Shown: one piece after another, positions 1 to 64,000 of the stretch | How positions within the stretch are numbered: the first letter of the stretch is position 1 | How the letters are laid out: each line of letters opens with the position of its first letter | NCBI GenBank assembly: GCA_943787795.1 | Contig: CALSNU010000001.1 | Coordinates: 1,344,001 to 1,408,000 of the forward strand | Direction of reading: 5' to 3' | Source of the DNA: an uncultured bacterium | Lineage (GTDB): Bacteria; Planctomycetota; UBA1135; GCA-002686595 | Length of the DNA: 64,000 bases | Program-made: the position numbers and the translations under genes | The notes under the pieces: model-generated | What the model was told of the DNA's origin: nothing | Database searches by the model: none | Seen by the model: only the letters and a program-made list of their open reading frames with translations

Positions 1-819
1 TCCAGCCTGCGGCTTCTCGGGACCGTCGGCGAGCCGATCAACCCCGCCGCGTGGATCTGGTACCGCGAGAAGATCGGCGGCGGCCGGTGTCCGATCGTGG
101 ACACCTGGTGGCAGACCGAGACGGGCTCCATCATGCTCACTCCGCTGCCTGGCATGAGCGCGACGAAGCCGGGCTCTGCGATGACGCCCTTCTTCGGCGT
201 GGACGCCGCGATCCTCGACGAGGAGGGCAACGAGGTCCCGCACGGCGAGGGGGGGCTGCTCGCCATCCGTCGGCCGTGGCCGAGCATGCTGCGGGGCATC
301 TGGGGGGATGAGGCGCGCTATCGGGAGACCTATTGGTCGCGCTGGGACGGGCGCTACTACATGGCTGGTGACGGAGCCCGCCGTGACGACGACGGCGACT
401 TCTGGATCATGGGGCGCGTGGACGACGTGCTCAATGTCTCCGGACACCGCCTCTCCACCATGGAGGTCGAGAGCGCGCTCGTCAGCCACGACGGGGTCGT
501 GGAGGCCGCGGTCGTCGCGCGCCCAGATGACCTCACGGGTGAGGCCATCGTGGCCTTTGTGATCCCGAAGGATGAGGTCGCGGAGGATGGCGGGCTGACG
601 CTCGGCGCCCTGCTGAAGGCACACGTCGCCGAGGAGATCGGGAAGCTCGCGCGCCCCGCGGAAATCCGCGTCTCGCCGCGGCTCCCCAAGACCCGCAGCG
701 GAAAGATCATGCGGCGGCTCCTCAGAGCCATCGCCGCGGGTGAAGAGATTCACCAGGACACCACAACGCTCGAGGATCCCACGATCCTCGACGAGCTTCG
801 AGCCGGAGTGAAAGCATGA
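1..819 (+). CDS. acs: Acetyl-CoA synthetase, C-terminal part (5' truncated by window edge)
   Basis: Frame open from base 1: [48 protein letters not shown] (A10 Lys motif). Confidence 0.95.
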
Positions 820-3794
820 GCCGTCCCATCCTCGCCACCCTCGCGCTACTTCTGGCCGCCCCGGGCTTCGCCCAGGGTGACCTGCCTTCGGAGCGCTCGG
901 ACATCCTCCCTGCCGTGGACCAGATCATCGCGAGCCACGACTGCCTCGCCTGCCATGACCCCGAGTCGAGCCTTCGGGACCGTCTCGACCCGGTCGCGGC
1001 GCCTGACCTCGCCGGCGTCTCGGGCCGCGTGGACCGGAACTGGCTCGTGGACTTCCTCGCGAACCCCAGGGCGACCCGGCCGGGGTCGACCCACCCGCAT
1101 CAGCTCGCGGGCCTCGAGGCGCCCGGCCGCCAGCGGGCGGCGGAGGGCATCGCTGCCTTCCTCGCTGCGAATGCGACCACCCGCAGCCAGGCGGGTGAGC
1201 CGGGTGAGGAGACCAGCGACTTTGGCACGGTCGAGCGCGGCCGCGGGCTCTTCCACAGCGTCGGGTGCGTGGCCTGCCACGGACCGCTCGAGGATGCCTT
1301 TGATCTCGAGATCACGTTGGTCGAGCTCGAGGCCGAGCTGCGCGCTGCCGAGGAGGCCGGCGAGCTGCTGGAGGAGGTCTCGGATGGGTATGACGAGGAG
1401 CCGCTCCTCGTTCGCCCGGGGACGCTCGCTCCCGATCCCCATGCGCTCCCGTCGGACCTCGCGCGCAAGTACCGCATCAGCACCCTGGCGGACTTCCTCG
1501 AGGACCCCGTGGCGGTGCGGCCCTCCGGGCACTGCCCCTCCATGGGGCTCGAGGCCGACGAGGCGCGAGCGATCGCCGCGTACCTGTTGAGGTCCCAGTC
1601 CCAGCGAGCCAACACGAGCGACGAGCGCCGGCCCGGGCTGGTCGTGAAGGTCTACGAGGCCCCGGACCTCCAGCGGGGCGGACTCGCGCGCCTCGATGAT
1701 CTCAAGCCTGTGGCGACCCAGGTCGTGCAGGAGATCAACGTCGACGCCCGGACCCGCGACGAGCAGTTTGGCCTGCGCTTCACGGGCTTTCTTGATGTCC
1801 CGGCTGACGGCCGGTATCGCTTCCATCTCGCCTCCGACGACGGCTCGCGCCTGCGCATCGGCGGGGAGCTCGTGGTGGACAACGGCGGCGTCCACGGCAC
1901 CAAGACGGTCTCTGGCGGCGCCGACCTCCTGGCGGGTGCGGTGCCCATCGAGGTGACCTTCTTCGAGGCCTCGGGTGGCGAGGTGTTGTCCCTCGAGTGG
2001 GAGGGGCCCGGCGTCAGCCGCGGCCCGCTCACTTCCGAGCGCCTCTCGCACTGGCCGCTGATCTACCGCGTGCTGGGCGCGGACGGCGAGCCGCTGGCTG
2101 ATCCGGCCCTTCGCCCTGCTTCGCCGCAGTTGGTGAAGGCTGGGCGTCAGGCCTTCGCCCGACTGGGGTGTGCCACGTGCCACGCCGGCGTGCTGCCAGG
2201 ACCGGCGCCGGAGGTGGTCCGCCAGCCCCCGTCCCTCGACGACCTGTCCGGAGCTCGAGGCAATACGCTCTGCCTCCGCCCGGACGGTCGCTACGACTTC
2301 ACTCCGGAGACGGCGGGGGAGCTGCTCGCGGCCTTCGCCGAGCCGACACGGATCGCGGCGAGCGCCGTCGATCCGGCGGATCTGGTCCAGCGGCGCCTCG
2401 CGGGCCGTCGGTGCTATTCGTGCCACCGACGCGACGACATCGGCGGGGTTCACCCCGAACTGCAGGCCTTCTACGTCGGAGACGAAGAGGCGGAGCTCGG
2501 AGACCAGGGGCGCTTCCCGCCGACGCTGTCGGCGGTTGGGCGGAAGTTCCGGCCCGAGGTGCTCCGCGCCGCGCTGCGCGGTGAGGAGCGGGTGCGTCCC
2601 TACCTCTCGACGCGGATGCCTCAGATGGGGGCCCGCGGCGTCGACGGCCTCGCTGAGCTGCTCGAGGCCGCGGACGCCAAGGCTGCTGCCGAGGTCGCGT
2701 CCGCGCCGTCCTGTGACATGGAGCTGACCGCCGACGGGCGGCGGCTGGCGGGGACCCGCGGGCTGGGGTGCGTGCAGTGCCACCGCTTCCTCGGCAGCGA
2801 GAGCCTCGGGGTGCAGGCCATCGACATGGGGCAGATGCACCGCCGCCTCCGCTACGAGTGGTTCCATGACCTGCTCTTGAACCCGGCGAACGTGGACCTC
2901 GACGCGCGCATGGCTAACCTCTGGGTGGAGGGCGAGAGCCCCGTCCAAGACATCGCCGACGGCGACATCGAGGCTCAGATCGAATCGCTCTGGTGCTGGC
3001 TGGGCGGTGAGGAGAACATGGCGCCGCCCCCCGGCCTTGAGACGGGCCCTTGGGCCTTCGAGGTGGACGTCTCCGAGGAGCCGCGCACGGTGGCGGTCTT
3101 CATGAACGAGGTGTCGCCGCGGGTCCTCTGCGTCGGCTCTCCCACCGGGCTGCACTTCGCCTTCGACGAGCAGAACGCGCGCCTCGTGAAGGTCTGGCGC
3201 GGGCGCTTCCTGAACGCCGAGAAGACCTGGAAGGGGCGCGCCGGCGGCCTGGAGATGCCGGCCTCTTCGGATACCGTGGACCTGGGCTCGGCCCTGCCAG
3301 TCCTCCCGTTCGGTTCCATGACGGACCCCTGGCCTGGATCCACAGGCCTCGACGCGGGCGCGCGGATCCTCGGGCGGACCGCCCACCCGGACGGCTCGAT
3401 GACCTTCCGTTACGCGATCGGGGACCTGCGCATTGAGGAGCTTGTTCGGCCCCTCGAGATGACGCTCGAGGAGGGAGCCAGTACGGCGCCAGGCACGCGC
3501 CTCGGCGTGGAGCGGGTCTTCACCGTACGGGCGCCCCTCGGGACCGCGGTCATGGCGCGCCCCCTGGCGGCCCGCCGCTTCGATAGCCTCGGCGCGGGGC
3601 GCTGGAGCGTGAATGGAGGGGCGTGGCCGGTCCTCGAGGTGGACGAGCAGAGCGCTCGCCGCGCCCGGATCGTGGACGCGGTGGCAGACGGCGCGTCCAC
3701 CACCGCCGAGCTTCGAATCCCAGTTCTCATGCTCCCGGAGGAACCCGGGAGCCAGACTCTCGTTGGTACGTTCTCTTGGAGGTATGCGTGGTGA
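816..3794 (+). CDS. Secreted multiheme c-type cytochrome with PA14 domain
   Basis: Signal peptide; five CxxCH motifs (CLACH, CVACH, CATCH, CYSCH, CVQCH); PA14 signature FGLRFTGFL...[11 protein letters not shown]...NGGVHG; ATGA overlap with acs. Confidence 0.85.
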
Positions 3795-5311
3795 TTCAAT
3801 CCCTTGCCCTGGTCACTCTCGCGGGCTTCAGCCCGGCAGCCCTGAGCGCGGTGAGCCACGCCGCGCAGGACGTCCCGACCCACGCGGAGCGTGAGGCGCG
3901 CGCCTACAGCGTGAGGTCGTGCCCGCTCCCCGAGGGCGTCGCCCTCGAGGTCGGCGGCCTCGAGATCATCCCCGGCCCTGACGGGCCCCGGGTCCTCGCG
4001 GTGACGCGTCGGGGCGAGATGTGGGGGATTGACGGCTTCGCCGGCGGCGAGGTCGCCGAGCAACCGGCCTTCGAGCGCGTTGCGGACGGCCTGCACGAGC
4101 CCCTCGGGCTGCTGCGGGACGGCGACGCTTTGATGGTCGCCTGCCGCGGCAAGCTGGTCCGGCTGACGGACACCGACGGTGATCATGTCTACGAGACCCA
4201 CGACTCGGTGACCGATTGGTGGCGCATCAGCGGCAACTACCACGAGTACAACTTCGGCCCGGCCCCGGCGATCGACGGGAGCTACTGGATCACGACCAAC
4301 AAGCCCTTCGGCGCGCAGCCGTTCGGGCGGGTGACGTGGCGCGGCTACGCGCTCCGGATCACGCCCGACGGTGAGGTGACGCCCATGTGCGCGGGGCTCC
4401 GGTCTCCCGCGGGGGTGAACACGTCGCCCACGGGCGAGGTCTTCTACACGGACAACCAGGGCGAGTGGTGCGGCGCCAGCAAGCTCAGCCTCCTGCGGCC
4501 GGGGAGCTACCACGGTCACCCGCACGGGATCGGGAGCACCGACCTCCCCGAGTGGCCCTGGCCCCGGCCGGCGGCCCTCCCGGAGGGGCAGCTGTTCTCG
4601 GACATCGCCGCGTCCGGGGACTTCCCTGCCTTCCAGATGCCGAGCGTCTGGTTCCCCCACGGGGAGATGGGGCGGAGCCCCGCCGGGTTCGTGTGGGACC
4701 AGAGCGAGGGCAAGTTCGGCCCGTTCCCGGGGCAGATCTTTGTCGCGGACCAGTACGACGCCGCGGTCTTCAGGGTCGATCTGGAGCGGGTCGGCTCACA
4801 GTGGCAGGGGGCCTGCTTCCGCTTTCGTGAGGGTCTTGCCTGCGGGGTGATTCGCGTGGCCTTCACCGAGGAGGGCGCCCTCCTGCTCGGCGAGACGGAC
4901 CGAGGCTGGGGGTCACGCGGGTCCCTGACCGAGGGGCTTCAGCGCCTGGACTGGACGGGCTTCGTGCCCTTCGAGATCCACACCATGCGGCTGCTCAAGG
5001 GCGCGCCGGGATTCCGGCTGCGCTTCACCTCCCCGGCCAGCGCCGAGTCCCTGGCGGAGCTCGCCAGCTACTCCATGGAGAGCTACACCTACCAGTCCAC
5101 TCAGCGGTACGGCAGCGCGGAGCTCTCCAAGGAGAACCCCACGGTCCAGTCCGCGACGCCGCACGCTGACGGGCTCGGCGTGGACCTCGTCTTCGAAGGC
5201 CTCCGTGAGGGCTTCGTGCACGAGCTGGACGCCTCGGGCGTGAGGTCGGCGGACGGTGCGCTCGACCTGCTGCATCCGAAGGGGTACTACACCCTCATCA
5301 AGATGCGCTGA
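3791..5311 (+). CDS. Secreted beta-propeller protein (glucose/sorbosone dehydrogenase-like, PVC-type)
   Basis: GTG start overlapping upstream stop (GTGA); signal peptide; GLHEPLGL, SGNYHEYNFG, GLRSPAG, YTDNQGEW motifs typical of PVC propeller proteins paired with cytochromes. Confidence 0.7.
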   Translation: MIQSLALVTLAGFSPAALSAVSHAAQDVPTHAEREARAYSVRSCPLPEGVALEVGGLEIIPGPDGPRVLAVTRRGEMWGIDGFAGGEVAEQPAFERVADGLHEPLGLLRDGDALMVACRGKLVRLTDTDGDHVYETHDSVTDWWRISGNYHEYNFGPAPAIDGSYWITTNKPFGAQPFGRVTWRGYALRITPDGEVTPMCAGLRSPAGVNTSPTGEVFYTDNQGEWCGASKLSLLRPGSYHGHPHGIGSTDLPEWPWPRPAALPEGQLFSDIAASGDFPAFQMPSVWFPHGEMGRSPAGFVWDQSEGKFGPFPGQIFVADQYDAAVFRVDLERVGSQWQGACFRFREGLACGVIRVAFTEEGALLLGETDRGWGSRGSLTEGLQRLDWTGFVPFEIHTMRLLKGAPGFRLRFTSPASAESLAELASYSMESYTYQSTQRYGSAELSKENPTVQSATPHADGLGVDLVFEGLREGFVHELDASGVRSADGALDLLHPKGYYTLIKMR

Positions 5312-5350
5312 CCCGCCCGCGCGGGTGGACCGCGCGGTGGTCCCGCCAGG

Positions 5351-6331
5351 TCAACCCTCGAGGAGGTCCAGTCCCTGCCGCTGCCCGTGGAGGTCCTCGT
5401 CCTTGCGGCGAGCCGTCTCGAGCAGCAGGTGGGTGACGTTGTAGCGCCGCTTGGTCGCGGTGTCCGTGCCGGTGCCAGCGTGGAAGGTGAAGCTCGCTCC
5501 GGTCACATCACACAGTCGCTCGAAGATCCCCTGGACCTGGAGCTTCAGCGCAGCGCTGATCGATTCGGGCAGCAGCTCTCCGTTGCGGCGCAGCGCCTCT
5601 CCGATCTTCAGCCCGCTCGGGGAGTTCTCGAGGAGCTCCTGGAGGCGCTCTTCGGTCAGGAAGCCCAGCGAGATGAGCAGCTCTCCAAGTCGTTGGCCTG
5701 CTGGCGAACTGGAGCTGGTGACGCGGCAGAGTTCCCCCCCGATGTAGGTGAGCGAGAACGTCTCCCGGGCGGCCTTGATCCGGAGGACCCCCGTCTTGGA
5801 CTGCATCTGGAAGAACCCGATCAGCTCAGGGACCGATACGGCGTCGGTGTGACCGCTGAAGTCTGGTGCTCCCGCCGGCGCGTCTGAAGGCGCATCGAAG
5901 GCGGTCGCCTCGTCGAGGTTGAGGGTCACTCGCATCGCGCCGGTAGCGCCGGCCGCTCCGGCCGCTCCGGCCGCGGGGGGCGACTCTTGATCGTGGCCCG
6001 TTGGACGAGCGCCGAGGGTGCCTCGATCGTCAAACAGCACACCGCTTCGCACCTCGAAGAGCCGACAGAGGGCGTCGGCGAGGTCCTCGTCATAGTCCGA
6101 GAGCTCGCGGGTACGAAAGGCTGCGGTTCGGGAGGGCGAGGGGGCGCCTGGCGCGAGGGGGCGCGGGGAGCCGAGATCCTCGAGGGCGAGCTCGGTGTGA
6201 CGGCGCACCCGATCGAGAACGGCAGAGGAGAGCGAGTCCTCGGTCGACGGTCCGAGCCCGTGCAGTCTCTCCGCGAGTTCCTCCGCGAGGGAGCGGATCT
6301 CGGTGAGGTGAGTGGGGTGAGTGCCGGGCAT
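5351..6331 (-). CDS. DUF4388/PATAN-domain protein with MshEN-like motif pair
   Basis: FSGHTDAVSVPELIGFFQMQSKTGVL (DUF4388-like); RLGELLISLGFLTEERL and KIGEALRRNG...AALKLQ. Confidence 0.7.
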   Translation of the reverse strand: MPGTHPTHLTEIRSLAEELAERLHGLGPSTEDSLSSAVLDRVRRHTELALEDLGSPRPLAPGAPSPSRTAAFRTRELSDYDEDLADALCRLFEVRSGVLFDDRGTLGARPTGHDQESPPAAGAAGAAGATGAMRVTLNLDEATAFDAPSDAPAGAPDFSGHTDAVSVPELIGFFQMQSKTGVLRIKAARETFSLTYIGGELCRVTSSSSPAGQRLGELLISLGFLTEERLQELLENSPSGLKIGEALRRNGELLPESISAALKLQVQGIFERLCDVTGASFTFHAGTGTDTATKRRYNVTHLLLETARRKDEDLHGQRQGLDLLEG

Positions 6332-6467
6332 GCTTCGACCCGACGGAAACCCTCGGGATTCCCAAGATTTCGTCCCGGGTCAAGCCGCGGCTGGAGCCCG
6401 AGCCTGAAATCCCGCACTGCCGCCCGGGGAAATCACCCCCGGCCAGAAATATCTTCCGACCGGAGGC

Positions 6468-7442
6468 TCAGATCCCGAGGTTCTCGGTCTCGCCGCGCCC
6501 TGAGCTATCGTCCTTCCACCAGTCGTCGGAGGTGACCTCCAGGACGCCTTCTCGGTACGGCCGAGGCTCCCAACCGAGCTCCTCCCGCGCGGCAGTGATG
6601 TTGTGATCGTGGTGCAGCGAGAAGTAGCCGGCCCCTCGGCGTTCCTTGGTGACGTCCTTGAAGAGGCCCTTGAGCAAGATCGCGCGTTCGACCCAGCGGC
6701 GGGGGATGTTCCTGCGGCGGACGTTGCCGCCCGTGGCGGCGATGGTGAGGTCGAGGAAGTCGTTGAAAGAGACTCCGGCGGGTCCGGCGATCTCGAAGAC
6801 CCGAAAGTCCTCCTTGCCGCGTTCGTAGTCGAAGGCTCGCACGATCGCCTCCACGAGGTCGTCCACGTGGACGGGGTTCAGCATCGAGAGGCCCTCGTGA
6901 TAGACCCAGTAGGAGCCCTTCTGGGCGCCGCACTTGCGCAGCAGCGGCGCGGTGTGTCGGAAGTCACCGCGCCCGTAGACGAGCGTGGGTCTGAAGGACG
7001 TCCAGCGCACACTGGAGCCCCGTACGATCTTCTCCTGCACACGCTTGGAGTCCCGGTAGTAGCTGTAGACCGGGACGCCGATGACCGCGGAGGCCACGTT
7101 GATGAACTGGAAGTTCTCGGCAGCGTTCCGCTCGGCTTCTGCCACCAGGGCCTCGGTACCCGCCACGTTGACCGTCTGGAGCACCTCGTCAGAGAGGTGG
7201 TCGTGGGCGCTGGCGAGGTGAATCAGGAAGTCGGCGTCCTTGAGGAAGCCGTCCACTGACCCCGGGTCGGTGAGGTCTCCCTCGTGGAATTCGAGGTGGT
7301 CGGGGTTCTCGAGCGGCTGGTCGCTGAGGACCGTGGAGCGGCCTGGCCGCACGAAGGCGCGGACGTGATGTCCGTCCCTGAGCAGGCGTCGGACAATGTA
7401 CTGACCGATGAATCCGGTCGATCCTGTGACGGCGATGAGCAT
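6468..7442 (-). CDS. NAD-dependent epimerase/dehydratase (extended SDR)
   Basis: TGSTGFIG Rossmann motif, YRDSK (YxxxK), RPTLVYG, VHVDDL. Confidence 0.85.
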   Translation of the reverse strand: MLIAVTGSTGFIGQYIVRRLLRDGHHVRAFVRPGRSTVLSDQPLENPDHLEFHEGDLTDPGSVDGFLKDADFLIHLASAHDHLSDEVLQTVNVAGTEALVAEAERNAAENFQFINVASAVIGVPVYSYYRDSKRVQEKIVRGSSVRWTSFRPTLVYGRGDFRHTAPLLRKCGAQKGSYWVYHEGLSMLNPVHVDDLVEAIVRAFDYERGKEDFRVFEIAGPAGVSFNDFLDLTIAATGGNVRRRNIPRRWVERAILLKGLFKDVTKERRGAGYFSLHHDHNITAAREELGWEPRPYREGVLEVTSDDWWKDDSSGRGETENLGI

Positions 7443-7531
7443 GTGTCGGTTCGATCGCGAGGGGAGGGCGCGCGCAAAAGACTACCGCGCTCACAGGTCC
7501 CCCGTGCCTCTGAGCCGGTCAGGATGAAGGC

Positions 7532-8464
7532 ATGACCCGATCCAGCGAGGGCCGAGGAGACACAATGCGGGACCTAGACGGGCTCCGGAAGGAGCCCGTG
7601 CCCGGACCTGAGGTCGGGGCTGTGACGGGGGTCGTTGCGGCGCTCCCGGGCGAGCTCGGCGAGCTCGGGGTGCTCGGAGGGGGTAAGCCCTGGTCGGGAC
7701 CGCCGCTTGGAACGCCTATTTTTGAGACGACCCTCCCGGTCGGCGGGCGGATCCTCGCGGTGGCCTCGGGGGTCGGCAAGGTCGCCGCGGCCGGTGCGGC
7801 TGCGGGACTGGTCGCTGCCGGGGCCACTCGGCTGCTGGTGGTGGGGACCTGTGGCGGGCTGAGGGCACAGGAGACCGTCGGGGCGCTGATCCATGCGCGG
7901 AGGGCCGTCCAGTGGGACCTGGCGACGCGCCACGGTCGCGAGCTGACCGCCGACGAGGCATTGATGGAGGCCTGGCGCGCGATCATCGGGGGGGAGCGGG
8001 GCTGCATCCTGACCGCGGACCGACCGGTGATTCGATTCCTGGACCGGCTACGCGTCGCCCGGGCAGCTGCGAAGACCGAGGCCGGTCCCGTGGTCGCGGA
8101 CATGGAGACGGCCGCGGTGGCCGCGGTGGCGTCCCAGGCGGGGATTCCCTGGGCTGGCCTCAAGGTGGTCTCGGACCGGAGGCCGGGCTGGACGGAGCTC
8201 TCCCGGTGGTCTGGGGCCTCCATGGATGGGTTCAAGGAGGCCCTCCGGACCCACGGGGCCCGCCCTGCCGGGTCGGTCCCGCTGCTCTGTGAGGCTCTCG
8301 CGAGGCCGCGATGTGAGCGAGAGGGAGGTTCACTCGATCATCCGGTCGCGGGCCCTATTAGAGGCCCTAATGGAGGCCCTAATGGAGGCCCTAATGGAGG
8401 CACCGTCGCTGGCCCGGAAGGAGACATCGAGGGTGAGTCGGCGGAAGGCACAGCCTCCCCTTGA
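7532..8464 (+). CDS. MTA/SAH nucleosidase / nucleoside phosphorylase family protein (start may be ATG 7565)
   Basis: SGVGKVAAA, GTCGGL, DMETAAVA, KVVSD motifs of the PNP_UDP_1 family. Confidence 0.75.
   Translation: MTRSSEGRGDTMRDLDGLRKEPVPGPEVGAVTGVVAALPGELGELGVLGGGKPWSGPPLGTPIFETTLPVGGRILAVASGVGKVAAAGAAAGLVAAGATRLLVVGTCGGLRAQETVGALIHARRAVQWDLATRHGRELTADEALMEAWRAIIGGERGCILTADRPVIRFLDRLRVARAAAKTEAGPVVADMETAAVAAVASQAGIPWAGLKVVSDRRPGWTELSRWSGASMDGFKEALRTHGARPAGSVPLLCEALARPRCEREGGSLDHPVAGPIRGPNGGPNGGPNGGTVAGPEGDIEGESAEGTASP
8351..8400 (+). repeat. 12-bp tandem repeat (GGCCCTAATGGA x3 plus one variant) encoding GPNG in the nucleosidase tail
   Basis: Read directly from sequence. Confidence 0.9.
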
Positions 8465-8654
8465 CCGCCTCTTTGCGCTAAGCGAGCCCAGCTTGTGGAC
8501 AAGCTGCCTCAGAATGCCGAGGCGCTGCGACCGATAGGACTGCTGTCGGCTGTATACCGATTCTCCCCGCGGCAACTCCCACGCCGTCCCCGTCCGCCGA
8601 GAGCGGCCCGGGTCGCCCCATGCTCCCCACCCTTTCCTCTTCGCAGAGCCCGAG

Positions 8655-10154
8655 TTGACCGCTGCTGGCACATTTGTTCGGCGCAACTTCGAGCCGCTCG
8701 TCCTGTCGGTCCAGGTCCTCGTGGACCTGCTGGTCGTGGGGCTCGCGTGCGTGCTCGCCTGGTGGATTCGTGAGCAGGCCTTCGCTGGCGGGGGGATCTA
8801 CGGGCCTGCCAGCAGCACGCCCCTGGAACTCTACCGAGAGGTCTTCGCCATCACGGCGGCGGTGTGCTTGGTCAGCTTCCACACCTTCGGGCTCTACAGC
8901 GCGAGCAAGAGCCTGCTCAACGTCGAGGAGTACAAGGCCGTCGCGAAGTCGAGCGTGGTCTCCTTCTTCGTGGTGTTGGTCCTGCTCTTCTTCCTGAGAG
9001 AGACGAACGCGACCACTGATGGCGGCGGTATCTACGCTCCGTTCCTCTGGCTGCACAAGGAGTTCGAGCTCAAGGTGAACCCTGACTACCTGTCGAGGGT
9101 CACGCTCTTGCTCTCATTCGTCTTCATCATGTTGATGACGATCGTGAGCCGCTTCTGCTCGTTCCGCGTCATCCAACGGCTCCATGAGCGGGGGATCGGC
9201 AACCGCAACGTGCTCGTCGTGGGCGCAGGGTGGACGGGGCGTAAGCTCCAGGAGAAGTTCCTCCATGTGCCGACCCTGGGCCTGAACTTCATCGGCTTCG
9301 TCGACGACGACGAGGGGCTGGTGGGAAGCTGGATAGGTCGCGGGCAGGTCCTCGGGACCGTCAAGGACCTCAAGCGCGTCGTCGGCGAGCGGAAGATCGG
9401 AGAGGTGTTCATCTCGCTGCCCGAGACCAAGGAGTCGGAGGTCCTGGAGATCTGCTCCATGCTCGACGAGATGGGGACGCCCTACTTCGTGGTGCCGCGC
9501 TTCTACCACCTGATGTCCTACAACGTACGGATCGAGAACCTCGACTCGATCCCGCTGATCACCCGCAGGGAGCGCAGCGAGTCCCTGATGTCCCTCGCGG
9601 TCAAGCGCGCCTTCGACGTCATTGTCTCCGGCACCGTGCTGGCGTTGAGCCTCCCCGCGTTGATCGCCTTCGCGGTGCTCATCAAGCGTGAGTCCGCGGG
9701 CCCGGTCTTCTTTCGCCAGCGGCGGATCGGAATGGGCGGGCGCCCCTTCGAGATGATCAAGTTCCGCACCATGCACATCGACGAGTGCGGCGACGCGGTG
9801 GCGCCGAAGAACGAGAACGACCCGCGCGTGACCCGCTTCGGCCGCTGGCTGCGGCGATACTCGCTCGACGAGCTGCCCAACTTCCTCAATGTGCTGGGTG
9901 GAGAGATGAGCGTCGTGGGGCCGAGGCCCGAGATGCCGTTCATCGTCGAGACCTACGGGGCCCTGGACCGGGAGCGGCTGCGAGCCAAGCCCGGAGTGAC
10001 CGGCCTGTGGCAGATCTCCTACGCGCGCCAGGACGCCATCCACTCCAACCTGGACTACGACCTCTACTACATCGAGAACCGCTCGCTGCTGCTGGATCTC
10101 GTCATCCTGGCGCTCACGGGGTTCGCCGTCGCGCGCGGGACAGGCGCCTTCTGA
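8655..10154 (+). CDS. Polyprenyl-phosphate glycosyl-1-phosphate transferase (WcaJ/WbaP-type priming transferase)
   Basis: N-terminal TM helices, VLVVGAG domain, KRAFD, KFRTM, SLDELPNFLNVL.GEMSVVGPRP, KPGVTGLWQ, DLYYI. Confidence 0.92.
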   Translation: MTAAGTFVRRNFEPLVLSVQVLVDLLVVGLACVLAWWIREQAFAGGGIYGPASSTPLELYREVFAITAAVCLVSFHTFGLYSASKSLLNVEEYKAVAKSSVVSFFVVLVLLFFLRETNATTDGGGIYAPFLWLHKEFELKVNPDYLSRVTLLLSFVFIMLMTIVSRFCSFRVIQRLHERGIGNRNVLVVGAGWTGRKLQEKFLHVPTLGLNFIGFVDDDEGLVGSWIGRGQVLGTVKDLKRVVGERKIGEVFISLPETKESEVLEICSMLDEMGTPYFVVPRFYHLMSYNVRIENLDSIPLITRRERSESLMSLAVKRAFDVIVSGTVLALSLPALIAFAVLIKRESAGPVFFRQRRIGMGGRPFEMIKFRTMHIDECGDAVAPKNENDPRVTRFGRWLRRYSLDELPNFLNVLGGEMSVVGPRPEMPFIVETYGALDRERLRAKPGVTGLWQISYARQDAIHSNLDYDLYYIENRSLLLDLVILALTGFAVARGTGAF

Positions 10155-10167
10155 ACGGAGCTCCCAG

Positions 10168-11316
10168 GTGCACATTGCCCACGTGATGGAGGCGACGATC
10201 GGCGGCACCCGCCGCCACCTCGTGGACGTGGCCCTGGAGCAGCGGCGCCGCGGCGACGACGTCTCGCTCTTGGTCTCGACCCTGCGGGATCCCGGCTTTG
10301 AAGGGGACCTTCAGCGACTCGAGGGGGCGGGGGCCCACGTGCACCGGATCTCCATGGTGCGGCCCATCCGCCCGGCCCGCGACCTGCGCCACCTGCGCCA
10401 GATCAAGGCGGCCCTGCGTGAGCTCCGCCCGGACATCGTGCACACCCATAGCTCCAAGGGCGGTGTCCTGGGCCGACGGGCGTCCCTCTCGACAGGGATC
10501 GGCGCGCGGGTCCACACGCCGCACACGTTCGCCTTCCTCTTCGGCGCGCTCTTCGGCCGGGCGAAGCGCGCGGTGTTCCGCTCCATCGAGCGGTCGCTGG
10601 CGAGCTCGACGCACCGGGTGATCGCGGTCTCCTCCAGTGAGGCCGCGACGATCGAGGGCTCGGGGGTGGTCGATCCGTCCATCCTCAGGACGGTCCCCAA
10701 CGGCATCGATCCGGCGCGGGTCGAGGGCGCAGCAGCCGCAGACCTCGCGAGCCTCGGCCTGGACCCCGGGCTCCCGGTCGCTGCGGTGGTCGGGCTCCTC
10801 TACTCGGCGAAGGGGCAAGACCTCGCCCTCGAGGCCCTCACCGCAGAGGGGCTGGAGGGGCTGCAGGTGCTCTTCGTGGGGCCCGGAGATCAAGGACCGC
10901 TCATGGAGCTCGCCGAGCATCTCGGCGTGCAGCGGCGGGTCGCCTTCACTGGCGCACGGGAAGACGTCCCGGCGATCCTCGCCGCGTCGGACTTCCTCCT
11001 CCTGCCCTCGCGATGGGAGGGCATGCCCTACGTGGTCCTCGAGGCCATGGCGGCCTCGCGTGCGGTGGTGGCCACGCCGGTGGACGGGGCCCGGGACCTC
11101 ATCGAGGACGGCGTGAACGGGTACCTCGCCACGTCGATCTCCTCGGCGGCGCTCGCGGACGCCATGGGCCGCGCGGTGCTCGCGGGCCGCGGTCAACGGG
11201 AGACGCTCGGGCGCGCGGGTCGGGCGCGGCTCGAGGCGCGCTACAGCGTCGGGGCCATGGTCGAGCAGCTCGACGTCGTGTATCAGGAGGCGCTGGAGGC
11301 CGCGGGCAACGGGTGA
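10168..11316 (+). CDS. Glycosyltransferase family 4
   Basis: PDIVHTHSSKGG, VPNGID, PSRWEGMPYVVLEAMA (Ex7E). Confidence 0.92.
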   Translation: MHIAHVMEATIGGTRRHLVDVALEQRRRGDDVSLLVSTLRDPGFEGDLQRLEGAGAHVHRISMVRPIRPARDLRHLRQIKAALRELRPDIVHTHSSKGGVLGRRASLSTGIGARVHTPHTFAFLFGALFGRAKRAVFRSIERSLASSTHRVIAVSSSEAATIEGSGVVDPSILRTVPNGIDPARVEGAAAADLASLGLDPGLPVAAVVGLLYSAKGQDLALEALTAEGLEGLQVLFVGPGDQGPLMELAEHLGVQRRVAFTGAREDVPAILAASDFLLLPSRWEGMPYVVLEAMAASRAVVATPVDGARDLIEDGVNGYLATSISSAALADAMGRAVLAGRGQRETLGRAGRARLEARYSVGAMVEQLDVVYQEALEAAGNG

Positions 11317-12449
11317 AGATTGTTCACGTCCTGACCACGCTCGACGTGGGTGGTGCCGAGATGCACGTGCTCAAGCAGGTGCGCGGGCAGGTGGAGCGAG
11401 GACACGCGGTGCGGGTGCGCTTCCTCAAGGGGCAGGGCACCCTGCGCGAGGACTTCCTCGAGGCCGGCGCCGAGCGGGTGGAGCGCGCGGCGGCGGGGCC
11501 GCTGTTTCCGTTGCGGCTGCGGGCGGATCTGGGGTGGTGCGACATCGTCCACTCCCACCTCCTGAAGGCGGACGCGTTCACGGCCCTGGCAGCCCTCCTG
11601 TTCGGCGCCCGGCGCAAGCTGGTGAGCGGCAAGCACAACGATGAGCAGGTCCTGCGCCGGCCCCTGGTCAGCTGGGTCCATGGCTGGCTCGGCCGCATCC
11701 CTGCGCGCACCGTGGTGCTCTCTGATCACGTGGGCCGTTTCATCGAGACCCACGGGCGGGTGCCGCTCGCAGCTCAGTCGCGCGTGTACTACGGCCTGGA
11801 CCCCGAGCCCTTCGAGCGGGCGGCGGACGAGACCGACCGTGACGCGGTCCGGGCTCCGCTCGCGATCGACGGAGGTGACGTGGTGTTCGTCTGCGTCGCG
11901 CGCTTTGCGTCACAAAAGGCCCACGAGGTGCTCCTGCGCGCCCTCGCGATCGCCCGCGAGCAAGACCCACGTCTCCGGCTGCTGCTGGTGGGGGACGACC
12001 CCTTCGGCGACGGTCGTGAGCGGGCCGAGGCCGAGGCCCGCCGGCTGGGCCTCCTTGGAACCAGTGGGCCGGACGCCGCGGTCTTCACGGGCATCCGCCG
12101 AGACGTGCCGGCGTTGATGGCGGCCAGCGACGTCTTTTGCATGGCGTCCCGCTGGGAGGGGCTGGGCCTCGTGTTTCTCGAGGCCATGGCCGCCTCGACC
12201 CCGGTGCTCTCCACCAACGTCTCGGCCATCCCCGAGGTGGTGGTGGACGGAGAGACCGGCCGCCTCGTCCCGCCCGACGACCCGGCCGCCCTCGCGAGCG
12301 GAATGCTCGAGTTGGCCCGGGACCGAGCGCTCCGGGCGCGGCTCGGGGACGCAGGGCACCGGCGGGTGCTGACCCGCTTTGGCCTCGACCGGATGGTGGA
12401 TGAGACCATCGAGATCTACAGGGAGGTCATCTCGGCCTCGAGGCGGTAG
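11313..12449 (+). CDS. Glycosyltransferase family 4
   Basis: GTG start overlapping upstream stop; MKIVHVLTTLDVGGAE, SRWEGLGLVFLEAMA. Confidence 0.92.
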   Translation: MKIVHVLTTLDVGGAEMHVLKQVRGQVERGHAVRVRFLKGQGTLREDFLEAGAERVERAAAGPLFPLRLRADLGWCDIVHSHLLKADAFTALAALLFGARRKLVSGKHNDEQVLRRPLVSWVHGWLGRIPARTVVLSDHVGRFIETHGRVPLAAQSRVYYGLDPEPFERAADETDRDAVRAPLAIDGGDVVFVCVARFASQKAHEVLLRALAIAREQDPRLRLLLVGDDPFGDGRERAEAEARRLGLLGTSGPDAAVFTGIRRDVPALMAASDVFCMASRWEGLGLVFLEAMAASTPVLSTNVSAIPEVVVDGETGRLVPPDDPAALASGMLELARDRALRARLGDAGHRRVLTRFGLDRMVDETIEIYREVISASRR

Positions 12450-12458
12450 TTTCAGGGG

Positions 12459-15400
12459 GTGCTGCTGCTCCCCCTCTTCGCCTCCCTCTCCCTCATCGGA
12501 TCCACGCTCGACGCGGACGGGGCGGAGGTGGACTTCGCGCGGGACGTCCGTCCTCTGCTGGCGAGGCGCTGCTTCCCCTGCCATGGCAACGACGAGGAGA
12601 CCCGCGAGGCGGGGCTGCGGCTGGACCTCGAGGCGGACGCGCACCGGGATCGGGACGGCTTCCCGGCGGTGGTCCCCGGAGACACTGACGCCTCCGAGCT
12701 CTGGGTACGGATCAACGACGACCTCGACCCCATGCCGCCGGAGGACGCGGGCGCGCCCCTGGACGAGGACGAGCGCGAGCTCCTGCGTCGCTGGATCGAG
12801 GGCGGCGGCGGTTACGCCTCCCACTGGAGCTTCACGCCGCCGGAGCGTCCCGCGCTCCCGGGCGGCCCGACGGATGGGGAGCATCCGGTGGACGCCTTTG
12901 TCCTGGAGGCGCTGGAGGCCCACGGCCTCGACCTCTCCCCGGCGGCTGGCGACCGCCAGCTCATCCGGCGCCTGAGCCTCGACCTCACGGGGCTCGCGCC
13001 CACCCCCCGCTTCGCCGAGGCCTTCGCGGCCTCGGAGGACCCGGACAAGCTCGAGCGTGCGGTGGACGCGCTCCTCGACTCGCCGGCCTACGCGGAGCGG
13101 TGGGCGGCGGTCTGGCTGGATCTCGCGCGCTACGCGGACAGCACGGGCCACGGCTCGGACCCCCTGCGCACGATCTGGCGCTACCGGGACTGGGTGATCG
13201 GCGCCTACGACCGGAACCTCCCCTTCGACGAGTTCACGGTGCAGCAGCTGGCGGGCGACCTGCTCCCCGACGCGACCATGGAGACCCGTCTCGCCACCGC
13301 GTTCCACCGGAACACGATGACGAACACCGAGGGGGGCACCGACGACGAGGAGTTCCGCGTGCTCGCCGTGAAGGACCGGGTCAACACGACCATGGAGGTC
13401 TGGATGGGCGTCACCGCGGGCTGCGCCGAGTGCCACAGCCACAAGTACGACCCCGTCAGCCACGAGGAGTACTACGAGCTCTTCGACATCTTCAATCAGA
13501 CCGCGGACACCGACCGCGGCGACGATCGGCCGCGCCTCGCCACGCCGACCCCCGAGCAGGCGGACGAGAAGGCGCGCCTGGACGCGGAGCTCGCGCGTAT
13601 CGATCTCCGGATTGCCACGGCCGTCGTGGACGTGGAGGCGGGCGTCGCCCGCATGATGGAGGCCGAGCGCTTCTGGGGAGCGGCCGAGCAGCGCAAGGTT
13701 GAGCATGAGCCGGGGCAGGGCACCCGCGTGGACGTCTTCGAGGTCGACGCGATCCCGCCCGCCGGCGACGGCCCATTGGGCCTGCGTCTCTCGGCCCTGG
13801 CCTCACCCGCGCTCCCGGGCGGCGGGCCCGGAGAGAGCCCCGGCAACGGGAACTTCGTGGTGACGGACCTGCGCGTCGCCCGCGGGACTGCCGGGCCCGC
13901 GCCCGTGGCGGCGGCGGTGCGCATCGAGCTTCCAGGTTCGGGCCGCATCCTCTCCCTGGCGGAGGTCGAGGTGCTCGACGCCGACGGGAACAACCTCGCC
14001 CTCGGAGGCCGCGCGGCCCAGTCCTCCACGGGCTTCAACGGCCCGCCCCAGCTCGCGGTGGACGGCAACACCAGCGGCGTCTACGAGGACGGTTCGGTGA
14101 CCCACACGGCCACCGAGCGCGACCCCTGGTGGGAGGTGACGCTGGCCGCGCCGGCGCCGATCCACGGCCTCCGGGTCTGGAGCCGCACCGACGGGGACCT
14201 GGAGCTCCGGCTCGAGGGCTTCGAGGTGGTGCTCCTCGACGGGGCGGGCGAGCCCCTTCTGCGCACCGCGCCATGGCCCGCGCCCAACCCCGTGGCCGAG
14301 GCGCGCTTCGGCGAGGGAGGGGCCATCCCGCTCCTCGTCCGCCCCGGCTCCGCGAGCTTCGAGCAGGCCAACTTCGGGGTCGCGGCGGCGCTGGACCTCG
14401 ATCCCAAGACCGGATGGGCCATCGGGCCTCGGCAGGGCGTGGATCACGCGGCCATCTTCCAGCTCCCCGCCCAGCGGTCGGACCCGGATGGCGGCCTGCG
14501 GCTGCGGGTGACCGTCGCCCAGGAGTGGGGCTCGGACCACACGATCCGGGACCTGCGCCTCGGGGTGGGCCGCGGCGCCCGCGTACCGCTTGCGATTCCC
14601 GCCGACGTCCGCGGCCCCCTGGCCCGCCGCGCCAAAGCCGCGAACGGGGGGCCCGGGGCGGCGGAGCCCGGCGACGAGGCGAAGCTCGTGGCGTTCCTCC
14701 GGGAGCGCGACCCGCTCCTCGACATGGTCCACGAGCGGCGCGCCCAGGTGGCTGCCCAGTTGGCTGACCTGGACGTGGTGACCACGCCGGTGATGGAGGA
14801 GCTCCCAGGGGATCGGCGCCGCGATACCCACGTGATGGTCCGCGGCAACTTTCTGCAGCGCGGCGAGCAGGTGCACGCCGCCATCCCCGCGGCCTTCGGG
14901 TCCCTGGACCCCGGGGGCGCCGTGGACCGGCTGGCCTTCGCCCGCTGGCTGGTGAGCGACGAGAATCCGCTCACCGCCCGGGTGACGGTGAACCGCCTCT
15001 GGGCGCGGCTGTTCGGCCGGGGCCTGGTGGCCACGGAGGGGGACTTCGGCTCCCAGGGCGCAACGCCCACCCACCCCGAGCTGCTCGATTGGCTGGCGGT
15101 GGAGTTCCGCGAGGGCGGCTGGGACCAGAAGGCGCTCCTGAAGACGATCGTCACCAGCCGGGCCTACCGGCAGGCGTCCGCGGTCCGGCCCGAGACCCTG
15201 GAGGCCGACCCCGACGGGGTCTGGCTCTCACGCTACCCGCGCCAGCGGCTCGAGGCGGAGATGGTCCGGGACGTGACCCTGCAGGCGGCGGGGCTGCTCT
15301 CCGACAAGCGCTTCGGCCCATCCGTGTACCCGCCCCAGCCCGAGGGCCTCTGGCAGGCGGCCTTCAACGGGCAGCGGAACTGGCGTGAGAGCATGGGGGA

Positions 15401-15950
15401 GGATCGGTATCGCCGCGGGGTCTACGTCTTCATGCGGAGGACGATCCCGTACCCGATGCTCGCGACCTTCGACGCGCCAAGCCGTGAGGCGTGCACCGTC
15501 TGCCGGACGCCCACGAACACGCCGCTGCAGGCGTTCGTCACCCTGAACGACCCCGCGTTCCTGGAGCCCGCCCGCGTGCTCGGCGCCCGCTACGCCCACC
15601 GGGCCACCACCGGCGCGAGGTGGAGCCTGGAGCCTGGCCGTGAGGTCGGGGAGGGGCCCGACGGGCTCTCGCGGGCGCTCCTCGAGGAGCTGCTCTCCCA
15701 CGCGCTCCAGCGCCCCGCTGGCGCGGAGCAGCTCGATGTGCTGCAGGCTCTCCTGGGCGACGCCCGCGCGGCCTTCGCCGCGGACCCCGAGGCTGCCGGT
15801 GAGTTCGCCGGAGCGGCGGGGGCCTGGTCAACCGGGCTCGACCCCGAGGAGGCCGAGGCGCTCACCGCGGTGGACCCCGTGGACGTCGCGGCGTGGACCG
15901 TGGCCGCGAGCACGGTGCTCAACATGGACAGCTTCCTGACCAAGGAATGA
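12459..15950 (+). CDS. Planctomycete cytochrome c (PSCyt1)-DUF1549-DUF1553 protein with inserted F-type lectin/discoidin-like domain
   Basis: VDFARDVRPLL..CFPCHG; HPVDAF, LIRRLSLDLTGL, WLDLARYADS, CAECHSHKYDP; NPLTARVTVNRLW, THPELLDWLA, RLEAEMVRD, TNTPLQA. Confidence 0.92.
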   Translation: MLLLPLFASLSLIGSTLDADGAEVDFARDVRPLLARRCFPCHGNDEETREAGLRLDLEADAHRDRDGFPAVVPGDTDASELWVRINDDLDPMPPEDAGAPLDEDERELLRRWIEGGGGYASHWSFTPPERPALPGGPTDGEHPVDAFVLEALEAHGLDLSPAAGDRQLIRRLSLDLTGLAPTPRFAEAFAASEDPDKLERAVDALLDSPAYAERWAAVWLDLARYADSTGHGSDPLRTIWRYRDWVIGAYDRNLPFDEFTVQQLAGDLLPDATMETRLATAFHRNTMTNTEGGTDDEEFRVLAVKDRVNTTMEVWMGVTAGCAECHSHKYDPVSHEEYYELFDIFNQTADTDRGDDRPRLATPTPEQADEKARLDAELARIDLRIATAVVDVEAGVARMMEAERFWGAAEQRKVEHEPGQGTRVDVFEVDAIPPAGDGPLGLRLSALASPALPGGGPGESPGNGNFVVTDLRVARGTAGPAPVAAAVRIELPGSGRILSLAEVEVLDADGNNLALGGRAAQSSTGFNGPPQLAVDGNTSGVYEDGSVTHTATERDPWWEVTLAAPAPIHGLRVWSRTDGDLELRLEGFEVVLLDGAGEPLLRTAPWPAPNPVAEARFGEGGAIPLLVRPGSASFEQANFGVAAALDLDPKTGWAIGPRQGVDHAAIFQLPAQRSDPDGGLRLRVTVAQEWGSDHTIRDLRLGVGRGARVPLAIPADVRGPLARRAKAANGGPGAAEPGDEAKLVAFLRERDPLLDMVHERRAQVAAQLADLDVVTTPVMEELPGDRRRDTHVMVRGNFLQRGEQVHAAIPAAFGSLDPGGAVDRLAFARWLVSDENPLTARVTVNRLWARLFGRGLVATEGDFGSQGATPTHPELLDWLAVEFREGGWDQKALLKTIVTSRAYRQASAVRPETLEADPDGVWLSRYPRQRLEAEMVRDVTLQAAGLLSDKRFGPSVYPPQPEGLWQAAFNGQRNWRESMGEDRYRRGVYVFMRRTIPYPMLATFDAPSREACTVCRTPTNTPLQAFVTLNDPAFLEPARVLGARYAHRATTGARWSLEPGREVGEGPDGLSRALLEELLSHALQRPAGAEQLDVLQALLGDARAAFAADPEAAGEFAGAAGAWSTGLDPEEAEALTAVDPVDVAAWTVAASTVLNMDSFLTKE

Positions 15951-15953
15951 GCG

Positions 15954-17405
15954 ATGGACCCCACCCAGGAAGACGCCCTCACCAGCACGCGCCGCACGTT
16001 CCTCCAGCGGGGCGTGGGCCTCGGCGCGATCGCCCTCGGCGCCATGGAGGGGGCGGCCGCCCTCGGTCAGGACGGACAGCGGCCCTCGCCGCTCGCGCCC
16101 AAGGCGCCGCCCTTGCCCGCGCGGGCCAAGCGGGTGTTGTACCTCTCCATGGCGGGGGCCCCGCCGCAGCACGACACGTTCGACTTCAAGCCCAAGCTGC
16201 AGGAGCTCGACGGGACCCCGTGCCCGGAGGCGCTCTTCGAGGGCAAGCGCCTGGCCTTCATCAAGGGGCACCCCAAGCTGCTGGCCTCGCCGCACCCCAC
16301 GACCACCGTCGATCCCCTCGGCATCGAGGTGTCGACCCTCCTGCCGGGGTTCCGTGAGTACGCGGCGGACGTGTGCGTGGTGCGGTCCATGCACACCGAC
16401 CAGTTCAACCACGCGCCGGCGGACCTCCTCATGTACACGGGGAACGCGGTCAACGGCAAGCCCTCCATGGGGGCGTGGGTCACCTGGGGCCTCGGCTCGA
16501 TCAACCAGAACCTCCCGGGCTTCGTGGTCCTGGGCTCCGGCGGGAGCGATCCCACCGGCGGCAAGGCCCTCTGGTCCAGCGGCTTCTTGCCCTCGGAGTA
16601 CCAGGGGGTGCGGCTGCGCTCCAAGGGGGACCCCGTGCTCTACGTGAGCGACCCCAAGGGCCTCGCGCGCTCCTCGCGGCGGCGCATGCTCGACGCGCTC
16701 CGACGGCTGAACGAGCTGGACCACGAGCGGCACGGGGACGATGAGACCATGGCGCGGGTGGCGCAGTACGAGCTCGCCTACCGCATGCAGATGGAGGTCC
16801 CCGAGGTGACCGACCTCTCGCGGGAGAGCGAGGCCACTCTCACGCGGTACGGCGCGAAGCCGGGGGACGGGTCGTTCGCGAGCAACTGCCTCCTGGCGCG
16901 CAACCTGCTGACCGCCGGGGTCCGCTTCGTCCAGCTCTTCGACTGGGGTTGGGACATCCACGGGACCGGGTCCGGTGACGATCTCGTCACCCAGTTCCCT
17001 GCCAAGTGCAAGGACGTGGACCAGCCCATCGCTGCGCTCATGGCGGACCTCAAGCGTACGGGCCTGCTCGAGGACACGCTCGTGATCTGGGGGGGCGAGT
17101 TCGGGCGGACGCCCATGCTCGAGGCGCGCGGCGGCTCGAAGTTCCTGGGCCGCGACCACCAGCCGGACGCGTTCTCCATCTGGATGGCGGGCGGCGGCGT
17201 GCGGGCGGGACATGTCCACGGCTCCACGGACGATCTCGGCGCTGCTGTCCACGAGGACGGCGTCTCCGTGCGCGACCTGCAGGCGACGGTGCTGCACCTG
17301 CTCGGGTTCGACGCCGAGCGTATGCGCTTCCCCTTCCAGGGGCTCGACCAGCGGCTCATCGGTCCGGCGGACGGCCCCCGGGTGGCCCGCGGGGTGCTGG
17401 CCTGA
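15954..17405 (+). CDS. DUF1501 domain protein (Tat-exported)
   Basis: TRRTFLQ Tat motif; AKRVLYLSMAGAP, NCLLARNL..GVRFVQ, WGGEFGRTP, GRDH; usual partner of DUF1549/1553 genes. Confidence 0.92.
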   Translation: MDPTQEDALTSTRRTFLQRGVGLGAIALGAMEGAAALGQDGQRPSPLAPKAPPLPARAKRVLYLSMAGAPPQHDTFDFKPKLQELDGTPCPEALFEGKRLAFIKGHPKLLASPHPTTTVDPLGIEVSTLLPGFREYAADVCVVRSMHTDQFNHAPADLLMYTGNAVNGKPSMGAWVTWGLGSINQNLPGFVVLGSGGSDPTGGKALWSSGFLPSEYQGVRLRSKGDPVLYVSDPKGLARSSRRRMLDALRRLNELDHERHGDDETMARVAQYELAYRMQMEVPEVTDLSRESEATLTRYGAKPGDGSFASNCLLARNLLTAGVRFVQLFDWGWDIHGTGSGDDLVTQFPAKCKDVDQPIAALMADLKRTGLLEDTLVIWGGEFGRTPMLEARGGSKFLGRDHQPDAFSIWMAGGGVRAGHVHGSTDDLGAAVHEDGVSVRDLQATVLHLLGFDAERMRFPFQGLDQRLIGPADGPRVARGVLA

Positions 17406-18688
17406 GCGCCGAGCTAGAGCTGGAGGGCGCCGACGACAGGGAGCCGTTCCGATTCCGCGAGCGACCCGAGGACTTCATCGTGGAGGAGCTCGTGGCGGAG
17501 CCGGAGGTGGAGCAGGTCGACGGGACCCACATCTGGTTCACGGTTCAGAAGCGGGATGTCTCCACACCCGCCGCGGCCCGTCGCATCGCGAAGGCCCTGG
17601 GCCGTCGAGGGGGGGACGTGAGCTTCGCGGGCCGCAAGGACGCGGTCGCCATCACCCGCCAGCGGATGTCCGTGGAGCACGTGGACGTCGACGCGCTCAT
17701 GGGGCTCGAGCTGGACGGGTTGACCATCAGCGCCCCTCGCCGCCACCAGCGAAAGCTCCGCCCGGGGGAGCTGCGTGGCAACCGCTTCGAGCTGGTGCTG
17801 CGGGGCGTCGCGCCTCGTAGCCTCCCCGGCCTGGCCGCGGCTCTGGAGCGGCTGGGGAGAGAGGGCGTCGCGAACTTCTACGGCGAGCAGCGCTTCGGGC
17901 CCGATGGCGCCGGCCTCGATACGGCGCGCAGCCTGGTGTTTGGACCGCCCGAGGCCTACCTGGAGGCGCTGGGCCGCGCGGGTCGACCCGAGCAGCTCGA
18001 GCCCGCCCTGGAGCTGCTGAGGCGGGCCAGGGCAGGGACGAGCGGCGAGCGCCGGCGCGCCGACGAGCTGTGCCCGGACCTTCCGCTCGACCTCGTCCCG
18101 GTCGCCAAGCAGCTGGCCCGGAGGCGGGCGAGCGACGTCTGTGACCTGCTGGCCGCCGTGCCTCGCGTGTCGCGGTCGTTTCACCTGGCGATCCTCCAGG
18201 CCAAGGTGTTCAACGATGTTCTGGGGCGCCGGGTCCAGGACGGGACCTCGGCCGAGGCCCTCGAGGGAGACCTGGTCCTCCGGGAGGACGGGCGGCACGG
18301 ATACGTCTCGCCGGAACGTCCGTCCGCGGACGGCGCCGTCCCCTCGGGCCCCATGTGGGCGCCGGGCCTCAGGCTCGCGGAGGGGCAGCCCGGGACGATC
18401 GAGCGAGCCGCCCTCGCGGCCGAGGGCCTGACTCCGGATCACCCTGAGCGGCCGGGCGGGCTCTCGCCGCGAGGCAGCCGGCGTGACCTGCGCGTCCCTG
18501 TGTCCGAAGCGGCGCTGGACGTGCTGGAGACGGGCGTAGGGCTCGGCCCTGCTGCTGCGGAGGCACCCGGTGTCGCCGGTGCAGGCGAAGGCCGCCGCGC
18601 CGCCCGGCTCCGCTTCGGCCTCCCGCCGGGCGCCTACGCGACGGTGGTCCTGGATCAGCTGCGCGCGGCGTGTCTCGATCCGGGTTAG
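17402..18688 (+). CDS. truD: tRNA pseudouridine(13) synthase TruD (start codon probably CTG)
   Basis: PEDFIVEE, FAGRKDAVAITRQ, GELRGNRF, NFYGEQRFG, FGLPPGAYAT. Confidence 0.9.
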   Translation: MSAELELEGADDREPFRFRERPEDFIVEELVAEPEVEQVDGTHIWFTVQKRDVSTPAAARRIAKALGRRGGDVSFAGRKDAVAITRQRMSVEHVDVDALMGLELDGLTISAPRRHQRKLRPGELRGNRFELVLRGVAPRSLPGLAAALERLGREGVANFYGEQRFGPDGAGLDTARSLVFGPPEAYLEALGRAGRPEQLEPALELLRRARAGTSGERRRADELCPDLPLDLVPVAKQLARRRASDVCDLLAAVPRVSRSFHLAILQAKVFNDVLGRRVQDGTSAEALEGDLVLREDGRHGYVSPERPSADGAVPSGPMWAPGLRLAEGQPGTIERAALAAEGLTPDHPERPGGLSPRGSRRDLRVPVSEAALDVLETGVGLGPAAAEAPGVAGAGEGRRAARLRFGLPPGAYATVVLDQLRAACLDPG

Positions 18689-18798
18689 CGGCGGGTAAGC
18701 ACCGCGGTCGCCCTGGGGTCCAGGCCATGGTCGCGCCGATCAATGGGTGGATGGGCGCGACCTCCTCATTGACTCACTCGAATCCGTTCAATCCTCCG

Positions 18799-19227
18799 AT
18801 GGCGGATCGGACCTTCGTGGGAACGCGGACGGATCGGCGCCATCAGCCGACGCCCCGTCTCTCGCTGTATTCGCTGGGGGGCGGTCGCCGCCGGAATGCC
18901 CAGCGGCTCGGGGAGCGGGAGGGCTCCTTCGTGGACGCCTACTCGGCCTGGGTCTTCCTCTGGATCCTGTGGGTCGCGGCCATGAACGTGGGGGACAGCT
19001 TCTTCACGCTCGTGCACCTCCAGGCCGGCGGGGTCGAGGTCAACCCGGTGGCGGCCGCGATGCTCAAGACGGGCCGGTTTGGCTTCGTCTTCCTGAAGGC
19101 GGCGGTCATCAGCGCCGCGCTCCTCGTGCTGACGGTGCACAAGAACTTCAGCATGGCCCGGATCGGGCTGTGGGTCTCGACGATCGCCTACACCGCGCTG
19201 GTCATCTATCACCTGACGCTCTTCTGA
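18799..19227 (+). CDS. Small membrane protein, DUF5658-like
   Basis: DRR..RR N-terminus, MNVGDSFFT..GGVEVNPVA, three TM segments. Confidence 0.65.
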   Translation: MADRTFVGTRTDRRHQPTPRLSLYSLGGGRRRNAQRLGEREGSFVDAYSAWVFLWILWVAAMNVGDSFFTLVHLQAGGVEVNPVAAAMLKTGRFGFVFLKAAVISAALLVLTVHKNFSMARIGLWVSTIAYTALVIYHLTLF

Positions 19228-21190
19228 GCTCGTCGCGGAGGAGCTCGGGGTTCCCTTCGCCCTCGAAGGCGATGTGCCAGGGGCTCTCGAGCCAGCCCGC
19301 GTCCCGGCGCTCCGGTGTCCACCAGCGATAGACGGACTCAAGGCCACCGGTGTAGCCGAGCTCCGCGAGCTTGGCCTGCACGGCGGGGGAGACCTCCTGG
19401 TTCTCGTAGGTCATCCCGGTGGAGCGGGCGGCCTCAAGCCACTGGAGGAGCGCGCTCCGCATGCGCTTGGCGCGCTCGAACTGGTCGAGGAGCTGATCGT
19501 TCGCGCCCCGCGGGTCGGCCTCAAGGTCGAAGAGGGTCACCTCGCCGAGGCGGCGGTTCGGGCTGGAGTCACTGTCCTGCACGTTGCGCAGGTAGAGCTC
19601 GAGGAGCCATCCCTCCAGTTCGATGCTCGCCGAGATTCCCTGGGCCGACATGGCGAACCGGGGCTCGGGCGCCGGGTCCTCCTCGAGGACCTCGCGCACG
19701 TCGCGGCCGGGGAAGGAGACGTCCTCGAGCCCAGCCATCTGGAGCAGCGTCTGCCCGACATCGATCTGACGGACCGAGGCGGCGCTCCGCGCGCCCGGGC
19801 GGATGCCGGGCCCACGGAGGATCAAGGGCACGTGGATCGTGGGGTCGGCGAGGCCGAAGTGATCCCACCAGATGTCGCGCTCACCAAGGGCCTCACCGTG
19901 GTCAGCGGTGAAGGCGAGGGCCGCCTCCGCCACGCGAGGCTGGGCGAGGAAGTCTCCGAGCAAGCCGTCGAGGTAGCGGACCTCGCCGGCATAGAGGGCG
20001 GTGACGAAGTCGGGATCGGAGAGCTTCGACTGCTTGAGCCACTCAGGGATCCGCTTCGCGGCCAGCCCGAGGTCTGAGTCGGCGCGGTATGGGTCTGGGC
20101 GTCCCTCGAGGAGGGTCAGCATCTCCTCGTCGGGGAGCTCGTAGGGCGTGTGGGCGTCGAAGAGGTGGACCCACAGGAAGAGCGGCGAGCCCGACGCGTC
20201 GTGGATCCACTCGCCCGCGCGGGCGAGGGTGCCCCGCCCGTCCACCGCGCCGCGCAGCGGCGCGCTCATGCGGTCGAAGCCCTGACCGAGGCCGCTGACA
20301 TCATCGAAGAGGTGGAAGGCGCTAAGCGTCGCGTAGGTCTGATAGCCCGCGTCCCGGAACTGTTCGGCGAGGGTGTCGGCCGACACGTGCAGCCGGGTGT
20401 GGTTGTTGATGATCTTGGTATCCCGCGGGTGGACGCCGGTCAGCAGCGCCACGTGGGAGGGATTGGTGTTGTTGATCGACGAGAAGCAGTTGGTGAAGAC
20501 CGCGCCCTCGCTGCCCAGCCTGTCGATGTGCGGCGTCGAGACCGGGGAGCCCGGGTTGATCGTCGACACGTGGTCGGCCCGGTGCGTATCGGAGGTGATG
20601 AGGATGACGGTGGGCTGCGCCGAGTCCGGCTCCACGATCCGGGGGGAGGAGAGGAGCAGGGCCGAGTTCGACGAACCTCCGGTGCCTCGCTCGAGCTCCA
20701 GGCCGCCGGGCCCGTCCGGGGAATACTGGAGGATCGTCCGCCAGCGGCCGCTCACCTGATGGCCCAAACCGCCGACGATGAGCTCCTCGGTGGCCCCCGC
20801 CTGGTCACTCACGAGGCAGGCATCGAAGGCCACCCAGGCGGCGTCACCGTCGAGGGGCTGGCCCGTGATGGTCGCGAGGCCGGCCCGGCTCGCGAGGGGG
20901 ACTTGGATCGCCGGGCGACGGTCGCGGCCGCTGTCGAGGGAAAGGGTGTAGGGGGCCGGGGCGTCCGACGGTGCGGGGAGGGCCAGGGCGGCGGCCAGCC
21001 CCTCGGGGAGCCCTTCCTCCGACCGCGGGCTCGCGGCCGGTTGGACCACCCCGTCCGCGATCGCGGTGAACATGAGCGCCGGGATCGGAGCACCCGCGGG
21101 TGCGACCTCCTCCACGCCGCCGGAGCAGCCAAGGGTGAGGAGCAGCGCGAGCGTGCCGGGGAGCAGAGAGACAGATGTCGGGGCAGGCAT
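19202..21190 (-). CDS. Sulfatase/alkaline-phosphatase superfamily lipoprotein lacking the formylglycine motif
   Basis: Lipobox LTLGC; SDTHRADH, TNPSH..LLTG, HLFDAHTPY, TADHGE, HVPLI, LAELGY. Confidence 0.85.
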   Translation of the reverse strand: MPAPTSVSLLPGTLALLLTLGCSGGVEEVAPAGAPIPALMFTAIADGVVQPAASPRSEEGLPEGLAAALALPAPSDAPAPYTLSLDSGRDRRPAIQVPLASRAGLATITGQPLDGDAAWVAFDACLVSDQAGATEELIVGGLGHQVSGRWRTILQYSPDGPGGLELERGTGGSSNSALLLSSPRIVEPDSAQPTVILITSDTHRADHVSTINPGSPVSTPHIDRLGSEGAVFTNCFSSINNTNPSHVALLTGVHPRDTKIINNHTRLHVSADTLAEQFRDAGYQTYATLSAFHLFDDVSGLGQGFDRMSAPLRGAVDGRGTLARAGEWIHDASGSPLFLWVHLFDAHTPYELPDEEMLTLLEGRPDPYRADSDLGLAAKRIPEWLKQSKLSDPDFVTALYAGEVRYLDGLLGDFLAQPRVAEAALAFTADHGEALGERDIWWDHFGLADPTIHVPLILRGPGIRPGARSAASVRQIDVGQTLLQMAGLEDVSFPGRDVREVLEEDPAPEPRFAMSAQGISASIELEGWLLELYLRNVQDSDSSPNRRLGEVTLFDLEADPRGANDQLLDQFERAKRMRSALLQWLEAARSTGMTYENQEVSPAVQAKLAELGYTGGLESVYRWWTPERRDAGWLESPWHIAFEGEGNPELLRDELRRASGDR

Positions 21191-21358
21191 GCCCCCAAGG
21201 CTACAGGTCTCCGTGGACAGGGGCCGAGGGTCGTCCGGCGGGAAGTCATCGGGGATCTCACCCCGGATCTGCCCCTGGCGCCCTGTGAGGGGGGGGCGAC
21301 AAAGGGCTAGACTCCTCGAAGTGGGGAAGACGCGGCGTGCCCGTGCGTCCCACCTTCA

Positions 21359-22432
21359 ATGCAAGGGCCCCAGACCGCACTCGTCACCGGCGCCGCCGGC
21401 TTCATCGGCGCCGCCGTGACCCGGCGGCTCATCGCCGCCGGCGTCCGGGTGATCGCCTTGGACGACCTCTCGGCGGGCGACCTCGCGCGCCTGGAATGCG
21501 CCAGGGGCGAGCTGCTCGAGATCGTCGAGGGGGACGCCTCGGACCGGGCCCTGCTCGCCGGGCTTCTCGACGCGGAACCCGAGGTGGTGATCCACCTCGC
21601 TGGCCGGGTGGGCGTCCGGACCGTGCTCTCCGATCCCGAGCTCTGCGAGCGCGAGAACATCGAGCTGGGCGAGGCGGTCGCGGGTGCGATCGCCCAACGC
21701 TGGCCCGGCGGGGTCCGCCCCCGTGTGCTGGCCGCCTCCACCTCGGAGGTCTACGCCGAGTCCGCAGCCCCCCTCTCGGAGGCCAGCGACCTCCGCGGCC
21801 TCGCGGCCAGCGGGCGCTGGCGTTACGCGGCATCGAAGCTCGCCTGTGAAGAGGCCCTCGACCGGGTCCTCGGCCCTACGGGCCCGAGCCCCGTGCACCT
21901 GCGCTTCTTCAACGTCGTGGGACCGGGGCAGGATGGCGCCAGCGGGATGGTGCTCCCGCGGTTCATCGAGGCTGCCCGCTCCGGCGCGCCCCTGACGATT
22001 CACGGACGCGGGTCCTCGGTGCGGACCTTCGCCCACGTGGAGGCGGTGGCCGAGGACATCGCGGCGCTGGCGCTGCCCGATCGGTTCTCGGTGCCCACGC
22101 AGGCGGCGCAGCTTGCGGACGTTCAAGGCCCCCTCAACGTCGGCGGGACGGCGCGCTCCACGGTGCTCGAGCTCGCCCACGAGGTCACCCGGGCCGCGGT
22201 CCGTCGCGGGCTCGCGCCGAGCCCCCTCCTCCATGTGGATCCTCGGCTGACGGTCTCGCCGCGCTTCGACGAGGTCCTCCACCGCGTGCCCGACCTCTCC
22301 CGCCTGCGGGGCCTGGGCCTTGGCCTCGCCCCCTGGTCCCTGGCCGACATCGTGGAGGACACCTTCGCGCGGCACGCCGCGCCGAGCGCCGCGCTCGCTG
22401 GTGGGCCGCTTTGCGAATCGCCCGTGTCCTGA
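21359..22432 (+). CDS. NDP-sugar epimerase/dehydratase
   Basis: TGAAGFIG, ASTSEVY, YAASK, RFFNVVGPGQ. Confidence 0.9.
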   Translation: MQGPQTALVTGAAGFIGAAVTRRLIAAGVRVIALDDLSAGDLARLECARGELLEIVEGDASDRALLAGLLDAEPEVVIHLAGRVGVRTVLSDPELCERENIELGEAVAGAIAQRWPGGVRPRVLAASTSEVYAESAAPLSEASDLRGLAASGRWRYAASKLACEEALDRVLGPTGPSPVHLRFFNVVGPGQDGASGMVLPRFIEAARSGAPLTIHGRGSSVRTFAHVEAVAEDIAALALPDRFSVPTQAAQLADVQGPLNVGGTARSTVLELAHEVTRAAVRRGLAPSPLLHVDPRLTVSPRFDEVLHRVPDLSRLRGLGLGLAPWSLADIVEDTFARHAAPSAALAGGPLCESPVS

Positions 22433-23580
22433 CGCGGCTCAACCTCGGCGGCCCGGCCCGCCAGGTGCTGGCCTCGGATCCGCTCCTCGTCGAGCGCGGT
22501 CACCGGATCCGGGTCTACGCCGGCTCGTCGGAGCCGGGAGAGGGGGACCTCGGCAAGGAGCTGATGGACCTGGGCGTCGAGGTGGTGTCGATTCCTGGCC
22601 TCAGGCGAGGACTCTCGGCGCTGCTCACCGGCGGGGACCTGAGGGCAGGGGCGCGCCTGCGCCGCGAGCTCGCCGCGTTCCGCCCGGACATCGTCCACAC
22701 CCACGCGGCGAAGGCTGGCGCGCTGGGTCGCCGCGCCGCGCGTCGCGCGGTCCCCGGAGCGCGTCGTGTGCACACCTTCCACGGTCACGTACTCGAGGGG
22801 TACTTCTCCCGGCCGCTCTCGCGGGCGCTCTGCCGGGTCGAGGCCAGGCTGGCTCGCCAGACCCACCAGATCCTCGCAGTCTCCGAGGCCACCGCAGCGG
22901 ACCTGGTCCGCCTCGGGGTCGTCGGGGCGGGAGACGTGGAGGTCGTGAGGCCGGGCAGCCGACTGGATGGGCTCTTGGACCTCCCCGAGCGCCGCGGCGG
23001 CGCCCTGCGTGATCAGCTCAGCCTGCACCCCGACGACGTCGCCATCGGCGTGATTGGCCGGCTGGCCCCCGTCAAGCGGACGGCCTTGGCCCTCGACGTG
23101 TTCGAGGATGTGGCAGCCGAGTTCCCTGAGGCTCACCTGCTCGTGGTGGGGGACGGGGACGAGCGGGCGCGGGTTCAGGCGCGGCGGAGCCTTCTCCCGG
23201 AGGAGATTTGTGCCCGAGTTCACCTCCTGGGCGCGGTCCAGGACGTTGGGCCGGTGCACGAGGCGCTGGATGTGCTCCTCTCAACTTCGTTCGCAGAGGG
23301 CCTACCGGTGGCGATGATCGAGGCTGGAGCAGCCGCCCGACCTGTGGTCTCGACCGCGGTAGGGGGCGTCCCGGAGCTGGTCCGCAGCGGCATCACGGGC
23401 CTGTTCGGCGTGGACAGGGCTGGTTTGTCGGCCGCGTTGGCCAGCCTCGTCGGCGACGAGGGCCGGCGGAACGAGATGGGTCGAGCCGCGCGGGCGCGAG
23501 TGCGGTCCGGATACTCTTCCCACGCACTCGCGGATCGGCTCGAAGCCGTCTATGCGCGAATGTTAGGTTCCGGCGAGTGA
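22411..23580 (+). CDS. Glycosyltransferase family 4
   Basis: TTG start; RLNLGGPA, HTHAAKAG, GRLAPVK, EGLPVAMIEA. Confidence 0.92.
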   Translation: MRIARVLTRLNLGGPARQVLASDPLLVERGHRIRVYAGSSEPGEGDLGKELMDLGVEVVSIPGLRRGLSALLTGGDLRAGARLRRELAAFRPDIVHTHAAKAGALGRRAARRAVPGARRVHTFHGHVLEGYFSRPLSRALCRVEARLARQTHQILAVSEATAADLVRLGVVGAGDVEVVRPGSRLDGLLDLPERRGGALRDQLSLHPDDVAIGVIGRLAPVKRTALALDVFEDVAAEFPEAHLLVVGDGDERARVQARRSLLPEEICARVHLLGAVQDVGPVHEALDVLLSTSFAEGLPVAMIEAGAAARPVVSTAVGGVPELVRSGITGLFGVDRAGLSAALASLVGDEGRRNEMGRAARARVRSGYSSHALADRLEAVYARMLGSGE

Positions 23581-24716
23581 ACCTCCTCATGGTGAGCGGC
23601 GATCGACAGGTCGTCGTCGGCGAGCGTGGCCCCTTCTGGTCGATGCAGCGCCACTTCTCGACCTTCTTCGAGCGGGTCGATGTCCTCGTGCCCGGGCCCG
23701 GGGCTGAGGTGGTGACGCGGACCATTCACGAGAACGTTCACTTCCATGTGGGCCCAGAGGGCCGCGGCGCGCTCCCCGGGTGGATCGCCTCCCGGGGCGC
23801 CCAGCTCGTGGACGAACATGGACACGGGCTCGTGGTCACCCACGACTATGGGACCTTCTACAACGGCCGCGGGGGGGCTCGCCTGGCGCGCGCTGCGGGG
23901 ATTCCGCTGGTCTCGGAACTGCACCACATCCCCGGGCACCCGGTGGCCAGCGGGATGATCGAGCGCCTGGAGAAGCTCATGGCCAGGCTCTACGTGGGCT
24001 GGGCGCGACGGCACGCGCGAGCCTTCCGCGTGGTCAACGAGTCCGAGATGCCGAGCCTGCTCCGCAGCTGGGGCGTTCCGGAGGAGCAGATCGTTGTGCT
24101 GCCCAGCCAGTACCTCGACTTCGAGGTCTTCCACCCGCCGGCGGAGGCGAAGGAGCCCGAGCGGGACGTGGTCTTCGTGGGGCGGATGGCGGCCAACAAG
24201 GGCGTGGACCGCATCCTCGAAGCGCTGGCCCGCTGCGCCGCGAAGGGGCGGCCCTATCGCGCGACGTTCGTGGGCAAGGGACCGGAGCGAGAGCAGTGGA
24301 TCGCGCGCGCCGCGCGCCTGGGGCTCGCGGACACCACGGAGTGGATCGAATGGATCGCGGAGCCCTCCGAGCTGGCGGACATCTACCGCACGAGCCGTGT
24401 CTGCGTGTGCGCTTCCACGTGCGAGGGCGGGCCGCGATTCACCGTCGAGGCCATGGCGTGCGGCGTGCCCGTGGTCTCGACGCCCGTCGGGGTGATGACG
24501 GACCTGCTGGCCGACGGTGAGGCGGGGCGGCTCGCGGGCTTTGATGTGGATAGCCTCGCGGCGGCCCTGGACGACGTGCTCTCCGATGAGACACGGCGCG
24601 CTCAGCGCGGCGCAGAAGCGATGGGGAGAGTTCAGATCTTCGAGTACCACGCGGCCCTCGAGCGGTATGCCAGAGGGCTCATCGCGCTCGCGGGAGCCCC
24701 GGAGGTCGGCGGTTGA
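23577..24716 (+). CDS. Glycosyltransferase family 4
   Basis: GTGA overlap; FVGRMAANKG, EGGPRFTVEAMACG. Confidence 0.88.
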   Translation: MNLLMVSGDRQVVVGERGPFWSMQRHFSTFFERVDVLVPGPGAEVVTRTIHENVHFHVGPEGRGALPGWIASRGAQLVDEHGHGLVVTHDYGTFYNGRGGARLARAAGIPLVSELHHIPGHPVASGMIERLEKLMARLYVGWARRHARAFRVVNESEMPSLLRSWGVPEEQIVVLPSQYLDFEVFHPPAEAKEPERDVVFVGRMAANKGVDRILEALARCAAKGRPYRATFVGKGPEREQWIARAARLGLADTTEWIEWIAEPSELADIYRTSRVCVCASTCEGGPRFTVEAMACGVPVVSTPVGVMTDLLADGEAGRLAGFDVDSLAAALDDVLSDETRRAQRGAEAMGRVQIFEYHAALERYARGLIALAGAPEVGG

Positions 24717-25840
24717 ATCTCATCTTTGTCACGCAGGTCCTCGACCGAGAGGACGCGGTCCTCGGCTTCGTGTCGCGCTGGGTGCGCGGGCTGGCTGGAG
24801 CCGCCGCCCGCGTGCGCGTGCTCGCGCTCGAGGTGGGAGAGACCTCGGATCTCCCCGACAACGTGGATTGGGTCGAGCTCGGTCGAAGCGGCGCCGTCGG
24901 GCGCTACCTGCGCTACCGCGGCGCCCTGCGAAGGTCCTTCGCCGAGGGATTCGATGGGCTATTGACCCACATGGTGCCCCGCTACTCGACCCTCGCCGCC
25001 GGCTGGGCGCGTGCGGCCGGCGCGCCGCACTATCTCTGGTACACCCACAAGGGCGTCGACGGCCGGCTGCTGCGAGCCATCGAGCGGGTGGACGGCGTCT
25101 TCACCGCCTCGGAGGAGTCCCTGCGGGTGGACACTCCCAAGCGCATCGTCACCGGTCATGGCATCGACGCGGAACACTTCGACGTGGAGCGCCGGGCGTT
25201 CTCCGATGGACCGGGCGCCGGCGCCGGGGGCCGGGGCCGGGGCGCGGGCGGGGGCGGGGGGCAGCTGCTCTCCGTGGGGCGGCTCACCCCGGCGAAGGAT
25301 CCCGAGTGCGTGCTCGACGCGGTCGCGCGCCTGCGTACCGAGGGCAGGGACGTGGAGCTCACCTGGGCGGGGGGCGGCCTCGCCGCCGGAGACGACGCCT
25401 TCGCCCAGCGCGTGCGCGCGCTCGTGGAGTCCCTCGGGCTCGGGGGCGCGGTGCACTTCGAGGGGGCGGTGCCCTACACGCGGATCCCGGACCTCTATGG
25501 CGCCTCTGACCTCTTCGTCTCCGCGAGCCGGACCGGGAGCGTGGATAAGGTGCTGCTGGAGGCCATGGCCGCCCGCCGACCCCTGGTGAGCTGCAACGAC
25601 TCCCTCTCGCCGCTGCTCGAGGCAGACGGGGACCTCGCGCCCTGGGCGTCGGCCTGCTCCTTTCCGGAGGGGGACGGCGAGGCCCTCGCCCGTCGGGTGG
25701 CGGGCTGGCTCGACCTGGACCCCGCCGAGCGGGGCCAGCGGACCGAGGCGCTCCGTGCCCACGTCCAGCGGGACCACGACGTGGACCGGCTCATGGAGCG
25801 TCTCGTGCGGACCATGTCGGCGGGAGGAGCGGGTGCCTGA
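24713..25840 (+). CDS. Glycosyltransferase family 4
   Basis: TTGA overlap; GHGID, VGRLTPAK, TGSVDKVLLEAMA. Confidence 0.88.
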   Translation: MNLIFVTQVLDREDAVLGFVSRWVRGLAGAAARVRVLALEVGETSDLPDNVDWVELGRSGAVGRYLRYRGALRRSFAEGFDGLLTHMVPRYSTLAAGWARAAGAPHYLWYTHKGVDGRLLRAIERVDGVFTASEESLRVDTPKRIVTGHGIDAEHFDVERRAFSDGPGAGAGGRGRGAGGGGGQLLSVGRLTPAKDPECVLDAVARLRTEGRDVELTWAGGGLAAGDDAFAQRVRALVESLGLGGAVHFEGAVPYTRIPDLYGASDLFVSASRTGSVDKVLLEAMAARRPLVSCNDSLSPLLEADGDLAPWASACSFPEGDGEALARRVAGWLDLDPAERGQRTEALRAHVQRDHDVDRLMERLVRTMSAGGAGA

Positions 25841-27659
25841 AGCTCCCATGACCGCCGCTCCACCCGCCGGGGACGACGCTGCTCGCGCCGCCATCGTCGA
25901 GCCGCTCCAGCGAGTCCTGGGGTGGATGCTCGAGCACGCGGACCCCAAGACCGGGGCCTTGATCTGCCGTCAGCACGGCATCGAGCACACGGGCAAGAGC
26001 GCCGGTGCGGTGGTGCTGGCGACCGAGCTGGCGCGGTTCGCGCCTGAGGCCGACCGTGACCGACTCTTCGAGGTGGCGCGGGCGCAGTGCGGCCGGATCG
26101 CCGGCCGCCTGGAGCGTGAGGGGGACAGCGCCTGCTTCACGTTCCGCCCCGGCCGCCATGACCCGTACAACTGCTCCAACAGCGTCATCGACGGGGGCGC
26201 CTGCAGTGACGCGCTCGCGACGTTCGTGCTCGCCTTCGGCGATCGACTGCCCGCCGAGGAGCGGGAGCGTCTCGCCCACGCGAGCGTGCTGCATGCGCAG
26301 ACCTACCTACGCTACGCGATCGTCGATAAGGGAGTCCCCGCCCAGTGCGCCTGGGCCATGACCGGCGCCGCCCAGGCCTATCGGCTCTCTGGCCACGAGG
26401 TGCTGCGATACGCCTGCGTGGTGGGGGAGCAACGTATCGCCGGGCGGCAGCGCAGGGATGGCAGCTTCCCCTATCACCCCGAGGACTGGGGGGCTGCGCA
26501 CCCCGGGGCCGGGGACGCCAGCGCCTACTATCAGTCACGGGTCACGGCGTTCATGGCCTTTGCGCTCGAGGCGGCCCTTGGGTCTGAGGCCGGCGCCGCG
26601 GCCGACGCCAGCGCCGCGGAGGCCTTTGATTTTCTGCACGGACTGGCCGGCCCGGACGGGATCAAGGTGGGCTCGGTGGAGGCCAAGCCTTGGTACTGGG
26701 GCGCGGAGTACGAGGTGGCCTCGCACCCCTTTGACATCGCCGCGTTCGCCGCGGAGTGGCGGCGCACCCGCGCGCCTCGCGCGGCCGAGGCCATGCGTGC
26801 GTCCTGGCGGTCGTGGCTCTCCCATCTCAAGGCGAACGGTGAGCCGCAGTCGCACCTTCCGGGTCTACACGGCGAGCGCGCCCGATCGAACAGCTATCAG
26901 TGCCCGTTCTTCTGGGCCGCGCATGCGTGCTGGATCGCGCGCTCGATTCCAGAGCTCGCCGAGGCCCTCGCGTCCGAGGTGCGCGACCCGGCGCCGCCCA
27001 GCGGGTGGCGGCACTTCCCGGACGTGGACCTCGCGCGGCTCGATACGGACGATGTGGTGGCGTGGGTGCGCGGGGCGCGGCCGACGGGGAACCGCAGCCA
27101 CGGGAGCCCCGCAGGCGGCTTGCTCCGGGTCTACAGCCACGCGACTGGCGGCGACCTCTACCAGGCGCCGTACCTCGAGCGCCGTGCGCCGGCCAACTGG
27201 AGCGGGAGCGCCGGGGGCTTCAGCCTCGCCCGCGGCTGGCGCTCCGGCGCTGCGGATCTGCGCTTCTCCACCTGGATCGCCCGGACCCGGGTGCGGGCCG
27301 GCGCGGGCGCTGCAGCGCTGGGCGCGCCGCTCCAGGCCCTGCGCCGCTCGGTGGCCTCCTTCGCGTCGTCGGCGGTGGGCACGGCGTTCGTGCGCGACGC
27401 TCGGCTCCAGGGACCGACCGGCGGGGAGGTCGGCCTCGTTTGCGGCCTCGCCTTCCGCGACGGCTCGGCCGCCGGGGGCCGCTTCGAGCGCCGCTTCCGG
27501 CAGGTCGGCGAGGCGCTGGAGGTCGAGGAGCGGCTCCGAGACCCTGGCCGGGCCCGGGGCCTTTGGTTCAGGGCTCCCCTGGGGGCCACCGTGCTGGAGG
27601 ATGAACCAGAGCACATCCGCTACAGGTTCGGACGCGGCGCGGACGAGGGGACCGTGTAG
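25833..27659 (+). CDS. Hypothetical protein, probable alpha/alpha-toroid fold (start GTG 25833 or ATG 25848)
   Basis: Long ORF inside the GT operon; GGAGG upstream of 25833; helical repeats with QRRDGSFPY; no family recognised. Confidence 0.65.
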   Translation: MPEAPMTAAPPAGDDAARAAIVEPLQRVLGWMLEHADPKTGALICRQHGIEHTGKSAGAVVLATELARFAPEADRDRLFEVARAQCGRIAGRLEREGDSACFTFRPGRHDPYNCSNSVIDGGACSDALATFVLAFGDRLPAEERERLAHASVLHAQTYLRYAIVDKGVPAQCAWAMTGAAQAYRLSGHEVLRYACVVGEQRIAGRQRRDGSFPYHPEDWGAAHPGAGDASAYYQSRVTAFMAFALEAALGSEAGAAADASAAEAFDFLHGLAGPDGIKVGSVEAKPWYWGAEYEVASHPFDIAAFAAEWRRTRAPRAAEAMRASWRSWLSHLKANGEPQSHLPGLHGERARSNSYQCPFFWAAHACWIARSIPELAEALASEVRDPAPPSGWRHFPDVDLARLDTDDVVAWVRGARPTGNRSHGSPAGGLLRVYSHATGGDLYQAPYLERRAPANWSGSAGGFSLARGWRSGAADLRFSTWIARTRVRAGAGAAALGAPLQALRRSVASFASSAVGTAFVRDARLQGPTGGEVGLVCGLAFRDGSAAGGRFERRFRQVGEALEVEERLRDPGRARGLWFRAPLGATVLEDEPEHIRYRFGRGADEGTV

Positions 27660-27713
27660 TGTTCAGTCCGCCGCTGGACGTCCCGCTCCGGGACGCAGGA
27701 TGAACGTGATCCC

Positions 27714-29942
27714 GTGAGCGACCAACCCCAACCCGAGCCGGCGCCCCCCTCGGCGCTCGAACTCCTCCAGGAGAGGGTGGTGCCCGCCGTCGTGGCGTTC
27801 GCGCTCGTCGGCCTCGTGGACGGGGCGGTCCGGGTGCTCGGGGTGGACCCGGGGCTGTTCCTGCTCCAGGTCCAGCACTTCGGCTTCATGGAGGCCCTGG
27901 GCATGGGGGCCCCGGCGTGGGGCCAGGTGCCCCTCCGCCTCCTGTCCCTCTGCCAGGCCGTCTTCCAGTACGGCGTCGCCGGCCTCCTGCTTGGCCTCCT
28001 GCTCGGAGCGTGGACCGCGGGCGTACGACCGCTCTTCGGGCTCCCCAGGCTCGAGGGCGCCGCGGGCACGCGGCGCACCTTCTCGCTGGTGCTCGGCGGC
28101 TGGCTCGCGGTGGCGCTCTACTGGTGGACGCGGTCGGTCGTCTACTCGGGGCTCCCCGCGACCGACCCCCGGCGCCTCGGCGCGGCCGGGCTGATCCTCG
28201 TGGTCGGTCTTGTGCTCGGCGCTGCGCTCGTGCGATTCACCCCGGTGGCCCGCCTGCGCCGGATGCGGTTCCTGCTGGCCCTGATGGCGGCAGTGGGAGC
28301 CGGATGGGGCGCCGTCCACTGGGGCAGGGCTGAGGATCGCGGCCGGATCCAGGGTGCCAACGAGGGGGTGCCCAACGTGCTGCTCGTGGTGGTGGACGCC
28401 CTGCGCCAGGACACGCTGGGGCCCTATGGCGATAGCGAGGTGCACACCCCGAGCTTCGACCGGCTTGCAGCGGAGGGCGTGACGTTCATGGACGCGCGCA
28501 CCCAGGCGCCCTTCACCTGGCCGAGCTTCGGCTCCTTCCTCACGGGCAAGGTGCCGCGCCGCCACGGGCTGATTCGCATGGAGCCAGGGCTGAGGATGCC
28601 CGTGAATGCGACCCTGCCGATCCTCCTGAAGGATGCGGTCACCTCGGGCGGTGAGCCGCTGGAGGAAGAGGACTGGATCGCCGGCGCCTTCATGACCGGC
28701 ACCCTCTCCCACGGCTCTGGATTGCTCGGGGGCTTCGACGCCTACTTGGAGGCGTTGGTTGGGCACGACCTCGTGGACGTGCATGACGACTGGAGCGAGT
28801 TCCGCTCGGGGCTCCTTCCCTGGTTGGTCTTCAACAAGCTGAGCCAGAAGGCGGACCGGCACCTGGTGACCACCACGGCGGAGGCGTGGCTGCGGGAGCA
28901 CGCGGACCGGCGCTTCATGGCGATGGTGCACCTGTACTCGACGCACACGCCCTACGACCCGGCGCCCGAGTTCCGGGAGCGGCACCTGGACCCTGCCTAC
29001 GACGGACCCATCTCTGCCTTCTACGCGGCCCAGCGCGAGGCGATCGAGGAGGGAAAGTACACGTTGACCGAGGCGGACGAGCTCCGTATCCGCCGCCTCT
29101 ACCTCGCGGGCGTGGAGCAAGCCGACCGGATGATCGGGCGCCTGATCGAGACGCTGGAGGCGACGGGCACCCTGGACAAGACCGTGGTGATCGTCACCTC
29201 GGACCACGGGGAGTCCCTGGGCGAGCACGGGCTCTGGGAACACAACTGGATGTACGAGGACAACCTGCGCGTGCCGCTCCTCATCCGCTATCCCGCCGGA
29301 TTGCCGCGGGGCGTCCGGGTCGAGGGCCTCGTGGACACCATCGACCTCCTGCCCACGATCTTCGACCTCGCCGGGTTGGAGGCGCTGGAGCACGCGGACG
29401 ACGCCGAGGCGGCGTTGGGCGTCGACCGGCTGAGCCAGCAGGCGCCACCTGGTGCGCCGGGCGGCGTCGAGGAGATCGACAGGGACGCCATCTTGCGGAG
29501 CCGCCGCCTCTGGGACGCCATCGACGGTCGCTCACTGGTCCCGCTGGTTCGGGGCGAGGCGGGACCGCCTCGGCCCGTGGCCTTCGCGGAGAACGGGCGC
29601 TACTTGTCGGCCCAAGATGAGCGCTGGAAGCTGATCGTCCGTCGGGAACTGGTACGCGATATGTCACTCGAGGACCTGCTGCGCGAGCCGGAGCTGCCGC
29701 GCCTCTTCGACCTCGAGCAGGACCCCCTGGAGCTCGCGGGGCGCTTCGACGCCGCAGACCCCGAGGCCATGGCCGCGGCTGGGATGCTCTTCCAGGCCCT
29801 CCGCGAGCACAGCGCGCGCCTCCCCATCCGGGAGAGCCAGGTTGTTCGGGGCAAGCGGGACCTGCGGGCCGAGGGGCTCTTCAGGAGCCTGGGCTATGGC
29901 GGCGGCGTAGGCGCGGAGGATGGGGGTGGCGAGGATGACTGA
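27714..29942 (+). CDS. Membrane-anchored sulfatase/alkaline-phosphatase superfamily protein lacking the formylglycine motif
   Basis: About 5 N-terminal TM helices; PNVLLVVVDALRQD, TWPSF..FLTG, HLYSTHTPY, TSDHGE, C-terminal FRSLGY. Confidence 0.87.
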   Translation: MSDQPQPEPAPPSALELLQERVVPAVVAFALVGLVDGAVRVLGVDPGLFLLQVQHFGFMEALGMGAPAWGQVPLRLLSLCQAVFQYGVAGLLLGLLLGAWTAGVRPLFGLPRLEGAAGTRRTFSLVLGGWLAVALYWWTRSVVYSGLPATDPRRLGAAGLILVVGLVLGAALVRFTPVARLRRMRFLLALMAAVGAGWGAVHWGRAEDRGRIQGANEGVPNVLLVVVDALRQDTLGPYGDSEVHTPSFDRLAAEGVTFMDARTQAPFTWPSFGSFLTGKVPRRHGLIRMEPGLRMPVNATLPILLKDAVTSGGEPLEEEDWIAGAFMTGTLSHGSGLLGGFDAYLEALVGHDLVDVHDDWSEFRSGLLPWLVFNKLSQKADRHLVTTTAEAWLREHADRRFMAMVHLYSTHTPYDPAPEFRERHLDPAYDGPISAFYAAQREAIEEGKYTLTEADELRIRRLYLAGVEQADRMIGRLIETLEATGTLDKTVVIVTSDHGESLGEHGLWEHNWMYEDNLRVPLLIRYPAGLPRGVRVEGLVDTIDLLPTIFDLAGLEALEHADDAEAALGVDRLSQQAPPGAPGGVEEIDRDAILRSRRLWDAIDGRSLVPLVRGEAGPPRPVAFAENGRYLSAQDERWKLIVRRELVRDMSLEDLLREPELPRLFDLEQDPLELAGRFDAADPEAMAAAGMLFQALREHSARLPIRESQVVRGKRDLRAEGLFRSLGYGGGVGAEDGGGEDD

Positions 29943-31161
29943 GCCCGCCTCCCTGGAGCCGCCGTTGATCCTCGCGGCGAACGCCCGCATGCCGTCAGCC
30001 CGGGCGCAGTCCGTGCAGCTGTGTCGGGCGGCCCAGGCCTTCCAAGGGGCTGGCACAGACACCGTGGTGCTCCACGCCGCGAGGCGGGACACCCCACGGG
30101 CGCGGCCGGAGGAGGTCTGGGCGCAGCTCACCACCCTGCCCACCGCCTCGACCTCTGAGGGGGCCGCGATCCCGCCGCGACGGGGGTGGCCGGGGCTGAT
30201 GGCGGCGAGCTGCGTCGACTGGATCGACCTCGTCCCCAGACCCCTCCAGTTCATTCCGGCCCGCCTCCAGGAGTGGAGCTTCGGCCGCTCGGCCGCGCGG
30301 ATCATCCAGTCGAGGTTCCAGGGAGCACGGGTGCTCGCCCGCGACCTCGAGATCGCCGTTCACCTCCTGGGCCGTCCTGGCGTGGCGCTGGAGCTCCACC
30401 GCGTCCCCGGTGGACGCACCCGCCGCCGGTGGCTGCGCCGGTGCGTGGACGGCGGGATGCCCGTGGTCGCCATCAGCGGGGGGGTGCGCGGTGACCTCGA
30501 GGCCCTCGGGGTCCCGCCCGACCGGATCACGGTGGAGCACGACGCCCATGACCCTGCGCTCGTGGACGCGCTCCCGGAGCGGGCCGCAGCCCGCGAGTCC
30601 CTCGGGCTCGACCCTGACGTGGGGGTCGTCCTGTACGCGGGCGGGCTCCTGCGCTGGAAGGGCGTCGACGTCCTCGTGGACGCTGCGCGTCAGGACCTGC
30701 TCGGGGGCGCCACCGTCCTGATCGTGGGGGGGATGGAGGCTGACGTCGCCGCCCTCCGCCAGCGGGCCACGGGGCTCTCGACGGTGCAGGTTCTCGGGCA
30801 CCGGGCCGCCCACGAGATCCCGAGCTTCCTGGCGGCGGCCGACGTCGGAGTGGTGCCGAACCGGCGGACGCCGAGGATCAGCTCCCACCACACCTCACCC
30901 CTCAAGGTCTTCGAGGCCATGGCCGCAGAGCTCCCCCTGGTGGTGAGCGACCTGCCGAGCCTGCGGGACGTGCTGCGCGCCGACGAGGCGGTCTTTGTGG
31001 AGCCCGAGTCGCCCGAGGCGCTCGGGCGAGGCGTCGTGGGGCTGCTCGAGGACGCGGGCGAGCGCCACGCCCTGGCGGCCCGCGCCCACGAGTCGGTGCA
31101 GGCCAACACCTGGGGCGCCCGGGCGAGGCGCATCCTGACCTTCATGGAGCGACTCGCGTGA
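29935..31161 (+). CDS. Glycosyltransferase family 4
   Basis: ANARMPSARAQSVQ, YAGGLLRWKGV, TSPLKVFEAMA. Confidence 0.88.
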   Translation: MTEPASLEPPLILAANARMPSARAQSVQLCRAAQAFQGAGTDTVVLHAARRDTPRARPEEVWAQLTTLPTASTSEGAAIPPRRGWPGLMAASCVDWIDLVPRPLQFIPARLQEWSFGRSAARIIQSRFQGARVLARDLEIAVHLLGRPGVALELHRVPGGRTRRRWLRRCVDGGMPVVAISGGVRGDLEALGVPPDRITVEHDAHDPALVDALPERAAARESLGLDPDVGVVLYAGGLLRWKGVDVLVDAARQDLLGGATVLIVGGMEADVAALRQRATGLSTVQVLGHRAAHEIPSFLAAADVGVVPNRRTPRISSHHTSPLKVFEAMAAELPLVVSDLPSLRDVLRADEAVFVEPESPEALGRGVVGLLEDAGERHALAARAHESVQANTWGARARRILTFMERLA

Positions 31162-32333
31162 AGGTGCTCTTCCTCACGGACTCCCTCTCCGAGCTCGACG
31201 GGGTCGGCCGATACTCGGTCCGCCTGATCGAGGCCCTCGAGCGTCAGCGGCCAGGTCTGGAGGTGCAAGTGCTGCTCGCGCGCAAGCACCGGCCGACCTC
31301 GCCGGAGGTCCCGGGCCGCTGGCAGGTCGACGTGGCGCTACCCCCGGACTACTTCTTCTACATGACGCCGGCGCGCTTCCTGGTCTCGCGGCTCCTCTCC
31401 ACGTGGAAGACCTTCCGCGCGGCCCGCAAGGCGGACCTTGTGCACGCCATCAAGGACTTCCCACACAGTCTCGTGGCGGTGGACGCGGCGCGTCTCGCCG
31501 GCAAGCCCTGCGTCGCCACCGGTCACGGCACCTACACCATCCAGCCGGTCCTTGACGAGCGGCACCGGTCCCGGGCGCTGTCGGCCTACCGGCGCTTCGC
31601 CGCCTTGATCTCGGTGTCGCGCTATACGCGTGAGCGGCTGCTTGGCATCGTGCCGCCCGAGGTCTTGCCGCCGGCGCGGGTGCACGTCATCCCGAACGCC
31701 GTGGACGCCGAGAGCTTTGTGGAGCCCAGGGAGCTTGACGGGCAGCCGTGGCACGGCCGCCGGTTCACCCTGGGGATCGGCGAGCTCAAGGAGCGCAAGG
31801 GCCACCACCTGGCGCTCGAGGCGTGGCTCCGCGTCGCCAGGGACCAGGACGACCTGCACCACTTCATCGTCGGCAACCGCGCGGGTGATCCGTACGAGGA
31901 GCAGCTGCTCGCCATGGCGAGCGACGCGGGGCTCGGGGACCGGGTGCACCTGGTGGGGAACGTCAGCGAGGACCAGAAGATCGACCTCCTGCAGCGCGCG
32001 GAGGTCTTCCTGCACACCCCGGTCACGGCCGCAGATGGCGGCTTCGAGGGCTTCGGGATCGTCTACCTGGAGGCGGCGGCGGCCGGGACGGTGGCCATCG
32101 GGACCCTCGACTCGGGCGCCGAGGACGCCATCGTGGACGGCGATTCGGGGTGCCTGGTGGCGCAGGAGGCGGACGCCGTCGAGTCGGCGCTGCGTGAGGT
32201 CCTCTCGGACGACGGCCTGCGCTCGCGGCTCGCCGCGGGCGCGCGCGCCCACGCGGCGGCCTCCTCATGGGACGAGAACGCCCGGCGCGTCCTGGAGATC
32301 TACGACGCCGTCGCAGGTGGGGGGGCGAAATGA
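31158..32333 (+). CDS. Glycosyltransferase family 4
   Basis: GTGA overlap; IPNAVD, ERKGH, FEGFGIVYLEA. Confidence 0.92.
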   Translation: MKVLFLTDSLSELDGVGRYSVRLIEALERQRPGLEVQVLLARKHRPTSPEVPGRWQVDVALPPDYFFYMTPARFLVSRLLSTWKTFRAARKADLVHAIKDFPHSLVAVDAARLAGKPCVATGHGTYTIQPVLDERHRSRALSAYRRFAALISVSRYTRERLLGIVPPEVLPPARVHVIPNAVDAESFVEPRELDGQPWHGRRFTLGIGELKERKGHHLALEAWLRVARDQDDLHHFIVGNRAGDPYEEQLLAMASDAGLGDRVHLVGNVSEDQKIDLLQRAEVFLHTPVTAADGGFEGFGIVYLEAAAAGTVAIGTLDSGAEDAIVDGDSGCLVAQEADAVESALREVLSDDGLRSRLAAGARAHAAASSWDENARRVLEIYDAVAGGGAK

Positions 32334-33580
32334 ACGTCCTCTTCTTCTGCGAGATCGCCGACCCCGGCGTGGGCTCCAGCGTGCGGCAGATGTACGGCCT
32401 CGCCCGGGAGCTCCGGGCACGGGGGCACAAGACGGCGGTGGTGGCCACGGTCCGAGAGGCCGCGGACGCCACGCCGACGGTGATCGAGGGCATGACGGTC
32501 TTCCGGCTGCACTCGGACTATCCGCTGCGCTGGAGGGGCTGGGTGTCCCTCCGCAATCGCGCCATCGAGCGGCCCCTCGCCGCCGTGCTGGGGGAGTTCC
32601 GGCCGGACGTTGTCCACGCCCACCTGGTGCACACGCACCTGGGGTACCACTCCTTGACCATGGCGAAGCAGGCGGGGGCGCGGGTGATCTTCACCTCCCA
32701 CGACGCCATGACGTTCTGCTATCAGAAGCTCACCTGTTTCCACGGCGGCGAGGCGCACGGCGGCGAGCTGGATGACGTGGTCGCCCGGGCGAGCAAGTGC
32801 ATCCCGTGCCAGCGCTTCCGCTTCCGCCCGGGCCGCAATCGACGCATCAAGGAGGTGCTGGAGCGGGACGTGGACCGCGTGACGGTCGTGTCCGATGAGC
32901 TGGGGCGCGTGATGCGGGCCAACGGGCTCCCCGTCCACCGGACCGTGCACAACGCGCTGGAGCTCAGCGAGGCCCCGGAGGCTGCGGCGGTGGAGGCGTT
33001 CCGCTCACGCCACGGCCTCACGGGCTGCCAGGTGCTGGCGATCGGCGGCCGGCTTCACGAGCAGAAGGGCGTGGGCAAGCTGCTGGAGATGCTGGCGCTC
33101 CTCCGCCCCGAGTTCCCAGGGGTGCGGCTCATCGTGATGGGCCGCCGGGAGACCTACGACGGCGAGTTCAGGCCCCATGCGGCGAGCCTCGGTGTGGAGG
33201 ACCTGGTGGTCCCCACCGGCTGGCTGGGCCCCGAGGAGCTGCCGCTCGCCTACGCCGCCGCGGACGTCTTCGTGACGCCCTCCCTGTGCTTCGACACCTT
33301 CGGGATCGTGAACCTCGAGGCCATGGAGCAGCGCCGGCCGGTGGTGGCCACCCGCTTTGGCGGGTCCATGGAGGTCGTGGAGGACGGGGTCTCGGGCTTC
33401 ATCGAGAACCCATTTGATGTCCCCGCCTACGCGGAGCGCATCGCGGGCCTCCTGCGGGACGGCGAGCTGCGGACGAGGATGGGGGAGGCCGGGCGTGCGG
33501 CGCTCGTGGAGCGGTTCTCCATGGGGAGGCTCGCCGACGAGTTCCTGGACGAGTACACGGCCAGCGAAGCGCCCCAGTGA
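32330..33580 (+). CDS. Glycosyltransferase family 4 with Cys-rich insertion
   Basis: ATGA overlap; PDVVHAH, GRLHEQKG, FDTFGIVNLEAM; HDAMTFC..C...CIPC. Confidence 0.9.
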   Translation: MNVLFFCEIADPGVGSSVRQMYGLARELRARGHKTAVVATVREAADATPTVIEGMTVFRLHSDYPLRWRGWVSLRNRAIERPLAAVLGEFRPDVVHAHLVHTHLGYHSLTMAKQAGARVIFTSHDAMTFCYQKLTCFHGGEAHGGELDDVVARASKCIPCQRFRFRPGRNRRIKEVLERDVDRVTVVSDELGRVMRANGLPVHRTVHNALELSEAPEAAAVEAFRSRHGLTGCQVLAIGGRLHEQKGVGKLLEMLALLRPEFPGVRLIVMGRRETYDGEFRPHAASLGVEDLVVPTGWLGPEELPLAYAAADVFVTPSLCFDTFGIVNLEAMEQRRPVVATRFGGSMEVVEDGVSGFIENPFDVPAYAERIAGLLRDGELRTRMGEAGRAALVERFSMGRLADEFLDEYTASEAPQ

Positions 33581-33798
33581 CGTGTCAGGCCGTCGCAGGG
33601 TAGGCCCTGCGTGCATCAACCTGGGAACTCACCGCTCCTGGGGCGTGAATAAGCCGATACTCGGTACGAGTCCAGAGTGTCGACGGCTCTCTCCTGAGCG
33701 TCGTAGACTTCAGCCCCATCCCATCGGTTGGAGTTGAGGCTCTCCCGGCCTCCAGGATATTCCTTATCGCCCGCGCCACCCCGCAGGGGTCGCCCACG

Positions 33799-35205
33799 AT
33801 GCAGAAGACACTTCTCACCTACGTCAAGCCGCACGTCCAAGAGGATCCCCTTTCGATGATCCTCGGCATCGGCTACCTCGGCGCCCAGATGGAGCGCGAG
33901 GGACTCCCGATCGCCCTGCATGACGAGCGCATCGGCACCGACCAGGAGATGAAGGCCGCGATCGACGCCAATGACATCATCGGCTTCAGCGCGCTGACCC
34001 CGAACATCCGCCGCGCGATCGCCTGGGCGAAGTACGCCAAGGAGCAGGGCAAGACCACCGTCATGGGTGGACCGCACGCCTCGGTAGACCAGGGCGTCTT
34101 CCTCGACAGCGGCCACTTCGACTACGTCCTCAAGGGCGAGGCGGAGCACACCCTCCCGCAGCTCATCCGCGGGATCGAGGGCAACGATGACAAGGCGCTC
34201 CAGGATGTGGCGGGGCTCGCCTCCATGCGTGAGGGCGAGCTCTGGGTGGACAACCCCGCGCCGCCGCTCATCAAGAAGCTCGACGAGCTCCCGATTCCCG
34301 CCCGGCACCTCCTGCCGATGGAGTCGTACTTCAAGAACAACCCCGAGCACCTCTGCTACATCTTCACCACGCGCGGATGCCCCTTCAAGTGCATCTTCTG
34401 CCAGAAGGAGCTCACGGGCCGCGGCTTCCGGGTCCGCTCGACCGAGGCGATCGTCGACGAGCTCGAGCACATCATCAAGACCTACGACCCGGGCGTGATC
34501 CTGTTCGTCGATGAGATCCTCACGCTCAGGAAGAAGCGCATCCACGAGATGTGCGACGAGATCATCCGCCGCGGGCTGAAGTTCGAGTGGGTCGCCAACA
34601 CGCGCGCCGACTGCGTGGACTACCCGCTGCTCAAGCACATGCACCGCGCCGGCTGCCGCCGGATCTACTACGGCTGGGAGTCCGGCTCCCAGCGCATGCT
34701 GGACGTGCTCAAGAAGGACCTCACCCCCGAGGTGATCGTCAACGCCGCCAAGATGACCCGCCGCGCGGGCATCTGGGCCAAGGTCTACCTGATCGTGGGT
34801 TCGCCCGGCGAGACGCCTCAGGACGTGGCGGAGACCGAGAAGGTCCTCCGGCTCGCCGGCCCGGACCTGATCCGGATCTCGGTGTTCAACCCGCTGATCG
34901 GCACCGAGTCCTGGGACAACTACCAGGCCTCCATCGACATCTCCGACCTGTCGGAGAACTACGTGTCGTCCAACCGCTCCGGCTACAAGCACGAGCACTT
35001 CAGCCAGATCGAGCTGGAGGAGCTGCGCAAGCGCATGGTCCGCTCCTACGAGCAGTGGTACTACTCGATGCCGCAGCGCCTGCGCCGGGTCTACGAGCGC
35101 GCGCTCTACTACATCGAGAACCCGCAGCACGGACGCAAGCGCGTCGGTCGCGCGGTGGGCCTCGTGCCCGCGCCCCAGCGTCACGTCGTGACGAGCCACC
35201 ACTGA
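33799..35205 (+). CDS. B12-binding-domain radical SAM protein (class B methyltransferase-like)
   Basis: GGPHAS and GEAE in the cobalamin domain; TRGCPFKCIFC (CxxxCxxC); GWESGSQRML; GSPGET. Confidence 0.92.
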   Translation: MQKTLLTYVKPHVQEDPLSMILGIGYLGAQMEREGLPIALHDERIGTDQEMKAAIDANDIIGFSALTPNIRRAIAWAKYAKEQGKTTVMGGPHASVDQGVFLDSGHFDYVLKGEAEHTLPQLIRGIEGNDDKALQDVAGLASMREGELWVDNPAPPLIKKLDELPIPARHLLPMESYFKNNPEHLCYIFTTRGCPFKCIFCQKELTGRGFRVRSTEAIVDELEHIIKTYDPGVILFVDEILTLRKKRIHEMCDEIIRRGLKFEWVANTRADCVDYPLLKHMHRAGCRRIYYGWESGSQRMLDVLKKDLTPEVIVNAAKMTRRAGIWAKVYLIVGSPGETPQDVAETEKVLRLAGPDLIRISVFNPLIGTESWDNYQASIDISDLSENYVSSNRSGYKHEHFSQIELEELRKRMVRSYEQWYYSMPQRLRRVYERALYYIENPQHGRKRVGRAVGLVPAPQRHVVTSHH

Positions 35206-35245
35206 GCGCGGCGGGCGAGCCGCGCAAGGCTCGCACGGGAACGAA

Positions 35246-35281
35246 ACGGGCGGCCCCGCAGATCACTGCGGGGCCGCCCGT
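35246..35281. terminator. Probable bidirectional intrinsic terminator between convergent genes
   Basis: Perfect 16-bp stem ACGGGCGGCCCCGCAG / CTGCGGGGCCGCCCGT with ATCA loop; short T-rich tails on both strands. Confidence 0.75.
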
Positions 35282-35382
35282 GTTGATGTGGCGGTCGCTG
35301 CGGGGCGACCTCTGCGGGCCCGGCCGTCGGTGCCCCCGGCCGTCGGTGGAGCTAGGCCCCAATGGGGCGTGCGCTCGAGCGA

Positions 35383-37050
35383 TCAGCCGAGCCGCGCGGC
35401 CACGCCGTCGACCAAGGCTTGCTCTCTGCGCCGGGCCTCTTCCTCCATGGCCCCGGCCTCGGCGAGGAACCGGGCCTTGGCGGCCTCATCGGTCAGGTCC
35501 TGAGCATTGATGCGCACGTTCAAGCCCGCGCCGAGCACGGCCGTCCGGGTGCAGAGGGCGCCCACGGCAGCGTCCGACAGGGAGGCCTCCATGCCCTTCT
35601 CTGCCATGGCCTCGCAGATCCCCATCGCGTCGAGGGAGGTACGCATGACGCGCAAGGGGACCTCGATGGCGTAGCGGGTGGCGTCCTGGATCGCCGCGGC
35701 GCGCTGGGCCTCGTCGGCCTTCCAAGCGGCCATGATCCGGTTGAAGGCCTCCGTGTCCTCGTCCACGAGCTCCAGCAGGGTGTCGTGGCAGCGCTTGCCG
35801 GCCACGGCGACCTCGGAGAACTCCTCCCAGCGGTCGTCCCAGCCGCGCTTGTGGCTGGAGAGGTTGGCGACCATGGTCCCGAGGGCCGCGCCGAGGGCGC
35901 CCACCGCAGCGGCCACCGAGCCGCCGCCAGGGGCCGGGGACTCGGAGGCGGTCTCGTGGACGATCTCCTCCACGGTCATGTCCACGAGGCGCTTGCGGGC
36001 GCCGTCGCGGATCGCGTACTCGATGACTCGCTTGCTCGGGTCGAAGGGACTGAGCTCGTCGAGCCCCATGGTGCGGACGGCGATCTTGATCAGCTCGGCG
36101 TCGCTCACGCCCAGCGAGCGGCCCTGCTTGGCGAGGTAGTGACGGCCCGCATCGAGCAGGACGGCGAGGGGCACGAGGCCGACGATCTCCGAGCCGGTGA
36201 CCCGGATGCCGCGGGCGGCGGCGCGCGCCTCGCAGGCGTCGAAGGCCAGGTGGACCGGGGTCACCGAGAGGTCGGTGAGGTTCATGGAGATCTGAGCCAC
36301 CCCGTACTCCTCGATGAACCAGCCGATGCCCTTGCATGCCTTGAGCAGCCCGGGCTGCCACACGGGGTCGCCGGCGGCGTCGCGCACCACCTCGCCAGTG
36401 AGCGGGTCCGGCTCGCGCTTGATGCGCCCCTTCTCCCGCACGTCGAAGGCGATGGCGTTGGCGCGCCTCGACGAGGTGGTGTTCAGGTTGACGTTGTAGG
36501 CCACGAGGAAGTCGCGGGCGCTCACGGCGGTGGCCCCGGTCCTCGGCTGGAACGTGGCGGGCCCGAAGTCGGGCTTCCACTCTTCGGTGCCCACGCGCGC
36601 CGCGAGGCCCTCGTACTCACCGGCGCGAACCACCGCCAGGTTGCGACGCCCCTCGGAGAAGGCCGCGTTCTCGTAGCAGTAGATGGTCAGGCCGACCTCC
36701 TCGCCGAGCCGCCGGGCGAGGGTGCGAGCGTGCTCGACCGTCTCCTCCATGGTGATCCCCGAGACCGGCACCAGGGGGCAGACGTCCATGCCGCCGAAGC
36801 GCGGGTGCTCGCCGCTGTGGCTCGACATGTCGATCCGCTCGGCGCCGACCCTGGCGGCCTGGACGGCGGCCTCGATGACCGGCTCGGGTTCACCGACGAA
36901 GGTGAACACCGTGCGGTTGGTGGCCTTGCCCGGGTCCACGTCGAGGAGTGTGACCCCGTCCACGGCGCGGACGGCGCTCGAGATGGCCTCGAGGACCGCA
37001 GGGTCGCGACCCTCCGAGAAGTTGGGGACGCATTCGATGAGCTTGGCCAT
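35383..37050 (-). CDS. ftcD: Bifunctional glutamate formimidoyltransferase / formimidoyl-THF cyclodeaminase
   Basis: MAKLIECVPNFSEGR, HPRFGGMDVCP, AYNVNL, QISMNL; cyclodeaminase SPAPGGGSVAA, NVRIN. Confidence 0.93.
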   Translation of the reverse strand: MAKLIECVPNFSEGRDPAVLEAISSAVRAVDGVTLLDVDPGKATNRTVFTFVGEPEPVIEAAVQAARVGAERIDMSSHSGEHPRFGGMDVCPLVPVSGITMEETVEHARTLARRLGEEVGLTIYCYENAAFSEGRRNLAVVRAGEYEGLAARVGTEEWKPDFGPATFQPRTGATAVSARDFLVAYNVNLNTTSSRRANAIAFDVREKGRIKREPDPLTGEVVRDAAGDPVWQPGLLKACKGIGWFIEEYGVAQISMNLTDLSVTPVHLAFDACEARAAARGIRVTGSEIVGLVPLAVLLDAGRHYLAKQGRSLGVSDAELIKIAVRTMGLDELSPFDPSKRVIEYAIRDGARKRLVDMTVEEIVHETASESPAPGGGSVAAAVGALGAALGTMVANLSSHKRGWDDRWEEFSEVAVAGKRCHDTLLELVDEDTEAFNRIMAAWKADEAQRAAAIQDATRYAIEVPLRVMRTSLDAMGICEAMAEKGMEASLSDAAVGALCTRTAVLGAGLNVRINAQDLTDEAAKARFLAEAGAMEEEARRREQALVDGVAARLG

Positions 37051-37240
37051 TTCGGTGCAGGGTCGCCCAGGTGGGCGCGATGGGGGGCCGCCGGGAGGGG
37101 CGGTGGGGCGGAGAGTCCGACCCGCGGGCGCGGGGCGGGCGACCGTTCTATCAGACCGATCCCGGCGCGTCTCGCCGGTAGGTGCGGTCGAACTCACCTT
37201 CGGACCGCTACCATCTCGACACGGCCACGCCCGACGATCC

Positions 37241-38326
37241 ATGACCCAGCCTGATTCTTCCGCAAGCTTCCGCTCCGCATCCACCGAGGACCGGGAGGCG
37301 CAGGCCGCCCTGTTCGACCGCTGCTTCAGTCGTGAGGACGGAGGGGAGGTGCTCCCCTGGCGCTACGACCAGGGGCCCCACGGGGCGGCGCTCACCACCG
37401 TCGTGGACGGGGATGAGGGCCTGCTGGCCAGCTACGCCTGCGGCCCGCGTCGCCTCGCGGGGGACCGCGAGGTGCTCGTGGGGGAGACGGGGGACGTCAT
37501 GACCGCCCCCGATGCCCGCGGCGGTGGCCTCTTCTCAGGGCTCGACCGGGCCACCATGGCGGCCGCCCGGGACGCCGGCTGGCCCGTGGTCTTCGGGCTA
37601 CCCAACCGCGCCTCGGCCCACATCTTCGTCCGGGACCTCGGGTGGGAGGAGGTCGGCCAGCTGCGCCCCTGGACGTTCGTCCTCGTGGGGGACGCGGGAG
37701 CCAGGGCTGAGCGGATGAAGGTCAGCCGCCTGGCGGCGGCCACGGTGGCCTGGACCGCGTGGCGAGGGACCATGGCCCGCGGGCGCCTGCGCAAGCGCTT
37801 CTTCGCGCGCTGCAACGTCGTGCCCATCGCGCGCTTCAAGCCCGAGGCCGACGCGGTCGCCGAGGCGGTCGCCGCGCGGCACCCCTGGTTCATCCGTCGG
37901 GACCACGAGTACATGAACTGGCGCTTCGTGGACGCGCCCTCCGGCCGGTTCCGATGCCACGGCGTCTACCAGCCGGACGGGAGCATGTGCGGGTGGTGCG
38001 TCGTGCAGCTGCCGGAGCGCGGTGAGACCGCGGGCTACGTGGTGGACCTCGTGGCCGTCGACGACGTGGCCTTTGCAGCCGCCCTCGAGGCCGGGCTCGG
38101 GCACCTGCGCAAGGCCGGCGCCTCCGTGGCGCGGGCCCACGCGGTCGTGGGGTCGGGCTGGGAACAGGAGCTCAAGGGCTCCGGCTTCCGGCCCTCCAAG
38201 GCCGACGACGTCCGACCCATCATTATGCACGTCCTGGACGAGGGGCACCCGATCTCTGAGGTGGCGCGGCAGCCGTCGAAGTGGTTCTGGACCGACGCGG
38301 ACCGTGACGCGGAGTTGATCGGCTGA
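37241..38326 (+). CDS. GNAT family N-acetyltransferase (tandem GNAT fold)
   Basis: DVMTAPDARGGGLF (motif A), FGLPN, RDHEYMNWRF. Confidence 0.8.
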   Translation: MTQPDSSASFRSASTEDREAQAALFDRCFSREDGGEVLPWRYDQGPHGAALTTVVDGDEGLLASYACGPRRLAGDREVLVGETGDVMTAPDARGGGLFSGLDRATMAAARDAGWPVVFGLPNRASAHIFVRDLGWEEVGQLRPWTFVLVGDAGARAERMKVSRLAAATVAWTAWRGTMARGRLRKRFFARCNVVPIARFKPEADAVAEAVAARHPWFIRRDHEYMNWRFVDAPSGRFRCHGVYQPDGSMCGWCVVQLPERGETAGYVVDLVAVDDVAFAAALEAGLGHLRKAGASVARAHAVVGSGWEQELKGSGFRPSKADDVRPIIMHVLDEGHPISEVARQPSKWFWTDADRDAELIG

Positions 38327-38337
38327 CCGCCGGCGTC

Positions 38338-39423
38338 GTGGGTCTCAAGCACCGGATCAAGGCGGGCCTGCGCGGCCTGTACGCCCGTGTCCTTTGGGGC
38401 ACGGGGCTGCACCGGGTTGTGGACCGATTCTCCCGGCCGCGTCTGCTCGTGCTCTATGGTCACTGCGTCGATCAGCCGAGGACCAACGGCTCCCTCGACG
38501 CGGACATGAAGATCTCAGGGGCCCGCCTCGAGAAGATCCTCGAGACGCTGGGTCGAAGGCACGACCTGGTGACCCTTGGTGAGGGGCTCGAGCGGTTGCG
38601 CAGCGGGCGCGCCGGTCGCTCGATGGTCGCCCTGACCATGGACGACGGGTACCGCGACAACCTCCACGACCTGGTGCCGCTGCTCGAGCGCACGGGGGCG
38701 CGCGCGACGGTCTTCCTCGAGGGAGGCGCCGTGGCCTCGCGCGAGCTCCCCTGGCTCCACGCGCTCGGGTGGCTCGTGGGCCGGCTCGGGGCGACCGAGG
38801 CAGCCGCTCAGGTCGCGGCCAGCCTCGGAGAGGTGCCGGGATCACCGGTTGGCGTCACGGATGCGGGGACGCTGAAGCGCCGGCTCAAGTACGACGCGGA
38901 CCCCGACCGTCGGGACGCGGCGCTGCAGGCGCTGGTCGAGGCGGAGGGAGGAGACCCCGTGCAGATCGTCGACGACCTCTACCTCTCCATGGACGAGGCC
39001 CGGGCGCTGGCAGCGGCCGGCCCCGTGGAGGTGGGCGGGCATACGGCGCATCACCCGGTCCTCGCGAGGCTCGGCGTGGACGCTCAGGAGCGTGAGATCT
39101 CGGGCGGCGCCGCCCTGCTCAGGGAGCTTCTCGACGAGGAGGTCTCCGAGGAGGGCCGGGCGCCCCTCGGGGCCTCGGGGCACGCGTTCGCCTACCCCTA
39201 CGGTCGGCGCTGGGACATCGGTGAGCACAGCCCTGGCGTGGTCGCGGCCGCAGGATACACCTGCGCCGTCACGACCCATGCGGGGGTCAACCATCGGTCG
39301 ACCGATCCGTACCTGCTCAAGCGCTGGCCGATCCACGACGGCACGAGGCTGCACGAGGTGGGTGTGGAGGCCTCGGGCGGCTTCGAGCTGCTGCGCCGTC
39401 TCGGGATCGACCTCGTGGAGTGA
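38338..39423 (+). CDS. Polysaccharide deacetylase (CE4/NodB-like)
   Basis: LTMDDGYRDN, GGHTAHHPVL, FAYPYG. Confidence 0.9.
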   Translation: MGLKHRIKAGLRGLYARVLWGTGLHRVVDRFSRPRLLVLYGHCVDQPRTNGSLDADMKISGARLEKILETLGRRHDLVTLGEGLERLRSGRAGRSMVALTMDDGYRDNLHDLVPLLERTGARATVFLEGGAVASRELPWLHALGWLVGRLGATEAAAQVAASLGEVPGSPVGVTDAGTLKRRLKYDADPDRRDAALQALVEAEGGDPVQIVDDLYLSMDEARALAAAGPVEVGGHTAHHPVLARLGVDAQEREISGGAALLRELLDEEVSEEGRAPLGASGHAFAYPYGRRWDIGEHSPGVVAAAGYTCAVTTHAGVNHRSTDPYLLKRWPIHDGTRLHEVGVEASGGFELLRRLGIDLVE

Positions 39424-39480
39424 ACACGTGGAGTGAACTCGTGGAGTGACCTCGTGGAGTGAACGCGGGGAGTGAACTCG
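39412..39480. repeat. 13-bp tandem repeat, consensus CTCGTGGAGTGAA, 5 copies plus partial
   Basis: Units start at 39412, 39425, 39438, 39451, 39464; the first contains the deacetylase stop codon. Confidence 0.9.
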
Positions 39481-39525
39481 CAGACTCAAGGCGCGGAGCG
39501 AGGCGCTATATCCCACCGGGCGGGG

Positions 39526-39580
39526 CCACACCGCGCTGGACCACACCGCGCTGGACCACACCGCGCTGGACCACACCGCG
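39526..39580. repeat. 15-bp tandem repeat CCACACCGCGCTGGA, 3 exact copies plus 10 bp
   Basis: Read directly from sequence. Confidence 0.92.
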
Positions 39581-39656
39581 CGGACGGACAGCGCGTCGTC
39601 AGCCGGGAGAAGAATCCTCGGGTGACGCCCCGACTCGGATCCGCAAATCGCCCGCC

Positions 39657-39785
39657 TCAGTGGGTCTCGTACCCGTCGGGGCCGGAGTAGGCCCCGCCGC
39701 CCGAGGTGTAGAGGTAGACGGCCGCGGCCACGAACACCGCCACGGGGACGGCGATCCAGATCCAGTTCTCGCGAAGAAAGCGCAT
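39657..39785 (-). CDS. 42-aa single-pass membrane peptide, DUF5989-like (not in the ORF track)
   Basis: Manual translation MRFLRENWIWIAVPVAVFVAAAVYLYTSGGGAYSGPDGYETH*; G/C-ending codons; divergent from an SGNH gene. Confidence 0.65.
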   Translation of the reverse strand: MRFLRENWIWIAVPVAVFVAAAVYLYTSGGGAYSGPDGYETH

Positions 39786-39858
39786 AGGGTGGGGGTCTCG
39801 GTGAGAGCCACCACAGTATCCCCGGCTCGGGCGCCTGGTGGGGATACACTGCTGGCAG

Positions 39859-40986
39859 ATGAAGCGGATCCTGTCTCGACTTGCCCTCTCCGCGGGGGTC
39901 TTTCTCGCCCTGCTCGGTGGTACGGAAGTGGTGCTGCGCGCCCAGGGCTATGGGGCCATCCCCTCCGTGTGGTTCGATCCAGAGGTCGGCACGCGCTTCC
40001 ACCCCGGCCAGACCCGCCAGATCCTCGCCGCCGGCGGCGTCTTCATGCACTCGGCTGAGATCAACGACCTCGGCTTCCGCGGCCGACTGCCGGACCCCGA
40101 GCTCGACGGCGACGGCGGCCTGCGCCTGGTCTGCCTGGGCGACTCGTTCACCTTCGGCTGGGGCGTCGAGGACGCAGACACCTACCCCGTGCAGCTTGAG
40201 GCTGCCCTCGAGGAGCTCCTGGCAGCCCGCGCTGCCGGTGATACGGCGGACTCCGGGCCGCGGCGGAGCCCCGTCGGTGCAGAGGTGCTGAACGTCGGGC
40301 TGCCCGGCTACAACACCTGGCAGGAGCATCGGCTCTACGAGAAGCTCGTTCGACCGATGGCTCCGGATGTGGTGGTCCTGGGTTGGTACCTGAACGACCT
40401 CGACCCGCTGAGCTACGGGGTGACCGGCACCCTGGCGCCCCTCGATCACCCGCTGGCGGGCACCGCGCTGCTGGACTACTGGGTCCGCAAGCTCCGCAAG
40501 AAGTACCCCAAGTTCGAGTTCGAGGGCTTCGACCAGGCGGCCGCGCAGGAGATCAAGCCGTACTACGACAAGAACCGGCCGCTGGTGGAGCACAACAGCG
40601 GCCACCCGGAGGCGAGGCCCTACGTGGAGCGCAACCTCGCGGACCTCGGCGCCCTGCTCGATGACATCAAGGCCGACGGGGTGACCCCCGTGCTGACCAT
40701 CTTCCCGTCGGTGGGCCAGGTCGACGCTCTCAAGGCGGCGCGGGCCGACAAGCCCGCCGCGGAGTACGAGGCGGACCTCGCGATCATCGCGCGCATCCAG
40801 CGCGACCTGACCGAGTTCGTCGGCCTCAAGGGGGTCGCCGTCGTGGACCTCCTCGTGCCGTTCATGGACAGCGAGGTTCGGCCCTACGGTGAGGTGGACC
40901 AGAGCCACCCCAGTGTGCACGGGTACGGGATCGCCGCATGGGCCGTGCTCGAGGCGCTCGTGGCGGGCGGCCTGCTCGACCGCTGA
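39859..40986 (+). CDS. Membrane-anchored SGNH/GDSL hydrolase-fold protein
   Basis: N-terminal anchor ..EVVLR; INDLGFRG; LGDSFTFG, NVGLPGY, YLNDL, DQSHPS. Confidence 0.88.
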   Translation: MKRILSRLALSAGVFLALLGGTEVVLRAQGYGAIPSVWFDPEVGTRFHPGQTRQILAAGGVFMHSAEINDLGFRGRLPDPELDGDGGLRLVCLGDSFTFGWGVEDADTYPVQLEAALEELLAARAAGDTADSGPRRSPVGAEVLNVGLPGYNTWQEHRLYEKLVRPMAPDVVVLGWYLNDLDPLSYGVTGTLAPLDHPLAGTALLDYWVRKLRKKYPKFEFEGFDQAAAQEIKPYYDKNRPLVEHNSGHPEARPYVERNLADLGALLDDIKADGVTPVLTIFPSVGQVDALKAARADKPAAEYEADLAIIARIQRDLTEFVGLKGVAVVDLLVPFMDSEVRPYGEVDQSHPSVHGYGIAAWAVLEALVAGGLLDR

Positions 40987-41104
40987 TCCTCCGCGGCGGA
41001 GACCTCTCTCCGGCGGTGGCCACCCCGCGGCGGCGGCTCCCCCGATCCTGCGGCTACTCCGATGCGGTGACACTGCCGATCCGGCGCCACTGCCGATCCG
41101 GTGG
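40986..41104. repeat. Degenerate 17-bp-period tandem array (about 7 units) between convergent genes
   Basis: CACTGCCGATCCGG exact at 41071 and 41088; CCGAT or CGGCGG cores recur at 17-bp phase in units starting 40986-41054. Confidence 0.6.
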
Positions 41105-41125
41105 GGCTGGCACGATGGAGGGCCC

Positions 41126-41461
41126 TCAGCGGGGCCGCAGGAGCGACCCGTGCATCCGGGTCACGAAGTCACCGACCTCGGCCGAGCTGGACTCGAGGTG
41201 GCTCGTGAGCTCCTCCAATGGGCGCTCCTCCCAGTAGCCACGCAGGATCAGGGCGTGCATGGCCTGGACCTGGGTGCGCGGGTCGTCCGGGGTCCGTGCC
41301 CGCTCGAGGAGCTCCTCTGTGGTGGGGGCGCCACTCAGGCCCAGGGTGATCGTGATCGCCGCGGCGGCGCCCAGCCCCAGGGCGAGCAGCCACTGCACCG
41401 GGCCCTCGCCGTGCGGCTCGCTTGGGGCGACCTGACCTTGAGGGTCGTCTTCGGGGCTCAT
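41126..41461 (-). CDS. Small hypothetical membrane-anchored protein (111 aa)
   Basis: TGATG coupling to the upstream GT-C gene; one TM segment WLLALGLGAAAAITITLGL. Confidence 0.6.
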   Translation of the reverse strand: MSPEDDPQGQVAPSEPHGEGPVQWLLALGLGAAAAITITLGLSGAPTTEELLERARTPDDPRTQVQAMHALILRGYWEERPLEELTSHLESSSAEVGDFVTRMHGSLLRPR

Positions 41462-42975
41462 CAGAGCTCCTCCAGGGATGCGAGGATCGGGGCGACGGCG
41501 AGGGTCCAGCTCCAGAGGAGCAAGCCGAGGGCGGCGACGAAGAGTGATCGACGGAAGAGCCCGCGCGCTGGAGGGCAGCGCAGGCTCGCCAGCGCAGCGG
41601 CGGCGGGGACGATCAGCAGGGCCTCGCCCGGCGCCCGGAAGCGCGACATGGCCACGACCAGGGCGAGGGGCGCGGTGGCCGCGCATGCGGCGGCGACGAG
41701 CCCCGCGGCTCCCGGAGAGAGCGGCACCATGATGGATCCGTAGGCGGCGAGCAGGAGGAGGGCCAAGACCATGGCGATGGAGACCAGGGTCAGGGGGACG
41801 CTGAACGGCCTGGAGGTCAGGACGCTGCAGTATCCGCCGGTGGCCTTGACGCCCGCGACCTCCGGGTCGGGCGGAGGCATGCGCAGGTAGCGCGTCATGT
41901 AGGACAGCGGCGTGAGCAGGTCGGCCACCTTCACCGCGCGCGTGCGGAGGAAGAAGCCCGTGTGGGCCCTGATGAACGCCCGTCCCGTGGCGACCGCGAG
42001 CCGGTTTCGCTCGGCGACGTCCGGGAGGAACTGGAACCGCCACTGCTCCATGTCCGCGGGCGGCTCCAGGAGGCTCGCGCGGAGCGAGGCTCCCGGTGCG
42101 CCGGCATCGGGGACGTCGAGCCCGACGAGGTCGAAGTTGATGTAGTCGCGGTTCCAGCCCATGTAGGCGTTGAGGCCGGCGGTCCGTCCGAGGAGCTGGA
42201 GGGACCCCAGGTCCGCGCTGGCCCGGGCGGACCAGGGCGCGATCGTCATGGCGGCGGCGCCCAGGAAGAGGACGGCCCGGCGGACTCCCGTGGACCAGCG
42301 CCGCGACTCCAGCTGAGCAGGACGGCCGAGGGAGCAGACGCCCCACAGGCCCAGGGCCCCGAGCCAGAAGAGGCAGGCCTCCTTGGTGAGGCAGGCGAGG
42401 CCGACGGCGAAGCCCGCGCCCACGAGCGCGGCGGTCCCGCGGTGCCCGCGCAGCTCCCCGGCGGCCACCGCCAGCAACAGCGCGCAGGCCGGGAGCAGGA
42501 GGGCGATGGCGAGCCCCTCGCTGAGGAGCACGTGGGCGAAGGGGACCAGCGGCAGGTACAGGGCGGCGACCCACCCCGCCAGTCGACCCGCGCGCTCCGA
42601 GTGGGCGCGGGTGGCGAGCACCATGAGCCACCCGCAGGACCACACCGAGAGGAGGGTCAGGACCACACGGGCGGCGGTCTCCCCAGCCTCGCCGAAGACC
42701 GACACGCAGGCGGCGATCAGCGCCGGGTGCAGGGGGGGCCACTGCCCCGTGTAGGCGCCGAGCTCGGACCAGGCGCGCCCGAGCCCAACGTAGGCGGGTT
42801 CGTCCCCGCGGAAGGCGCCGCCCGCCGCGGACATGAGCCACAGGCCCCGGACCACGGCTGCGCACAGGAGTGGCGCGAGCCAGCCCCCCGGGAGCCAGCG
42901 TGCCTGGCTCGGGTGCTCGGTCGGCGCCGCCACGGGGGGCGGCTCCGCGGGGGCGATGTTGGGGCTGGGCCTCAT
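41461..42975 (-). CDS. Polytopic GT-C glycosyltransferase (ArnT/PMT-like)
   Basis: GDEPAY in first loop, WPPLHP, LLSEGLA, LTKE, SRFRAP; many TM helices. Confidence 0.75.
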   Translation of the reverse strand: MRPSPNIAPAEPPPVAAPTEHPSQARWLPGGWLAPLLCAAVVRGLWLMSAAGGAFRGDEPAYVGLGRAWSELGAYTGQWPPLHPALIAACVSVFGEAGETAARVVLTLLSVWSCGWLMVLATRAHSERAGRLAGWVAALYLPLVPFAHVLLSEGLAIALLLPACALLLAVAAGELRGHRGTAALVGAGFAVGLACLTKEACLFWLGALGLWGVCSLGRPAQLESRRWSTGVRRAVLFLGAAAMTIAPWSARASADLGSLQLLGRTAGLNAYMGWNRDYINFDLVGLDVPDAGAPGASLRASLLEPPADMEQWRFQFLPDVAERNRLAVATGRAFIRAHTGFFLRTRAVKVADLLTPLSYMTRYLRMPPPDPEVAGVKATGGYCSVLTSRPFSVPLTLVSIAMVLALLLLAAYGSIMVPLSPGAAGLVAAACAATAPLALVVAMSRFRAPGEALLIVPAAAALASLRCPPARGLFRRSLFVAALGLLLWSWTLAVAPILASLEEL

Positions 42976-43004
42976 CAGTGATCGCAAGCTACACGATGCC
43001 GCGC

Positions 43005-44426
43005 TCAGCGCAGCGCAGAGAGCGTCTGTTGAACGCCCTCGATGGACGGAACCCACAGCAGGAGCAGCCCGGCGCCGATCACGGTGGCCGCTCGCCGGCG
43101 CGTCTTGCCGTCGTCGGCCCGAGTCCCGATCAGCGCGAGGGCCGCGAACCCGATCAGGAGCGGGAGCGCCGGAAGCCGGTAGCGGCTCATGCCGTTGACG
43201 AGGGCGGAGAGGACGACCACGCCGCTGACGCTCAGGAGAAGGCCGCGGTGGGCGGCGCTCGCCTCCATGGCCCACCAGCCCCGGAGCGCGAGCAGGAGGA
43301 GCGCTGGGACCATGAGGACCGCGCAGGCCGCGAAGGCCAGACGGGCGCCGGCGCCCCCGAGCGGCGGGCCAGGCGACGCGAGCCGAAGGCTGCGGACAGG
43401 GAAGGAGAGCGGGCTCAGCAGGTCCACGAGCTCGACGACGCGGCTCCGAAGGAAGAAGACCGGGTGGCGCGCGGCATAGCGCAGGCCCTGGGTCACATTC
43501 GCCCGGGCTCGCGCTGCGGGCGCGCCCTGACTCTCCGCGCTCCAGGCCTCGGGCGCCGGACCGCGGATCGCCGCTCGCAGGGCGCCGGGGGCCCGGGCAG
43601 GGGCGCCGCCGAGTCCGGCGAGGTCGTAGTTCACGTCGTGGGCATTGAGCCCGACGTGAGCGCTACCGCCGGTGGAGATCGCGATGGGCACCAGCTGCCC
43701 ATGCACGGCGGCGTTGCGCAGGGTCCACGGGAGGATCGTCGCGAGCGAGCAGGCCACCATCGTCAGCGCGAGGGAGGCGCGCGACGCGCCGCCGGCGGCT
43801 CCGTTCCGTGCGAGCCACAGGCCGAGGATGGGAACGAAGAGGAGGCTGCTCTCTCGGACGAGCGCCGCGAGCCCCAGGAGCACGCCCGCGCCCGCTGCTA
43901 CTCGCAGCGAGGCCGCGCTGGAGCGGCGGCTCGCGGCCGCGAGCAGGGCGAGGGCCGGGGTGAAGAGCGCGAGGTGGAGCGGCTCGGAGTAGAGGAGCCC
44001 GGCGAAGCCAGCGAGGGGCAGGTAGAGCGCGGCGATCCACGCGGCGCAGGCGCCGCCGCGGCGGCCGCCGATGATCGCGGCGAGCGCGGCGATCCAGGCG
44101 ACGTTCCACAGCCCGAGCACGACCTGCAGCCCCCGAAGGGCCGCGGTGGAGGCGTCGCCCAGGAGGCCGCCGAGGACGGCGATGAGGGCGGGGTACCCGG
44201 GGGCCCAGATGCCCTCATAGGTGCCCTCGAGGCGCCATCGCTCTCCGAGAAGGAGATAGGCGCGCTCGTCGCCCGCGGGGTCCGTCCCACTGAATGCGAT
44301 CGCCACCGCGATCCGCACGCAGGCGGCCGCCAGGAGCGGCAGCAGCAGGGAGGGCCAGAGGGGACGCTGAAACGAGCCCTCAGCCGCGTCCTCCCTCACC
44401 GCATCGTCCTCTGAGCTGGCATTCAT
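43005..44426 (-). CDS. Polytopic GT-C glycosyltransferase (ArnT/PMT-like), paralog of neighbour
   Basis: GDERAY, WAPGYP, LLYSEPL, LVRE, PWTLRN, SRYRLP. Confidence 0.78.
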   Translation of the reverse strand: MNASSEDDAVREDAAEGSFQRPLWPSLLLPLLAAACVRIAVAIAFSGTDPAGDERAYLLLGERWRLEGTYEGIWAPGYPALIAVLGGLLGDASTAALRGLQVVLGLWNVAWIAALAAIIGGRRGGACAAWIAALYLPLAGFAGLLYSEPLHLALFTPALALLAAASRRSSAASLRVAAGAGVLLGLAALVRESSLLFVPILGLWLARNGAAGGASRASLALTMVACSLATILPWTLRNAAVHGQLVPIAISTGGSAHVGLNAHDVNYDLAGLGGAPARAPGALRAAIRGPAPEAWSAESQGAPAARARANVTQGLRYAARHPVFFLRSRVVELVDLLSPLSFPVRSLRLASPGPPLGGAGARLAFAACAVLMVPALLLLALRGWWAMEASAAHRGLLLSVSGVVVLSALVNGMSRYRLPALPLLIGFAALALIGTRADDGKTRRRAATVIGAGLLLLWVPSIEGVQQTLSALR

Positions 44427-44477
44427 CGGTGCGAGCGGCGCGGCGGGCCGGGCAGGTGGTGCGCCGGCCGCGGATGC

Positions 44478-46007
44478 TCAGAAGAGCGTGTAGATGAAGG
44501 GGGCCACCAGCGGCGAGGAGGCCGCCACGACCAGCAGGCTGCCGACGCTGAGCAGCACGCTCAGCAGCGGCATCAGGTACCAGTGCCCGCGCAGGGTGAA
44601 GGACCGCAGAAGCTCCGCGATGGTGCCAATCCGGTCTCCGAGCTTGAACAGGACGAAGGTCAGGATGGTCAGCAGGAGGCCGAGGATCGTCAGCTGGGAG
44701 GCCTGGGGTGGGAGCGCCTCCACGAGCCACGTCACGCCGAGGCCCGTGCTGAAGACCACGGCGAGGAGGGCGGCGACGCTGCCGAAGCCAACGAGCGCGC
44801 TCTCGTCCGGATACGTCCGCCTGTATAGGGTTCCGAGCGCGCCCGTCAGAGCCAGATACCAGAGGACCCAGACGGGCACCTGGCCGCTGCTCTTCACGGG
44901 TCCTGTGGGGAGAGTCTGCGACGCGCCCTCGCCAAGGGGAGGAAGGAGCTTCGCGCCTTCCAGCGCCCCGTGGAGGGAGACGGCGAGCGCGACGTTGCCG
45001 TCGGCGTTGAGGTGGAAGTCCCGTCGGTAGTAGGGCGGGGCCTCTGCCGCGAAGGACTCGATGGCGACCAGCGGGTCGAAGACCATGGCGCCCGTCGCCC
45101 GCGCGGCCTCGATGAAGAGCGCATGGGGCCGCGCCGGGTCCAGGGGGGCGCCGGCGACCGCGGGCGGGGCGCTCGCCTGGGTCTTCGAGGGGATCGGGCA
45201 CACGGCGAAGCGCGCGCCGAGGGCCTCGCAGCGCGCTGACATGGCGGCGATCAGGGCGCGGGTGCGAGTCTCGGCTTCTAGGACCGCAGGCGGCGGGTCC
45301 GTCAGCCGTGAGGAGAGCTCTGCGGAGAGCGTGATCTCTCCCGACGTGATGAGGGGCACGCTCGGGGCGCCGCGGAGTCGATACCAGGCCTCTCCGAGGG
45401 CGGAGCGGCGGCTCCAGTGCCGGGCTGGTGGCGACGCGAGGCTTCGCTCTACGAGGACGCCTTCGCTGTCGTAGAGGGGCTTGTCCTGGCCGAGGTAGGT
45501 GGGGCTTTGATTCCACCAGATGTCGTTCTCGTAGGCGAAGTAGACGACCAGGTCAGGGGCGACCGCCTCACCGTTCAACTCGAGCCATCGCAGGGACTGA
45601 TCGGTGGAGTACCCCTGGGTCCCCGCGTTCATGATCTCCACCGGGCGGCCCTCGATCTGCAGGGCCCGCTCGAGCTGGTCCACGAAGAGGTCCTCGCGGT
45701 CCACGGTGTACCCGACCACGAAGGAGTCCCCGAGAAAGAGCGCGCGCCGGGTGCCCTCAGGCGCCGGTGCGAGGGCGTCGTAGTCGTCCCGGAGCCCCGC
45801 GCCGTCGTTGGTGAGCGTGACGTCGTACTCGCCGGTCGAGCGCTCGATGGTCTTGCCGGGGGTCTTCCGCCAGCCGAGCTCTGGGTCGAACTCCGTGTTG
45901 ACCACCGTCGGCGTGAAGCCGAGCGCGCGGAGGCCGAGCTCGGTGACCCCGAGGGCGATGCCGGCGGTGACGAGCAGCGCGAGGATGACGTTGAGGGTCT
46001 TCATCAC
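44478..46007 (-). CDS. SGNH hydrolase-fold protein fused to C-terminal TM helices and a DUF5989 (SxtK-like) tail
   Basis: DPELGW, FLGDSF, NAGTQGYST, YENDI, DFHLN; ends HWYLMPLLSVLL...SPLVAPFIYTLF. Confidence 0.85.
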   Translation of the reverse strand: MMKTLNVILALLVTAGIALGVTELGLRALGFTPTVVNTEFDPELGWRKTPGKTIERSTGEYDVTLTNDGAGLRDDYDALAPAPEGTRRALFLGDSFVVGYTVDREDLFVDQLERALQIEGRPVEIMNAGTQGYSTDQSLRWLELNGEAVAPDLVVYFAYENDIWWNQSPTYLGQDKPLYDSEGVLVERSLASPPARHWSRRSALGEAWYRLRGAPSVPLITSGEITLSAELSSRLTDPPPAVLEAETRTRALIAAMSARCEALGARFAVCPIPSKTQASAPPAVAGAPLDPARPHALFIEAARATGAMVFDPLVAIESFAAEAPPYYRRDFHLNADGNVALAVSLHGALEGAKLLPPLGEGASQTLPTGPVKSSGQVPVWVLWYLALTGALGTLYRRTYPDESALVGFGSVAALLAVVFSTGLGVTWLVEALPPQASQLTILGLLLTILTFVLFKLGDRIGTIAELLRSFTLRGHWYLMPLLSVLLSVGSLLVVAASSPLVAPFIYTLF

Positions 46008-46014
46008 GGACGGT

Positions 46015-47805
46015 TCAGGACACCATCTGGGTCACGGAGTCGCCGTCGTGGCGCAGGTGGAAGGTCGTCTCGGCGATCTTCTTCTTGGCGCTCGCCTCGA
46101 CGATGAAGTTGTTCATGAACAGGAAGTCCATGCCCGACAGCGAGAACGTGTTGAAGGCGTGGGCGGGCGACTCGACGATGGGCTCGCCCTTGAGGTTGAA
46201 CGAGGTGTTCATGATCACCGGCACGTCGGTGAGCTCGCCAAAGCGCTCGATGATGCGGTGGTAGGCCGGGTTGGTCTGGCGGTAGACCGTCTGGAGCCTG
46301 CCGGAGCCGTCCTCGTGGGTGATCGCTGGCAGCACGTCGCGCTTCTCCTCGCGCACGGGCGCCACGTAGAGCATGAAGCGCGCGGGCCAGTGCCGCTCGG
46401 GCTCGGGGATGTCAAAGAACTCGTCCGCGCGCTCCTCGATCACCGACGGCGCGAAGGGCCGGAAGGACTCGCGGAACTTGATCTTCGAGTTGAGCTTCTC
46501 CTTCATCTCCATGCGCCTTGGGTCGGCGATGATGGAGCGGCTGCCCAGGGCCCGTGGACCCCACTCGCAGCGGCCGCGCATCCAGCCGCAGACGTGGCCC
46601 GACTCCAGGGTCCGCGCAACGAAGTCGAAGAACTCTTCGTCGTCCGAGATCTTGCGATAGGGGATGTCGTTCGCCTCGAGGAACGACTGGATGGAGTCGT
46701 CCCCGTGCTCGCTGCCCAGGTACGCGTGCTCCAGGGCCGGGCCCCGCGGTTGGTCGAGCAGGTGGTTGTAGGCCCAGTAGGCGGCGCCGGCCGAGCACCC
46801 GTCGTCGCCGGGAGCGGGGTGGATGTAGACGTCCTCGAAGGGCCCCTCGCGCATCAGCTTGTAGTTGGCCACCGAGTTCAGGGCCACGCCGCCGGCGAGG
46901 CAGAGCTTCTTGAGCCCCGTGATCTCGTGCAGGTGCGTGATCATCTTCAGCAGGATCTCCTCGGTGACCCGCTGGATGCTCGCGGCCATGTCGCAGTAGT
47001 ACGGGTCTAGCGAGGTGTCCTGATGCTTCGGGTCTCGGCGTGGCCGGCCGAAGTGCGCCTCGAAGAGCGGGCTCAGGGTGTCGTTGGTCGAGTGGTGGTA
47101 CTTGAAGTACCGCATGTCGTGCCAGAGTGACCCGTCCTCGGCGACATCGAGGAGCTTGTAGATCTCGTCGCAGTACTTCGGCTCACCGTAGGGGTGCATC
47201 CCCATGAGCTTGTATTCGCCCTCGTTGATCTCGAAGCCGCAGTACGCAGTGAAGGCAGAGTAGAGCAGGCCGAGGGAGTGCGGGAAGCGCATCTCCTTGA
47301 GGACCTCGATCTTGTTCCCGCGACCGACGGCCATGGTGGAGGTGGTCCACTCACCCGCGCCGTCGACGGTGAGGATCGCGGCCTCCTCGAAGGGCGACGT
47401 GTAGAAGCTCGACGCCGCGTGGGAGACGTGGTGGTCCGCGAAGAGGAACTTGGAGCGCGGCACCTCGAGGCGCTTGCTCATCATCGACTTGATCCAGAGC
47501 TTGTCCGAGATCCAGCGCTGCATGGACTCCCGGAAGACCGCTGCGCTCTTCGGGAACGTGGCCATGGCGGTGAGCAGCATGCGCTCGAACTTCACGAAGG
47601 GCTTCTCGTAGAAGACCACGTAGTCCACGTCGTGGATCGTGATGCCACCCTGCTTCAGGCAGAACTCGATGGCGAGTTCGGGAAAGCCTGAGTCGTGCTT
47701 CTTGCGGCTGAAGCGCTCCTCCGCGGAGGCCGCCACGAGCACACCGTTCTTCACCAGTGCGGCGGCAGAGTCGTGGTAGTAGAAGGAGAGGCCGAGGACG
47801 TTCAT
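46015..47805 (-). CDS. O-carbamoyltransferase (NodU/CmcH/TobZ family)
   Basis: YHDSAAAL..EERFSRKKHD, HHVSHAAS, DGAGE, GEYKLMG, GGVALN, GPRALGSRS, KFRESFRPFAP, NTSFN. Confidence 0.95.
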   Translation of the reverse strand: MNVLGLSFYYHDSAAALVKNGVLVAASAEERFSRKKHDSGFPELAIEFCLKQGGITIHDVDYVVFYEKPFVKFERMLLTAMATFPKSAAVFRESMQRWISDKLWIKSMMSKRLEVPRSKFLFADHHVSHAASSFYTSPFEEAAILTVDGAGEWTTSTMAVGRGNKIEVLKEMRFPHSLGLLYSAFTAYCGFEINEGEYKLMGMHPYGEPKYCDEIYKLLDVAEDGSLWHDMRYFKYHHSTNDTLSPLFEAHFGRPRRDPKHQDTSLDPYYCDMAASIQRVTEEILLKMITHLHEITGLKKLCLAGGVALNSVANYKLMREGPFEDVYIHPAPGDDGCSAGAAYWAYNHLLDQPRGPALEHAYLGSEHGDDSIQSFLEANDIPYRKISDDEEFFDFVARTLESGHVCGWMRGRCEWGPRALGSRSIIADPRRMEMKEKLNSKIKFRESFRPFAPSVIEERADEFFDIPEPERHWPARFMLYVAPVREEKRDVLPAITHEDGSGRLQTVYRQTNPAYHRIIERFGELTDVPVIMNTSFNLKGEPIVESPAHAFNTFSLSGMDFLFMNNFIVEASAKKKIAETTFHLRHDGDSVTQMVS

Positions 47806-47814
47806 GGTGGGCGG

Positions 47815-48024
47815 TCAGTCCTGGTGCCGGGCGGCGGCCACGTCCTCGTTCGTGCTCTCCCACTTGGTCCAGTTCCCCGCTTGGCGCCGCTTGAGGTGCA
47901 GCGGGTCGCAGACGCGCTGATACACGAGCGCGACGGGGCCGAGCACACCGTAGTAGAGGGCCGTCAGCAGTAGCCTCGAGACCATGCTGCCGAAGCGTTC
48001 CGTGAACTGAGCGAGGGCTTGCAT
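47815..48024 (-). CDS. Small membrane protein, SxtJ-like
   Basis: SRLLLTALYYGVLGPVAL..DPLHL..W pattern; directly upstream of the carbamoyltransferase. Confidence 0.7.
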   Translation of the reverse strand: MQALAQFTERFGSMVSRLLLTALYYGVLGPVALVYQRVCDPLHLKRRQAGNWTKWESTNEDVAAARHQD

Positions 48025-48160
48025 GGGCCGCGGTGGTGGGGCGGGTCGAGCCGGAGGAAGAGGGGGGGGATGGCGCGGCCGTCGCTTACGCGGTGGCGGT
48101 CGCTCTGCTACCCACCTCTATCGGCGCAGCTTATCCACGCGGCTGTCCTCAAGCCCGGAT

Positions 48161-49630
48161 TTATCGGACGAGAACCCCCTTGAGCAGCTCCTCTCGCTGA
48201 TAGGTGGCGTCTCCATTCAGGTCGCGGTAGGCGTCGATCTCGATCTCGGTCCCCGGCTCGATCCGGTCAAGCACCAGCTGCAGGGTCGCCTTGTCGCTCA
48301 GGCGGATGGCCCCGGAGCGCGGGCGGGTCCGCGGGCGAAGGGCCGGGATCACGTCGCCGGGGCGGAGTCCAAGCTCTGCCGCCGAGCTCCCATCTCGAAC
48401 TCGCTGGACCATGAGGAAGCGACTGCGACCGAGCTGCCGCTCCGTCACGGTGACCCCGATCTCGGAGAAGAACCTGCCGTTCATGTCGTCCCAGGATCGT
48501 AGGGTCACGATCTCGGAGGCCCCTCCCGTCCCGCTGTCGGCGCGGATGATCCCCACCGTGAAGTCCGCGCCTGAGTCGATCTGAAGTGACTGGAGCAGGA
48601 AGGACTCGGAGTCGGGGATGGGCACCCCGTTCAGGGACACCACCTGGTCGGCCTGGCAGATGCCGGCTGCGGCGGCGGGACCCTGGTCCCAGACGCGCGT
48701 CACGGTCAGTTCACCCGCCCGCTCCTCGACGTCGAAGCCGAGCCATGAGCGGCGGGCGTCGGGGAACAGGCTGTCCGTGAGCACCTGGCGCACCCGGTCC
48801 ACAGGAATGGCGAAGCCGATGTTCTCTGCGTCGGTGTTCATGACCGTGTTGATCCCGATCAGTTCACCGTGAATATTCAGCAGGGGGCCGCCGGAGTTCC
48901 CGCGGTTGATCGAGGCGTCGGTCTGGATGAGCCCGCGGAAGTGGAGCTGGCGCCCGGGGACAGGGACCTCGCGGTAGAGGCCGGAGATGATCCCCGTGGA
49001 GACCGTGTAGGTCTGGCCGTGGGGGTTGCCGATGGCCACGACGCGCTCGCCTGGCATCAGGTCCGAGCTTGTTCCCATGCGGACCGTGGGGAAGGCGCTC
49101 TCCCCGGCCGGGCGCAGGTCGGCCGCGCCGTCGTCGTCCGGGAGCTCGGGCGCAGTGACCCCCGCGGCGACTCCCAGGGGTTGGATCTTGAGCAGCGCGA
49201 GATCCTCCTCGCGCACGGAGGACATCAGCCGCGCGGGGTACTGATTCGGATCGCCATCGAAGGAGACTGTGATCTGCTGGGCGCCTTCCACGACGTGGTA
49301 GTTCGTGACGATGAATCCCGAGGGGTGGATCACCACCCCTGAGCCCGAGCCGGACATCACCTGGCGCTGAAAGCCGAAGATCGTGCGGACGTTCTGGACC
49401 ATCTCGGTCTCCACGTACACCACGGAGGGCTTCACCGCCTGGGCGACGCGAGCCTCCGGTGTCTCGCGCTCGATGGAGCGCAGGGACTCGTAGAGCTCCA
49501 GTCGACCTTGGTCCACCTCGCCCTGTGCGGGAGCTGAACCCAGCTGGGCGTACAGCGGCGCGCCGCTCGCGGCGGCGAGGCAGAGGGCGGCGAGGAAGAG
49601 GCCGAGGGGGCGTCGGTTGGGTTGAGTCAT
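48161..49630 (-). CDS. HtrA/DegP-family serine protease with PDZ domains
   Basis: Signal peptide; GSGSGVVI, TNYHVV, DLALL, IQTDASINRGNSGGPL; two PDZ-like domains. Confidence 0.92.
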   Translation of the reverse strand: MTQPNRRPLGLFLAALCLAAASGAPLYAQLGSAPAQGEVDQGRLELYESLRSIERETPEARVAQAVKPSVVYVETEMVQNVRTIFGFQRQVMSGSGSGVVIHPSGFIVTNYHVVEGAQQITVSFDGDPNQYPARLMSSVREEDLALLKIQPLGVAAGVTAPELPDDDGAADLRPAGESAFPTVRMGTSSDLMPGERVVAIGNPHGQTYTVSTGIISGLYREVPVPGRQLHFRGLIQTDASINRGNSGGPLLNIHGELIGINTVMNTDAENIGFAIPVDRVRQVLTDSLFPDARRSWLGFDVEERAGELTVTRVWDQGPAAAAGICQADQVVSLNGVPIPDSESFLLQSLQIDSGADFTVGIIRADSGTGGASEIVTLRSWDDMNGRFFSEIGVTVTERQLGRSRFLMVQRVRDGSSAAELGLRPGDVIPALRPRTRPRSGAIRLSDKATLQLVLDRIEPGTEIEIDAYRDLNGDATYQREELLKGVLVR

Positions 49631-49963
49631 GGGGGGATGAGTTGGGTCCGTGGCACCGTGCGGCTCCAGCGGGTGGGGCGGAGGCGCTCCTATTCTCGTA
49701 CGCCGGCCCCCTGACTTCGTGAGCAGAATCATGCTCCCGACCGTGGTGAGGCCAGTGTCTCGCCTTCCAGCGCTCCACCCCGGCGATCGGGCCGCGGTCG
49801 AAACCCGCTGCAGGCAGCCAGCAGGAGGACCTCAGCGGGTTGAAACCAGACCCCATCAGCCCCGGGACCCGGTCTGCGCCTGGATCCCTCTGGCCCGTCC
49901 CCGCATGGGCCAGTGCATGGGTCCGTCCCGCACGAGCCACCCCTTCGGCTCCTGAAAGGGCCA

Positions 49964-50007
49964 TGAAGAAAGCCCTCGCAGGGCACTGGGCCGCCGGCGA
50001 GGGCTTT
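49964..50007 (-). terminator. Intrinsic terminator downstream of tRNA
   Basis: 11-bp inverted repeat AAAGCCCTCGC / GCGAGGGCTTT ending in TTTCTT on the minus strand. Confidence 0.65.
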
Positions 50008-50010
50008 GGG

Positions 50011-50087
50011 TGGTGGACCTAAGTGGATTCGAACCACTGACCTCTACGATGTCAACGTAGCGCTCTAACCAACTGAGCTATAGGTCC
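50011..50087 (-). tRNA. tRNA-Val(GAC)
   Basis: 77 nt: GGACCTA acceptor stem, D arm AGCTCAGTTGGTTAGAGC, anticodon arm CTACG-TTGACAT-CGTAG, GGTTCGAATCC, encoded CCA. Confidence 0.97.
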
Positions 50088-50338
50088 TCGACGGCGCGAG
50101 AATCTATCCGCGAAGGGCCGCGGCCTCAACGCTTTTTCCCGTGCTATCCGTCGCCTGACCGACCGCTGGCGGTTCCCGCGGACCCAGCGCGGGCCTAGAC
50201 TCTCCGCCCGGGTCTGCTCGCAGTCCCCGGTGCCCGCCCCCCTCAATCCCTCCCAGGTCACTGCGGAGGGAGCCCCCATCCTCGAGTTCGGACCAGACTG
50301 GTCCGCCGAGACCCCCTCTGAGTAGTCGAGATCAACAC

Positions 50339-51457
50339 GTGAAGATTGGCGTCGTCAAGGAGATCAAGAACCACGAGTACCGCGTGGCCCTTCGCCCCTC
50401 GGGAGCCGAGCAGCTCATCGCGGACGGCCACGAGGTCATGGTGGAGACCCTGGCAGGGAAGGGCACCAGCCTCGGCGACGACCTGTACGAGGGCGTCGGA
50501 TGCAGCATTGGCGCCTCGGCGGCCGAGGTCTGGGCGAGCTGCGACATGATCATGAAGGTCAAGGAGCCCCTCGCCTCCGAGTGGCCGCACATGCGGGCGG
50601 GACAGACCGTCTTCACCTACTTTCACCTGGCTGCGGATCGGGAGCTCACGGATGGCATCCTCGCCACCGGCGCCCACTGCTTCGCCTACGAGACCCTCGA
50701 GGTCGGGGGCAAGCTGCCCCTGCTCGAGCCCATGAGCGAGGTGGCCGGAAGGCTGTCGATTCAGGCCGGGGCCAAGTACCTGGAGAAGCCGGCCGGTGGA
50801 GTGGGACAGCTCCTGGGCGGCGTCCCAGGCGTGGCGCCTGCGGAGGTCGTGGTCATCGGCGGCGGCGTCGTCGGGACGAATGCAGCGCGCATGGCGGCCG
50901 GCCTGGGGGCCAACGTGACCGTGCTGGACGTCAACCACGAGCGGATGCGATACCTGGACGAGATCCTCCCGGCAAACTGCATGACGATCTACTCGAACCC
51001 CATGAGCGTTCGGGAGAAGCTCGAGGCCGCGGACCTCGTGGTCGGGGCGGTCCTGGTGCCCGGCGCAGCGGCCCCCAAGCTCATCAAGCGCGAGCACCTG
51101 GCGTTCATGAAGGAGGGCAGCGTCATCGCGGACGTCGCGGTGGACCAGGGAGGTTGCTGTGAGACGACGCGCCCCACCACCCACGAGGAGCCCACCTTCG
51201 TCGTGGACGGGGTCGTTCATTACTGCGTGGCGAACATGCCAGGCGCCGTGCCCCGTACGAGCACCTTTGCCCTCACCAACTCGACCCTCTCGTGGGCCCG
51301 CCGCCTCGCGCGGCTCGGTCCGAAGCAGGCGATCATCGGTGACGCCGGGCTCGCGTCGGCCGCCAACACCGTCGGCGGCAAGCTGACCTGTGAGCCGGTG
51401 GCCCAGGCCTTCGGCATGGAGTTCATCGCTCCCGTGACGGCCGCGAACAGCCTCTGA
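50339..51457 (+). CDS. ald: Alanine dehydrogenase
   Basis: [49 protein letters not shown]. Confidence 0.96.
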
Positions 51458-51469
51458 TCGGGCCCCCCC

Positions 51470-52360
51470 GTGCTCCCCATTTTCTACGCGACCATGCCCG
51501 AGGCGGCCGCCGCGGGGCGCGCTGCAGGGCAGGCAGTGCAGGAGGCTGCGGGCCTGTCGGAGGGCGACGTCTGGAGCGTCTTCTTCCTCGCGATCATTCA
51601 GGGGCTGACGGAGTTCCTGCCGGTGAGCAGTTCGGGTCACCTGGTCCTCGGGAAATCGGTGATCGGCCTCGAGACCGGTGGGATCGCGCTCGACGTCGCC
51701 CTCCACGTGGGCACCCTGGGCGCGATCGTCTGGGCCTTCCGGAAGGACGTCCTCGCCCTGTTGCGAGACCCGTTTGAGGGGCGCTACATGAGCTGGGTCT
51801 GGCTCGTGGTGGCGACGTTGCCGGTGGCGATCATCGGGCTCGTCTTCAAGGACTCCATCACCGCCGCCGCCGGGACGGCTGTGGCGGCGGGCTGCGGGCT
51901 GCTGGTCACCTCCGTGGCGCTGCTGGTGGGCGAGTTTAGCCGGCGCCGTTTCGATGCGCCCGCCTCGCCCCCTGACGAGCCGCCGGTCTTTCGTATGCGT
52001 GACGCCGTAGTGATGGGATTCGCCCAGGCGGCGGCCATCTGGCCCGGCGTCTCGCGGTCGGGGTCCACCATCTCGGCGGGCCTCGTGCGAGGGCTCTCGG
52101 CGGAGGACGCGGCGCGGCTCTCCTTCCTCATGAGCATCCCCGCCATCTCCGGCGCCGCCATTGTCGAGCTGCCTGGCGCCCTCGAGGAGGGCTTCGGCAG
52201 CCTCAACGGCGTCGTGGTGCTTGGAGCCGCCGTGCTGGCTGGGCTGGTGGGGTGGAGTGCGCTCCGGACGCTGCTCCTCGTCCTCCGCAAGGGCTCCTTC
52301 CCCTACTTCGCGGCCTACTGCGCGCTCGTCGGCACCGCAGCGCTGATCCTCTCCTGGTGA
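51470..52360 (+). CDS. uppP: Undecaprenyl-diphosphate phosphatase (BacA)
   Basis: QGLTEFLPVSSSGHL, PGVSRSGSTI, SFLMSIP. Confidence 0.95.
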   Translation: MLPIFYATMPEAAAAGRAAGQAVQEAAGLSEGDVWSVFFLAIIQGLTEFLPVSSSGHLVLGKSVIGLETGGIALDVALHVGTLGAIVWAFRKDVLALLRDPFEGRYMSWVWLVVATLPVAIIGLVFKDSITAAAGTAVAAGCGLLVTSVALLVGEFSRRRFDAPASPPDEPPVFRMRDAVVMGFAQAAAIWPGVSRSGSTISAGLVRGLSAEDAARLSFLMSIPAISGAAIVELPGALEEGFGSLNGVVVLGAAVLAGLVGWSALRTLLLVLRKGSFPYFAAYCALVGTAALILSW

Positions 52361-52377
52361 CGGGGTAGTCTGGCGCC

Positions 52378-54119
52378 ATGCGCCAACCCACGCCCCGCCA
52401 CCTCGCCCCCTCGCTCGTCGCCGCCCTGTTGCTCTCCGCGTCCCTGGGGGCCGCTCCCCAGGAAGAGGAGGCCCCGGCAGCGGACGCCACCGCCGTCTCC
52501 GCGGCGGGATCCCTGATCGGGCTCGAGTGGACCGAGGCGGAGGTCGAGCAGATGCTCGGCACGATCCGCGAGCGGAAGGCTGAGTACGAGCGCCTGCGAG
52601 GCCGATCGATGGCGAACAGCGTCTTTCCCGCGCCCATGGGGACTCCGTTCGTCCCGGGGGTGGAGCCCGCCCAGGCTCAGCTCGCAGGTCGCCCCCCTGC
52701 ACAGCCCGAGGTCACGCGGCCGGATGACCTGGAGGAGGTCTGCTTCTGGAGCATCCCCGAGCTGGCGGCGCTGCTCCGCCAGGGGGGCGTCACCTCGGTG
52801 GAGCTCACCCGGATGTACCTGGATCGGCTGAGCCGACTCGACGGACACCTGCACTGCGTGATCTCGCTGCTGCCCGAGCGAGCGCTTGCCCAGGCCGCCG
52901 CACGGGACGCGGAGCTCGAGGAGGGCATCGACCGGGGGCTCCTCCACGGCCTGCCCTGGGGGGTGAAGGACCTCATGGCCGTGGAGGGGACCCGCACCAC
53001 ATGGGGGGCCGAGCCGTACAGGGATCAGGTGTTGGAGGGGACCGCGACGGTGGTCCGTCGGCTCGACGACGCGGGCGCCGTCCTCATCGCCAAGCTGACC
53101 CTGGGGGCCCTCGCCATGGGGGACGTCTGGTACGGGGAGCGGACGCGCAGCCCGTGGGACCTGGACCGTGGCTCCAGCGGATCCTCGGCGGGCTCGGCTT
53201 CGGCCACGGCCGCGGGGGGCGTCGCGTTCTCCATCGGGACCGAGACCCTCGGGTCCATCGTCTCGCCTTCGGTGGCCTGCGCCACCAGCAGCCTGCGGCC
53301 CACCGTGGGGCGCGTGCCCCGGACGGGGGCCATGGCGCTCTCCTGGACCATGGACAAGGTGGGCCCGATCACGCGCACCGTGGGGGACGCCGACCTGGTC
53401 TTCCGCGCGATCGCGGGGCGAGATCCCGCCGATCCCTACTCCCGGGACGGGCGCGTGCCCGTTCAAGGGGTGCAGGAGGAGGGGCTGCGGATCGGCGTGC
53501 CCGAGGGCGCCTTCGCCCGAGCGGGCCGGCGTCGAGGAGATCCTGGAGGAGCTCGAGGCCGCGGGCCATGAGCTGGTGCCGGTCAAGCTCCCCGCCTATC
53601 CCGTCCGCGCCATGCTCGTCATCCTTCACGCCGAGTCGGCGGCCGCCTTCGACGAGCTCACCCGGAGCGGGGGCGACGACCTCCTCCGCCGACAGGGGGC
53701 CTCGGCCTGGCCCAACTCCTTTCGCGCGGCCCAGTTGATCCCGGCGGTGGCCTACGTCCAGGCCCAACGGCTGCGGGTCGCTGCTGATGGCGGACATGGC
53801 GGAGGCCATGGCGGACGTCGACCTGATGGTGCACGCGCCCTACGCCAGCGGGGTCCTGACGATCACGAACCTGACCGGGCACCCGACCGTGTCGGCCCCC
53901 TTCGTGCCCGCCGCCGGACCCCGCGGGGACGGGGCGCCCCGGACGGTGTGCTTCACGGGGCGCCCCGATCAGGACGAGGCGCTGCTGGCCGCGGTGTCGG
54001 CCTGGCAGCGAGCCCACCCCGAGCACGTGCTCCAGCCGCCCCTGCCGTGGCTCGACGGAGCCGGCCCCGGCGCAGCGAAAGATCGGGAATCGAAGGACGG
54101 CGGGGGCGCGGGCCGTTGA
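52378..54119 (+). pseudogene. Amidase-signature family protein split by two +1 frameshifts (about 53524 and 53777); probably sequencing errors
   Basis: GLPWGVKD, GSSGSSAGS, IGTETLGSIVSPS in frame 1; continues ..ESAAAFDELTR..WPNSFR in frame 2 and ..NLTGHPTV in frame 3. Confidence 0.8.
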
Positions 54120-54150
54120 CTCCCCGTGGGGGCGCCGCAGACTGGTCAGC

Positions 54151-54699
54151 ATGAGCCAGATTCCTGCCAGCGGCCGCTTCGGTGAGGCGCCCATCATGAC
54201 CGTCGAGGAGTTCGCGGCGATCCGCCCCGAACTTGAGGGGAAGATCGTGGCCACCTCCGGCGGCTTCGACCCGATCCACCCCGGCCACGCGAGCGTCCTG
54301 CTCGCGTCCAAGTCCCACGTCGAGTCCGAGACCGGTGAGCGGCCGGACCTCCTCGTCGTCATCGTCAACGGAGACGGGTTCCTCCGGAACAAGAAGGGGG
54401 CCGAATTCCAGGACCTCTCCACCCGCGCGCGGGTCGTGGCCTGCCTGCGCGAGGTTGACGTGGTCGTGACCTACGAGACCGACAAGGAGATGTCGGTGGA
54501 GGGCGCCCTCGCTGGCATCCGCCCGCACTTCTTCACGAAGGGCGGGGACCGCACCGGCGCGGACAACATCGCCGAGTGGGGCCTCTGCCAGGAGATCGGC
54601 TGCCAGATCGTCACCGGCTGTGGCGTCGACAAGGAGTGGTCCTCCTCGGATCTGCTCGGGCGTTGGGCTCAGCTTGTGAGGGACGGCGCGGTCAGCTGA
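54151..54699 (+). CDS. Single-domain cytidylyl/adenylyltransferase (HxGH family, RfaE domain II-like)
   Basis: SGGFDPIHPGH, LVVIVNGD, KGGDR, K.WSSS. Confidence 0.85.
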   Translation: MSQIPASGRFGEAPIMTVEEFAAIRPELEGKIVATSGGFDPIHPGHASVLLASKSHVESETGERPDLLVVIVNGDGFLRNKKGAEFQDLSTRARVVACLREVDVVVTYETDKEMSVEGALAGIRPHFFTKGGDRTGADNIAEWGLCQEIGCQIVTGCGVDKEWSSSDLLGRWAQLVRDGAVS

Positions 54700-54712
54700 C
54701 CGAGCTCTAATC

Positions 54713-55865
54713 TTGCGCGCCCGACCCACAGGGCCGGCTCGATCGGGAGGGTCCCTCGCGCCGCTTCTGGACTATCGGCCCGCGTTGGTCGGGGGGCAGG
54801 GCGTCGGCCGATACGTTCGGGAGCTTGCGCGGGCGCTCGCGGCCGAGGAGGGCATCGAGCCTCGGCTGTTCGCGCCCACCCGCCAGGGCGCGTCGCGGAG
54901 CGCTCCGGAGGGCGCGCGGCTGTTCGCTCCCCGGCTCCCCTCGAAGCCGATCACCGCGCTCCTGAGCGCCACGGGGCTGGGAGTTGAGCGGCTGGTTGGA
55001 GGGGCGGATCTGGTGCATCACACCCAGTACCGCAGGCTCCCCACCGGGGCCCCCGAGGTCGCGATGATTCACGACCTCGTGTTCCTCGACTCGGACCGCT
55101 ATGTGAGTTCCCGCGTCTCGACGCGCATGAGCGGCTTCGTGCGCGACGCAGCGAGGCGATGCTCGATCCTCCTGACCCCGTCCGAAACCGTGGCCGATGA
55201 GGTGGCGGGACGCCTGGGGGTCGAGCGGAGCCGGGTCGTCGCGACCCCCGCTCGGGGTCGATCACGCGCTGCGCACAGTCGCCGACCAGGGGGTGGCCGC
55301 GGAGCTCGCGGCCGAGGTCCGGGGCGCGGGCCCGTTTCTCTTCACGGCGGCGCGCATTGAGACGCGCAAGAACCTCGGGATCATCCTTCGCGCGCTGGAG
55401 AGGCTCGGGCCAGAGGCGCCGAGGTGGAAGATCGCCGGCATCGCCGGCGAGGGAGCCGGGGCCTTCGAGGCTGACGTCGCGGCGTCGACGGTCTCGGGGC
55501 GCGTGGAGCAGCTCGGACACCTCACGGAGGGGGCGCTTCGGGCCCACCTCGACGCCTGCCTGGCGTTCGTGCTGGTGCCCCATGACGAGGGGTTCGGTCT
55601 GGCTCCGCTCGAGGCCATGGCGATTGGGTGTCGCGCGATCTCGAGCGATGTGCCCGTGGTCCGCGAGGTGTGCGGCGGTGCGGCCGAGCTGGTGGACCCC
55701 GAGGATGAGTCGGCTCTGGCGGCAGCCATCGGGCGGCTCCTTGAGGAGCCGCAGTCCGAAGGGGCAGCGAGCTCAGCGGCGGCGCACGCCGCGCGCTTCA
55801 CGTGGGCCAGAACCGCGGCGCGGACCGTCGAGGCCTACCGGCTCGCCTTGCGCGATGGAGCCTGA
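54713..55865 (+). pseudogene. Glycosyltransferase family 4 split by one +1 frameshift (about 55247); probably a sequencing error
   Basis: DYRPAL..GVGRY, IHDL in first frame; PLGVD, IETRKNL, EGFGLAPLEAMA in second frame. Confidence 0.8.
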
Positions 55866-56479
55866 AGCTCGCCGTCGCGGTAGATGCCGGTTCGTGCGGT
55901 GTCCACGGACTGACCGTCGGGCAGGAAGTAGGTGGTCGGACCGGTGAGCTCCCCGTCCACAAACGTGGCCTTGCGGAGCAGCGTCCCGTCGCTCCGCCGC
56001 GAGGTCCATTGGCCAGAGCGCCGGCCATCGGTGTACGTACCCGAATCCTGAGGGGCCCCGTTCGCGAAGAAGGTGTCCCAGCGCCCCGAGCGCTTGCCCG
56101 CCACGAAGCTGCCCTTCCCCCGGGCGCCGTCCTCGTAGGTCTGGATCCACGGTCCATCCTCGAGCCCCATCTTGTAGGACCCCTCCGAGATGACCTCGCC
56201 TCGCTCGTTCCTGAAGGTGAAGGGGCCGTGCTTGCGCCACTCCCCGTCCACGAATTCCTCCACGCCCTCGGCCGTCAGCACGTTGTTCTTTCCGCGCTGA
56301 CTCAGGGGGCGCTGCGTGCCCTCCTCGACGCTGGAGCCGAAGCAGCCAGGGAGCCCCGCGCAGGCGAGGACGGCGAGGAGGGCGGCGGCGCTCCTCGCCG
56401 CGAGCTCGCACCAGACGCCGAGCCAGCACCGCGGCGCCGGAGGAGCAGGGCGTGTGGGAGTTAGCCGCGGGTGAACCAT
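55835..56479 (-). CDS. MORN-variant repeat (YwqK-like) lipoprotein; start uncertain
   Basis: Repeated G.W..(F/Y)..G....G.(F/Y)..G units; lipobox-like LPGC. Confidence 0.7.
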   Translation of the reverse strand: MVHPRLTPTRPAPPAPRCWLGVWCELAARSAAALLAVLACAGLPGCFGSSVEEGTQRPLSQRGKNNVLTAEGVEEFVDGEWRKHGPFTFRNERGEVISEGSYKMGLEDGPWIQTYEDGARGKGSFVAGKRSGRWDTFFANGAPQDSGTYTDGRRSGQWTSRRSDGTLLRKATFVDGELTGPTTYFLPDGQSVDTARTGIYRDGELQAPSRKASR

Positions 56480-57483
56480 GGCATCAGGTGACGGCCAGGA
56501 CAGGCCGTCTCTTTCCAGGCCCTGTGGGGCCGGACATTGAGCCGCGGGATCCCGAGCTTCTGCTGGAGCTCGAGCACGAGGCGGTCGAGGCTCGCGATCG
56601 AGGCCCGGGAGGGCTGGTCCTCATCGAAGTTGCCCAGCAAGCAGATCCCGACGTTCCCGATGTTGTTCTGTCCGCCGGCGTGGGCGCCTTGCCAGGTGAG
56701 CTCGCGGCCCTCGATGACTCGCCCCGCAGGGTCGATCAAGAAGTGATAGCCGATGTCGCCCCAGCCCTTGCTGTCCATGTGGTCGCGTTGGATGCCGCGG
56801 ACGGTGTCGAATGACGCGGCGGCGGAGGTGTCCTCGGTGCGCACGACCGAGTGGTGCACGGTGATCCAGCGCCAGGGGGCGCTGGCCCGGCTGAGGTCCG
56901 CGCGGTTCGCGCGCCGCGCCCTCCAGGAAGGCCGGCGGATCAAACCGCCGACGTTGGCCACGGCGGCGGGGCCGCCGCCCGTGGGTTCGGTCCCGACCCG
57001 CTGGGCGCCGCTTCGCGCCCGTGTCCGCTGATCGGCGGTCGCGGTCGAGTCGCTGAGCACCCGCTCGAAGCCCGCGAGCGCCTCGCGTCGACGCAGGGCG
57101 AGGTAGGACGCTGGCGTATTCGGGTCACGGAGCTCTCCGGCGTAGGCCAGCCGGCCCTCGGCGATCTGAAGCTCCGCTTCCACGGCCCAGTATCCCCGAC
57201 GGTTGGGGCGGTCCGCGATCCAGCGCTCGATCTCGGTGAGCTTGCCCCAGGAGGTCGGGAGCATGGACCAGGTCGGGGCGGGCCCGGCCGAGGCCGGGAT
57301 CTGTTGGCTCCTCGCGCTCACGTCCGGGCTCTTCATGGGCGTGGAGCGACGGGTGACCCCGCCGCAGCCCGCGAGCATGAGCAGCGCAACCGCCAGGGCG
57401 CCCATGCGGCCCCCCGGTCCTCCCACTGCACGCCCACCAGGTGCGTTCACCGGGGCCTCGACCCCTGTGACGATTCCGCGCAT
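56461..57483 (-). CDS. N-acetylmuramoyl-L-alanine amidase (Amidase_2/PGRP-like) lipoprotein; start uncertain (57495/57483/57405)
   Basis: LAGC lipobox; ITVHHS, GWGDIGYHF, GAHAGG, GICLLGNF, PHR..TACPG. Confidence 0.88.
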   Translation of the reverse strand: MRGIVTGVEAPVNAPGGRAVGGPGGRMGALAVALLMLAGCGGVTRRSTPMKSPDVSARSQQIPASAGPAPTWSMLPTSWGKLTEIERWIADRPNRRGYWAVEAELQIAEGRLAYAGELRDPNTPASYLALRRREALAGFERVLSDSTATADQRTRARSGAQRVGTEPTGGGPAAVANVGGLIRRPSWRARRANRADLSRASAPWRWITVHHSVVRTEDTSAAASFDTVRGIQRDHMDSKGWGDIGYHFLIDPAGRVIEGRELTWQGAHAGGQNNIGNVGICLLGNFDEDQPSRASIASLDRLVLELQQKLGIPRLNVRPHRAWKETACPGRHLMPWFTRG

Positions 57484-57637
57484 TCGTCCCACCATGCCCC
57501 CTGGATAGCGGAGAGCGGGGGGCCAATTCAACGGATGGGGGCGGAACCTCGCGGACAAATGAAAGACGTTTGGCAGACGGGGCGGATCCGGCGGTCCCCG
57601 GGTTGGACGGCGCCCGGGAGCATGCGATCCTCTTTTC

Positions 57638-60600
57638 ATGCTCCGAAGCTCTCTCTTCTTCACGCGCTCACTGTGCCTCACGGCGCTTGTCGCAGCGTCC
57701 GCGCCCGCTTCGGCCGCCTCGGTTCGGTCCGCTCCCTGGATGCCCGCGGCTCCCCGGATGGCCGCGGCGTTGGCTGGATCGCCGGCCACTCCGCCGGCCA
57801 CTCCGCCGGCCACACTGCCGGCGACGGCCCAAGAGGATGTCGAAGACCTCGAGGCCCTCATCGCGGCCGAGCGGGCTGAGGCGGACTTGCTCCGCCGGCG
57901 TGGCCGGCTTACCGAGGCCCTCAAGGTCACCGACGAGCTGCTCGACGAGGACGAGGAGGACTCGCTGACCCTGGCGGTGCGCGGGCGCATTCGCCTCGAC
58001 CGGGGGGAGATCGGGCGCGCAGAGCGGACGGCCTCGGAGGCCCTGGAGCTGGCCGAGACGAACGAGGAGCGTGCCGCGGCGGGCCACGTGCTGGCGGAGG
58101 TCCTCCTCAGGACAGGACGGGCCTCTCAGGTGCTCTCGACCCTCGAGGAGGTCGCCGGGAACTCGTCCTTCCTGGCGCCGGGCGAGCGAGCGCAGGACGC
58201 CTGGCTGCTGGCCTCCCTGCGCGACGGGCTCGGGGATCGCGCGGGGGCCGAGCGCATGGCGCGCAGCGGGGCGGCCACCGACCCTGAGGCCTCGGATTGG
58301 CATGGGCTGCTGGCTCGCGCGAGGTGCCAGCGACGGGCGGGGATGCTGGAGGCAGCGTCCCGCACCCTGGTGGCGGCGGACCGCGCCTCGCGCATGGGCC
58401 CTGGCGAGGAGCCCGACGTGCTCGTCGAGCTCGCGGACCTGTACTTCGAGAGCGAGCGGGAGGTCGAGGCGCCCGGCAAGCGCTCCGCCGGCCGGCTGTA
58501 TCGCGACGCCCTTGAGATTCACCCGACCCACGAGCGGGCGCTGCTGGGGCAGTTTGCGCTGCACCGCTTCAATCGCCGGCGCATGAGCAAGTCACCGGAG
58601 TCGATCCTGGGAACGCTGCTGACGGCGATCCCGGACTCCATCGACGGACTTGTGGCGCGGGCCGCTTCCGACCTCGAGGACGGCAAGCTCGTGGAGGTGC
58701 GGGCATCCCTCGCCCGGCTCGACGAGCTCGCGCCAGGACGCCGCGATGTGCAGACCCTGCACGCCGCCTTGTCCTGGGTCGAGCATGACCGCGTGCGGAC
58801 GGCGGAGATCCTCGAGGGCCTCCTGCGGGACGCGCCCCTCGACGGCCGCCCAGAACGCGAGATCGGGGGCCACCTCAGCGAGCTCTACCGCTTCGCCGAG
58901 GCGGTCGACTTCCTCCGCGCGGCGGTGGAGCGGGACCCGGGGGACTACGAGGCCTGGACCCTGCTCGGAGAGTGCCTCGCGAACTCCGGTGATGAGAAGG
59001 GCGGGCTCGAAGCCCTGACTCGGGCCACGGAGGCCGCGCGGGGGCGTCGCGATGCGTACCGCCGAAATCTGACCCTCGTGCTGGAGCGCATGCAGCGGGC
59101 GTACGTCACCGAGTCGTACGGCTCCCTGAGCTTCTCCTGGCGACCCGACGCGGCCGAGGTGCTGCGCACGTATCTCGTGCCGTACTACCAGCAGGCTCGG
59201 GAGGAGCTGAGCAAGCGCTACGGCTTCACGCCTGGCGCGACGACGATCTCCGTCTTCCGGCGGCACCGGGACTTCTCCGTGCGATCGGTGGGCTTCGAGG
59301 GCTTCCCCGCGCTCGGGGTCTGCTTCGGCCCGGTGGTGACCGCGGTCTCTCCGCTCTCTCGCCTGCGGGGCAGCTTCTCCTGGGCGCGGACCGGCTTCCA
59401 CGAGTTCAGCCACGTGGTCCACCTCGGGCTCTCCAACAACCGTTGCCCGCGCTGGATCACCGAGGGGCTCGCCACGTGGGAGGAGATCGAGAAGAACCCG
59501 ACCTGGTCCCGCAACATGCGGCGCGACCTCCTGGACGCGAAGGCGAACGGGGATCTGATTCCCCTGCGCGAGCTCAACCGCGCCTTCAGGGGCCCCCGGA
59601 TTCTCTTCGGCTACTACCAGGGTGGGCTCCTTTGCGAGATGCTCATCGACGAGCACGGCTTCCCGCCCATGGTGGCGCTGCTGCGCGCGTTTGACCTCGG
59701 CGCGGACCTGGACCAGGCGTTCCGCTCGGTCTTTGACGTCACCCCCGAGGAGGTGGACGCGTCCTTCCTGCGCTTTGTCGACGGGAAGCTCGCTGGACTC
59801 CAGATCGAGCCTCGCTGGGCGGATCGAACCCTGCGCCGCCTCCAGCTTCGGATGGCCACCGTCCCGCCTGACGGGGCCCGCGAGCGCGCCCAATGGGCAG
59901 AGGACTGGACCACGGTCGCCTGGGGATCCCTCCAGCAGGGTCGGGCCATCGACGCGGAGCGTGCGCTCGAGGTGCTTGAGGAGGCTGGCGAAGACGGGCC
60001 GCGCATCCTGTTCCTGCTCGGGCAAATGGCCGTGTCTCGGGGCAGCATGGCCCGGGCGCGCCGGGTCTGGGAGCGCGCGGTCGAAGAGGGGGGCCGGGAG
60101 TACCGCTCGCTCCTCGCCCTCTCCCAGCTTCAGCTCGGCGGCGTCGGCGGTCCCCGGGACGCGGACGCGGCGGAGACGAGCCTGCGGCTCGCCATCGAGG
60201 CCTTCCCTGGCTTCGGCGAGGGCTCGGGCTCGGGGGAGAAGATGCTCGCGGAGCTGCTCCGTGTGAACGGTGACCCCGACGGCGCCATGGAGCTCATGGA
60301 GGAGTGGGCCCGCTGGAACGCGGGCGACTACGACGTCCGCATGGAGGTCGCCGCGTGGCACCTGGAGAACGACCGAGACGAGGCTGCCGTACGCCTCTTC
60401 GAGGAGGCCAACGAGGTGGACATGTTCCGCCGCGACCTGCACCTGTCCTGGGCCCAGGCCCTTGAGCGCCTCGGGCGCATGGATGAGGCCGCTCGGGAAT
60501 ACAGCGTGACCCTCGCCGTCCCCCCCGCGTTTGACCCCGACCACCTCACCTACGTTGGCCCACCGGGGAACCTCCCGCCCGGAGCGGACCCCTCGAACCT

Positions 60601-60775
60601 CCCCGCCGGGCTGCTCGGCCAGATCCCGGAGGAGCTCCTGGAGGCCACCGCCCTCACCACGGACGAGCAGCTGGAGATCCTGGACTCCGTGGTTCGCTGC
60701 GCCGAGGCCGCCGGCGACGAGGCGCGCGCGAAAGAGGCCATGGCGAGGGCGGACGAGCTGCGCTCCGGCGGCTGA
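57638..60775 (+). CDS. Secreted TPR-repeat protein with peptidase MA-like (gluzincin) domain
   Basis: Signal peptide, many TPR-like helices, HEFSH (HExxH) followed by PRWITEGLA. Confidence 0.8.
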   Translation: MLRSSLFFTRSLCLTALVAASAPASAASVRSAPWMPAAPRMAAALAGSPATPPATPPATLPATAQEDVEDLEALIAAERAEADLLRRRGRLTEALKVTDELLDEDEEDSLTLAVRGRIRLDRGEIGRAERTASEALELAETNEERAAAGHVLAEVLLRTGRASQVLSTLEEVAGNSSFLAPGERAQDAWLLASLRDGLGDRAGAERMARSGAATDPEASDWHGLLARARCQRRAGMLEAASRTLVAADRASRMGPGEEPDVLVELADLYFESEREVEAPGKRSAGRLYRDALEIHPTHERALLGQFALHRFNRRRMSKSPESILGTLLTAIPDSIDGLVARAASDLEDGKLVEVRASLARLDELAPGRRDVQTLHAALSWVEHDRVRTAEILEGLLRDAPLDGRPEREIGGHLSELYRFAEAVDFLRAAVERDPGDYEAWTLLGECLANSGDEKGGLEALTRATEAARGRRDAYRRNLTLVLERMQRAYVTESYGSLSFSWRPDAAEVLRTYLVPYYQQAREELSKRYGFTPGATTISVFRRHRDFSVRSVGFEGFPALGVCFGPVVTAVSPLSRLRGSFSWARTGFHEFSHVVHLGLSNNRCPRWITEGLATWEEIEKNPTWSRNMRRDLLDAKANGDLIPLRELNRAFRGPRILFGYYQGGLLCEMLIDEHGFPPMVALLRAFDLGADLDQAFRSVFDVTPEEVDASFLRFVDGKLAGLQIEPRWADRTLRRLQLRMATVPPDGARERAQWAEDWTTVAWGSLQQGRAIDAERALEVLEEAGEDGPRILFLLGQMAVSRGSMARARRVWERAVEEGGREYRSLLALSQLQLGGVGGPRDADAAETSLRLAIEAFPGFGEGSGSGEKMLAELLRVNGDPDGAMELMEEWARWNAGDYDVRMEVAAWHLENDRDEAAVRLFEEANEVDMFRRDLHLSWAQALERLGRMDEAAREYSVTLAVPPAFDPDHLTYVGPPGNLPPGADPSNLPAGLLGQIPEELLEATALTTDEQLEILDSVVRCAEAAGDEARAKEAMARADELRSGG

Positions 60776-60823
60776 TGCCGGCCCGTCCGGGACCCAGCCG
60801 CGTCCAGGGGCTAGGATCTGCCC

Positions 60824-61714
60824 ATGGCCGCCCCCGCTGATCCCGCCCCCAGGACTCCCCCCGGAGAGTCTCCCCGGGTTGGGGCTGATGCCCCCGGCGA
60901 GCGCTCTCGCGGGGCGCTGGATCCCGACTCCCTGCCTGCCCAGCCCTTCATCGCAGAGGCCATGCCCACCGACGCACGATCGCCCGAGGGCCCGTCCACC
61001 GATGCGCGGGCGAGTCACGATGAGGCTGCTCCGGCCAGCGCGGGCCGACCCCTGTTCGTGGTCCTCGATGGAGTGGACGGCTGCGGCAAGACCACCCAGG
61101 CCGCGCGCCTCGCGGCGTCGCTCGCGGCCCGCCGGGCGTCCGGGAGCGAGGGGTCCCTCCACCTCAGGGAGCCGGGGAGCACTCCGGCGGGGGAGCGAAT
61201 TCGCGAGCTTGTCCTCGAGCCTGACCTCGAACTCGGCCGGGGCTCGCTCGCCATGCTCTTCGCTGCGGCGCGCCGCGAAACCCTGGAGCAGCTCGTGGGA
61301 CCAGCCATGGCCGCGGGGCGCGACGTGGTCATCGAGCGTTTCCACGCCTCCACGTACGCCTACCAGGGCAGCTCCCAGCTGGAGGGAGGGGAGGCCGCCT
61401 CGCCGTTCAGCGACGACGATCTGCTCGCGCTGCTGCGCACCTGGTCCGGGACGCCGGTGCCGGACGTGGAGGTGATCTTGGAGCTCCCGCCGGCCGTGGC
61501 CTTCGAGCGGGCTTCCGCTCGGGATGGCGGCCCGCGCGACCGCTTCGAGGCGCGCGGGGTGAGCTTCCAGGAGGGCGTCTCAGCGGCCATGCGGGACTAC
61601 GCGAGCCGGGTGCCCAGCGCCGTGGTGGTGGACGGGACCGGAGACGAGGACGACGTCGCCGCGCGCGTCCTCGCGGCGGTGCTCGGCCACGCGGGAGGGC
61701 GGGCAGATGTCTGA
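60824..61714 (+). CDS. tmk: Thymidylate kinase (start may be ATG 60962)
   Basis: DGVDGCGKTTQ P-loop, REPG, LFAAARR, ERFHASTYAYQG, DRFE. Confidence 0.92.
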   Translation: MAAPADPAPRTPPGESPRVGADAPGERSRGALDPDSLPAQPFIAEAMPTDARSPEGPSTDARASHDEAAPASAGRPLFVVLDGVDGCGKTTQAARLAASLAARRASGSEGSLHLREPGSTPAGERIRELVLEPDLELGRGSLAMLFAAARRETLEQLVGPAMAAGRDVVIERFHASTYAYQGSSQLEGGEAASPFSDDDLLALLRTWSGTPVPDVEVILELPPAVAFERASARDGGPRDRFEARGVSFQEGVSAAMRDYASRVPSAVVVDGTGDEDDVAARVLAAVLGHAGGRADV

Positions 61715-62774
61715 CCTGGTCCGACCCCGCGGACACCAGGACGCCGTGACGGGCCTGGTCCAAAGCGCGCGTGAAGGGCGCCTGCCCCACGCGCTGCTGT
61801 TCACCGGCCCCGACGGCGTGGGCAAGTTCCGCGCGGGGTTGTGGTTCGCCGCGGCGCTGCTCTGCGAGGAGGCGGGGGACGCGCCATGCGGGGTCTGCGG
61901 CTCCTGCAAGCGAGCGCGGGCGGCCTCACACGCGGACCTGTTCCCCGTGGACGCCCGGGCCCACGATCAGGACGAGCTGACGGTCTTCTTCGTCGCGCAC
62001 CGCGAAGACCGGCCCTCCACCGCGTACCAGGGCGCGAGCATCGAGGACTTCCTCGGCCTCCGCGCGGCCGAGGGGAGGGGCAAGTTCGTCGTCATACGCG
62101 AGGCGCACCGCCTCAACGAGGTGGCCCAGAACGCGCTCCTCAAGATGCTCGAGGAACCGCGTGACGGCGTGCACTTCGTGCTGGAGACGGCGACGCCTGA
62201 CGCGCTGCTCGAGACGGTGCGCAGCCGCGTGGTGGAGGTCCGCCTGGACGGCCTGGATCGGGAGACCTGTGAGGCGGTGCTCTTCGAGGCCGGCGGGTTT
62301 GACCGCACGGATGCCGGGCAGATGGAGGAGGTCGCGGAGCTCGTCCGCCTCTCTGGCGGATCGCCAGGCGTGGCGCTCGAGCTGGGGGCGAGGCGGGCTC
62401 CCGAGCTCGCTCAACTTCTGGGCGCGGCCCTGACGGGGGAGCGTGCAGCCCACGACGTCGCCGCAGAGCTCTGGGATGTGGACGGCGACTTCCACGGCAA
62501 GACGGCCTTCGTCCGGCGCCGGGTGCGCGCGGAGACGATCCTCGACCTGGGCCTTGGGATCCTCGCGGACGCCGAGCGCTGCCTGGCCGGCGGCGACCCC
62601 GCGCCTCTTCGCCATGGCCCCGCGGCCGAGTCGCTTGCGGCCACTGCTGCCTTTGCTTCCACGCCGGCCCGACGCAGAATGGGGCGCGCGTGGCTCGAGG
62701 CCCGCGAGGACCTCCGGCTCAACCTCTCCCCCGAGGGCCTCGTGGACCGAGCTCTCGCCTCTCTGCCGCGCTGA
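61707..62774 (+). CDS. holB: DNA polymerase III subunit delta'
   Basis: PHALLFTGPDGVGK, C..CGVCGSC zinc module, AQNALLKMLEEP, LETVRSR; tmk-holB synteny. Confidence 0.92.
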   Translation: MSDLVRPRGHQDAVTGLVQSAREGRLPHALLFTGPDGVGKFRAGLWFAAALLCEEAGDAPCGVCGSCKRARAASHADLFPVDARAHDQDELTVFFVAHREDRPSTAYQGASIEDFLGLRAAEGRGKFVVIREAHRLNEVAQNALLKMLEEPRDGVHFVLETATPDALLETVRSRVVEVRLDGLDRETCEAVLFEAGGFDRTDAGQMEEVAELVRLSGGSPGVALELGARRAPELAQLLGAALTGERAAHDVAAELWDVDGDFHGKTAFVRRRVRAETILDLGLGILADAERCLAGGDPAPLRHGPAAESLAATAAFASTPARRRMGRAWLEAREDLRLNLSPEGLVDRALASLPR

Positions 62775-62782
62775 ACAACGTC

Positions 62783-63208
62783 ATGGATCCCTTACGCGAG
62801 TGCTGGAAGAAGGACCCTCGGTATCGCCTCGAGGCCTACAAGTTCCTCTTCGATGCCTTGGATAAGACCGTGCGGCTCGCAGGGAAGGACCAGGCGACCG
62901 AGGACGACAAGCACGTCTCCGGACAGCAGCTGTTGGACGGGATGAGGGTCCATGCCTCCCGCCTCTTCGGTCCGCTCGCCGCCCAGGTCTGGCGCACCTG
63001 GGGGGTGCGTAGCACGACGGACTGGGGGCGTATCGTCTTCAACCTCGTGGACAGCGAGCTGCTCCGCCGTCAGGAGTCGGACTCCATCGAGGACTTCCGC
63101 GACGGCTATGACTTTGAAGAGGTCTTCGTTCAGGCCTATCGCCCGGAGCTCCCGGTCGAGCTGGGCGCGCAGCCGCGCGGCCCGCTGGACGGTCCGGAGG
63201 CCAGCTGA
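62783..63208 (+). CDS. Minf_1886-family protein (PVC-associated)
   Basis: DPRY..EAYKFL..AL, HVSGQQLL, FGPLA..VW..WGV..T.DWG.IVFNLV, DSIEDF. Confidence 0.85.
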   Translation: MDPLRECWKKDPRYRLEAYKFLFDALDKTVRLAGKDQATEDDKHVSGQQLLDGMRVHASRLFGPLAAQVWRTWGVRSTTDWGRIVFNLVDSELLRRQESDSIEDFRDGYDFEEVFVQAYRPELPVELGAQPRGPLDGPEAS

Positions 63209-64000
63209 TGCTGGAGCGCCTCGACAAGAGCAAGCGGAACATCGGCCTGGCCGCCGTGGCGGCGCTGCTCGTCTGGGGCGGCTGGGCCGTCCGCAGCGTC
63301 CTGAACCCGCTCATCCTCGGGTACCTCTTCGCCTACATCCTGCGGCCGAGCGTCAAGGGGCTCGAGACTCGGGGGCTCGGCCGACGCTCGGCCGTCAACG
63401 TGATCTTCTCTGCCTTCGCGGTGGTGATGACCGTGACCGTGCTCGGGGTGGCCTTCCAGGCCCAGCAGGCCACGGAGCGGCTGATGGCGGCCTCAAGGTC
63501 GGGGCACGACCCCATCGCCGTGGCGGAGGCCCGCATCGACGAGGTGCTCGAGGGCGCCTCCGACTGGCTGCATGGAATGTTCGGCGAGGACGAGCCCGGA
63601 CCCGACGGGCCCCGGGACTCGGGCGGCGCTCCACCCAGCGGGTCGAACGCCGACCTCTCGGCGGAGGGCCCCACCCTCCGCAAGCTGCTCCGGTCGTGGT
63701 CCGCGGAGTTCACCGCCAAGGTCGGCGACGGGGGGTCCAGCGCGCTGGTCGTCTGGGTGCTGGCGGTCCTGAGCAGCCTCTTCGGCGGCGCCCTCAGCAT
63801 CTTCGCGTTCCTGACGCTACTGCCGGTCTACACCTACTTCCTGCTCTTCGAGCTGGAGCGCATCCACGGCTTCGTGCATGACCACCTCCCCAAGCGGGAG
63901 CGGGAGCGCGTCTCCCGGGTGGCGATGGCGATCGGCGCCGTGCTCGCGAACTTCTTCCGCGGGCGGCTGCTCATCTGCTTCCTGAAGGGGGCCGTGATCA
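63208..64000 (+). CDS. AI-2E family transporter (3' truncated by window edge; not in the ORF track)
   Basis: TGATG coupling; manual translation MLERLDKSKRNIG..VLNPLILGYLFAYILRP..PVYTYFLL..FFRGRLLI. Confidence 0.85.
   Translation, partial: MLERLDKSKRNIGLAAVAALLVWGGWAVRSVLNPLILGYLFAYILRPSVKGLETRGLGRRSAVNVIFSAFAVVMTVTVLGVAFQAQQATERLMAASRSGHDPIAVAEARIDEVLEGASDWLHGMFGEDEPGPDGPRDSGGAPPSGSNADLSAEGPTLRKLLRSWSAEFTAKVGDGGSSALVVWVLAVLSSLFGGALSIFAFLTLLPVYTYFLLFELERIHGFVHDHLPKRERERVSRVAMAIGAVLANFFRGRLLICFLKGAVI

Follow-up and report, generated by a model that had tools for sequence, protein, structure and literature searches.

A Putative Tyrosine-Shuttle Relay for Carbamoylation Outside the Cytoplasm in an Operon of an Uncultured Planctomycete

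Introduction

The FXYXXF motif has been shown to act as a shuttle in DltX and PatA (PMC12148441). As described there, DltX, which works with DltB and DltD, is a single membrane helix ending in this motif with an outward tyrosine, and its SGNH partner has a serine nucleophile. PatA/PatB and AlgI-type systems likewise have a C-terminal helix with FxYxxF, carried by the loader. Known members of the carbamoyltransferase family take up the acceptor in a buried site and modify it directly (PMC9633730). LPS heptose is the target of the putative WapO, and the WapO neighbours that were listed include no SxtJ-, DUF5989- or SGNH-like partners. Finally, sxtI, sxtJ, sxtK and sxtL belong to the cyanobacterial saxitoxin cluster, in which SxtL was proposed to be a decarbamoylase.

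Here, we describe an operon found in a 64,000-nucleotide window (the whole stretch of DNA analysed) of an uncultured Planctomycetota bacterium. Like DltX, it offers a membrane helix ending in FXYXXF and an SGNH partner; unlike Dlt, it has no MBOAT, ligase or carrier protein, encodes a soluble carbamoyltransferase and SxtJ, and has its peptide fused to the SGNH protein. While PatA and AlgI bear the tail on the loader, the window tail is on the SGNH deliverer, and the donor would be carbamoyl-AMP instead of acetyl-CoA. The four families are those of sxtI/sxtJ/sxtK/sxtL but, comparing with the Sxt cluster by its description, K and the L-like SGNH are joined in a single polypeptide, and half of J is missing; the operon neighbours scanned included no further gene recognisable from the toxin cluster. 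Sequence comparison and analogy suggest that the operon likely encodes a relay not described so far, by which sugars would be carbamoylated outside the cytoplasm.

Results

The three ORFs are located on the minus strand at 47815-48024, 46015-47805 and 44478-46004 (or 46007), separated by 7-9 bases, and their GC3 of 0.89-0.95 marks them as coding frames. The tight operon claimed in an earlier sequence-only reading is thus borne out. Its middle gene (46015..47805, minus strand) encodes a soluble TobZ/GdmN-type O-carbamoyltransferase of 596 aa with matches to PF02543 (E 1.5e-84) and PF16861 (E 3.6e-67), zero hydrophobic segments above threshold, and a model that superposes on GdmN, NovN and TobZ at Z 43-44.6. 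That reading had described an intact NodU/TobZ-type enzyme devoid of a signal peptide, and these results agree. Both domains, the catalytic His and the metal ligands—features common to TobZ, GdmN, NovN and WapO—are present, which places the protein in the TobZ/NodU/CmcH family, although it stays far below the curated cut-off of the NodU equivalog NF041651 (157 versus 1000 bits). Across 93 sequences, His11, His125, His129, Asp148 and Asp334 are invariant, and the first of these, His11, corresponds in the alignment to the catalytic His27 in GdmN. Conserved amphipathic helices occupy residues 68-103, where DUF5989-linked enzymes share KP..KF.R...P.....F......W...KL; this pattern is absent from NovN, GdmN and the unlinked copy L163, in a comparison of three unlinked enzymes from which the carbamoyltransferase frame of L162 was left out.

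The first gene (47815..48024, minus strand) encodes a 69-aa peptide similar to SxtJ (hhalign probability 97.5, E 8e-12). Thus, the description of this product as an SxtJ-like membrane peptide holds as to likeness, but only the C-terminal half of SxtJ is present: the N-terminal membrane helices of the full-length family PF19588 are missing, and no Pfam family matched the peptide. The half form adjoins 16 of 17 other fusion genes (see below), the seventeenth fusion being on a 2.6-kb contig. We consider the peptide a likely membrane dock for the carbamoyltransferase. Given this co-occurrence, the three-helix bundle of the fusion likely replaces the missing N-half. The idea that these helices are the relocated N-half itself was rejected for lack of profile likeness (probability 1), leaving a positional stand-in.

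The third gene (44478..46004, minus strand) encodes a fusion protein of 508 aa, its residues being counted from the ATG. It consists of an N-terminal anchor helix, an SGNH domain, three helices and a DUF5989 (SxtK) segment, so that the tail and the SGNH site are joined in one chain. Its Pfam matches are PF13472, PF16822 and PF19451/DUF5989, the last one over the cut-off (42.4 versus 27 bits), and PF12459 (DltX) gave no match at E<=0.05. The SGNH domain (residues about 28-360, 44925..45923) is predicted to be periplasmic and contains Ser94, Asn160, Asp329 and His331. In 116 aligned fusion homologues, Ser94, Asn160 and His331 are invariant, and Asp occupies position 329 in 109, with Glu there in the other 7; hence, the GDS and DxH noted earlier are indeed intact, and the protein has the Ser-Asp-His triad of the SGNH partners in Dlt, PatAB and AlgIJ. 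Block II has the ordinary Gly in 94/116 homologues and Ala in 22/116.

The membrane bundle (residues 378-455, 44640..44873) is made of model helices. Topology had previously been derived by counting one anchor and four TM helices; the model does contain four C-terminal helices, but the first one (378-397, a 20-residue helix in the model) falls under the hydropathy threshold, and counting alone is therefore soft. The DUF5989/SxtK segment (44478..44627) comprises an amphipathic helix, a membrane helix and a tail ending in FIYTLF, with the Tyr505 codon at 44490-44492; the tail has a pLDDT of 54-64, against a mean of 91 for the model. A complex predicted from the carbamoyltransferase, half-SxtJ, fusion residues 368-507 and AMP scored 0.82; as a control in which another chain took the place of the third still reached 0.74, the prediction weighs on neither side.

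Among the solved folds listed for the fusion model, the closest was the crocagin SGNH hydrolase CgnD (PDB 8A2N; model residues 26-352, Z 21.2, rmsd 3.8, 244 aligned), followed by an entry at Z 16.6; PatB gave Z 13.5, and DltD was not among the matches listed, which is not evidence of difference. CgnD shares only 14% identity with the fusion and was reported as a slow leader-peptide protease. Its cluster also contains a carbamoyltransferase, while the cluster table has no SxtJ/K-like annotation. We dismissed the possibility of SxtJ/K homologues in the crocagin cluster: as annotated in its supplement, CgnJ is a methyltransferase and CgnK is 12% like a nuclease inhibitor.

As the sequence-only reading had it, the fusion ends in APFIYTLF followed by a stop (44478-44504). 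This tail fits FXYXXF, the C-terminal motif with a conserved Tyr that characterizes tyrosine-shuttle systems, and we count this in favour of a relay. Of 120 homologues listed, 118 end in APFIYTLF and one in APLIYTLF, the remaining one being an incomplete protein; Tyr is invariant in all 116 fusions. Some tail counts are not independent, since the search pattern and profile contain the motif; with a motif-free profile, Tyr was fourth from the end in 79 of 85 distinct tails and one place off in the other 6, so that it always fell 3-5 residues from the C terminus; Phe was the last residue in 72/85. Loss of this Tyr among homologues, which would have spoken against the earlier proposal, was therefore not seen. 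On the contrary, Tyr is the sole residue kept throughout the DUF5989 family while its neighbours drift. Of 150 proteins, 16 carry extensions with unrelated tails, which were read as stop-codon errors. In 39 standalone peptides, Lys/Arg averaged 2.8 on the N-terminal side of the last helix and 0 on its C-terminal side; this charge bias (positive-inside rule), together with the model helices, supports a predicted outward-facing tail. We propose Tyr505 as the carrier.

Profile comparisons gave a divided answer on whether DUF5989 is an analogue of DltX. DUF5989 resembles the C-terminal segment of AlgI-type MBOATs with an hhalign probability of 93.7 (27 MBOAT-locus tails, one really a free peptide), whereas DltX reached just 16, a motif-only likeness measured on a single sequence, since only 1/20 pattern matches was a true DltX. 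Without the last 7 residues, the probability dropped to 21 for MBOAT-linked peptides, 6 for MBOAT tails and 0.2 for DltX; therefore, the motif may be convergent. For 46 DUF5989 peptides, the listing at E<=10 showed 25 of 30 families and did not include PF12459, and the one match of the DUF5989 profile to PDB sequences (E 1.6) was taken as chance. A DUF5989-like peptide adjoins 6 of 7 MBOATs lacking the FxYxxF tail, as opposed to 1 of 26 possessing it. This branch is found in Dlt-like clusters with an AMP-binding ligase, an acyl carrier protein, an MBOAT and an SGNH protein, at 17 of 22 loci of this MBOAT (two share one sequence); four of the five loci without the peptide are at contig ends, and the fifth genome has a peptide-SGNH pair on another contig. 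One MBOAT-linked peptide passes the PF19451 cut-off (28.9 versus 27 bits), and Pro-to-Tyr spacing is 25 in all 16 distinct MBOAT-linked peptides, compared with 24-26 in DUF5989. These comparisons support the view that the branch stands in for the tail missing from tail-less MBOATs. Overall, the DltX analogy is well supported, if only by comparison, while homology beyond the motif is weak.

The SGNH-bundle-DUF5989 fusion occurs in 17 other genomes from four families of Planctomycetota. DUF5989 itself was found in 144 of 301 sampled Planctomycetota genomes and at loci from many other phyla, the family comprising 6168 clusters at 50% identity; no mention of its name was found in the literature searched. 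Three natural fusions exist: SGNH-bundle-DUF5989, bundle-DUF5989 and SxtJ-DUF5989, the latter represented by 7 in-frame proteins, all from a single close group. We surveyed 43 full loci of 16 kb spread over many phyla, found by profiles or patterns containing the motif and including related genomes that are not independent. A carbamoyltransferase was present at 40 and SxtJ at 40; custom profiles run over all ORFs detected SGNH at 25 and MBOAT at 4, against a background in the window's genome of 79/2296 windows for SGNH and 24/2296 (about 1%) for MBOAT. An SGNH gene is absent within about 8 kb at 18/43 loci, and one family has a bundle-DUF5989 protein without an SGNH domain (L221, L222, L224); in a relay, SGNH would thus often act from elsewhere in the genome. 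An MBOAT accompanied the carbamoyltransferase at only 3 of 40 full loci. Hence, the survey and the operon itself agree with the MBOAT-free system envisaged earlier, yet the window's genome is not free of them: it has three, unlinked to the operon because they are located on different contigs, and all three carry a tail themselves. Across 34 loci, the carbamoyltransferase aligned in 561/561 pairs (median identity 60.6%), versus 233/561 pairs (27.7%) for the SGNH neighbours. We read this as a constant loader combined with a variable deliverer across phyla.

Downstream of the fusion gene, a multi-pass protein with 11 hydrophobic segments (43005..44426, minus strand) is GT-C-like by inspection, without Pfam or NCBIfam matches at E<=0.05; its gene is probably co-transcribed with the operon, and we infer it to be a candidate maker of the acceptor. 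Next to it, a second multi-pass protein with 8 hydrophobic segments (41461..42975, minus strand) shows weak likeness to oligosaccharyl/glycopolymer transferases (TIGR04154, E 0.0014; NF046093, E 0.0045; both far under cut-off). A second SGNH protein of 375 aa (39859..40986, plus strand; PF13472, E 4.6e-11), with an N-terminal anchor, GDSF and DQSH, is 35% identical to the fusion SGNH domain over 186 columns. Its gene is head to head with that of a divergent DUF5989-like 42-aa peptide (39657..39785, minus strand) with Tyr fourth from the end, which has no Pfam match and reaches E 0.019 with a broadened profile; judging from its sequence, this peptide is a candidate second shuttle. In the proposed relay, a single loader probably works with more than one peptide-SGNH pair of the same genome. 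Metatranscriptome contigs (four runs, one study) also cover parts of the region; they may derive from DNA and carry neither strand nor level.

Discussion

We find it reasonably probable, from sequence comparison and by analogy, that the enzyme, half-SxtJ and the fusion form a carbamoyl-tyrosine relay passing from Tyr505 to the SGNH Ser94 and on to an acceptor beyond the cytoplasm, probably an envelope glycan. In such a scenario, the enzyme would use cytoplasmic ATP and carbamoyl phosphate to form carbamoyl-AMP, a reaction established for the family and expected here from the intact catalytic residues. It might dock at the inner membrane face through half-SxtJ, the three-helix bundle and its own helices 68-103. 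In what is the weakest step, the hydrophobic, mobile tail would enter the bundle groove and Tyr505 would be carbamoylated with His11 as the base, so that the enzyme and SxtJ would do the job of the MBOAT. Following DltX/DltD and PatA/PatB, the tail would then swing outward and hand the group to Ser94, and the SGNH domain would select the acceptor; a surface glycan built by the products of the glycosyltransferase-like genes nearby is the most likely one here.

Several observations sit uneasily with the relay. The tail is predicted on the opposite membrane side from the cytoplasmic enzyme. Moreover, the SGNH domain mostly keeps the ordinary block II Gly, unlike the transferase PatB. Hydrolytic roles have also been put forward for comparable proteins: CgnD, its closest solved fold among those listed, reportedly hydrolyses slowly, and carbamoyl removal was proposed for SxtL. 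One might suppose instead that the enzyme carbamoylates a lipid-linked sugar or small molecule directly at the cytoplasmic face, as assumed for WapO, with SxtJ and the DUF5989 helix as anchors, the tail docking, and SGNH trimming or recycling carbamoyl outside. Family precedent, the SxtL proposal, the 18 loci lacking SGNH and the block II Gly fit this picture, which needs no membrane-crossing step. However, it leaves unexplained the Tyr kept among drifting neighbours, the like peptide beside tail-less MBOATs and the high conservation of the enzyme across very different neighbourhoods, and we deem it unlikely.

The topology problem would also vanish if the tyrosine shuttle were not loaded by the carbamoyltransferase directly: a carbamate lipid or small molecule could cross first, or an MBOAT encoded elsewhere could load Tyr, possibly with another acyl group. 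Consistent with this are the three MBOATs of the genome, the 4/43 loci with an MBOAT against about 1% background, and the finding that in three genomes no more than about 12 kb separate a Dlt-like cluster from the carbamoyltransferase operon. Yet all three MBOATs bear their own tail, 37 of 40 full enzyme loci have none, and a Pfam scan of 136 of 270 selected neighbours brought no conserved family of carriers or flippases to the fore, which makes this route rather improbable. Finally, the relay might serve an exported small molecule or peptide instead of an envelope glycan, or the tail might be cytoplasmic and all steps occur inside. The four families of the cyanobacterial toxin cluster, the closeness to CgnD from a peptide-product cluster with a carbamoyltransferase, and the weak hydropathy of the first of four helices hint at this. 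Against it, the charge bias places the tail outside, the window neighbours are glycosyltransferase, deacetylase, GNAT and GT-C-like genes that recur at other loci, the crocagin table gives CgnJ and CgnK as unrelated to Sxt, and other such clusters have no carbamoyltransferase; we therefore regard it as very unlikely.

If the carbamoyl-tyrosine relay is real, it would provide a route to carbamoylate molecules outside the cytoplasm, and show that tyrosine-shuttle chemistry is not confined to MBOAT and AT3 loaders. SxtJ and SxtK would then have assigned roles, and SxtL-like proteins would have to be seen as transferases. It is tempting to go further, somewhat tentatively, and to see DUF5989 as a widespread plug-in Tyr shuttle with two unrelated loaders—a TobZ-type enzyme with SxtJ and no MBOAT, or a tail-less MBOAT with a ligase and carrier protein in Dlt-like fashion in diderms—where one loader feeds several peptide-SGNH pairs. 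Under such a reading, acyl relays across the membrane would have a third class of loader, carbamoyl-tyrosine would occur as an enzymatic intermediate, and SxtJ/SxtK/SxtL would gain a function. The tail-less MBOAT clusters also constitute a separate lead, pointing to Dlt-like transfer of aminoacyl or acyl groups in Planctomycetota.

Organization of the operon and of the fusion protein

Three ORFs separated by 7–9 bases lie on the minus strand, a tight operon just as the sequence-only reading described it: a gene for a 69-aa peptide (J; 47815–48024), one for a 596-aa TobZ-type carbamoyltransferase (46015–47805), to which Pfam assigned both carbamoyltransferase domains, and one for a 508-aa fusion protein (44478–46004) matched by Lipase_GDSL_2, ALGX and DUF5989 (SxtK, or K). 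GC3 is of the coding type in all three. The likeness of the small peptide to SxtJ stood, but it concerns the C-terminal half of SxtJ alone; the peptide had no match in a Pfam search, and the SxtJ family was confirmed in the Pfam survey of neighbours. One carbamoyltransferase and one DUF5989 above the cut-off were found in the source genome.

A search in which 8000 proteins were scored returned 524 relatives of the fusion at E<=0.001, the near ones carrying the Planctomycetota label. Among the matches listed, 118 of 120 relatives end in APFIYTLF. Ser94, Asn160, His331 and Tyr505 are invariant in 116 aligned fusion sequences; the tyrosine central to the sequence-only reading is therefore conserved among homologues. 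In the AlphaFold2 model (pLDDT 91, pTM 0.87), an anchor helix precedes the SGNH domain; after it come three helices, then an amphipathic one, a last membrane helix and a tail modelled with low confidence.

Within the phylum, the fusion occurred in 17/40 loci picked from the phylum sample because their open frames or contigs were long, the 17 being spread over four families, and the half-SxtJ was seen at 16 of these 17, the remaining one being a 2.6-kb contig. In another family, the three helices and DUF5989 form a 149–159-aa protein without SGNH, situated behind the half-SxtJ and the enzyme. In a third arrangement, full SxtJ is joined in frame to DUF5989 (195–199 aa; proteins P0345, P0348–P0350, P0352, P0360 and P0380, one close group). 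From these three arrangements we infer that the same parts were redistributed among chains, as would be expected for subunits of one membrane complex.

Neighbourhoods across phyla

DUF5989 was found in 144 of the 301 genomes sampled from the phylum, and its profile search yielded 6168 clusters at 50% identity. Among 80 loci from many phyla, mutually related and selected with motif-bearing queries (pattern APFIYTLF), 67 had the enzyme, 69 SxtJ, 44 SGNH and 4 MBOAT; where the 16-kb flanks were complete (43 loci), these numbers were 40, 40, 25 and 4, respectively, against background rates in the source genome of 3.4% for SGNH and 1% for MBOAT. Thus, the core consists of the enzyme, J and K, while SGNH is strongly enriched, yet absent from 18/43 full loci. 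The proposed lack of an MBOAT applies to the operon and most loci but not to the source genome, which has three, unlinked to the operon and each with its own FxYxxF ending. Three full loci lacked the enzyme, which was encoded elsewhere in both genomes searched (two of the three). Across 34 loci having both enzyme and SGNH, median identity was 60.6% for enzymes and 27.7% for SGNH proteins, with 233 of 561 SGNH pairs aligning. A constant enzyme accompanied by variable SGNH proteins would fit one fixed acceptor for the loader and many acceptors for the deliverers.

At L209 and L210, a divergent carbamoyltransferase accompanies a DUF5989 peptide and SGNH, with no SxtJ detected within 12.5 kb. Seven others (L033, L034, L040, L211, L213, L214 and L220) have DUF5989-like peptides with no carbamoyltransferase nearby; the peptide adjoins a nucleotidyltransferase (PF01467) or HtrA-like protease gene, mostly with no adjacent SGNH. 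Cyanobacterial loci L107, L120, L122 and L145 carry 3–5 tandem SGNH paralogues behind one SxtJ/DUF5989 pair. AlgI-type MBOAT-SGNH genes occur <=8 kb from the DUF5989 gene at L072, L085, L087, L103 and L150, suggesting one polymer decorated with both acetyl and carbamoyl.

The tail tyrosine and comparison with DltX

A profile stripped of its last seven columns was run on 11960 ORF ends, from loci originally found with the Pfam model, and matched 85 distinct tails: 79 of them have the tyrosine as their fourth-last residue, and in the other 6 it is shifted by one place. Genomes with several copies contain divergent peptides whose tails retain little except the tyrosine, and several of these directly adjoin SGNH genes. 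In the window, a 42-aa divergent DUF5989-like peptide (39657–39785, minus strand; a weak match, E 0.019) stands head to head with a second SGNH gene (39859–40986, plus strand), 3.5 kb from the operon. On other contigs of the source genome, one minus-strand candidate for a further divergent Tyr peptide directly follows an SGNH gene (G000:C3:21344–21484), and another has no SGNH gene nearby (G000:C2:248433–248549).

The FXYXXF motif is described for DltX and for the C-terminal ends of PatA-type MBOATs, its tyrosine passing the acyl group to the SGNH serine (PMC12148441); the main text of that paper contains none of the terms carbamoyl, DUF and sxt. Close to one fusion operon (L053/L223), genes were found for an AMP-binding enzyme and an acyl carrier protein, together with those for a tail-less MBOAT, a short Tyr peptide and an SGNH-TPR protein. 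This Dlt-like cluster of five genes (the ligase, the carrier, an MBOAT without FxYxxF, a 37–68-aa Tyr peptide and SGNH-TPR) is conserved, being seen at L053:246–5342, L223, L227–L239, L241, L258, L282, L283, L285 and L286. Relatives of the L053/L223 MBOAT lack the tail wherever the C-terminus is covered (21/22 loci). With a profile that contained members of this branch, and so recovers it by construction, a Tyr peptide was found adjoining the MBOAT at 17/22 loci and, as a control, within 1.5 kb of 6/7 tail-less MBOATs versus 1/26 tail-bearing ones; one of those six, L258, is a distant branch (35% identity).

Two tests are independent of that profile: the L217 peptide passes the Pfam DUF5989 model, and hhalign aligned enzyme-linked DUF5989 with the branch at probability 94 over 36 ungapped columns. 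The comparison with DltX and AlgI C-termini that the sequence-only reading proposed gave nearly the same value for MBOAT tails (93.7, gapped) and 16 for a single DltX. Once the last seven residues were removed, the probabilities dropped to 21 for the branch, 6 for MBOAT tails and 0.2 for DltX. DUF5989-like peptides thus take the place of DltX in the Dlt-like cluster, be it through descent or convergence.

The putative carbamoyl relay

Structure model comparison gave the enzyme the GdmN/NovN/TobZ fold, and its His11 aligns with GdmN His27, described as the base of GdmN (PMC9633730). Segment 68–103, opening with the enzyme's most amphipathic helix, is conserved in DUF5989-linked enzymes, but NovN, GdmN and a single unlinked copy have a different sequence there; the segment may contact the membrane or a partner.

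The operon is a real, conserved system, belonging neither to the MBOAT-SGNH systems nor to DltX. We lean towards a relay in which the carbamoyl group would pass from carbamoyl-AMP to Tyr505, then to Ser94 and then to an acceptor outside. With the tail predicted to face outward and the active site on the inner side, it would fall to the small SxtJ/bundle unit to supply the kind of path that an MBOAT funnel offers elsewhere. Several points stand against such a relay. The known mode of the carbamoyltransferase family is direct transfer to the acceptor (PMC9633730), the putative WapO carbamoylates an envelope glycan with no such partners among the neighbours listed (PMC8005017), and a decarbamoylase role has been proposed for SxtL (PMC2679770). 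Moreover, the fusion SGNH retains an ordinary block II, and its nearest solved fold among the structures listed is CgnD (Z 21.2; next Z 16.6), reported as a slow protease (PMC10070186). With these weighed, a Tyr-shuttle acyl relay of a new type, with a loader unrelated to the known ones, still seems to us somewhat the better bet.

Two papers give sxtJ and sxtK as unknown or hypothetical (PMC2684587; PMC2679770). A literature search lying mostly outside subscription papers found no paper naming DUF5989 and no work pairing a carbamoyltransferase with an acyl shuttle; among the matches listed for DltX, microproteins and carbamoylation, no title or abstract opening proposes such a relay.

Neighbouring genes

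Judging from the neighbouring genes, the outside acceptor would most likely be a surface glycan. Two tandem multi-pass membrane proteins directly behind the fusion (41461–44426, minus strand) look GT-C-like by inspection, and a Pfam search assigned them no family. A GNAT and polysaccharide-deacetylase pair (37241–38326 and 38338–39423, plus strand) comes from the neighbour annotation, and other operon neighbours include a B12 radical SAM protein and a GT4. By inspection, as many as 7 related loci have the same GNAT/polysaccharide-deacetylase pair close to their fusion operon (clusters 7 and 8). Two short tandem arrays occupy ~39430–39570, one with a unit of ~15 bases repeated 3–4 times and the other with a unit of ~11–12 bases repeated ~6 times.
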